From Acaryochloris marina MBIC11017 (lineage in GTDB: Bacteria; Cyanobacteriota; Cyanobacteriia; Thermosynechococcales; Thermosynechococcaceae), in the NCBI RefSeq assembly GCF_000018105.1, contig NC_009926.1, forward strand, positions 90,001-122,000: a stretch of DNA of 32,000 nucleotides, written 5' to 3'. Made by a program: the position numbers and the translations under genes. The notes under the pieces are model-generated. The model was not told the DNA's origin, searched no databases, and saw only the letters and a list, made by a program, of their open reading frames with translations. Positions within the stretch are counted from its first letter, which is position 1. Each line of letters opens with the position of its first letter. This document shows positions 1 to 32,000 of this stretch, piece by piece.

Positions 1-1
1 C

Positions 2-844
2 TACCAGGAGCAACTTCAGACCCCCGAAGACTTAGCAAATCTCTCTGGGAAAGAATTCACACGACTCCTGAAATATGCGGTTGAGTCTCAGGGGGTTGAT
101 CACCTTCGCAGTGAACTATTGACCCGGTTATACGCTGAGCAACTAGCCGTACAGGATCTCTACCTATTGCTCTTTCAGTCCAAAGAACTTGAGCTACATC
201 AGCAAGTGATTCAGTATCTGTCTAGCCATATCCATGATGCGGCGAGTGTGATCACCATTGCCTCCAATCGAGAAGGGAACTGGGAAGCATTTAAATATCT
301 AGAAGCGGAGAATAAACCACCATTCCATGTTTGGCTAGAGGTGAAAATTTCTGGAGACACTTTAACGACGATTCATCCCGCTACCCATTCCCGCAAACAA
401 CCCGCTCGTCATCACGCTTGTTTGATATGGATAGAAGCTTATCTCCAGACTAGCTTAGTCTCACCAGAGCAACGAGCACAGCCAGTACTACCTGAGCCGC
501 AGTTCAAGTCTGGTAATGAAGACATAAAACGAGTAACAGCACCCTTATCCAAATCAATGCATACGGCATTGGTGAAGCCCCTTAAGGAGGGGCAGAACTT
601 TGTCGGGATGCTGGTTGATGTTTGTCAAACCTTAAGATGGGAGACCCCTGTGTACACAATGGACAGCTCCGATGAATGGTTTATCTGCGAGTGTGAGTTA
701 TCGGTTTTAGGTCAGCAGCTTGAAGGGAGTGGGGTAGCAAAGAAGAAGAAATTGGCGAAGAGTATCGCCGCTAGAGAGATACTGGAGCAATTGAGAGAAC
801 GAGGTCAACAGCAATTGCAAGAGTGGCTGGAGAGAGCAACTTAA
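2..844 (+). CDS. Partial CDS (5' end outside window): protein with a double-stranded-RNA-binding-domain-like C-terminus
   Basis: The frame of listed ORF 119..844 stays open back to nt 2 with no stop, so the N-terminus lies upstream of the window. The last ~70 aa (NFVGMLVDVCQTLRWETPVY...WFICECELSV...GSGVAKKKKLAKSIAAREILEQL) fit the dsRBD signature, including G-x-G-x-x-KK-x-A-x-x-x-AA. The rest is unrecognised. Confidence 0.55.
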   Translation, partial: YQEQLQTPEDLANLSGKEFTRLLKYAVESQGVDHLRSELLTRLYAEQLAVQDLYLLLFQSKELELHQQVIQYLSSHIHDAASVITIASNREGNWEAFKYLEAENKPPFHVWLEVKISGDTLTTIHPATHSRKQPARHHACLIWIEAYLQTSLVSPEQRAQPVLPEPQFKSGNEDIKRVTAPLSKSMHTALVKPLKEGQNFVGMLVDVCQTLRWETPVYTMDSSDEWFICECELSVLGQQLEGSGVAKKKKLAKSIAAREILEQLRERGQQQLQEWLERAT

Positions 845-860
845 CCGCATAGAGAAAACT

Positions 861-894
861 CTCTCCCAGTCCATTCTTCCTGAGACTGGGAGAG
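861..894. terminator. Hairpin terminator shared by two convergent genes
   Basis: Perfect 11-bp inverted repeat CTCTCCCAGTC (861-871) / GACTGGGAGAG (884-894) with a 12-nt loop. On the minus strand the stem is followed by AGTTTTCTC, which fits an intrinsic terminator for the rbp gene. It also lies 17 nt after the plus-strand stop at 844. Confidence 0.6.
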
Positions 895-918
895 CCCATC
901 ATCGAATTTCAGATTGCG

Positions 919-1206
919 TTAAAAACGGTTTCGACCACTAAAGTTGTTATTACCTCTATTGTTCTCACGGGGTCTAGCCTTGTTCACTTTGAGTGTTCGC
1001 CCCATCCATTCAGCCCCTTCGAGTTCTTCAATAGCCTTGGATTCTTCGGCATCGTTGCCCAATTCAACAAAGGCAAATCCTCGCATTCTGCCAGTCTCGC
1101 GGTCTTTGGGAACATGAACGTTAGAGACGGCCCCATATTCAGCAAACACGGCCTGAATTTCATCTTGGGTAACGTCGTAAGAAAGGTTACCAACGTAAAT
1201 CGACAT
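919..1206 (-). CDS. RRM-type RNA-binding protein (cyanobacterial Rbp family, short C-terminal tail)
   Basis: MSIYVGNLSYDV (RNP2) and RGFAFVEL (RNP1) motifs are present. The 95-aa product ends RENNRGNNNFSGRNRF. I chose the internal ATG at 1206 (CAT at 1204-1206) because homologues start at MSIYVGNL; the ORF-track start at 1323 adds a non-homologous 39 aa. Confidence 0.9.
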   Translation of the reverse strand: MSIYVGNLSYDVTQDEIQAVFAEYGAVSNVHVPKDRETGRMRGFAFVELGNDAEESKAIEELEGAEWMGRTLKVNKARPRENNRGNNNFSGRNRF

Positions 1207-1410
1207 AAACAAATATCCAAAATCAATAAGGTGAGGAGATATAGATTTCGGTGCGCGGTCTTGGGAATTAAACTGGCGGATACCAAACAATTCTGAAAAC
1301 AAACGTAAAACCGATACTTGCATCTCAATTGCAATACTAACTGATCCCCAATTTTCCGTTTAGGTGAACTAATAAACTTTACAGATATTTAGGTTAGTAA
1401 AGATTAAAAT

Positions 1411-1485
1411 TTTATCCCCAGATTTTCCCCACATTTCCCACAATATTTCCCATGTTATCCACATCTGATGGGATGATTTCCACAG
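1411..1485. promoter_or_regulatory. Phased array of six TT(T/A)TCC(C)(C)AC(A)-like motifs in the divergent intergenic region
   Basis: The TCC cores start at 1415, 1426, 1436, 1448, 1458 and 1479, giving spacings of 11, 10, 12, 10 and 21 nt (about one helical turn). The array lies 205-280 nt upstream of the rbp ATG and ~310-380 nt upstream of the ATG at 1793. Confidence 0.4.
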
Positions 1486-1792
1486 GTCAATACTGTAGGG
1501 CTTGATGTTCAGCTATTTCTGTGGAATATTCTAGAAACTGAAGTCAGCTTATTCTATGATAGATATGGCTTTGAGGCCATTAAATGTATTTCAAAAATAG
1601 ATTGACATTCTCGTAGGTTGGTAGCAAGATATAACTCCCAGCGATAAGGCTTGCACTCAACTTAACAAGCTGAAGGGCGGAGGAGTTTTACCACCAGCTT
1701 GGTTAGCTCATGAGGGCAACATTTGTTGTGCTTAGTTTTTGAAATAAAAACCATCGTTGATAACCCTACTATTTGAGAAGAGTAACCACTTC

Positions 1793-2005
1793 ATGTCCAC
1801 TACGATTAGCATATTGGCCGATATCCCTGAAGAGCTACATGATGCCTTGCGAGGTTATTTAGACACCCATCCTGATTGGGATCAGAGTCGGGTTCTTTCA
1901 GCGGCGCTGTCGTTATTCTTGATGCAGAATGGCACAACAGATCGCCGTACAACTCGTGTGTATTTAGATAGTCTCTTTAGAAGAGAACTACCCACTGCCT
2001 GCTAA
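1793..2005 (+). CDS. Small conserved cyanobacterial protein (DUF2811-like)
   Basis: LADIPEELHDALRGYLDTHPDWDQSRVLSAALSLFLMQNG matches my memory of the cyanobacteria-restricted DUF2811 family. I preferred ATG 1793 (MSTTISIL) over the TTG-type track start at 1757. Confidence 0.55.
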   Translation: MSTTISILADIPEELHDALRGYLDTHPDWDQSRVLSAALSLFLMQNGTTDRRTTRVYLDSLFRRELPTAC

Positions 2006-2144
2006 TGACCAATCTCCAGCCCTCTTTCAATCTGTCCGTTCGACTTCAAAGCCAATAAATAACGATCGCAATAGCCAGTTTCATTTGCGAAAAACCTTCA
2101 CTTGATTGCTAAAGGCCATAGCAGCTTGAATCGAATCACAATTA

Positions 2145-2555
2145 GTGGTGACTAATTCTTCACTAAAAAATGGAAACTATGTCTTGGAAGAACAGGTTTT
2201 ATACCGGATAGTTACAATTTTGTCCTTTTTTATCATTGCCACTTTATTCCTCAACCGCAGTGATGCCTTCCCCGTCAATTTACCCCGGGCAAAGACAGTA
2301 AAACCTCAGCTATTGCCCAAGGTAACGGTCACGATTGATGTGCAGGGGGATTCAGCCCTCAATCGAGAACCCATTCAGCTCAATTCTCTTGAAGCATAAG
2401 TGAAGGAGCTAACTGATTCAGCTGACAAGGTTGTGGTGGTGATTCATGCAGATGACCAAGTAAGGCATGGCCGCGTCGTGACGGTGATGGATCGCATTCG
2501 CGTAATTGAAGGCGCGAAATTAGCCATGCAAGTGTCTCAGGTCCTAGTTCGGTGA
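2145..2555 (+). pseudogene. exbD: ExbD/TolR-family biopolymer transport protein interrupted by an in-frame TAA
   Basis: LSFFIIATLFLNRSDAFPVNLPRA...KVTVTIDVQGDSALNREPIQLNSLEA is followed by TAA at 2397-2399. The same frame then continues for 51 codons (VKELTDSADKVVVVIHADDQVRHGRVVTVMDRIRVIEGAKLAM...) to TGA at 2553-2555, which is the conserved ExbD C-terminal block. The segment before the TM helix looks ~5 aa short and lacks the conserved membrane Asp. There is no exbB neighbour. Confidence 0.6.
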
Positions 2556-2592
2556 TATTACTCAGGGCACCTAGCTACGCTTTTTATAGATT

Positions 2593-2853
2593 ATGGAAAC
2601 ATCAAATAACCCTATTTCCAGATGTTCCCATATATCGATGAGCTCCCCATCCCAGCAACAATTGATTCATTACCTTCAAACCGATTTAGGGGTTTCTGAA
2701 AAAGCGATTGATCTTGCTTTGCGTCTTCAACAGCCTTTACAGGGGTCGCTTCATATCCTCCTATGGCAGTATGGCTTGATCAACATCGAACAGCTTGGCA
2801 AAGCTATTGAGTGGTTGATGACTGAAAGAGGGGAGACTACAAGCAAGGAATGA
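2593..2853 (+). CDS. Small conserved cyanobacterial protein (DUF2949-like)
   Basis: LIHYLQTDLGVSEKAIDLALRL...LHILLWQYGLINIEQLGKAIEWL resembles the cyanobacterial DUF2949 pattern (from memory). An alternative start is ATG 2638 (MSSPSQQQL). Confidence 0.5.
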   Translation: METSNNPISRCSHISMSSPSQQQLIHYLQTDLGVSEKAIDLALRLQQPLQGSLHILLWQYGLINIEQLGKAIEWLMTERGETTSKE

Positions 2854-3490
2854 TACTCTGACTGATGCCTTGGAGGGGCACCGTTAGACTGTTGGCGATG
2901 CTACTTCTGGTGAAATTTTCCTTGCTACTCTCACTGATGTTGAGAGAAAGCGTAAATATTTCACAGCAATTTTCAACTCTCTTGCCAATCATTGATCAGT
3001 CAATACCTGAAGCTGCGAGAATATTCCTTAGATCAGGTATTCAGAACTGATATTCCCATAAATTTTTAGTATATCACGGCAAAAACTTTAGTATTTTTAG
3101 ACTTCCAACAAAATTCGCCTCATAATCTGAGGCATCGCAAGGTAAGCCCCACCAGCTCAAAGCTGAACATCAGAAAAGTTTGTCTGATTCGGCAAATTAT
3201 TTCTCCTCAAAACCACGGACGTTTCGGCAAATTTATATTTTGTTTGGAAATTATATTGAGTAATTTCCCTGTCGTCAGGGAGATGGGATAAAAGCCACGA
3301 TCAAGGGTGTGCAGTAGGGTACCCCTGTTTTTCCCAATATCTTCAGTTGGCGGAATGTCCAAGTGTCTCATTATCAATAATTCCCACTTGAGAGGGTTAG
3401 TGAAACACCTGACCATTTTTGAAAAGAACGGTCTTTACCCAAACACATACAGCTTGGTCGAGCTGGGTCAACTAATCAGGAGAATACATC

Positions 3491-4957
3491 ATGAGTAATC
3501 CATTCGCTCAGCTGCTGGCCCAGCAGTTACACACTCTTGTCAAAATAAGAAATTGCTCATCGCATCAGGAGAAGGGGTTCGCACTCCCTCTCGCCATGGG
3601 GTTAGGCTTCGTTATGATCTTGCTGGGGATGTCCTCCATGATTATGGCGCAGAGTGATCGGATCACTGCTTGGAATCGTAAAGAATCTGGTGCAAGTTTA
3701 GCCGTATCAGAAGGAGGAATGGCTCGCACCCTGGCCCAACTCACTCAAACGGATAACCGGATCTTATTGACTCGAAACTATGACACCATCAATCCCAAGA
3801 CTGGAACCACCTATCTAGGGCCTGATGGCATTCTCAATTCTGGGGACGAAGAGCCTGCCACAGTGGATGAATGGACAGGGTATACGGGCAGCAGCTCAAC
3901 GCCCTGTGATGCAACTGCAAAGACAATAACCCCAAATGTCACTTTTTCAGGAGCGATGAGCTCAGGGGGCCAATTTCAGCTCAAAGCCTATCGATATAAT
4001 CCCACGGATCAAACCGGGACACTCCTCGTTGAGGGTCAACATGGAGAGAGAATATCCCATATTCTCTCTACCTTGGTCATCCAGTCAGAGATTGAGAATT
4101 TCCCAGGGGTTCTGGCCATGCAGGGAGCCGTTATTCGAGGACGTACTCTTATTGGTCAACATGCCAATCTTTACTACGATCCCGCCTGGTCCGCGGACAC
4201 CAGCTTAACGGATAAGTCAGCACCGAGTGATAGCGACCGTGCGAGCTATCTCAATGCGGTTTACTCAACAGCGCAAGATGGTCCAGGTAATGATTTGATT
4301 GCTGGCAACATTGTGGGATGCCAGATTACCCAAACACTGTCGGTGGATTTACCCACAACGGTGACGAGTTTAGGTGAAGTTAAGAGTAGCACCACTCTTA
4401 CTGCAGCCAACAGCCCCTACCATATCGAAGAACTGGAACTGGATGGTACCGATGTCGTTACCGTGGACACGACAGATGGTCCTGTCTACCTGTATGTCAC
4501 TGACTCCTTTGAATTACGAGGCAATGCTCAACTGAGAAATATCCGCACGGATGGCGAATCTCCACGAGTGGGTGATTTGAGGATTATTGTTCATGATGCA
4601 GACGATGGAACACCTCCCATCGAACTGTACGATCAATCCTGCATTGACACCGCTTTTGTCTATAACAAGATTAACGACCTCCAGCTACAAGGTTCAGGCG
4701 ATGGCTGTCCCAGCAGTGGCAATACTAACTTTGATGGGGTGGCATGGGTCGAAGATGTCATCAGTTCCATCAACATAAATCCCCATACCCGAATCGTGCC
4801 TGCTGAGGATGATGACATCATCACGACGAATGGCAGTACATCCGGCATTCGGGTGCCCAACGATGTGTCCAGTCTGGCTGATGTCGTGAGTGGTATTGGT
4901 ATCACTCCGACGAATAAATTTGGCTATGTCAAAAGTTGGCAACGGGTGAGGTTTTAG
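3491..4957 (+). CDS. Large PilX_N-type pilus-associated protein, first gene of the minor-pilin cluster
   Basis: The N-terminal EKGFALPLAMGLGFVMILLGMSSMIMAQ hydrophobic segment resembles PilX N-terminal domains. AGGAGA at 3478-3483 lies 7 nt before the ATG. The stop (4955-4957) is 2 nt before the ATG of the next prepilin-type gene. The remainder is a Thr/Ser/Asp/Gly-rich extracellular-looking region that I do not recognise. Confidence 0.6.
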   Translation: MSNPFAQLLAQQLHTLVKIRNCSSHQEKGFALPLAMGLGFVMILLGMSSMIMAQSDRITAWNRKESGASLAVSEGGMARTLAQLTQTDNRILLTRNYDTINPKTGTTYLGPDGILNSGDEEPATVDEWTGYTGSSSTPCDATAKTITPNVTFSGAMSSGGQFQLKAYRYNPTDQTGTLLVEGQHGERISHILSTLVIQSEIENFPGVLAMQGAVIRGRTLIGQHANLYYDPAWSADTSLTDKSAPSDSDRASYLNAVYSTAQDGPGNDLIAGNIVGCQITQTLSVDLPTTVTSLGEVKSSTTLTAANSPYHIEELELDGTDVVTVDTTDGPVYLYVTDSFELRGNAQLRNIRTDGESPRVGDLRIIVHDADDGTPPIELYDQSCIDTAFVYNKINDLQLQGSGDGCPSSGNTNFDGVAWVEDVISSININPHTRIVPAEDDDIITTNGSTSGIRVPNDVSSLADVVSGIGITPTNKFGYVKSWQRVRF

Positions 4958-4959
4958 TC

Positions 4960-5526
4960 ATGCATCTCAATCGGTGGTTGTGGTTGTACTTGAAGCGACC
5001 GAAAGCATCTTCAGGGGTTGATTCTTTAAAATCACTCTCTGCGAAGAGTGGAGGGTTTACCTTAATCGAGGTGTTGGTGGCGATGATTGTTGCTGCTGTG
5101 TTTGTCTCCATGACCATGCAGGCCATGGTAACTTCAGCAGCCTTTCGGGTGGTTGCTACACAATACGACGAGGCCGTGAGTTGGATTCAGGAAGATTTAG
5201 AAACCGTTGTCAATCAAGCGGCACAATATGAGATTACGACGCAACCCTACTCCTCTCGGTGTCTAGCCACCCTCAGTAGTGATGGGTTTGCATCCGGATT
5301 TCTCAATGACTCAGCTACGGGATTAGGGGGAGCTTCCACAACCATTGGCCCTAGAACACTGGGTGGGAAATACTATACCCTCACTCGTACTGCTAACTAT
5401 GCAAGTTCTTCTGACCCCTATCGGTTGTTAAATGTCACCTATCAAGTGACGGAACAAGGGGATAGTAAACCGATTGCCACGGTAGATACTGAGGTCATTC
5501 CCCATGCCGTATTCAAATGTCCCTAA
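4960..5526 (+). CDS. Prepilin-type N-terminal cleavage/methylation domain protein (PilV-like minor pilin)
   Basis: GGFTLIEVLVAMIVAAVFVSMTMQAM carries the G|FTLIE motif with Glu+5 and a hydrophobic helix. I chose ATG 4960, directly after the upstream TAG (4955-4957) and with GGTGAG upstream. The leader is unusually long (~32 aa), so the true start is uncertain. Confidence 0.8.
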   Translation: MHLNRWLWLYLKRPKASSGVDSLKSLSAKSGGFTLIEVLVAMIVAAVFVSMTMQAMVTSAAFRVVATQYDEAVSWIQEDLETVVNQAAQYEITTQPYSSRCLATLSSDGFASGFLNDSATGLGGASTTIGPRTLGGKYYTLTRTANYASSSDPYRLLNVTYQVTEQGDSKPIATVDTEVIPHAVFKCP

Positions 5527-6084
5527 CTCCCAGGTGATGTTTTCTGAATTGCTGTCCCTTCACCAAAGCTTGATGTCTAATTCCAGATATATCGACAACA
5601 GCCTGCGATTATTCCATGAATTTAGGGTCTCTTGGTCAACAACGACTTCAGTGTAAGTATGCATATTTATCGGATATCTATTTTCCTCTTTTGGTGGAAA
5701 TTCAGTACTATTCCTGTCGCCAAAGACTTATAGGCAAAGCCAGAATTAGGGGAGAGCGTTCAAATAAACTAATTGGTTTGGTCAATATTGTTGATTTGAA
5801 TTAACCACCCAGTGAAATTTTTTATACCCATTAAAGATTTGTAATTCCTGGTTCTAGCTCATTCTCTCGCTAGAGAAGAACCTCCAATAGGCACTGCTAA
5901 GAATTGCGTGGGTAATTGCTTCGCCCCTACCGAAGCAACTTCATGCGCCTTAGTTCTGAAATTTTCGGTTGAGAATTTCTTTGCCAAATTCCTTGAGTAA
6001 TGCTGAGTTGCCATCAATTTAGTAACGCTTCATCGCTCTCAGGGCCTCTTTCGAGCCCTGTTTATATTGCTGCTGTGATGTTCC

Positions 6085-6951
6085 ATGTTCCATTTCAATG
6101 CTCTCATTCCTCTAAGATCTTCTCCTTCAAATGCGGGATTTACCCTCCCAGAAAAGATGGTGATTTGCTGCATTATCGGTATTGCTGCCGCTGCCTCTGC
6201 GCCCAGCCTAATGGCTTCCATGAATCGGGCCAAGGTGAAACAGACGATGACGGAGGTTCAGTCTGCTCTGAATGAAACCCAACGAGAAGCCATCAAGGGT
6301 AACAAAATTTGTACCCTTACTCTCAACTTTGTAGAAGAGAAGATTACTGGTCCTTGCCTCAAATCGGGGGATCGGACGTTGGATGCTGATGTGGCCATCG
6401 CCACAAACCTGACAGATCCAAGTTCCAGTGAGACCCCGGATGAAGGGCAACCTGTTCTGATCGGTTCAGATGTGCAACCCTCACTGGGGCTGAGCGATGG
6501 TGAGACTGTTTCACAGATTGCCTTAGCTCCCGTTTCAGAAGATGAAGCCAATATTTCCAAAGCAGGGGTGATGGTTCAGGTTATCGCTAAATGTAAAGGC
6601 AATACTGAAAAAGGATTAGGGTTAGGAACCTGTAAAAACAAAAACAATAGCAATCCAGAGAATGGAAGCAATGAGCCGCCTTCAACCCCAGGGACATTGA
6701 CGAGTATCCCCATCAAATATGGGGTGTTAGGTAATCCTGAATTTGCTATTGTCAGTGCTCAACAAACGCCAACGGACCCCACCGGCAAAATTGTCTTCTA
6801 CAACCCACAAGATTCCCAAGTGACGAAACGCTGTATTGCTATTTCAAACACCCTTGGACTGACCCGGATTGGTACTTATCAGGGAGACATCAAACCGACC
6901 GCCATCACTGACTCCGGTCGATGCACTGCGGAGAACTGGGAAGAGCAATAA
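6085..6951 (+). CDS. GspH/FimT-like pseudopilin with a degenerate prepilin motif and a low-complexity linker
   Basis: AGFTLPEKMVICCIIGIAAAASAPSL keeps G|FTLPE with Glu+5, but the helix carries Lys and Cys-Cys. The following NRAKVKQTMTEVQSALNETQREAIKGNKICTL resembles GspH/FimT N-domains. The central region is rich in S/P/E/N/G. Confidence 0.6.
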   Translation: MFHFNALIPLRSSPSNAGFTLPEKMVICCIIGIAAAASAPSLMASMNRAKVKQTMTEVQSALNETQREAIKGNKICTLTLNFVEEKITGPCLKSGDRTLDADVAIATNLTDPSSSETPDEGQPVLIGSDVQPSLGLSDGETVSQIALAPVSEDEANISKAGVMVQVIAKCKGNTEKGLGLGTCKNKNNSNPENGSNEPPSTPGTLTSIPIKYGVLGNPEFAIVSAQQTPTDPTGKIVFYNPQDSQVTKRCIAISNTLGLTRIGTYQGDIKPTAITDSGRCTAENWEEQ

Positions 6952-6959
6952 GACTTCAA

Positions 6960-8006
6960 ATGGGGGGACATGGTTTGAATCAGCAATGGCTAGATACGAA
7001 TTCCAAGGCTATCAAGGGCTATACCCTGGTGGAACTTTTAGTGGCCACTATCATCACAAGTCTCGTCATTAGTATGGCTGGTTTTGGACTCGTTTCAGCG
7101 ACCCAAGCCAACAAGCGGACGGAAGCGATTGCAGCCAGACGGCATGACTTGAGTCGAGCCTTTGATTTCATTAGCAATGAAATTAGGATGGCGAATCGGA
7201 TTAATCAATCCCAAACGATGCAGGCAACGAACACTTCATCCTTTTCTACCCTTTTATCGAGTGCAGGTTTGAATACCTCAGACTGGGGAAACCCCGTCCT
7301 TTATTTAGAAATTCCCATCACCGCCCAAATTCCAGAGGTTTGCCCTGCGGGTGGCCCTAATGCTGGCTCTCCACCTCCCCAACCTGCGACATATGATCGG
7401 GTGGTTTACGATATCCGTCCGAGTACCCAAGATTGGTTAGCCCCCAATTCGATATACAGATATGGTCGAATTCCTAGAAGTGATGGCAGTATCGACCCCT
7501 GTAGTGATCCCGTTGCGAGTGATACCTTAGTGGATGCGATCGCAACGAACGTTGATACAACACCTGCCTGCCCGACCCCTGGGGTACTCATGGGAACAGG
7601 AGGGTTTCAAGCATGTGTCAATGGTAACCAGGTGGATTTATTCATGCGCAGCCAAATCTCTGAGGTAGAGATTCACCGTTTGAGCAGTACTGCCACTTCC
7701 CGCTCAGGGAATAGCCAGCCTATCCCCGTACTTACTGCCGTTCAGCAACCAGGAACCAATAAAGTTGATTTGAACTGGCAATGGCCTGGTTCCACAAAGG
7801 GGGTCACCTTTGAAGTCAATCAAGACAATACAACCACCGGCATAACAACTAAAATCAAAACGGGTTCAGATAGTAGTCAATCATTTGAGATGCAAAACTC
7901 TCCCGGAGATCAGCATTGTTATTCAGTCACTGCAAAATTGGGTCAGATTACCAGCCCGGAGAGCAACAAAGCCTGCTTTACTCAGATTGCAAATCCCATC
8001 AATTAG
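6960..8006 (+). CDS. Prepilin-type protein (PilW-like) with an FN3-like C-terminal domain
   Basis: KGYTLVELLVATIITSLVISMAGFGL is the prepilin motif. ATG 6960 lies 8 nt after the upstream stop (6949-6951). The C-terminal ~90 aa (PVLTAVQQPGTNKVDLNWQWPGSTKGVTFEVNQ...DQHCYSVTAKLGQITSPES) have the FN3 beta-sandwich pattern. Confidence 0.75.
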   Translation: MGGHGLNQQWLDTNSKAIKGYTLVELLVATIITSLVISMAGFGLVSATQANKRTEAIAARRHDLSRAFDFISNEIRMANRINQSQTMQATNTSSFSTLLSSAGLNTSDWGNPVLYLEIPITAQIPEVCPAGGPNAGSPPPQPATYDRVVYDIRPSTQDWLAPNSIYRYGRIPRSDGSIDPCSDPVASDTLVDAIATNVDTTPACPTPGVLMGTGGFQACVNGNQVDLFMRSQISEVEIHRLSSTATSRSGNSQPIPVLTAVQQPGTNKVDLNWQWPGSTKGVTFEVNQDNTTTGITTKIKTGSDSSQSFEMQNSPGDQHCYSVTAKLGQITSPESNKACFTQIANPIN

Positions 8007-8262
8007 GCTGAACAGTCAGCGATAGATCATCATTTGTCGCTTTTCTGAATCCATCTGCACGAATTCATATAATCTCAAAATATTGTTTTGAATTTCACAA
8101 TTTAGAATTTTTCTGAATGAATTCAATAGAAAAGCAAGCTGATTTCAGCGTTCTTACTGAGTGTTTTTCTTCCTATTCTGCTTACCCTATACATATCTGG
8201 GAGCAACAATATTCGATTGTGACTCTCCATTTCAATTGAGTCACCAATTCTAAGACCTGATC

Positions 8263-8619
8263 ATGTTCGCTGACGATATCACCGATTATTATTTTGAACA
8301 TTCTCAGCCCACACTAACAGCCTCTAACACGGTATCGCTTAATGTGCCGATCATTGAATTCTGGCGCTGCTACGATATCAGCAATAATGTGATAATTCGT
8401 GGACAAATCTTTAACCACCCCAAGTACCCAGCAGGGAAATCGCTAAAATCTTCACCCATTCAAGGATGCTTGACCAAAGCAGGTCGAGTCTATGTGACCA
8501 CGAAGAATTCTATGTATGAACTGGGTACTCCGCATCCTAAATCTGCAGGGGATGCTCTAAATTGGCCAAACCACACGGACCATCAACCCCTGGAGAAACT
8601 CACTTACTGGGGAGAGTAG
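8263..8619 (+). CDS. Unrecognised small protein, paralogue A of a local three-member family
   Basis: It shares W..(D/R)...I.G.(I/L)(F/L).HP.YP.GK.(L/M).(S/T)S.(I/V)......G.VY(V/I).T.NS.YELG.P with 9082..9399 and 9449..9730. Conservation across three diverged copies supports coding. Confidence 0.6.
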   Translation: MFADDITDYYFEHSQPTLTASNTVSLNVPIIEFWRCYDISNNVIIRGQIFNHPKYPAGKSLKSSPIQGCLTKAGRVYVTTKNSMYELGTPHPKSAGDALNWPNHTDHQPLEKLTYWGE

Positions 8620-9081
8620 TTAATAAGTGGGAATATGAAAAATAAAATATTAAGTTTAAACGATAGCCGTAACTACATTTAAATCAACGCTTTCAATTAC
8701 TTCAAATAACCAGATTACCAATGTGGTTTTTGGGGATTAGAGAGTGGATGGATTGTCCCGAATTCTTACTGGGTTAGCTCATGGAATTGAATCAATCCAT
8801 TAGGAAGATTCAGGAATTGGGCACCAACGGCATCAACTGCGATGTCGAAACGGAGGATATCGTTGACCGACGGATAGCCTGGCCCCAAAGATTTGAGCTC
8901 ATGGGAAGGAATAAGCAAATCTAGGCATTAGATGAAGTCAAATCACTCTTGCTGTCAAAAAAAGGTCAGGGATAATACGGTTTAATTAAATCTGAGCACA
9001 AATTAAAATTAATAGTGAAGAATACCTACAAAACTCTCTTCATATTACTGATGCAAGTTCCCCTGATTAATCTGAGCTCTA

Positions 9082-9399
9082 ATGTTGCAAGTTACTGATA
9101 TATCCGTTTTTTTCCAAAAGAATACTTCTGATATTCCAGACGATCATTTTGAAACACCAAAAAAAATAACCGTTATTGAGTCCTGGACTGCAATACGAAA
9201 GGGAAAGAGTGCTGTTATCAAAGGAAGACTCCTGGGCCATCCTGATTATCCCGACGGGGTTAAGATGATGACCTCAACAGTCCATCGTTACTTAGCGGGT
9301 GATGGTCACGTATACATCAAAACTCAAAATTCCCTATATGAGTTGGGTCAACCTCTGAAAACAACTGATTTCCAAAAATTAGAACGAATGACCCAGTAA
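9082..9399 (+). CDS. Unrecognised small protein, paralogue B (most divergent)
   Basis: VIESWTAI...VIKGRLLGHPDYPDGVKMMTSTVHRYLAGDGHVYIKTQNSLYELGQP aligns with the cores of paralogues A and C (about 20 of 46 identical to A by hand). Confidence 0.55.
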   Translation: MLQVTDISVFFQKNTSDIPDDHFETPKKITVIESWTAIRKGKSAVIKGRLLGHPDYPDGVKMMTSTVHRYLAGDGHVYIKTQNSLYELGQPLKTTDFQKLERMTQ

Positions 9400-9448
9400 G
9401 AAATTTCATTCATCATAATGCAGACTACAAATGATTTGGACATCATCC

Positions 9449-9730
9449 TTAGAAGAGGATAGGAATGCCTAACCTATAGGTTGAGTCTTTAGTGGTCACA
9501 CAAACATGACCTTGATAAACAAAATATCGCTGAATAGCAGAAGATTCTAAATACTTACCAGGTGGAAGTGTATGATGCTGAAATAAATGCCCATGAATTT
9601 TTGTCTGATTATTAATATCAACACAATCCCATGATTGAAGAATAGGTATTTCCACAGCAGCGTTTCCAGTCGCATCAAGGGATGAATTGAAATTGTTTAA
9701 ATAATAGTCAATCAGATCCTCAGCTATCAT
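9449..9730 (-). CDS. Unrecognised small protein, paralogue C
   Basis: An ungapped hand alignment to paralogue A gives about 38 identities over 90 positions (MxAxDxxDYY...PI..W.C.DI.N..I.G..F.H..P.GK.L.SS.IQ....G.V.VTTK.S.Y.LG.P). It is convergent with paralogue B across a 49-nt spacer. Confidence 0.6.
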   Translation of the reverse strand: MIAEDLIDYYLNNFNSSLDATGNAAVEIPILQSWDCVDINNQTKIHGHLFQHHTLPPGKYLESSAIQRYFVYQGHVCVTTKDSTYRLGIPILF

Positions 9731-9951
9731 CGTTAGTCCTAATACTTCTCACTGTTATTTGTCTTAATTCTGCGACTGTTATTAGACCTCTTGCATAATT
9801 TAACTAACGATATGCTAGAGGACTAAAATCTGAGTCAGATCGCTGAATTTTTTTTTCGTCAGTAGCACATCATGAAACGAATATTTCAAGAGGTCTATTG
9901 TTGAATAACTACTAGTTCAACAAAGGGCAGACCGAATCGTTAAATTGAACT

Positions 9952-10698
9952 TTAAAGTCTAGCGTCCCCCAAACTGCTGGGTGCTTGGGTAAATTCCAAT
10001 GCTGGACTGCTCTTTCTAGCATCGAGCATCAACCAACCGATTAGTGTACAGAAGGATAGGATCGCTCCAGCTATAACCATCCACATCTGGCGGCTGACAG
10101 GCTTGTTTAGCTCTTTGAGGATCTCCTCTCTGGATAACCGAACCGTCTCTTTTGCCTGAAGAGGAGTCTGCTGAAGCGAGTCATGGTCCTGTTCTGGGGT
10201 GGGTGAATGATGACATGCTAGAACGGTGTTTAATTCAGCCAATGTACCAGTGGCTGAATTAAACACCGTTGCCTTATGGTCTAGGGTGTCAGATTTAAGG
10301 CTCTTGTAAGAGAGCGATTCAATATAATTCAGCAATTCCACTTGGCCCATCTCAAGCGTGAGATAAGTCGCTTTAATGTCCTTGCCAAAGTTAATGAGAT
10401 CTTTTGTCTCAAGTTCACGGGTTGAAGATGGCTGACCATTGATGTAAATCCCATTAGCACTGGGTTTACCCTGAGAATTGCCATCAATGATGCGATACCG
10501 ATGAGCTTGATGTGGGAGAGGGACTCTCACTAGCATGGCATGTTGTCTGGAAATAGACGGGTTATTCAAGACAATGGCATTGGTTGCGTCTCGACCGATT
10601 GAATAAGCAACTTCGGTTAACTTGACAATGCGCCGTTCCTTTCCATCATCAATCACTAGTAGATGATGTTCACAAGCCTCTGATTTGATTTTTTCCAT
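9952..10698 (-). CDS. FHA domain protein with a C-terminal transmembrane helix
   Basis: YSIGRDATNAIVLNNPSISRQHAMLVRV...YRIIDGNSQGKPSANGIYINGQ is the canonical FHA core (GR...SRxH...NG). A hydrophobic helix MWMVIAGAILSFCTLIGWLML lies near the C-terminus. Confidence 0.85.
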   Translation of the reverse strand: MEKIKSEACEHHLLVIDDGKERRIVKLTEVAYSIGRDATNAIVLNNPSISRQHAMLVRVPLPHQAHRYRIIDGNSQGKPSANGIYINGQPSSTRELETKDLINFGKDIKATYLTLEMGQVELLNYIESLSYKSLKSDTLDHKATVFNSATGTLAELNTVLACHHSPTPEQDHDSLQQTPLQAKETVRLSREEILKELNKPVSRQMWMVIAGAILSFCTLIGWLMLDARKSSPALEFTQAPSSLGDARL

Positions 10699-10921
10699 AG
10701 CAGTGGAAGAAAACTTTAACTATTAAAATAACTAGACTTTATTTAGGTAATGATAAGTATCAAAACTTGAATCCCAATATAAGTTATATCTTTAATAATA
10801 CTCATCCAAAAGTGTTCTTGCACAGAAGCATCGGAAGAGTTGAATAATTTATTGAATAATCATGAAAGGGCAAAGCATAATATCCATTTAGTTCATTACA
10901 GTGACAATTATTTCAAGCTAC

Positions 10922-10937
10922 TGTGATCTGAATCACA
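10922..10937. promoter_or_regulatory. Perfect CRP/SYCRP1-type palindrome TGTGA-N6-TCACA
   Basis: TGTGATCTGAATCACA is read directly at 10922-10937. A minus-strand TGTAAT hexamer (reverse complement of 10895-10900) would put the site centre at -41.5 (Class II geometry) for a transcript running toward the FHA gene. A perfect plus-strand TATAAT at 10945-10950 lies 7 nt to the right. Confidence 0.5.
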
Positions 10938-11886
10938 AAACGCTTATAATACCTGTTTGAAGTGCTTTACGTCCGCTTAACCTAACAAAGATTATGGGCA
11001 TGATTGAGTAAATATTACTCATAATTAAATTTTCATGTATATCCAATAATGTGTGAATCCAAAACTAACACTATAATTCTATTTTTTAGATTAAAACAGA
11101 ATAGAAATTTGATAAATCATGCATTAAATTATAATCGCAGGGAAAGTACTAAAAAATACACTAAATTCAACATCGTAAGCATCACTTCAATCATAAATAT
11201 AAATCTGTGATTGAGATAATGATTAGTGTTAAATGCTGAATCTGAGAATAAATTTTTACTTAAAAAAAGATAGTTCTTATATCATGAGCTATCAAATCAT
11301 CTTCTCTATTTTTGGTTAGGAAACACTACTTGCTCAATAGAGTGATCGGTGAAAATCACACAACTGCACATCAGAGGTAGTCCATTAACGGATTCATGAT
11401 TTTAGTGGGATTAAGACCTTATGGGCATGTATGAAGCTTAAAACCCTATCTCTGAGCTTTGTTTATTCATCAAAGTCTGGAATAAGTCACGGCAATCAAA
11501 ACCGTTGTTTAGGCTTGTCATCAGCGGTTTTTCGCTTGATCCTAATCTTTTTGTTGTCAATATTACCCACACCAAGTAGGTCTTGTCTTGCCCAATTCAA
11601 GACAACAGAATCTGTAATCCTAACCCTAGACATTAGCTTGACAACGTCTGACTTTTTGATGTGGGGGAAAGACTTTTGTAGACGGAAAAATAGTAAGTCG
11701 TCCATTTGGAAGTCCCCTTGAAATCACAAAGTTTACAAGAAACCACTCATCAATATTACCCATCAGTAAGCTTCATCAGGCTAATGCAAATAAGCCTTAC
11801 ATGCCCCTTCTTTATCCTGCATAGCTTATAGCCATTAAAGACAACATTATTCTCAATCACCCTAGGTGCGATCAAAGAAGCAATCC

Positions 11887-12008
11887 GGGAGCATGTCACC
11901 TTTGCAATCAAGTATTTATACTTATTCCTAAAACCCTTTCTAGCCATGCTTTCAGATATCAAGTTTGTGGTTCCCAAATTTGTGCATCTGCAAAGGTGAC
12001 ATGCTCCC
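11887..12008. mobile_element. 122-bp MITE with perfect 20-bp terminal inverted repeats and a perfect 8-bp target-site duplication
   Basis: GGGAGCATGTCACCTTTGCA (11887-11906) is the exact reverse complement of TGCAAAGGTGACATGCTCCC (11989-12008). The direct repeat AGCAATCC abuts both ends (11879-11886 and 12009-16). The 82-nt interior has no credible ORF. Confidence 0.75.
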
Positions 12009-12247
12009 AGCAATCCTCGATCTACTAAGGCCTTAAAATGCTTTCCAGGAAAGACTTTTGAATGGGTCAGAGTTCTGGCTCAGAATGACCTTAACTTCTC
12101 AATAAATAAATTAAATTTTTCTTGAAATATAATATTATTTGGGTGTATAAAATACCCGCTCTCGTATGGTGGCTCTGGTTCCCCCGGAGCCTTTTTCTTT
12201 CCTAGGATTTTCTTAAGGAAGCCAAGTCGATGATAGAGATTATTAAC

Positions 12248-12284
12248 AAAAACACCCGTGGATAAACCGTTCACTCCACGGGTG
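12248..12284 (-). terminator. Strong intrinsic terminator with no annotated gene upstream
   Basis: On the minus strand: CACCCGTGGA-gtgaacggttta-TCCACGGGTG (perfect 10-bp GC-rich stem, 12253-12262/12275-12284) followed by TTTTTG. The plus strand has no T tract after the stem. Confidence 0.7.
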
Positions 12285-12386
12285 TGCTTCACTATGGTGG
12301 TCAATCTTGGTCAGTGTGCCCAGTCTAAAACACGATTATCCTATTGTGAGAATATTCTTATTTTATTGAGCGTGGACTAATAAAAT

Positions 12387-12413
12387 CCCCCAACAGTTGG
12401 TGACTACTGGGGG
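12387..12413 (-). terminator. Terminator-like hairpin (minus strand)
   Basis: On the minus strand: CCCCCAGTAGT-cacca-ACTGTTGGGGG (11 pairs including 2 G-U) followed by ATTTTATT. Pairing is poorer on the plus strand (A-C mismatches). Confidence 0.4.
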
Positions 12414-12642
12414 TAAGGATTTTCTGAATGGATAGAAAGTGCCTCTGTTAAAAAGCCCTTGAGAAGGGGGCTATCCAGGGCGAGAGACTTTGACATTTAG
12501 TTTCAACTTCCCAAATTAAAGTAAAGAGAGGGTGAAAACCTTTTTGTGCCAGATGCATCATTAACGTCTCAAGTAATGATGAATACATCATCAAAAAGTC
12601 AATATCACTAAGCTAAAGATCAACGTGCTACGTATCTCCATC

Positions 12643-12672
12643 ACCCCAGTTTGGCTCTGCTCTGGGGTTTTT
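12643..12672 (+). terminator. Intrinsic terminator-like hairpin (plus strand)
   Basis: ACCCCAG (12643-12649) pairs with CTGGGGT (12662-12668) across a 12-nt loop and runs into TTTTT (12668-12672). There is no ORF of 60 aa or more upstream on the plus strand. Confidence 0.5.
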
Positions 12673-12892
12673 GCTGTGGTTAGCTAAACAATGCAGTTTC
12701 GTTAAAGAATAGCGGTGACTATTGAAGGCTGCTTTGAACTCGATTTATCCCACTTCAAATTCGCGACCATGTTGCTGAAACACATACACGAGAAATTGAC
12801 TTGGGATTTTTATTGGATATTAAACTTCGCTTAACTAAAAATATCCTAATTGATGAAAATATTGAAACATTACCCAAGACATACTTTTCGCG

Positions 12893-12917
12893 ACCCCTTT
12901 CCCGCTGGGGTTTTTTT
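12893..12917 (+). terminator. Short GC stem plus T7 tract (plus strand)
   Basis: ACCCC (12893-12897) pairs with GGGGT (12907-12911) and is followed by seven T (12911-12917). The stem is only 5 bp, so support is modest. Confidence 0.4.
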
Positions 12918-13051
12918 CTTGCCAGAACGTCATGAGAGAGAGCATTCATAGGGCTAGAAGCAGGTGGATTCGTCTTGGAATTTGGAGACCTCTACACACA
13001 ACGAACCCGCGTGAACAAACACAACGCGGGGAGAGCAAAGTGTTTACTTCT

Positions 13052-13259
13052 TGGACCAGCGGGGGCATTTGAACAGAAAGTTATGGTTTCGGCTATAACC
13101 CTTTCCTACAAAGCTTTTAGAACATTTTCAATAGGAAAGCCGGGAAAACGTACAGTTTTGAATTAGGAAGTGCCTTCCTAGTGATCAGCTTGGACTTTAT
13201 TTGCCCGTTACGTTATCAAGTAAGCGCTGTCCAGATTCTTTCACAGAACCGTCCCCATT
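13052..13259 (+). repeat. Copy 1 of a Tn3-family transposon end: terminal IR plus the last ~20 codons of tnpR (minus strand)
   Basis: The ~208 bp are near-identical to 16374-16580 (a few substitutions and three 1-nt indels). It starts TGGACCAGCGGGGGCATTTGAACAGAAAGTTATGGTTTCGGCTATAAC. The reverse strand of 13205-13260 encodes ...NGDGSVKESGQRLLDNVTGK*, matching the resolvase tail of copy 2. Confidence 0.7.
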
Positions 13260-13512
13260 CGCCTATGCATAGAATCGGAGAAACTTTGGCTTTTAAGACT
13301 GAACCAATTGGTATGTAAAGGTTTCAGGGCCTAAATATTGATTTTTGCCTAGCTAACTTCAGGACCCCGGATATCAGCGGGCGCTCAGTAGGATGATATC
13401 TGACTGGAATTGACGCCATTTGAACGTTTGTGAGGAGGGCATTGCTAGGTTGCGGTCAGGGCATCTCAGCATACCAAGGCAGGGCTACCCAGTTTTTTGC
13501 AACACAACCGTT

Positions 13513-14052
13513 TCAGCCCAACAGTGCTTTGATTACGCGTTTCATGCCCAAGGCATATGCCTCACTGGTTTCACTTTTCAGCAACAGCCCCTTTGACGCA
13601 AGGTTAAGAACAAAGGTTGTTTCTTCCGCTTCACGCTTTGTTGGGAAAACCTCGCGTAACCATAAGAACGTGGTGATGGCATCTACAAATTCACCTTCAT
13701 AATTCCGTGAAGCCTTGGCCACAGAAATGATAGCTGCATCAAGGATTTCCGCGCCGTGTGGAGTGCCGCGAAGCAGCGGAACATGATCACCTGTCCACAA
13801 TTGGAACGACTTGGAAAGTACTACGGCAGGTTCACCATCCGTAGTCTTGAGCTGATGAATAACAGTGTCGGTTATATTGCCCAGGAAAGTGGTTACAGCC
13901 CATTCCAGCACGGCCTCTTTGGAGCCGTACTGATTGTAAATCGACTGCCGCGATAGATCGGCGGCTTTAGCAATGTCGCTTATCGAGGTTTTGCGAAATC
14001 CATAGGTTGCAAAGAGCCTGAGAACTTCTAAGACGTTGTCATCTGTCTTCAT
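13513..14052 (-). CDS. TetR/AcrR-family transcriptional regulator
   Basis: VLEVLRLFATYGFRKTSISDIAKAADLSRQSIYNQYGSKEAVL is the TetR_N HTH. I chose ATG 14052 (MKTDDNV). It is divergent from the SDR gene across an 84-nt intergenic region. Confidence 0.85.
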   Translation of the reverse strand: MKTDDNVLEVLRLFATYGFRKTSISDIAKAADLSRQSIYNQYGSKEAVLEWAVTTFLGNITDTVIHQLKTTDGEPAVVLSKSFQLWTGDHVPLLRGTPHGAEILDAAIISVAKASRNYEGEFVDAITTFLWLREVFPTKREAEETTFVLNLASKGLLLKSETSEAYALGMKRVIKALLG

Positions 14053-14136
14053 TTGACATTTTTTACATTTTGGGACTATATTGTAAACATTGTACACGTC
14101 ATAACACGGCTTATCAATTCAAACTATAGACATCCC

Positions 14137-15093
14137 ATGGAACAAAAAATTAGCAACTCAGGCTTCTCTGACTGGAAGCCATCTCAATTGCTTGATCTGA
14201 CTGGCAAAACCTACGTTATCACAGGCGCAAATTCTGGCATTGGCTTTGAAGCAGCTAAGATGCTGAGCGAAAAAGGTGGCGATATCGTCATGGTGTGTCG
14301 CTCACGCACTAAGGCCGAAGCCGCGCAACGAAAGCTTGTCGCTCACGCTCAAGGCAAAGTCGATTTGGTCTTGATGGACTTGAGCGATCTGTCCTCGGTG
14401 CGTAAAGCTGCTCAAGAGCTGCGCGGTCGCTATCAGAAAATCGACGCGCTAATCAACAATGCGGGCATCATGATGACCCCTCAGGAAAAGACCGTAGACG
14501 GCTTCGACTTGCAAATGGGGGCCAACCACCTTGGTCACTTTCTGTGGACGGGCCTACTACTTGATCTAGTGGAGGCCGCTGAAGGACGTATTGTAGTGCT
14601 GTCGAGCCTAGCACATAAATTCGACTCGCTCGATCTCGATGACTTCATGTCAGATACGAAATACACGCCGATAAAGGCTTATGCACAGAGCAAACTGTCG
14701 AATCTTATGTTCGCCTTTGAACTGGATCGCCGCCTTAAGGATGCAGGCAGCAAGGCGATCTGCATCGCCTGTCATCCTGGATATACCAGTACTAATCTAC
14801 AAAGTACTGGGCCGACCGGCTTTTCCAAGTTCATCATGGCAATCATGAACAAGCTAGTGGCACAACGCATTGACGCAGGTGCAACACCTACGGTTCTTGC
14901 TGCTGCTGGTGTGGAAGCTCAGCGCGGTGCCTACTATGGCCCACAAAAGATGAACGAATACCGAGGTCCCGTCAGCGATGCCAAGGTACAGGATCACGCG
15001 CTAGACCGTGAAAACCAGCGGCAGCTTTGGGCAAAAAGCGAACAACTCGTTGGGTTCCAGTATTCATTGCCCGTCGTGGTGAATGCTGCCTGA
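14137..15093 (+). CDS. Short-chain dehydrogenase/reductase (SDR family oxidoreductase)
   Basis: VITGANSGIGFEAA (TGxxxGxG), NNAGIM and YAQSKLSN (YxxxK) are present. I chose ATG 14137 (MEQKISN); the track start at 14053 overlaps the tetR start. Confidence 0.85.
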   Translation: MEQKISNSGFSDWKPSQLLDLTGKTYVITGANSGIGFEAAKMLSEKGGDIVMVCRSRTKAEAAQRKLVAHAQGKVDLVLMDLSDLSSVRKAAQELRGRYQKIDALINNAGIMMTPQEKTVDGFDLQMGANHLGHFLWTGLLLDLVEAAEGRIVVLSSLAHKFDSLDLDDFMSDTKYTPIKAYAQSKLSNLMFAFELDRRLKDAGSKAICIACHPGYTSTNLQSTGPTGFSKFIMAIMNKLVAQRIDAGATPTVLAAAGVEAQRGAYYGPQKMNEYRGPVSDAKVQDHALDRENQRQLWAKSEQLVGFQYSLPVVVNAA

Positions 15094-15323
15094 GCATCAC
15101 AAGAAGAAAAACGATGAGACTTTACGATTCCTCTAGCCCAAACCCTGATGTCGTGTCGCTGTTTGCTTTGGCAGAGGAGGTGGCTTTTCCCCTGGCCTGG
15201 TTGCCCCCAGAAGGAGGGTGTTGAAAATCTTTCAACAGACAATGGAAAAGAGCTCGTAAAAAACTGTAAACCTAACTGTAAATCTTACGAAATCAAGAAC
15301 TTTAGCCAGCAAGGAGAATCATC

Positions 15324-16145
15324 ATGACTCAACAAACTGTTCTGATTACCGGGGCTTCGTCGGGCATTGGTAAGGCCACTGCTCAATTCTTTCAGCAGAA
15401 GGGGTGGACTGTGATTGCCACGATGCGAACTCCAGACAAAGAAACCGAACTCACTGCCCTCGACAATGTACTGGTCACCCGATTAGATGTGTTGGATGTT
15501 GACTCTATTCACGCTGCCATTGTCCAAGGCATCGAGCAGTTCGGCAAAATTGACGTTGTTGTTAACAATGCGGGGTATGGTGCCTACGGCCCCTTAGAAG
15601 CAACGCCCACGGAAAAAATCAGACGACAGTTTGATGTCAATGTGATGGGCTTGCTAGATGTCACCAGGGCAATTCTTCCCCACTTTAGACAAAACAAAGA
15701 TGGCATTTTGATCAATATTTCATCCATTGGTGGCAAAATGACTTTTCCGTTTGGCTCGCTTTACCACGGCACCAAGTTCGCGGTTGAAGGGATTTCTGAA
15801 GCCCTCATTTACGAGATGGAGGCCATTGGCTGCAAGGTCAAGATTGTCGAGCCAGGTGTCATTAAAACAGATTTTGCGGGGCGCTCATTTGATTTTAATA
15901 ATGATGAAAGCATGACGGAGTATCAGCCGTCGATCGATAAGTTCATGAGTGGCATGGGATCTAGCGTAGAGAGCAATGCATCGGAGCCAATTGTCGTTGC
16001 TGAGGTAATTTATCAGGCGGCTACAGATGGTACCGATACGTTACGCTACACCGCAGGTGAGGATGCCAAGGTATTTGTGGCCAATCGCAAAGCAGCGGAT
16101 GATGCAACCTTTATCCAAGGCATCAAAACACAGTTTGGCATCTAG
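15324..16145 (+). CDS. Classical SDR family oxidoreductase
   Basis: LITGASSGIGKATA, VVNNAGYG and the S...YHGTKFAVEG catalytic motif are present. AAGGAGA precedes the ATG. Confidence 0.9.
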   Translation: MTQQTVLITGASSGIGKATAQFFQQKGWTVIATMRTPDKETELTALDNVLVTRLDVLDVDSIHAAIVQGIEQFGKIDVVVNNAGYGAYGPLEATPTEKIRRQFDVNVMGLLDVTRAILPHFRQNKDGILINISSIGGKMTFPFGSLYHGTKFAVEGISEALIYEMEAIGCKVKIVEPGVIKTDFAGRSFDFNNDESMTEYQPSIDKFMSGMGSSVESNASEPIVVAEVIYQAATDGTDTLRYTAGEDAKVFVANRKAADDATFIQGIKTQFGI

Positions 16146-16517
16146 CAAAGAAGGGGGCGTGACAGAGCAGCTGTCATATGGGGCAATTAGCTTACACGCA
16201 ACGCCTAAAACGTTGAAAAATCGCTGATTTTAATGCTATTTTCGGCTAAGTTGTCATCATATTCTGTCATTCAAGACGAAGGCTGAAAGCCTTATGTATT
16301 AGTGTTTTCAATCCTATTTACCCCTGGTGATACCTACGCTTGCATGACGCCATATAGCTGGGGTATTTCCATCTGGACCAGCGGGGGCATTGAACAGAAA
16401 GTTACGGTTTCGGCTATAACCCTTTTCCTACAAGGCTTTCACAACATTTTCAATAAGAAAGCCGGGAAAACGTACAGTTTTGAATTAAGAAGTGCCTTCC
16501 TAGCGATCAGCTTGGAC

Positions 16518-16700
16518 TTATTTGCCCGTTACGTTACCAAGTAAGCGCTGTCCAGATTCTTCCACAGAACCGTCCCCATTGACGTAGGTGTAGAGAGTAG
16601 CCGTTGATATTCCCAGCTTTTGCGCCACCTCTTTCGCGCACGCCTTTGGATCGCCCATAGCAGTCATGGACAGCCCCAGCCCATGTGATTGTCCAGAGGC
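16518..16700 (-). pseudogene. tnpR: Serine recombinase (resolvase) C-terminal HTH fragment
   Basis: The reverse strand reads ...SGQSHGLGLSMTAMGDPKACAKEVAQKLGISTATLYTYVNGDGSVEESGQRLLGNVTGK* (stop at 16518-16520). The IA..LGIS.ATLY.Y HTH is typical of Tn3-family resolvases, and the catalytic N-domain is absent. The upper boundary is approximate. Confidence 0.6.
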
Positions 16701-17082
16701 TGACCAATAGTTTTCCGGCTGACCGGCTCTCGAAGGCGTTTACGAATCTGGGGCGGATCCTCAAGACCCAGCACAACTTGCGCTATCTGACGGATGCCAA
16801 TTTGATGCAGATGGTTTAGCTTCGCTCAACAAAGGAGAGTACCATAACTAGCTACCGCGACGGGTGTTCTTTGCAGATCAAGGGGAGTTCACGACGGGCG
16901 ATTACGAGGAAATCATGAATAAGGCGAGCTGCCTGAGTCTGTTCTCCAATGCGATCCTTTACTGGAATACGCTCAAGATCAATGACATTGTTGAAAGCCT
17001 CAGAGCGAAAGGAGTGGTGATTACCAATGAGACCCTATCTCATATCTCTATGCTGGGTACCCAATGGGACTTACTTTATTGA
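16700..17082 (+). pseudogene. tnpA: Tn3-family transposase C-terminal fragment with a frameshift and an in-frame stop
   Basis: ...LGRILKTQHNLRYLTDANLMQMV*, then after a frame change LNKGEYHN*LPRRVFFADQGEFTTGDYEEIMNKASCLSLFSNAILYWNTLKINDIVESLRAKG..ITNETLSHIS.LG. This parallels the Tn3 TnpA tail (GR.LKT..ILRYI.D...RR.I..QLNRGE..H...R.......GE....Y..Q......L.LV.NA...WNT.Y...A...LR..G......D...LSPL). It ends ~40 nt before the IR. The lower boundary is approximate. Confidence 0.7.
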
Positions 17083-17217
17083 TGATTTATAGCTGAAAAG
17101 GCTGTGGAGAAAGGGATTGAGGTGAAACTGTAACTTTTTGTTCAAATGCCCCTGCTGGTCCAAATAAGAGTATTATGTTGGAGCAAACAATCACACTATC
17201 AGGCTAGCGAAGGTGTT

Positions 17218-18678
17218 TCAATTTTGGTTGCTCAGGACTGACTTATTTGTCTCAACAGGATGGACTAATTGACCAGCAATAAGGCGGTGATTTCCGTTAA
17301 CAATGACTTGATCATTGTTTTGGAGCGTACCGCGCACAAACACCTTATCTCCCTGGGTATGGAGAACTTCTACATCTCTTTTCTCAACCCGGAAGGTGTT
17401 TGGGGGGTGAATGGACATTTCTGTTTCTCGTAAAGCATAACAAGACCATAGACCTCGAACGCCTCTGACAAGAGCTGTTGTAGGTAGCCAGTAACCAAAA
17501 TCGTCAATGGTTTCAGTTAATTTTAATCGAGTGATTTGACCACTTCGAACTTCCCTGGAAGCTGATGGCTCTATGTGGAGCACTACGGTGAGGGTGCGAG
17601 TCACAGGGTCTATTTGGGGTAAAGTTGCTATAACTTCGGCTTCATACTGTTCTTTCCCAATCACGAGGTGTTGGTTACTACCTATAGGAATCTGGGTAGC
17701 GGCTTCAACGGGAACACCTACATGGGCCTCCAGGGCTTGGTCTTCTAAGAGGGTGAGAATAGGTTGACCCGCTGAAACGACTGTTCCTTCGTCTACCAGG
17801 CGGTTGGCAATTCTGCCGGTAAACGGTGCTCTCAAGATGCTTTGTCTCAGATCAATTTCTAGTCCGTCTAACCTCGCCTCTAATTGTTCTAATGCAGCTG
17901 TTTGAGCCTCAATTTTTTCAGGTCGTGACCCCGTAAGAACCTTATCGAGCTGACTTTGGGCTTCATTCAAACGAGCTTGCACAGTGTTGACTTCCGTAGT
18001 AGCTTCATCCAGATGCTCACGGGGAATGGCACCAGCGGTATAAAGCGCCTGACGACGTTGATGTCTCGATTGAGCGAGTTTCAGTTGAGAGTCTAAATTT
18101 TTAACCGATGATCTCGCTGCTGCAATGGTTTCGGAGCGTGAGCCAGTTCTCAATTCTTTGAGTAATGCATTGGTCTGATTTCTTCCAGCGATCAGTTCCT
18201 GATGTTTGACTCGGAGTTTTTGGGTATCAAGATAAGCTAGGGGCGTCCCCCTTTCGACTTGATCGCCTTGATCAATAGTTAGCCTCAGTAACTTACCAGC
18301 TCGCTCAAAGCTAAGTGGACTGGTCCGGCGAGGAACAATCGTGCCAGTATAAGTCCGCTTAACTTGGTAAGTATGGACTTTGGTAACCTGAAAAGTTTCA
18401 ACAGGAAGAATTGTTGTTGCTTCCGAATCATTAGCATTTGCTGTTTGCCCGGCTCGAAAAGCTGACAGCATTCTTAGATTCGATGCCCATTGCCGACCGT
18501 TAGGTGTTAATCCAATAATCATCAAGCCAAATATCAGCAGAATACTGGCTCGACTGGAAAATGCAAATTTGGGAATGTTGTGTCTATCAGTATTCTGCAG
18601 GAGCTGTTTCAACAATCGCTCAACCCAACTTCCCTCTGAGTCCTTTTTGGTATGTTGTTGGTCGGATGACTCTTTCAT
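17218..18678 (-). CDS. Efflux RND transporter periplasmic adaptor subunit (HlyD/MFP family)
   Basis: It has an N-terminal TM anchor (ILLIFGLMIIGL), a barrel-sandwich/lipoyl-like segment, long coiled-coil repeats (LDSQLKLAQSR..., LNEAQSQLDKV..., LEQLEARLDGLE) and a beta-barrel C-terminus. Its ATG overlaps the upstream TGA (ATGA at 18675-18678). Confidence 0.9.
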   Translation of the reverse strand: MKESSDQQHTKKDSEGSWVERLLKQLLQNTDRHNIPKFAFSSRASILLIFGLMIIGLTPNGRQWASNLRMLSAFRAGQTANANDSEATTILPVETFQVTKVHTYQVKRTYTGTIVPRRTSPLSFERAGKLLRLTIDQGDQVERGTPLAYLDTQKLRVKHQELIAGRNQTNALLKELRTGSRSETIAAARSSVKNLDSQLKLAQSRHQRRQALYTAGAIPREHLDEATTEVNTVQARLNEAQSQLDKVLTGSRPEKIEAQTAALEQLEARLDGLEIDLRQSILRAPFTGRIANRLVDEGTVVSAGQPILTLLEDQALEAHVGVPVEAATQIPIGSNQHLVIGKEQYEAEVIATLPQIDPVTRTLTVVLHIEPSASREVRSGQITRLKLTETIDDFGYWLPTTALVRGVRGLWSCYALRETEMSIHPPNTFRVEKRDVEVLHTQGDKVFVRGTLQNNDQVIVNGNHRLIAGQLVHPVETNKSVLSNQN

Positions 18679-21600
18679 GATGTTGGGTTCCCTGAAAGTT
18701 TAAAGGATTTGGGATAGGTTTGACCAAACACGATGAGGTAAGCACAGGGAACAAAGAACAATGCCAGGAAAGTAGCCCCACCCACGCCTCCAGCAATACA
18801 AATGGCTAAAGGAGGCCAAAGTTCTCCACCATCAAGCAAGAGGGGAATAAACCCAGAAACGGTCGTAATAGTAGTGGTGAGGACATGGCGAGTTGAGCGC
18901 ACAATCACATCAACCATTGCTGGGCGAAATCCTTTTCGGGCTCGGGGATTTGTGCGGATAGCGGCGAGCACTACAATTGAGTCATTAATGGCTACTCCAA
19001 CTAAACCCACCGTGCCTAAAATGGCCATGAAACCGAGTGGATAACCAAAAAGCCATAAGGAGGCAAGTGCAAGGCCTACTGAACCAACAGCAACTAATAA
19101 GATGATGCCGGCACTCCGGAAGGAATTAAAAGAGAGAACAAGGACAGAAACCATTAAAACAATAAAGATTCCTGCAGTGGAAAGTAAATTGCCGACTGCT
19201 TCATTACGTTCAGCTGCTTCTCCCCCCCATTCCATTGAATAACCTGGCGGAAGTTGAAAATTGCTGTTATTTAGGCGTTGTTGGAAATCAGCTAGGACAG
19301 TTGACGGTAATACCCCCGCTGTTATGAATCCTTGAACTGTATTGACTCTTTGACCATTGCGTCGAGTAATGATGGCCGTTTCGGGGATCAGGTCGATTTG
19401 CCCCAGAGCTGATAGAGGGATAGAAGTGGATTTTTCTGGGCTTAACGGAGGTTTGGGTACTAAACCAATCGTCGTAATCTGGTCGAGGTTAGCACGATTA
19501 TCGCTACTTAGACGAACTCGCAAGGGCAATTCAACTGTATCTTCGAGGATAGACCCCCCGACAGTGCCTTCTAAGTTTGTATTGAGTTGCTGGGCGATTT
19601 GAGTGTTATCTAGCCCCGTGAGTTGAGCTTGTTCTTCATCCAAGGAGAGAGTTAATTTTGGTAGAAATTCTCCCAAGCTGGTACGTGTATGGATAACTTG
19701 AGGAACTTGAACTAATTCAGAGCGAACTTGGTTTCCAAGCTCCTCAAGAATATCCAGATCAGGGCCATAAACTCGCAATTCAATAGGGGGAATAGGAAGG
19801 GCCTGCTTTAACTGTTCGACAAGGATTCGGGCAGAGGGAAAACCTTGATCTAGTTCCCTTTGCAAATTATGAATAAGCTTAGGAATAGATCTCCCAGTAT
19901 TTGTTTGAACCATTGCAGTAGCATAGTGGGGAACTTCTCCCTTAATCCCATGTCGGGCAACCGTATAGTAGAAGGTAGGTGCGTATGTTCCGATAAACCA
20001 ATGGAGATCAGTGACTTCAGAGTGTTGAGCGATCAGATTGCTCGCTTTCTCAACGATAGATTTTGTCTGCTCCATGGAGGTAGACAGAGGAAGTTCTAAC
20101 TTGATTTGAAATTGATTTCGCTCTGCTGGAGGGAAAAACTGTTCTGGGATATGACCTACAGCCATAAAACCTATAATGGGCAAGATAATGGCTAGTCCTA
20201 CTCCTAATAGCGGAGTTGTTAAAATTGAGCCTAAGATACGGCGATAAACTTTAGTAATTTGTGGGTTCGAGAAACCGGTTCGCCACCAAGCCATGTTTCT
20301 TTGGTGAATCTCCCCTTTCTGATACATCCTACTCATGATTGCAGGAATAATTGTTAGGGAGAATAATAGGGAGCTACTGATGGCGACGATGACACTGATG
20401 GAGATTGTTCTTACATATTCGCCGATATGTCCCCGTAAAATAGCAATAGGAAAGAAGGTAAGAACAGTGGTTAGGGTAGAGGCCAGTAAGGGAATAGCTA
20501 GATAACTGACCGCCCGGGCAATAGCTTTTTGGGGATTTAAGCCCTCTTCAAATAAGTGTTTTATTTCATCAACCACAACTATGGCGTTGTCAATTAGCAT
20601 CCCCAAAGCAATGACTAAACCCGTTAGTGACATCTGATGTAGGGGAATCTCTAATAACCTCATCCCTCCAAATACCATCAGTATGGATAAGGGCAGTGAT
20701 AACCCCAACACGAGTGCAGATTTTCCTCCCATTAGAAGGGTTGTACTGGCAACGACAAATACTACGCCGATCATCAGATTCATGAAAAGACTATTCAATC
20801 TAGTCTCGACATAACGATTTTGATTAAGGATAATGTCCAAACCAATATCGGATGATATGGTGCCGCGAAATGCTTCTAAAGTCTGGTTGGCCTCTTCCAT
20901 CCATTGGTCAACCCGCCTGTTAGGTTCAACTAAAACTGCTAAGGTAATTCCTGGTTTGCCATTGATAATTGCTAGTTCGCTCGGTGGGTCTCGCCTACTC
21001 TTTTTTACTAGGGCAATATCCCCCAAAGGTATTAATTGTTCTGAATTTTTGTCAGTACGGATTGGAATTTGACGAATCCGTTCAAGAGAGTCTATTTCAC
21101 TATTTACTTCAAGTAATAGGTCATTATTCGGGCTAAGTAACCTTCCTGAAGATACTTTGGCGTCGCTGAGGCGAATTTGTTGAGCAAGCTGCTGGGGAGT
21201 AATCCCTAATTTTCCTAATACGACTGGATTAATCTCAACTAGAATTTCTTCAGAAGGGGCACCCCAAAACTCAATCTCCTCTATACCTCCAATGCCCCGT
21301 AGTTGTTGTTTAAGATTCTCGGAAAGGCGATTCAAGATGGCATAATTGGGTGGAGTATCTAATTCCCAGGTGAGGGCAACTATCAGGGTGTAACCCCTAC
21401 CGTCATTCATGTCCTCATATTTGGGAGCTAATACACCTGATGGTAATTGGGGAGTAATATCAGCAATTCGATCACGTATGCTAGACCATACCTCATCATG
21501 ATTTTTAACAGTATCTTTGAGTACTATAAAGATTAAGGATGTACCTAGCTGTGAAGTGGATTCAATAAATTTTATTTCCTCAACTTCCTGAAGTTTTTGT

Positions 21601-21797
21601 TCTAATTTTTCAGTTACTAAAGAATCTACTCTTGTGGCACTTGCACTTGGAAAGCGAGTGGTTATTTTGCCAGTCCACTGGCTTATGGCAGGATCTTCCA
21701 TTCGAGGTAGAACATGAAATGAAGATAGTCCCCACACTAAAATAATGCATATTGTCAGAATTAGTAGCCGGGTATTCCGGTAAAAATGGGTCCACAT
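18675..21797 (-). CDS. Efflux RND transporter permease subunit (AcrB/AcrD/AcrF family)
   Basis: The ~1040-aa protein shows the 12-TM RND layout with two large periplasmic loops. Conserved TM4-type segment: LGMLIDNAIVVVDEI. Second-half equivalent: GLVGVAINDSIVVL. I preferred ATG 21797 (MWTHFYRN) over the TTG track start at 21809. Confidence 0.9.
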   Translation of the reverse strand: MWTHFYRNTRLLILTICIILVWGLSSFHVLPRMEDPAISQWTGKITTRFPSASATRVDSLVTEKLEQKLQEVEEIKFIESTSQLGTSLIFIVLKDTVKNHDEVWSSIRDRIADITPQLPSGVLAPKYEDMNDGRGYTLIVALTWELDTPPNYAILNRLSENLKQQLRGIGGIEEIEFWGAPSEEILVEINPVVLGKLGITPQQLAQQIRLSDAKVSSGRLLSPNNDLLLEVNSEIDSLERIRQIPIRTDKNSEQLIPLGDIALVKKSRRDPPSELAIINGKPGITLAVLVEPNRRVDQWMEEANQTLEAFRGTISSDIGLDIILNQNRYVETRLNSLFMNLMIGVVFVVASTTLLMGGKSALVLGLSLPLSILMVFGGMRLLEIPLHQMSLTGLVIALGMLIDNAIVVVDEIKHLFEEGLNPQKAIARAVSYLAIPLLASTLTTVLTFFPIAILRGHIGEYVRTISISVIVAISSSLLFSLTIIPAIMSRMYQKGEIHQRNMAWWRTGFSNPQITKVYRRILGSILTTPLLGVGLAIILPIIGFMAVGHIPEQFFPPAERNQFQIKLELPLSTSMEQTKSIVEKASNLIAQHSEVTDLHWFIGTYAPTFYYTVARHGIKGEVPHYATAMVQTNTGRSIPKLIHNLQRELDQGFPSARILVEQLKQALPIPPIELRVYGPDLDILEELGNQVRSELVQVPQVIHTRTSLGEFLPKLTLSLDEEQAQLTGLDNTQIAQQLNTNLEGTVGGSILEDTVELPLRVRLSSDNRANLDQITTIGLVPKPPLSPEKSTSIPLSALGQIDLIPETAIITRRNGQRVNTVQGFITAGVLPSTVLADFQQRLNNSNFQLPPGYSMEWGGEAAERNEAVGNLLSTAGIFIVLMVSVLVLSFNSFRSAGIILLVAVGSVGLALASLWLFGYPLGFMAILGTVGLVGVAINDSIVVLAAIRTNPRARKGFRPAMVDVIVRSTRHVLTTTITTVSGFIPLLLDGGELWPPLAICIAGGVGGATFLALFFVPCAYLIVFGQTYPKSFKLSGNPTS

Positions 21798-21858
21798 TTC
21801 TATTTTCAATGTGATTAGAGTATTACTGAATAGATGCTCTATAGACCCACAAAGGAAC

Positions 21859-21886
21859 AGAACTAGCAGATTGATAAGCTAGTTCT
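21859..21886. promoter_or_regulatory. Perfect 9-bp inverted repeat upstream of the RND operon (candidate operator)
   Basis: AGAACTAGC (21859-21867) and GCTAGTTCT (21878-21886) are separated by a 10-nt spacer, 62-89 nt upstream of ATG 21797. Confidence 0.3.
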
Positions 21887-22327
21887 CGTCATATTAAACC
21901 TATTCAGCATGAAGTCACTTGGTTACAAGAGACCTATGCACCTTGTTAATGAAAGAATACCCAATTAAGCCATTAACTATGCCTCGTAAGTCTCCGATAT
22001 GATTGGGGCATTCGATCATTACCATGGTCATAGCCGCATCCAACAAATCCAGGAGCTCTCAAACCCATAGGTCTTAACTGACAGACCCACCTCAGGGTGA
22101 CAACCTCATGTTATGGAGATACGCTGCCAGCAACAGAAAAAGTGTGGATTTATAACCAGCGGTTAAACCCCTCTTTAAAGCGGGTTTTAAAGCCTCTAAT
22201 TTAACCGGAAATTTTTGCCTGGAGAGACTCCATCGCAACCCCTTTGAGACTTTAAAATACCTTGAGTCATTTCGATGAGTTTATTTAAATGTTGCTTTAT
22301 ATTTTAAACAGATTAATGATTCTAATC

Positions 22328-23707
22328 TCATATAATATCTACCGAAGCTTGACAACTTACAACCTGAAGAAAATTTCTGATTTTATTTTCCAATTCCTCC
22401 CATTCTGCCTCTGGTTGAGAATCTGAAATGATACCTGCTCCAGCAAATAAAATCAGTTTATTCCTTTGAATTAAACCTGACCGAATTGAAACTAAAAACT
22501 CAGCACTGTCAAGAGCTACCCATCCTATAGGAGATGCATAAAATCCCCTCGAAAAAGTCTCTAGACTAGCGATTAGTTCTAATGCTTTTTGTCTAGGATA
22601 ACCACCTACTGCGGGTGTAGGATGGAGTTGATTAATAATGTCCGCATCACTTATTTCAGGATTCAGAATTCCAGAACAATGAGAGTATAAATGTTGTACT
22701 TGATTGAGGCGCAATAAATTGGGGTCTTCCGCGATATTAACCTGATGACATAACGTGCTAAGAGTTTCTTGCAAACCTTTCAATACTAATTTATGCTCCC
22801 TAATTTCTTTAGGGGAAGATAGCAACTCTTTAGCAAAATTATTATCTTCTTGGTAAGATGCCCCTCTGGGGCGAGTTCCGGCAATTGCCTCAGTTTGAAT
22901 CTGACTACTTTGTCGCCAATAAAGACGTTCAGGTGTAGAACCAATAAAAGCTTTATCTCTATCTAGCTGAAAGCAAAATTGAAAAGAACAGTTTTGCTCC
23001 TTTTGGATTAAACTCAACAAATGTTCTGGCTGACAAGAGTCTACAATTGTAAACTCAGTTTGTCTAGCTAAAACTACCTTCTCAAGTATACCTTGATCAA
23101 GATAAGTTAATCCCTTATTGACATTGTTATACCACTGTAGCTGATTAGGAAAATCGACTCGCTTAGATAATTGAGGTTTTTCGCATTGTTGATGAGGTAA
23201 GTTAAAATTAATAGCTGCTAGTTCTTGCAATGTTTGCTGGATCTTTTTATTTGCATTATCGCTGTGATGTAATAGTAAATTCAACGCTAAATAGGTGCCA
23301 GCTTGATCCTTGAAAACTTCAAATTTGGGAACAAGAAAAAAATGATTTCCAAAATCCTGCCAAGGATAACTAGCAATCTGATTTTGCGAAAAACATATAC
23401 CCCCATAGTAACGAACGCAGGAATATTTGCAGGACAGAAATTTTCTTAAGCGTTTAAAGAGAACATGGGAGCTTGCTTTTTCCCTGCTAAATACTAAATC
23501 AGCTGATCCAATACCAGCCATTTCAAACCTATCATGCCTGTCTGACCAATAAGTTTTTATGATGGATTTTTGTTGGCTTAACCAGTGCAATGGTTCTATA
23601 TCATGATCTATAGATACTTCTAAACGAACAATTTTACTCTGAGAATTTTCTGCTAGTGTCTTGAGTTCATCAACAATAAAATCTATAATTTTCCTATGTA
23701 AGCACAT
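22328..23707 (-). CDS. menF: Isochorismate synthase
   Basis: Chorismate-binding-enzyme motifs are present: AIAGTRPRG, LHPTPAVGGYPRQKALELI and GFYASPIGWV...F.VSIRS. I chose ATG 23707 (MCLHRK); the track start at 23719 is TTG. The gene is markedly AT-rich. Confidence 0.85.
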   Translation of the reverse strand: MCLHRKIIDFIVDELKTLAENSQSKIVRLEVSIDHDIEPLHWLSQQKSIIKTYWSDRHDRFEMAGIGSADLVFSREKASSHVLFKRLRKFLSCKYSCVRYYGGICFSQNQIASYPWQDFGNHFFLVPKFEVFKDQAGTYLALNLLLHHSDNANKKIQQTLQELAAINFNLPHQQCEKPQLSKRVDFPNQLQWYNNVNKGLTYLDQGILEKVVLARQTEFTIVDSCQPEHLLSLIQKEQNCSFQFCFQLDRDKAFIGSTPERLYWRQSSQIQTEAIAGTRPRGASYQEDNNFAKELLSSPKEIREHKLVLKGLQETLSTLCHQVNIAEDPNLLRLNQVQHLYSHCSGILNPEISDADIINQLHPTPAVGGYPRQKALELIASLETFSRGFYASPIGWVALDSAEFLVSIRSGLIQRNKLILFAGAGIISDSQPEAEWEELENKIRNFLQVVSCQASVDII

Positions 23708-23940
23708 AGTGTTAATCAAAATAATATTCTTTTAAAGTGTCTATATTTTCCTAAGTTCAGAAAAAGCAAACTCAAATTTTTTAGAGTTTAACTTACATCT
23801 GTTTGGATAAAAATTAGGTGTATTAGGTAGGAGTGAGTATAGTCTGATTATTAGAAGTGATCTTGTTAATCTTCGAGTCTTGGAACCATCTCTGGGAGAG
23901 AATTCCAGATTCTGGTAGCTAAACCCCAGACTTAGAACAG

Positions 23941-24186
23941 CTTTACGTGGGTGGAGACATTAAATCCCAAATCTGTATCCAGTATTCCCAAGGTATTGTT
24001 GAATGTTCCAGCAATGAACAATTCCCCAGTGGTCGCATTGAAAGTAATCTCACTCAAATTCGAAAACTCCAAAACCGCTTGGTTAATTTCTTATGTATCA
24101 CCCTCCGTGGCTGGAAATCTGTGATCCAGTCGATGCCCCATGATGCCCCATTCACCTCAAATACGAACGTATCCGCCAACCTTGAC
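23941..24186 (-). pseudogene. Remnant of the C-terminus of an RTX/hemolysin-type calcium-binding protein
   Basis: The reverse strand reads ADTFVFEVNGASWGIDWITDFQ. After a frame change it reads ATEGDT*EINQAVLEFSNLSEITFNATTGELFIAGTFNNTLGILDTDLG. This follows the usual G.DTFVF....D.ITDF..G.DKIDLS tail pattern, with one frameshift and one stop. No start or upstream repeats are present. Confidence 0.35.
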
Positions 24187-24229
24187 TATCATCTAATAAG
24201 GAAGAGTAGAAAATCATGAATTAGGTGGT

Positions 24230-25342
24230 TTAGGCTTGAGATTCTGAATAGACTGGGAAGTCTGTGTATCCTTCCCTATCGAATGAGTACCAAATACTCT
24301 GCTCTGCAGGTGGGTTTAAGGGCCAGCCATTTGTGAAACGTTCCACTAGATCTGGATTGCTGATGAACGGTCGGCCAAAAGCGATTAAATCAGCGTGACC
24401 GTTCGAAATTCTATCGTCTGCATCCTCTTGACTATATCCACAGTTGCCAATGATAGTTCCGTTATAGACAGACCGAAATTCAGATAATTGCATGGGCTCA
24501 CCTAACTCATGGAATCCAAAGGCCAGACCGTCTAAAACGTGGAGATAAGCTAGATCAAAGGTATTTAGCTGCTTAGCAACATACAAGAATGTTTCACGAT
24601 AGTCTTGTGACCCCATGTCGTTATAGATACCATTCGGTGAAAGCCGAACACCGATGCGCTGAGTTGGCCAGACTTGGGAAATTGCCTCTACAACTTCCTT
24701 TAGAAATCGATAGCGGTTTTCCAAAGTTCCACCGTAACGATCTTGACGTTGATTGGTTTTACTTTGCAAGAAGCAATCAAGCAGATAACCGTTGGCACTG
24801 TGAATTTCCACACCGTCAAAGCCAGCCGTTTTGGCATTGATAGCAGCTTGTCGATAATCTTCAACAACCAGTGGAATCTCATCGGTACTTAAAGCACGTG
24901 GGTTTTCATAGGGCTGCTTGCCTTGTGGGGTATGAATTGAGTCCCCCTCAAGTTTGATAGCTGAGGGGGCTACAGGTAGCTGATGATCCTGATGAAAGCT
25001 GCTGTGAGAAGCTCGTCCACAATGCCAAAGTTGTAGAAAAACCTTACCCCCTTTTTCATGAACAGCTTTAGTTACTACTTGCCAAGCTTGGGTTTGCTCT
25101 TGGGTGTAAATTCCAGGAACATGCTGCCAACCGATGGCTTGGTCTGAGATAAAGGTTCCTTCTGTGACAATCAAGCCTGTTGATGCCCGTTGAGCGTAAT
25201 ATTCAGCCATCATTGCATTCGCCAACATTTCTTCCCCAGCTCGCGATCTTGTCATGGGAGCCATGACTATACGATTGGCGAGTGGCAAATCATGAAGATT
25301 GAAACTGCTGAGTAATGTCGGGGATGTTCCTGTTGCCGTCAT
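24230..25342 (-). CDS. Old Yellow Enzyme family NADH:flavin oxidoreductase / alkene reductase (NemA-like)
   Basis: MAPMTRSRA, FLQLWHCGRASH and GVEIHSANGYLLDCFL are present, along with the C-terminal FGRPFISNPDLVERF motif typical of OYE/NemA proteins. Confidence 0.9.
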   Translation of the reverse strand: MTATGTSPTLLSSFNLHDLPLANRIVMAPMTRSRAGEEMLANAMMAEYYAQRASTGLIVTEGTFISDQAIGWQHVPGIYTQEQTQAWQVVTKAVHEKGGKVFLQLWHCGRASHSSFHQDHQLPVAPSAIKLEGDSIHTPQGKQPYENPRALSTDEIPLVVEDYRQAAINAKTAGFDGVEIHSANGYLLDCFLQSKTNQRQDRYGGTLENRYRFLKEVVEAISQVWPTQRIGVRLSPNGIYNDMGSQDYRETFLYVAKQLNTFDLAYLHVLDGLAFGFHELGEPMQLSEFRSVYNGTIIGNCGYSQEDADDRISNGHADLIAFGRPFISNPDLVERFTNGWPLNPPAEQSIWYSFDREGYTDFPVYSESQA

Positions 25343-25451
25343 TTCACGATTCTATTGAATTAAGTAATAACCAGAAAATTGTATCTTGAAGCGTGTGAAG
25401 TCTTAGTTACTAGCAACACACACCTAACATAACCAGTTACCCAGAGCTAAT

Positions 25452-26372
25452 TTAGGAATTCTCCAAATTTTGCAACCAAGCATTCAAATCATCTAAGCTC
25501 TCGAATTCCAAAAGTGCTTCGCTCAGTGATTCAAGTTGATCAACCTCTAAGGATTGAATTTGAGTTTCCATTTCGGGAGAAAGCTGCTTAAACTTCCGAT
25601 TAAGTTGACGTAAAACAATACTCACCTCTCCTTTTTGCCAACCCCTTTCTTCCCAGCTAGTCAAAGTTTGCATGATGGCTTCTCGTTCTCCTAATTCTAA
25701 TGTATCAATTTCTGTTTGAAAGCGTTGCTCCTCGTTTGCTTCTAGTCGGAGATACGTGTCGATAAATTGAGAAATGAACTCTGTTCTAGCTGGATCAAGC
25801 TGCAAGGTAGCCAGCATCCTCAAACACTCCACTTTGACTCGTGGCCGATCCTCTTTAGCAATCTGCATCTTAGCCATCAATGCCGAAGCCACAGGATTAT
25901 GCTGCCTCAGATAGTCTCGCCAGTTCAAACGATTGAGTTGAATGGCTCGGAAATTGAACTGCAAGACCTGGAAATCGGGAAACTCAACTTTGTAGCTGCT
26001 CTCTGCTTCCTTTTGAGGACTGTCATAGGAGAAAATCACCACAGGATAAATGGGCAAATCATATTTCTCATGCAGCCTCCCAAAGTAGCAGAACATGCGT
26101 TTCTCAAAGTCCGCTTGAACTGACGATTGGGGTTCTATGTGAAATAGAAAGTAGCTGTCCTGTCCTCGAAACTGGACTTGAGCCAGCAAGTCAATGATAC
26201 GCTTCTCCTCCGCGCCAATACTGCTGAAGACTTCCTGATACAAAAACGTGACGGGTCCGCGCTCCACATAGTCTAAGACTTGAGGTAAAAACAAATCTAA
26301 GAATTCCCAAAAGAACGTCTCGATCAGTTCTTTGAACAGACCATCATGGTCAATGGATTCCCGTTGTGTCAC
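25452..26372 (-). CDS. Rpn-family recombination-promoting nuclease / putative transposase with a DUF4351-type C-terminus
   Basis: N-terminal DHDGLFKELIETFFWEFLDLFLP is followed by a PD-(D/E)xK-like IDLLAQV...LFHIEPQS core. The C-terminus is the repetitive helical tail LRQLNRKFKQLSPEMETQIQSLEVDQLESLSEALLEF. GTG start. Confidence 0.75.
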   Translation of the reverse strand: MTQRESIDHDGLFKELIETFFWEFLDLFLPQVLDYVERGPVTFLYQEVFSSIGAEEKRIIDLLAQVQFRGQDSYFLFHIEPQSSVQADFEKRMFCYFGRLHEKYDLPIYPVVIFSYDSPQKEAESSYKVEFPDFQVLQFNFRAIQLNRLNWRDYLRQHNPVASALMAKMQIAKEDRPRVKVECLRMLATLQLDPARTEFISQFIDTYLRLEANEEQRFQTEIDTLELGEREAIMQTLTSWEERGWQKGEVSIVLRQLNRKFKQLSPEMETQIQSLEVDQLESLSEALLEFESLDDLNAWLQNLENS

Positions 26373-26485
26373 CCGCTGCTCCGTGATTCGTATTCGATTC
26401 GCTGATTGAGTGTATCACTGGCATATCATCCGAGTTATCCAGGTACGGCTTCTTGCAGAGGTCTTCTAAAAAAGTGTGAAAGTCA

Positions 26486-27151
26486 TCAAGACTGGCTGTT
26501 CAAGGCACCCGACTTAATCCAGACATTCTGATCGTAAAACCCACCCCGCTGCTCAAACTGAAATCCACCGAGTAGCATTCCTAGCCAGATAGGTACCAGT
26601 GACAGCTGTAGCTCCTGTTTTAGCTCGACCAAAGGCACCATCCCAGATGTCCCCTGTAAGTACGTTGAGATGGCATGTACCCATGCCAAAACATCCTCTT
26701 CTTCCAAGACTTGCAAGACTTCATCAGGTTGCTCAACCCTTAACTCAGTCTCCAGCTCTTCCAGCAACGATGCCTTGTCCTTGAGCACAACGATCGACTC
26801 ACACTCCTCTTTGGGCAATGTTCGCCGAGTCACCGGGTCGGGTTCAGCAATTAGATCATCGTCTAACACCATGGATTGCCGAACCATCCCCATTTCGTCA
26901 TCCAAATCAAGGATGGGACCGTCATCGTTGTGGGCATCTCGCCAGTCCCTGAGGAAGACCTCCGCTCGCCGACTCAAGATTTCTGCCATCTGCAATAGGG
27001 CAGTCCCCGCCGTGGATAACTTCTCCTCTAATGGCAACTGGGCGACTACTAAGTCCAATCGCTCCTGCAACTGCTGGAGGTCGCTCTCCACTGGAACCGC
27101 TTCCGCTTGATTCAACTGCTGCCAAAGATCGAGTTCCAGTTGCAATGCCAT
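26486..27151 (-). CDS. Acidic hypothetical protein (221 aa) with kleisin(ScpA)-like terminal motifs
   Basis: ATG 27151 is preceded by GGAGG (reverse complement of 27161-27165), which overlaps the upstream stop. The composition is strongly Asp/Glu/Leu-rich. The ends (STAGTALLQMAEILSRRAEVFL and LVELKQELQLSLVPIWLGMLLGGFQFEQRGGFYDQNVWI) resemble ScpA ends at motif level only. Confidence 0.55.
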   Translation of the reverse strand: MALQLELDLWQQLNQAEAVPVESDLQQLQERLDLVVAQLPLEEKLSTAGTALLQMAEILSRRAEVFLRDWRDAHNDDGPILDLDDEMGMVRQSMVLDDDLIAEPDPVTRRTLPKEECESIVVLKDKASLLEELETELRVEQPDEVLQVLEEEDVLAWVHAISTYLQGTSGMVPLVELKQELQLSLVPIWLGMLLGGFQFEQRGGFYDQNVWIKSGALNSQS

Positions 27152-27164
27152 CGTGAACAACCTC

Positions 27165-27644
27165 CTACGGGAACAAAGGGCAGGGACGAATCGGGCATTG
27201 ACTTGGATCCACTTCGACTTGTGAATCAAACTGATGCAGTACTTTTCCGTCTAAATGCTCAGAGAAGCGGTTGAGTATATTCCTGGAGTATTTCGTCACA
27301 TCAGAGTTAGTCCACCCCAGGGTATGGACAGGCTCAACGATCGCAACCCGCTTTTGGCCTATCCACAGCTCCGCTGACATGGCATGAAGGGGCGCATCCC
27401 TTCTCGCTCGATACATCCGTCGAATAGCCGCAGGTTTGACGGGGACTTCCACCGTAACTTCAGGAATCAGCTTCCCCGTCTGTAGTTGATATTTCCGTTT
27501 CTTATTTCGGTTATAGCGATCGCGGTGCTTATACGAGGAACGTCGCACATGGCAACGCTGACCCACCCAGCACTCCTTTAACTTTGCTTGGTCCACGGGT
27601 AGCTTGGAACATCGACGGCATTTTTCTGCGATTGCACGGGCCAT
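27165..27644 (-). CDS. Basic hypothetical protein (159 aa) with an N-terminal CxxC-x12-Cx5C cluster
   Basis: ATG 27644 lies 4 nt after the hicB stop. Cys9/12/25/31 are followed by HVRRSSYKHRDRYNRNKKRKY. No family recognised. Confidence 0.55.
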   Translation of the reverse strand: MARAIAEKCRRCSKLPVDQAKLKECWVGQRCHVRRSSYKHRDRYNRNKKRKYQLQTGKLIPEVTVEVPVKPAAIRRMYRARRDAPLHAMSAELWIGQKRVAIVEPVHTLGWTNSDVTKYSRNILNRFSEHLDGKVLHQFDSQVEVDPSQCPIRPCPLFP

Positions 27645-27648
27645 CGTC

Positions 27649-27870
27649 CTAAACCATTTGCATCATTTGAGGGGCAGGCAAAGTCCAGCCTTCCGCTTCG
27701 TAGAATTCCATCAAAGATTCTATGGCTTCCTGCCCATGTTTGGCAGCCTCTTCATAGGTTTGGCCATCAGTAATGGGCTGCATCACCCGGTCAAATTCTG
27801 GTAACGACACTACATAGCATTGATCCTCTTCCGACCACTCGATCACCATTCGATACTTAGTCTGAGTCAT
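27649..27870 (-). CDS. hicB: HicB-family antitoxin
   Basis: MTQTKYRMVIEWSEEDQCYVVSLPEF...GQTYEEAAKHGQEAIESLMEFYEAEGWTLPAP is a typical short HicB. I chose ATG 27870, which overlaps the hicA 3' end by 14 nt. Confidence 0.8.
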   Translation of the reverse strand: MTQTKYRMVIEWSEEDQCYVVSLPEFDRVMQPITDGQTYEEAAKHGQEAIESLMEFYEAEGWTLPAPQMMQMV

Positions 27871-28072
27871 TCGATAATGCCTCCAATTGCTGTAGCGCTT
27901 TCTGCACTTTGCGTTCCAAATAGAGTGGGGCATCTGCCCCATCTTTGCGGGCAACCGTGATCACCTGGGGCAATTGAGGATGCTTCCAGTTACTGTGAGA
28001 GCCTTTACCCGGTCGGGAGATAAACCCAGCCTCCTTGAGCATAGCCTTGATCTCACGAATCTTCTTGGGCAT
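27857..28072 (-). CDS. hicA: HicA-family mRNA interferase toxin (YcfA-like)
   Basis: MPKKIREIKAMLKEAGFISRPGKGSHSNWKHPQLPQVITVARKDGADAPLYLERKV matches the HicA/YcfA pattern (GKGSH.N..HP). Confidence 0.85.
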   Translation of the reverse strand: MPKKIREIKAMLKEAGFISRPGKGSHSNWKHPQLPQVITVARKDGADAPLYLERKVQKALQQLEALSNDSD

Positions 28073-28125
28073 CCACCTCTCTCTCCAGCGATGATGTAGC
28101 AGATGACCTCACTCTATCATGCTTA

Positions 28126-28147
28126 TTAGTCAAAGTTTAGTCAAAGT
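28126..28147. promoter_or_regulatory. Perfect tandem 11-bp direct repeat upstream of hicA (candidate operator)
   Basis: TTAGTCAAAGT occurs twice back to back (28126-28136 and 28137-28147), 54-75 nt upstream of the hicA ATG (28072). Confidence 0.35.
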
Positions 28148-28215
28148 CCAAATAATGATTTATTGGTCTATGGGTACGGAAATGACCATTGACGTAAGCT
28201 TAATTTTCTAAATTA

Positions 28216-28244
28216 GGTCACATCAATATGACCATAGTTATAAT
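28216..28244 (+). promoter_or_regulatory. Candidate phd/vapC promoter with an overlapping inverted repeat
   Basis: A perfect TATAAT lies at 28239-28244, 31 nt before ATG 28276. GGTCA-N8-TGACC (28216-28233) spans the -35 to spacer region, the usual position for a TA autoregulatory operator. Confidence 0.4.
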
Positions 28245-28275
28245 ATTTGCATAATCAATTTTTAAGGGGTTGAAC

Positions 28276-28506
28276 ATGCAGCAGATGGGAGCGGGTCAAT
28301 TCAAAGCCCAATGTTTGAAGCTGATGGATCAGGTGCAGCAGACCCATGAAGAGATTGTGATTACTAAACATGGGCAGCCGGTGGCTAAGTTAGTGCCGGT
28401 TGAGAATGACTCCCAAACGTCAATTTTGGGCTATATGAAGGACTCGGTTCAGGTGACGGGTGATATTGTCTCGCCAGTGGATGAGGTTTGGGAGGCAGAT
28501 ACCTAG
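28276..28506 (+). CDS. Phd/YefM-family antitoxin
   Basis: FKAQCLKLMDQVQQTHEEIVITKHGQPVAKLVPV is the Phd/YefM N-terminal fold signature. AAGGGG lies 6 nt upstream of ATG 28276; the track start at 28270 is TTG. Confidence 0.85.
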   Translation: MQQMGAGQFKAQCLKLMDQVQQTHEEIVITKHGQPVAKLVPVENDSQTSILGYMKDSVQVTGDIVSPVDEVWEADT

Positions 28507-28928
28507 TGTCTCAGGACTTACTCGTGTTGGATACCCATATCTGGATTTGGCTCTTGAATGGGAATATAGGCCGTCTGTCATCTGAGGGACTATCTGCCAT
28601 TGAGAAGGCTAGTCAATCGGCACAGTTGGGGGTCAGTGCCATCTCTGTTTGGGAGGTGGGGATGTTGGAGTCAAAGGGACGACTGCGGTTGTCAAAGGGT
28701 TGTTTGGATTGGGTGCGGGAAGCGTTGTCTGCCCCTGGCTTGAGGCTATTGCCGCTAACCCCTGAAATCGCGATTGAAAGCTCTCGGTTGCCAGGGCAAA
28801 TCCATGGTGATCCAGCAGATCGGATACTGGCAGCTACGGCTCGGATCTTAAATGGGACATTGGTGACCCAAGATCTAAAGTTGTTGTCATATGGAGAGCA
28901 GGCTTATCTTTCTGTGTTGCAAGGGTAG
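28506..28928 (+). CDS. vapC: PIN-domain toxin (VapC family)
   Basis: LVLDTHIWIWLL carries the N-terminal acidic residue. WEVGMLESKG and GDPADRILAATARILNGTLVTQD are typical PIN/VapC blocks. The GTG start overlaps the antitoxin TAG (TAGTG at 28504-28508); the alternative track start is 28488. Confidence 0.85.
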   Translation: MSQDLLVLDTHIWIWLLNGNIGRLSSEGLSAIEKASQSAQLGVSAISVWEVGMLESKGRLRLSKGCLDWVREALSAPGLRLLPLTPEIAIESSRLPGQIHGDPADRILAATARILNGTLVTQDLKLLSYGEQAYLSVLQG

Positions 28929-28931
28929 TGG

Positions 28932-30014
28932 GTGGATGAAAGATATCGATGGGATGCGATCGCAATGGAAACATCAGGGTTAGTTCGCTTAGAAATCGAT
29001 GAGTCGGCAGTTGATGTCGATTTGCTTAGAGCAGTCTTGGTAGAGAAAACCAAACCCTCCACGCGGGAAGGGTATACCAAGGATCTGGTGGACTTCTTTT
29101 TATTCGTGACCCAGGGAGAATCGGTCTATGAAATTGAGGGGCCGAAGCGTAAGAGTGAGATAAAGGCTCAGGTGAAAGGGGAACTATCCCGGCTGAGTCA
29201 GTCTTTTGTGGGGATTGGCCGATTGAAAGCTTTAGAATTAGCCGCTCGGTATCGAGAATGTATGATGCAGCGAGGGTTGCAGGCGAATACGATTAATCGA
29301 CGATTGTCCGCAGTGAAGTCCATGGTGAGGATGGCCAGACGTTTGGAGATGTGTGATTGGACATTAGCGGAAGTAGATGGTTTAACGGTAAACCCCTATC
29401 GAGATACCAGAGGGATTACAGCCTCTCAATTTCGACTGATGATGGTGTTCGTCAATCGGTTTTCTTTGGCTGGAGCCAGGGATTTCGCCATGTTGACGCT
29501 GTTGTGGGAGGCGGGATTGCGACGGTCTGAGCTGGTGGGTTGTGATGTCCGTCATTTTGACTCGGAGCAAAAACGGTTGTCGATTTTGGGGAAGGGAAGG
29601 AACGAAAGAGAGTGGATTGATTTGACGGAAAGTGGGGTACTAGCGATTTCAGAGTGGCTGGAAAAGCGAGAAGTTTATGCCCTCACGGAGCCGTTGTTTA
29701 TCTCGTTGGATCGGGCGAATTGGGGGTCGAGGTTGTCGGGGACATCGGTGTATCGGATTGTTCGGGCTCTAGCAAAGAAGGCTGGGGTGAGCGAGAACTT
29801 TGGGCCTCATAAGATACGTCACAGTGGCACAACAACCTATTTGGAAATGACGGGTGGAGATTTGCGGGGGGCACAAGCCTATTCCCGACACGCCAATCTC
29901 AATACACTCAAGTTCTATGATGACAATCGCAAGCAGCTTCAGAAAAAGGCTTCTGCAAAATTGGCAGAGACCATTTCTTGGAAGAAGAATACTGATGAAT
30001 CCGCAAATGAATAG
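28932..30014 (+). CDS. Tyrosine recombinase / phage-type integrase (XerC/D-like)
   Basis: AGLRRSELVGCDVRHF (Arg I), HKIRHSGTT (HxxR) and the catalytic Tyr in LKFYDDN are present. It starts 3 nt after the vapC stop (GTG 28932; alternative ATG 28965). Confidence 0.85.
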   Translation: MDERYRWDAIAMETSGLVRLEIDESAVDVDLLRAVLVEKTKPSTREGYTKDLVDFFLFVTQGESVYEIEGPKRKSEIKAQVKGELSRLSQSFVGIGRLKALELAARYRECMMQRGLQANTINRRLSAVKSMVRMARRLEMCDWTLAEVDGLTVNPYRDTRGITASQFRLMMVFVNRFSLAGARDFAMLTLLWEAGLRRSELVGCDVRHFDSEQKRLSILGKGRNEREWIDLTESGVLAISEWLEKREVYALTEPLFISLDRANWGSRLSGTSVYRIVRALAKKAGVSENFGPHKIRHSGTTTYLEMTGGDLRGAQAYSRHANLNTLKFYDDNRKQLQKKASAKLAETISWKKNTDESANE

Positions 30015-30210
30015 GGTTGTATTGACGATAAAATCGCCAAGAGAGGAATTGGGCCTAAAGAATTTGTCAGTCTTGATGCGTGTCAATTTCTCTTTACTAA
30101 CTGAGTACTCAGTAACTCTTGGATTTCCGTAAACTCTCGGATACAGAACACACTAGAGTTTATTTACTATAGAGGAATAAATAAATATATAAATCTAGTA
30201 ATCAATAACT

Positions 30211-30327
30211 ATGTCACCGTTAGAAAAAGAACTTCTTCCTATAGATGAGACTGAAGTATTCCCAGAAAATGACGAGCTAGAGATTGTAGACCTTGATGAT
30301 CTACTGAAAGAACTACAGCAAGATTGA
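30211..30327 (+). CDS. Possible 38-aa highly acidic peptide
   Basis: An ATG...TGA ORF (MSPLEKELLPIDETEVFPENDELEIVDLDDLLKELQQD) sits 36 nt upstream of the next ORF. There is no homology and no clear RBS. Confidence 0.2.
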   Translation: MSPLEKELLPIDETEVFPENDELEIVDLDDLLKELQQD

Positions 30328-30362
30328 GGCTTAGAAATACTACTCGAAAAGATTAACCCTAC

Positions 30363-30602
30363 ATGGATCCTAATAGCCTTGCAGTCTGGAAAAACTTAGA
30401 GACTCATCTGGGTACTCCTTTCAGGAGAAATATGGTGGATCTCGTGTTGGAGAGTGTTCAAAACCGGGGGAGACCCTTATCTGCTGTTTTTAGAACATCA
30501 CTCTGTAGATATGGACTTCGACTGCTGCCCGAAATCCAAGATTCTTATGTCATAGACGAAGATCACCGATCAGAATACTTACTCTTACATCCAAGTATTT
30601 AG
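30363..30602 (+). CDS. Hypothetical protein (79 aa)
   Basis: This is the only sizeable ORF in 30.0-30.8 kb, with an ATG start. No recognisable motif. Confidence 0.35.
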   Translation: MDPNSLAVWKNLETHLGTPFRRNMVDLVLESVQNRGRPLSAVFRTSLCRYGLRLLPEIQDSYVIDEDHRSEYLLLHPSI

Positions 30603-30778
30603 GAAACAGAACCCCTTTCTCTGCAGGTTTTTTCCCGGTTTCGAACACTCTTCAGGTTGATCTGAAAAATAGCTCATCATGACAACTATCATATTTAGAT
30701 GTCTTCCAGTGCTTGGTGACCAGGATGAATACAGGATCGCCTACCTCTACTACTATTAGCAGTTAATAACAGTCAGAT

Positions 30779-31225
30779 TTAGCTCAAACCGCCCAACCGA
30801 ATACCTACCCCCATCACCACGAATAATACAGCTAGGGTAGTGACACCAATAATGTGAAAGGCCAGCTCATTCAAGGTCTCTTGGGTCAGCTTCGGAATGA
30901 TAAAAAAGCGAGCATGAAGGGCGAGAGCCAATGTGCCCAGAAGTAGAGACAGCTTAATAGCTATATAGATCGATAGATATGACTGGAAAGCCAAGAAGTT
31001 CTGGAAGCCGGGGAAATAAATCCAGGTCAGCCACACCCCAGTAATCGTCTGAAGCAGCAATGACGCAAGACCAAATCCTTCAAAGTGCTCTTCAAAGGTA
31101 TGGATGCGATCTGGATCTCGATTTTGCATGGCCAAAGGCAACACCGTAACTGCCAGGACCAAATGTCCACCCGTCCAAACTGTTGCACCCAATGTATGCA
31201 GAATAACTAGGAGTTTGAATAGCAT
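30779..31225 (-). CDS. Four-helix integral membrane protein, CopD-like
   Basis: Four hydrophobic helices are present. N-terminal LHTLGATVWTGGHLVLAV resembles the CopD-domain H..(A/G)..W.GG motif. The functional call is tentative. Confidence 0.6.
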   Translation of the reverse strand: MLFKLLVILHTLGATVWTGGHLVLAVTVLPLAMQNRDPDRIHTFEEHFEGFGLASLLLQTITGVWLTWIYFPGFQNFLAFQSYLSIYIAIKLSLLLGTLALALHARFFIIPKLTQETLNELAFHIIGVTTLAVLFVVMGVGIRLGGLS

Positions 31226-31347
31226 CGCCGTGGTTTCTGCTTCCTGAACCTGATAGAAAATTGAGCAATGTCCACTGTTTATAATCGATATCCCTTACCG
31301 CTCAAAAAAAGAGATGAGGGAACTCAAGATTTTCAGCAAGAACAAAC

Positions 31348-32000
31348 TTAGGACACTACGGGAGCATCTTCAGCAGTCAATGCGGGGGGAGTATGTGGAC
31401 TGAGAAGGGATTGCTGGGCTTCAGGTTGCTGGCAGGCCACCATTGTTTTGACATGTTCCATCTCATCATCGCGGATGGCCACAAATACGTCATACAGTGT
31501 ATCAACCTGAGGACGGCGTTCTGCTGCTTGATGTGCGGTTTGGAATTCATCAAACATGTAGAGATCACCATCTCGGTAATACTGAATCGCGACGTCTGGG
31601 GCTGGTAGGGTTTTGAGGTGTTCAGCTTCTGTCTGCAAGAACTTGTCGTAGGAGGCATAGGCATGCTCTTCCACTAGCTCCATAAAATGGTAGGCCGAGC
31701 GGGGAGAAACTACGTATAACACCGCAATCACCCAGTAGTAAATCAAGGCGGTGGTTTTGGCCAAGAAGCGATCACCCCAAAATTCGGCACCCCCTAAAGA
31801 TTCCATAATCAGGAGGTGATGAAGCTCATTCCAAGATTCGGCAAAGTGAATTTTGAGCCAGTCCGCCTTACGCCAGAGGCCTAGCGTTTCGTACAAGTGG
31901 AGAACGGATAGATAGGAAAAGTAGGGGACTCGTGCAACGGTTTCAAGTACGTAAAAACGGGGATAGGGACGATTGGCATAGATCTTATTGATGACAAACA
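31348..32000 (-). CDS. Plastoquinol terminal oxidase (PTOX / alternative oxidase family), 5' end outside window
   Basis: Di-iron carboxylate motifs are present: NELHHLLIMESLGG, LVEEHAYASY and RDDEMEHV. The frame stays open beyond the track start (TTG 31896) to the window edge, reading FVINKIYANRPYPRFYVLETVARVPYFSYLSVLHLYE. Confidence 0.9.
   Translation of the reverse strand, partial: FVINKIYANRPYPRFYVLETVARVPYFSYLSVLHLYETLGLWRKADWLKIHFAESWNELHHLLIMESLGGAEFWGDRFLAKTTALIYYWVIAVLYVVSPRSAYHFMELVEEHAYASYDKFLQTEAEHLKTLPAPDVAIQYYRDGDLYMFDEFQTAHQAAERRPQVDTLYDVFVAIRDDEMEHVKTMVACQQPEAQQSLLSPHTPPALTAEDAPVVS

What the first reader, a model, noticed from the sequence alone, without database searches (positions are those of the whole stretch)
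26486..28072. hicA-hicB chained to two unrecognised genes: a Cys4 basic protein and an acidic protein with kleisin-like ends
Seen in the sequence: four minus-strand ORFs are packed with junctions of -14, +4 and +13 nt. The hicA stop is at 27857 and the hicB ATG at 27870. The hicB stop is at 27649 and the ORF159 ATG at 27644. The ORF159 stop is at 27165 and the ORF221 ATG at 27151, with GGAGG on the stop codon. ORF159 has CxxC-x12-Cx5C (C9, C12, C25, C31) followed by a very basic tract. ORF221 is strongly acidic. Its N-terminal STAGTALLQMAEILSRRAEVFL and C-terminal LVELKQELQLSLVPIWLGMLLGGFQFEQRGGFYDQNVWI resemble the helical N-end and winged-helix C-end of ScpA-type kleisins, at motif level only. 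Inference: HicAB is normally a self-contained two-gene unit. A four-gene transcription unit sitting between an Rpn nuclease, vapBC and an integrase is the context expected for an uncharacterised defence, addiction or element-maintenance module. I cannot place either extra protein in a known family.
Basis: partly seen in the sequence, partly recalled or inferred. Interest (0 to 1): 0.7.

Follow-up and report, generated by a model that had tools for sequence, protein, structure and literature searches.

The report
Conserved cyanobacterial plasmid gene pair
The two unrecognised genes behind hicAB form a conserved two-protein unit found only on large cyanobacterial plasmids, usually next to a dedicated DNA recombinase and the partition genes, so it is most likely an undescribed plasmid-maintenance module and not a kleisin or a defence system.

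Summary
Four minus-strand genes (hicA, hicB, ORF159, ORF221) have junctions of -14, +4 and +13 nt, on an Acaryochloris marina plasmid 99.3% identical to pREC3.

ORF159 (basic, eight conserved Cys/His) and ORF221 (acidic; helical N-domain, disordered middle, C-terminal winged helix) match no Pfam, NCBIfam, PADLOC, PHROGs, PDB or Foldseek entry. They are large families: at least 271 clusters at 50% identity and at least 1,337 at 90%.

They are adjacent in 63 of 76 loci and fused into one polypeptide in three lineages. Every hit on a complete replicon was a plasmid.

A dedicated Xer-like tyrosine recombinase family is on 51 of 66 listed plasmids that carry them. It lies within 6 kb in 45 of those 51 (2.6 expected). 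parAB and toxin-antitoxin cassettes recur nearby.

hicAB with a short HicB is a conserved head of the operon only in Acaryochloris. In A. thomasi the locus reads parB-parA-Int, divergent from hicA-hicB-ORF159-ORF221. In the window the dedicated recombinase and parAB are replaced by phd-vapC and an unrelated integrase.

Kleisin homology failed every test. Best reading: a two-subunit DNA-binding accessory or regulator of plasmid site-specific recombination and stability. The function is inferred, not shown.

The parts
27857..28072 (-). hicA toxin gene (71 aa), first gene of the operon
   Evidence: Pfam HicA_toxin scores 40.8 bits, E 2.3e-10. RefSeq calls it a HicA family toxin. It is 85% identical to the HicA at the same position in A. 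thomasi and 64-66% identical to those of pREC4 and pMB08.
27649..27870 (-). hicB antitoxin gene, short form (73 aa). It has only the N-terminal HicB fold and no C-terminal DNA-binding domain. It overlaps hicA by 14 nt.
   Evidence: HicB_lk_antitox scores 23.3 bits and covers model positions 1-62 of 123. RefSeq calls it a HicB family antitoxin. The 73-aa orthologues upstream of the pair on pREC4, pMB08 and A. thomasi are 55-58% identical.
27165..27644 (-). ORF159: a basic protein (pI 10.1). It has an N-terminal Cys4 motif (C9, C12, C25, C31), a basic helix at 36-56 and a beta-beta-beta-alpha-beta domain at 72-145. H87, H107, C150 and C155 are also conserved.
   Evidence: Family alignment A2. 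AF2 model, pLDDT 77. 271 clusters at 50% identity. No match in Pfam, NCBIfam, PADLOC, PHROGs, PDB or Foldseek. The C-domain is duplicated or triplicated in some homologues.
26486..27151 (-). ORF221: an acidic protein (pI 4.1). It has an N-terminal three-helix domain (2-75), a disordered acidic middle with an almost invariant P-x10-VRQ-x-M-x2-D motif (P79-D97), and a C-terminal winged helix (154-213).
   Evidence: Alignments A1 and A3. AF2 model, pLDDT 70.5. At least 1,337 clusters at 90% identity, all named hypothetical. Foldseek gives only generic winged-helix hits with E of 0.2 or more. Fused to ORF159-like modules in P0231, P0257 and P0279.
28073..28269 (.). Divergent control region between the hicA operon and the phd-vapC-int operon. 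It holds a tandem repeat, 2 x TTAGTCAAAGT (28126-28147), that overlaps the first hexamer of a minus-strand promoter-like site (28144-28116). A plus-strand promoter-like site lies at 28217-28244.
   Evidence: Tandem 12-nt repeats lie at the equivalent place upstream of hicA on pMB08 and pREC4. Any operator function is inferred.
28276..30014 (+). Neighbouring divergent operon (context): phd/yefM antitoxin (28276-28506), vapC PIN toxin (28506-28928) and a Xer-like tyrosine recombinase (longest ORF 28932-30014; RefSeq start equivalent to 28965). This recombinase is not the family that normally accompanies ORF159/ORF221.
   Evidence: Pfam and NCBIfam hits. RefSeq annotation. It is 25-28% identical, at about 50-70 bits, to the pair-linked recombinases. 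Its own family is common on small cyanobacterial plasmids.

Best explanation
The functional unit is ORF159 plus ORF221. The four-gene chain is a lineage-specific elaboration of it.

Shown:
- The two genes encode partners. They are adjacent and often overlapping across the cyanobacterial phylum, and fused into one chain in three lineages.
- Every hit on a complete replicon was a plasmid of 44 kb to 1.2 Mb, usually with one copy per plasmid.
- They travel with a dedicated Xer-like tyrosine recombinase family, and often with parAB and toxin-antitoxin cassettes.

Inferred mechanism:
- ORF159 binds plasmid DNA through its Zn-finger and basic helix.
- The ORF159 beta-domain, which is doubled in the fused forms, holds the conserved motif in the disordered middle of ORF221.
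- The ORF221 helical and winged-helix ends contact the recombinase or a second DNA segment.
- The complex then acts as an architectural or activating accessory, and probably as an autoregulator, for plasmid site-specific recombination. Multimer resolution that keeps low-copy plasmids segregable is the most likely reaction.

In Acaryochloris a hicAB cassette whose HicB lacks a DNA-binding domain has been captured at the head of the operon. It adds post-segregational killing and shares the promoter. In this window the dedicated recombinase and parAB have been swapped for phd-vapC and an unrelated plasmid recombinase.
For: Linkage of the two genes:
- ORF159 lies directly upstream of ORF221 in 63 of 76 loci with enough sequence.
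- The adjacent pair is on about 64-69 PLSDB plasmids.
- Three independent fusion proteins exist: P0231, P0257 and P0279.

Plasmid restriction:
- Every hit on a complete replicon is a plasmid.
- No contig among the listed hits is longer than 832 kb.

Recombinase linkage:
- It lies on the same strand directly upstream in Nostocales (32 of 63 loci).
- It lies downstream in Stanieria and L. boryana.
- It is divergent in Acaryochloris, Chroococcidiopsis, Leptolyngbya, Microcoleus and Phormidesmis, and at a fusion locus.
- These recombinases form one family, at 34-83% identity and about 100-560 bits. Unlinked integrases score about 40-60 bits against them.
- The family is on 51 of 66 listed plasmids with the pair, and within 6 kb in 45 of the 51, against 2.6 expected.

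Maintenance context:
- parAB is adjacent in several lineages.

Not the replication protein:
- A CyRepA1-family Rep is annotated elsewhere on the same Nostocales plasmids.

hicAB as a conserved head of the operon in Acaryochloris:
-.

Short HicB:
- 73 aa, covering HicB_lk_antitox model positions 1-62 of 123.
Against: - No recombination site or accessory DNA repeats could be identified. Inverted repeats upstream of the Nostoc recombinase are not enriched: 2 of 31 loci against 1.1 in shuffles.
- Many Pseudanabaena-type loci have parAB but no recombinase within 6 kb. On some of those plasmids the recombinase is 28-57 kb away.
- 15 of 66 listed plasmids, including pREC3 itself, show no listed member of the dedicated recombinase family.
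- This window holds only an unrelated integrase.
- Neither protein resembles any known recombination directionality or accessory factor.
- DNA binding, complex formation and any effect on recombination are inferred and untested.
Confidence: 0.45

Rival explanations
1. ORF159 and ORF221 are themselves a new type II toxin-antitoxin pair. ORF159 would be the basic toxin. ORF221 would be an acidic antitoxin with a disordered toxin-binding segment and a C-terminal winged helix for autoregulation. The window would then carry three addiction modules side by side.
For: - The pair is basic and acidic: pI 10.1 and 4.1.
- The genes are tightly coupled or overlapping.
- The order, with the candidate toxin first and a C-terminal DNA-binding domain in the second protein, matches hicAB and higBA.
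- The pair sits constantly among other TA cassettes.
- ORF221 is found without ORF159 where IS elements have inserted. No clear case of ORF159 alone was seen.
Against: - There is no similarity to any toxin or antitoxin family in Pfam, NCBIfam, PADLOC or PDB.
- Restriction to plasmids, about one copy per plasmid, and phylum-wide synteny with one recombinase family are unusual for TA families, which are patchy and also chromosomal.
- In Nostocales the pair is translationally coupled behind the recombinase gene.
- Covalent fusions carrying two ORF159 C-domains are hard to reconcile with a releasable toxin.
Confidence: 0.15
2. The pair is a centromere-binding or regulatory complex of the partition and maintenance region. 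It would work like a KorA/KorB- or ParG-type regulator that binds repeats upstream of the par and maintenance operons, independently of the recombinase.
For: - The pair is directly followed by parA-parB in Pseudanabaena-type loci.
- parAB lies near the pair in Acaryochloris, Leptolyngbya, Chroococcidiopsis, Nostoc and fusion loci.
- On pMB08 the motif ATTACATAA is repeated both upstream of hicA and between ORF221 and parA.
- A palindrome, TGTCGTATTTTAAAATACGACA, lies between ORF221 and parA in L009 and L097.
Against: - parA is within 6 kb in only 7 of 38 loci with long flanks, a weaker link than the recombinase.
- The repeats could equally be ParB or ParG sites.
- ParB or a small ParA partner is already encoded there.
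Confidence: 0.15
3. The pair is the replication initiator, or an origin-binding complex, of these large plasmids.
For: - There is about one copy per plasmid, and co-resident plasmids carry diverged paralogues.
- It lies in the backbone region near par genes.
- pCHRO.01 carries the pair but no CyRepA or CyRepX homologue according to Ohdate et al. 2024, PMC10899382, Supplementary Data 1.
- It lies within 10% of plasmid length from CyRepA1 in 8 of 15 plasmids.
Against: - A CyRepA1-family Rep is annotated separately on the same Nostocales plasmids, 3.5-137 kb away.
- The pair is absent from the small CyRepA1 plasmids in the same search.
- pREC2 and pREC3 coexist in one cell with pairs that are 98-99% identical at the protein level (97.4% at the DNA level), which a replication-specificity determinant would not allow.
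- No iterons were found, and there is no similarity to any Rep.
Confidence: 0.1
4. ORF221 is a kleisin-like bridging subunit of an SMC-type complex, with ORF159 as an accessory subunit.
For: - The predicted architecture, with a helical N-domain, a disordered middle and a C-terminal winged helix, is the kleisin layout.
- UniRef labels one cluster 'Segregation/condensation protein A'.
Against: - hhalign probability is 0.5% and E 0.12 against a ScpA sequence that was validated on PDB ScpA entries.
- None of 32 members matches the SMC_ScpA Pfam model.
- The Foldseek hits are generic ArsR-type or other winged helices. The 4i98 hit is chain C, which by my recollection of the entry is ScpB, at rank 42 and E 1.7.
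- No SMC, Muk or Jet-like ATPase is among the recurrent neighbours.
Confidence: 0.03
5. The pair is part of an anti-phage or anti-plasmid defence system.
For: - STAND NTPase (NACHT, NB-ARC), TIR and CHAT genes lie next to the pair in several loci.
- TA cassettes are nearby.
Against: - There is no PADLOC hit.
- Those neighbours vary between lineages. By my own knowledge, such genes are generally abundant in cyanobacterial genomes.
- The constant partners are a recombinase and par genes.
- The family is restricted to plasmids and is not found in chromosomal defence islands.
Confidence: 0.05

Closest known systems
Plasmid multimer-resolution systems built on tyrosine recombinases with accessory proteins (XerCD at cer/psi with ArgR and PepA; also ResD/rfsF of F and Cre/loxP of P1)
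   Same: A Xer-like tyrosine recombinase sits in the stability region of a low-copy plasmid, next to partition and addiction genes, as resD does beside ccdAB on F. It is accompanied by non-catalytic proteins that could impose topology or activation. (The F, P1 and cer facts are from my own knowledge. The linkage is.)
   Different: The accessory proteins here are plasmid-encoded, operonic with the recombinase, and unrelated in sequence and fold to ArgR, PepA, Xis, IHF or FtsK-gamma. No recombination site is known. The activity is untested. The window's copy lacks the dedicated recombinase.
HicAB type II toxin-antitoxin system
   Same: hicA and hicB in the window are true family members with the usual toxin-first order and overlapping genes.
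   Different: HicB is only 73 aa and lacks the RHH or HTH domain that normally autoregulates the operon. The cassette is co-oriented, 4 nt upstream of two further genes, in at least five Acaryochloris plasmid lineages. It is therefore not a self-contained two-gene unit here.
ScpA-type kleisins
   Same: The domain order is the same: a helical N-terminus, a disordered linker and a C-terminal winged helix.
   Different: There is no detectable sequence or profile homology, no kleisin-specific structural match and no SMC partner.
CyRepA/CyRepX replication proteins of large cyanobacterial plasmids (Ohdate et al. 2024, PMC10899382; Sakamaki et al. 2023, PMC10079941)
   Same: They are backbone genes of the same plasmids and were recognised only recently. 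They often lie within about 20 kb of the pair.
   Different: CyRep proteins are large, helicase- or primase-like and experimentally replicative. The CyRepA1 family (the one searched here) also occurs on small plasmids, and CyRepA and CyRepX homologues occur on chromosomes. The pair is small, non-enzymatic in appearance and found only on plasmids of 44 kb or more in this survey.

Membership tests
HicAB toxin-antitoxin (hicA, hicB) | HicA toxin domain | tested here: met
   PF07927 scores 40.8 bits against a cutoff of 27, E 2.3e-10.
HicAB toxin-antitoxin (hicA, hicB) | HicB N-terminal antitoxin fold encoded directly after hicA | tested here: inconclusive
   PF15919 scores 23.3 bits, below the cutoff of 27, over model positions 1-62 of 123. 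RefSeq names it a HicB family antitoxin. It overlaps hicA by 14 nt.
HicAB toxin-antitoxin (hicA, hicB) | C-terminal DNA-binding domain (RHH or HTH) in HicB for autoregulation | tested here: not met
   The protein ends at residue 73 and only the first half of the model is matched. The same 73-aa form is found on pREC4, pMB08 and A. thomasi.
Kleisin (ScpA/MksF/JetA type) for ORF221 | Sequence or profile similarity to a kleisin family | tested here: not met
   None of 32 members hits SMC_ScpA at E up to 5. hhalign of A3 against a validated ScpA gives probability 0.5%.
Kleisin (ScpA/MksF/JetA type) for ORF221 | N-terminal helical domain and C-terminal winged helix joined by a flexible linker | tested here: met
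   AF2 predicts helices 2-75, disorder 76-150 and a winged helix 154-213. The layout is generic, and Foldseek gives no kleisin-specific hit.
Kleisin (ScpA/MksF/JetA type) for ORF221 | Partner SMC-family ATPase encoded with it | tested here: not met
   Clustering of neighbours across 97 loci finds no SMC-like gene.
Type II toxin-antitoxin (ORF159/ORF221 as a new pair) | Two small co-transcribed genes, a basic toxin and an acidic antitoxin with a DNA-binding domain | tested here: met
   pI 10.1 and 4.1. The gap is 13 nt, or an overlap in other loci. A winged helix is predicted.
Type II toxin-antitoxin (ORF159/ORF221 as a new pair) | Homology of either protein to a known toxin or antitoxin, or demonstrated toxicity and neutralisation | tested here: not met
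   No hit in Pfam, NCBIfam, PADLOC, PDB or Foldseek. Toxicity cannot be tested with these tools.
Plasmid replication initiator | Similarity to a Rep family, or being the only Rep candidate next to iterons or an AT-rich origin | tested here: not met
   There is no Rep similarity. CyRepA1 is annotated elsewhere on the same plasmids. The flanks hold only a 2-copy 11-nt repeat.
Accessory factors of a tyrosine-recombinase system (multimer resolution or RDF-like) | Conserved genetic linkage to one recombinase family | tested here: met
   The dedicated recombinase is within 6 kb on 45 of 51 plasmids, against 2.6 expected. It forms one family in three different gene arrangements. This is not met for the window copy itself.
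Accessory factors of a tyrosine-recombinase system (multimer resolution or RDF-like) | Identifiable recombination core site with adjacent accessory binding sequences | tested here: inconclusive
   Inverted repeats are not enriched upstream of the Nostoc recombinase. One perfect 13-6-13 inverted repeat lies at fusion locus L107. Nothing comparable is in the window.
Accessory factors of a tyrosine-recombinase system (multimer resolution or RDF-like) | Physical interaction with the recombinase or DNA, and an effect on recombination | not testable with these tools
   This needs biochemistry or genetics.

The most novel reading that the evidence does not exclude
ORF159, ORF221 and their dedicated Xer-like recombinase form a previously unrecognised three-component site-specific recombination machine. 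It would be the standard multimer-resolution and stability system of large cyanobacterial plasmids. It would use two accessory proteins with no detectable relatives, one a two-site Zn protein and the other an acidic winged-helix adaptor. Toxin-antitoxin cassettes would be wired into the heads of its two divergent operons as a recurrent regulatory or addiction layer.
Probability: 0.3. Interest if true: 0.75.

Novelty: new variant of a known kind. Interest (0 to 1): 0.6.

Why it matters
Large plasmids carry much of the adaptive gene content of Nostoc, Acaryochloris, Pseudanabaena and related cyanobacteria. How they are maintained is barely understood. The first replication proteins for them, CyRepA and CyRepX, were identified only in 2023-2024.

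This work points to a second backbone module found only on plasmids. It consists of two unannotated protein families, with at least 1,300 sequence clusters in one of them, and a dedicated recombinase. If it is a resolution or stability system, three things follow:
- It explains how low-copy megaplasmids avoid multimer catastrophe.
- It gives a marker for recognising plasmid contigs in cyanobacterial assemblies and metagenome bins.
- It offers parts for stable cyanobacterial vectors.

The repeated placement of different toxin-antitoxin cassettes at the head of both operons also makes a testable case for TA modules acting as promoter-proximal controllers of maintenance genes.

Tried and rejected
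- **Family libraries.** Pfam, NCBIfam, PADLOC and PHROGs gave no hit for either unknown protein, tested singly and over all family members.
- **PDB profile searches.** Nothing scored below E 0.08.
- **Structure searches.** I ran Foldseek against PDB for both AF2 models, and against BFVD for ORF159. ORF221 gave only generic winged helices. ORF159 gave non-significant matches to the HIV RT p51 chain, Ppx/GppA and MreB, which by my own knowledge share an RNase H-like core. I do not claim an RNase H-like fold.
- **Kleisin test.** There was no homology to ORF221.
- **Recombination site near the Nostoc cassette.** Inverted repeats are not enriched. A shared k-mer turned out to be the recombinase coding start.
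- **Origin proximity.**
  - GC skew on one 92-kb plasmid puts the minimum by CyRepA1 and the maximum near the par genes and the triad. This is a single, noisy case.
  - The cassette is weakly enriched near record ends, 21 of 65 against 13 expected. I judge this uninformative.
- **Rep candidates on the 44-kb plasmid.** A Pfam scan of its unknown proteins found nothing.
- **Literature.** Searches for a described cyanobacterial plasmid resolution system, or for these genes, found nothing relevant.
- **The window's integrase as the cognate partner.** Rejected: 27% identity and 70 bits to the A. thomasi linked recombinase, and 25-28% and about 50-60 bits to the others.
Full report
**Observation**

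- hicA is 28072..27857.
- hicB is 27870..27649 and overlaps hicA by 14 nt.
- ORF159 is 27644..27165, after a 4-nt gap.
- ORF221 is 27151..26486, after a 13-nt gap, with GGAGG overlapping the ORF159 stop codon.

Pfam recognises HicA at 40.8 bits. It recognises HicB only weakly, at 23.3 bits over the first half of the model. The neighbours are a DUF4351/Rpn-like gene, phd-PIN and a tyrosine recombinase.

The window is an Acaryochloris marina plasmid. It is 99.3% identical to pREC3 of strain MBIC10699, where RefSeq annotates the same four CDS and calls the last two 'hypothetical protein'.

**The two unknown proteins**

Neither protein matches Pfam, NCBIfam, PADLOC or PHROGs. This also holds when every family member is scanned. 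Profiles of both families find nothing in the PDB.

*ORF221 (AF2 pLDDT 70.5)*
- A confident three-helix N-domain spans residues 2-75.
- A disordered acidic middle carries an almost invariant P-x10-VRQ-x-M-x2-D motif.
- A C-terminal winged helix spans residues 154-213.
- Foldseek returns only generic ArsR-type or other winged helices, at E of 0.2 or more.

*ORF159 (AF2 pLDDT 77)*
- The N-terminal Cys4 region is predicted with low confidence.
- A basic helix spans residues 36-56.
- A confident beta-beta-beta-alpha-beta domain spans residues 72-145.
- Across the family C9, C12, C25 and C31 are conserved, and so are H87, H107, C150 and C155. This suggests two metal sites.
- Foldseek finds nothing significant in PDB or BFVD.

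Both families are large. ORF159 has 271 clusters at 50% identity. ORF221 has at least 1,337 clusters at 90% identity, all unnamed apart from one UniRef label, 'Segregation/condensation protein A'.

**Kleisin idea**

I tested this directly. hhalign of the ORF221 family profile against it gives probability 0.5%. No SMC-like ATPase recurs in the neighbourhood. The domain layout is kleisin-like but generic. Membership is not supported.

**The pair is the unit**

- In loci from metagenomes, GTDB genomes and PLSDB plasmids, an ORF159 homologue lies directly upstream of the ORF221 homologue in 63 of 76 cases with enough sequence. Several exceptions are IS insertions.
- By tblastn, ORF221 is on 69 PLSDB plasmids and ORF159 on 64. 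These span Nostoc, Acaryochloris, Leptolyngbya, Pseudanabaena, Calothrix, Chroococcidiopsis, Stanieria and others, and range from 44 kb to 1.2 Mb. There is nearly always one place per plasmid.
- Every hit on a complete replicon is a plasmid. No listed contig exceeds 832 kb.
- Three independent clusters (P0231, P0257, P0279) encode one polypeptide. It has an ORF159 Zn-finger, two copies of the ORF159 beta-domain and a full ORF221 module. This is strong evidence that the two proteins act together.

**A dedicated recombinase**

In Nostocales a tyrosine recombinase of about 340 aa lies immediately upstream on the same strand, with gaps of about 3 nt. Examples are pCC7120alpha and the Nodularia plasmid.

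In other lineages the arrangement differs.
- It lies downstream on the same strand in Stanieria and L. boryana.
- It is divergent in Acaryochloris pREC1 (both copies), A. thomasi, Chroococcidiopsis, Leptolyngbya NIES-3755, Microcoleus and Phormidesmis, and at a fusion locus.

These recombinases form one family, at 34-83% identity and about 100-560 bits to one another. Unlinked integrases in the same loci score about 40-60 bits against them.

In PLSDB this family has the same taxonomic distribution as the pair.
- It is present on 51 of 66 listed plasmids that carry the pair.
- It lies within 6 kb in 45 of those 51, where 2.6 would be expected by chance.
- The lists were capped at 60 rows and related plasmids are not independent, so these counts are approximate.

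NCBIfam places these recombinases nearest XerC, XerD and XerA, far below the equivalog cutoffs.

**Maintenance context**

parA-parB follows the pair directly in Pseudanabaena-type loci and lies within a few kb in many others. ParM is also present in some Nostocales.

A CyRepA1-family replication gene is annotated elsewhere on the same Nostocales plasmids. It is never adjacent, at 3.5-137 kb away, but it lies within 10% of plasmid length in 8 of 15 cases. CyRepA1 also occurs on small plasmids that were not among the plasmids carrying the pair. The pair is therefore a backbone function distinct from replication initiation.

**hicAB**

Outside Acaryochloris the pair has no hicAB. Inside the genus the order hicA-hicB(73 aa)-ORF159-ORF221 recurs on pREC3 (the window), pREC4, pMB08 and two A. 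thomasi contigs.

HicA and HicB are better conserved than the pair.
- HicA is 64-85% identical and HicB 55-58%.
- Against pREC4 and pMB08, ORF159 is 29-30% identical and ORF221 34-38%. Against A. thomasi, ORF159 is 62-65% identical.

Other copies carry vapBC upstream and hicAB downstream (pREC1), or hicAB about 1 kb downstream (S15).

The upstream HicB is always the 73-aa form without a DNA-binding domain. The downstream HicBs are 109-113 aa. Tandem 11-12-nt repeats lie upstream of hicA in the three Acaryochloris loci I examined. I infer that the short-HicB cassette depends on another protein, possibly the pair, for operator binding. This is not shown.

**The window's variant**

In A. thomasi the locus reads parB-parA-Int, with the dedicated recombinase preceded on one of the two contigs by mazE-pemK. 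This operon is divergent from hicA-hicB-ORF159-ORF221.

In the window the divergent arm is phd-vapC-int instead. This integrase is unrelated to the dedicated family, at 27% identity and 70 bits. Its own family is typical of small cyanobacterial plasmids of 28-60 kb and also occurs on other plasmids.

pREC2 carries a 97%-identical copy of the pair together with the DUF4351 gene, with an IS5 element in place of hicAB.

**Interpretation**

The shown facts are partnership of the two proteins, plasmid restriction, recombinase linkage, and par and TA context. Together they point to a plasmid-maintenance nucleoprotein complex tied to site-specific recombination. Multimer resolution is the most economical role.

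The weaknesses are these.
- No recombination site was found.
- A large Pseudanabaena clade has no nearby recombinase.
- The window copy itself lacks the dedicated recombinase.

The rivals, in order of likelihood, are:
- a novel toxin-antitoxin pair;
- a partition or regulatory complex;
- a Rep;
- a defence system;
- a kleisin.

I found no published description of this cassette.

Noticed in passing
window 28276-30014; L099 1251-3662; L113 1915-4146; L116 3309-6135: A toxin-antitoxin cassette sits at the head of the recombinase operon in four lineages, each with a different TA family. These are phd-vapC-int (window), antitoxin-yhaV-int (pREC1), xre-RES-hyp-int (Chroococcidiopsis CCNUC1) and mazE-pemK-int (A. 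thomasi). TA or nuclease genes (hicAB, vapBC, RES, Uma2, DUF4058) also head the ORF159 operon.
   Followed up: partly
window 28932-30014: The window's integrase belongs to a Xer-like family that occurs mainly on small cyanobacterial plasmids of 28-60 kb, for example in Crinalium, Nostoc and Tolypothrix. It is also on pCC7120gamma (102 kb) and on some non-cyanobacterial plasmids. It may be a generic plasmid resolvase that displaced the dedicated recombinase here.
   Followed up: partly
window 28126-28147: A perfect tandem repeat, 2 x TTAGTCAAAGT, overlaps the first hexamer of the promoter-like site for the hicA operon. Analogous 12-nt tandem repeats lie upstream of hicA on pMB08 (GATTACATAAAA x2) and pREC4. 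On pMB08 the related motif TAATTACATAAT recurs three times between ORF221 and parA.
   Followed up: partly
window 25452-26372: The DUF4351/Rpn-like gene directly downstream of ORF221 sits at the same relative position beside the pair on pREC2. This suggests a recent inter-plasmid duplication of the segment. The N-terminal Rpn match is weak, at 25.8 bits against a cutoff of 52.
   Followed up: partly
L014 5117-7240; L099 4114-6153; L101-L103 about 700-5176: STAND NTPase genes (NACHT, NB-ARC) lie directly next to the pair in five Acaryochloris plasmid loci, with TIR-domain genes beside them in three of these. CHAT-TPR genes are frequent neighbours in Nostoc and Pseudanabaena loci. I do not know whether this is more than the general abundance of such genes.
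   Followed up: no
L107 1398-1429: A perfect 13-6-13 inverted repeat, ATATTCTAATATA-N6-TATATTAGAATAT, lies in the intergenic region between the divergent recombinase and an ORF159-ORF221 fusion gene. It has the geometry of a tyrosine-recombinase core site. No equivalent was found in the other loci I examined.
   Followed up: partly
L009 6839-6999; L097 10088-10109: A palindrome, TGTCGTATTTTAAAATACGACA, occurs in two to three copies in L009 and once in L097, between ORF221 and parA in Pseudanabaena-type loci. It could be a centromere, an operator or a binding site for the pair.
   Followed up: no
L114+L115 (Nodularia pUHCC0039a, 92 kb): The cumulative GC skew minimum is at 29.3 kb, next to the CyRepA1 gene. 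The maximum is at 78.2 kb, next to parAB and the recombinase-ORF159-ORF221 triad. At face value this places the triad near a terminus, but it is one noisy case and other plasmids do not reproduce it.
   Followed up: partly
P0173, P0260, P0164 (homologues): The ORF159 beta-domain behaves as an independent module. It is triplicated in P0173 and attached to a different, coiled-coil-like N-terminus in P0260. In P0164 a complete ORF159 module is followed by an unrelated C-terminal extension.
   Followed up: no
L116 8142-8579; L117 8127-8507: In A. thomasi a further small gene of 126-145 aa with no Pfam hit overlaps the end of the ORF221 homologue. It has no counterpart in the window.
   Followed up: no
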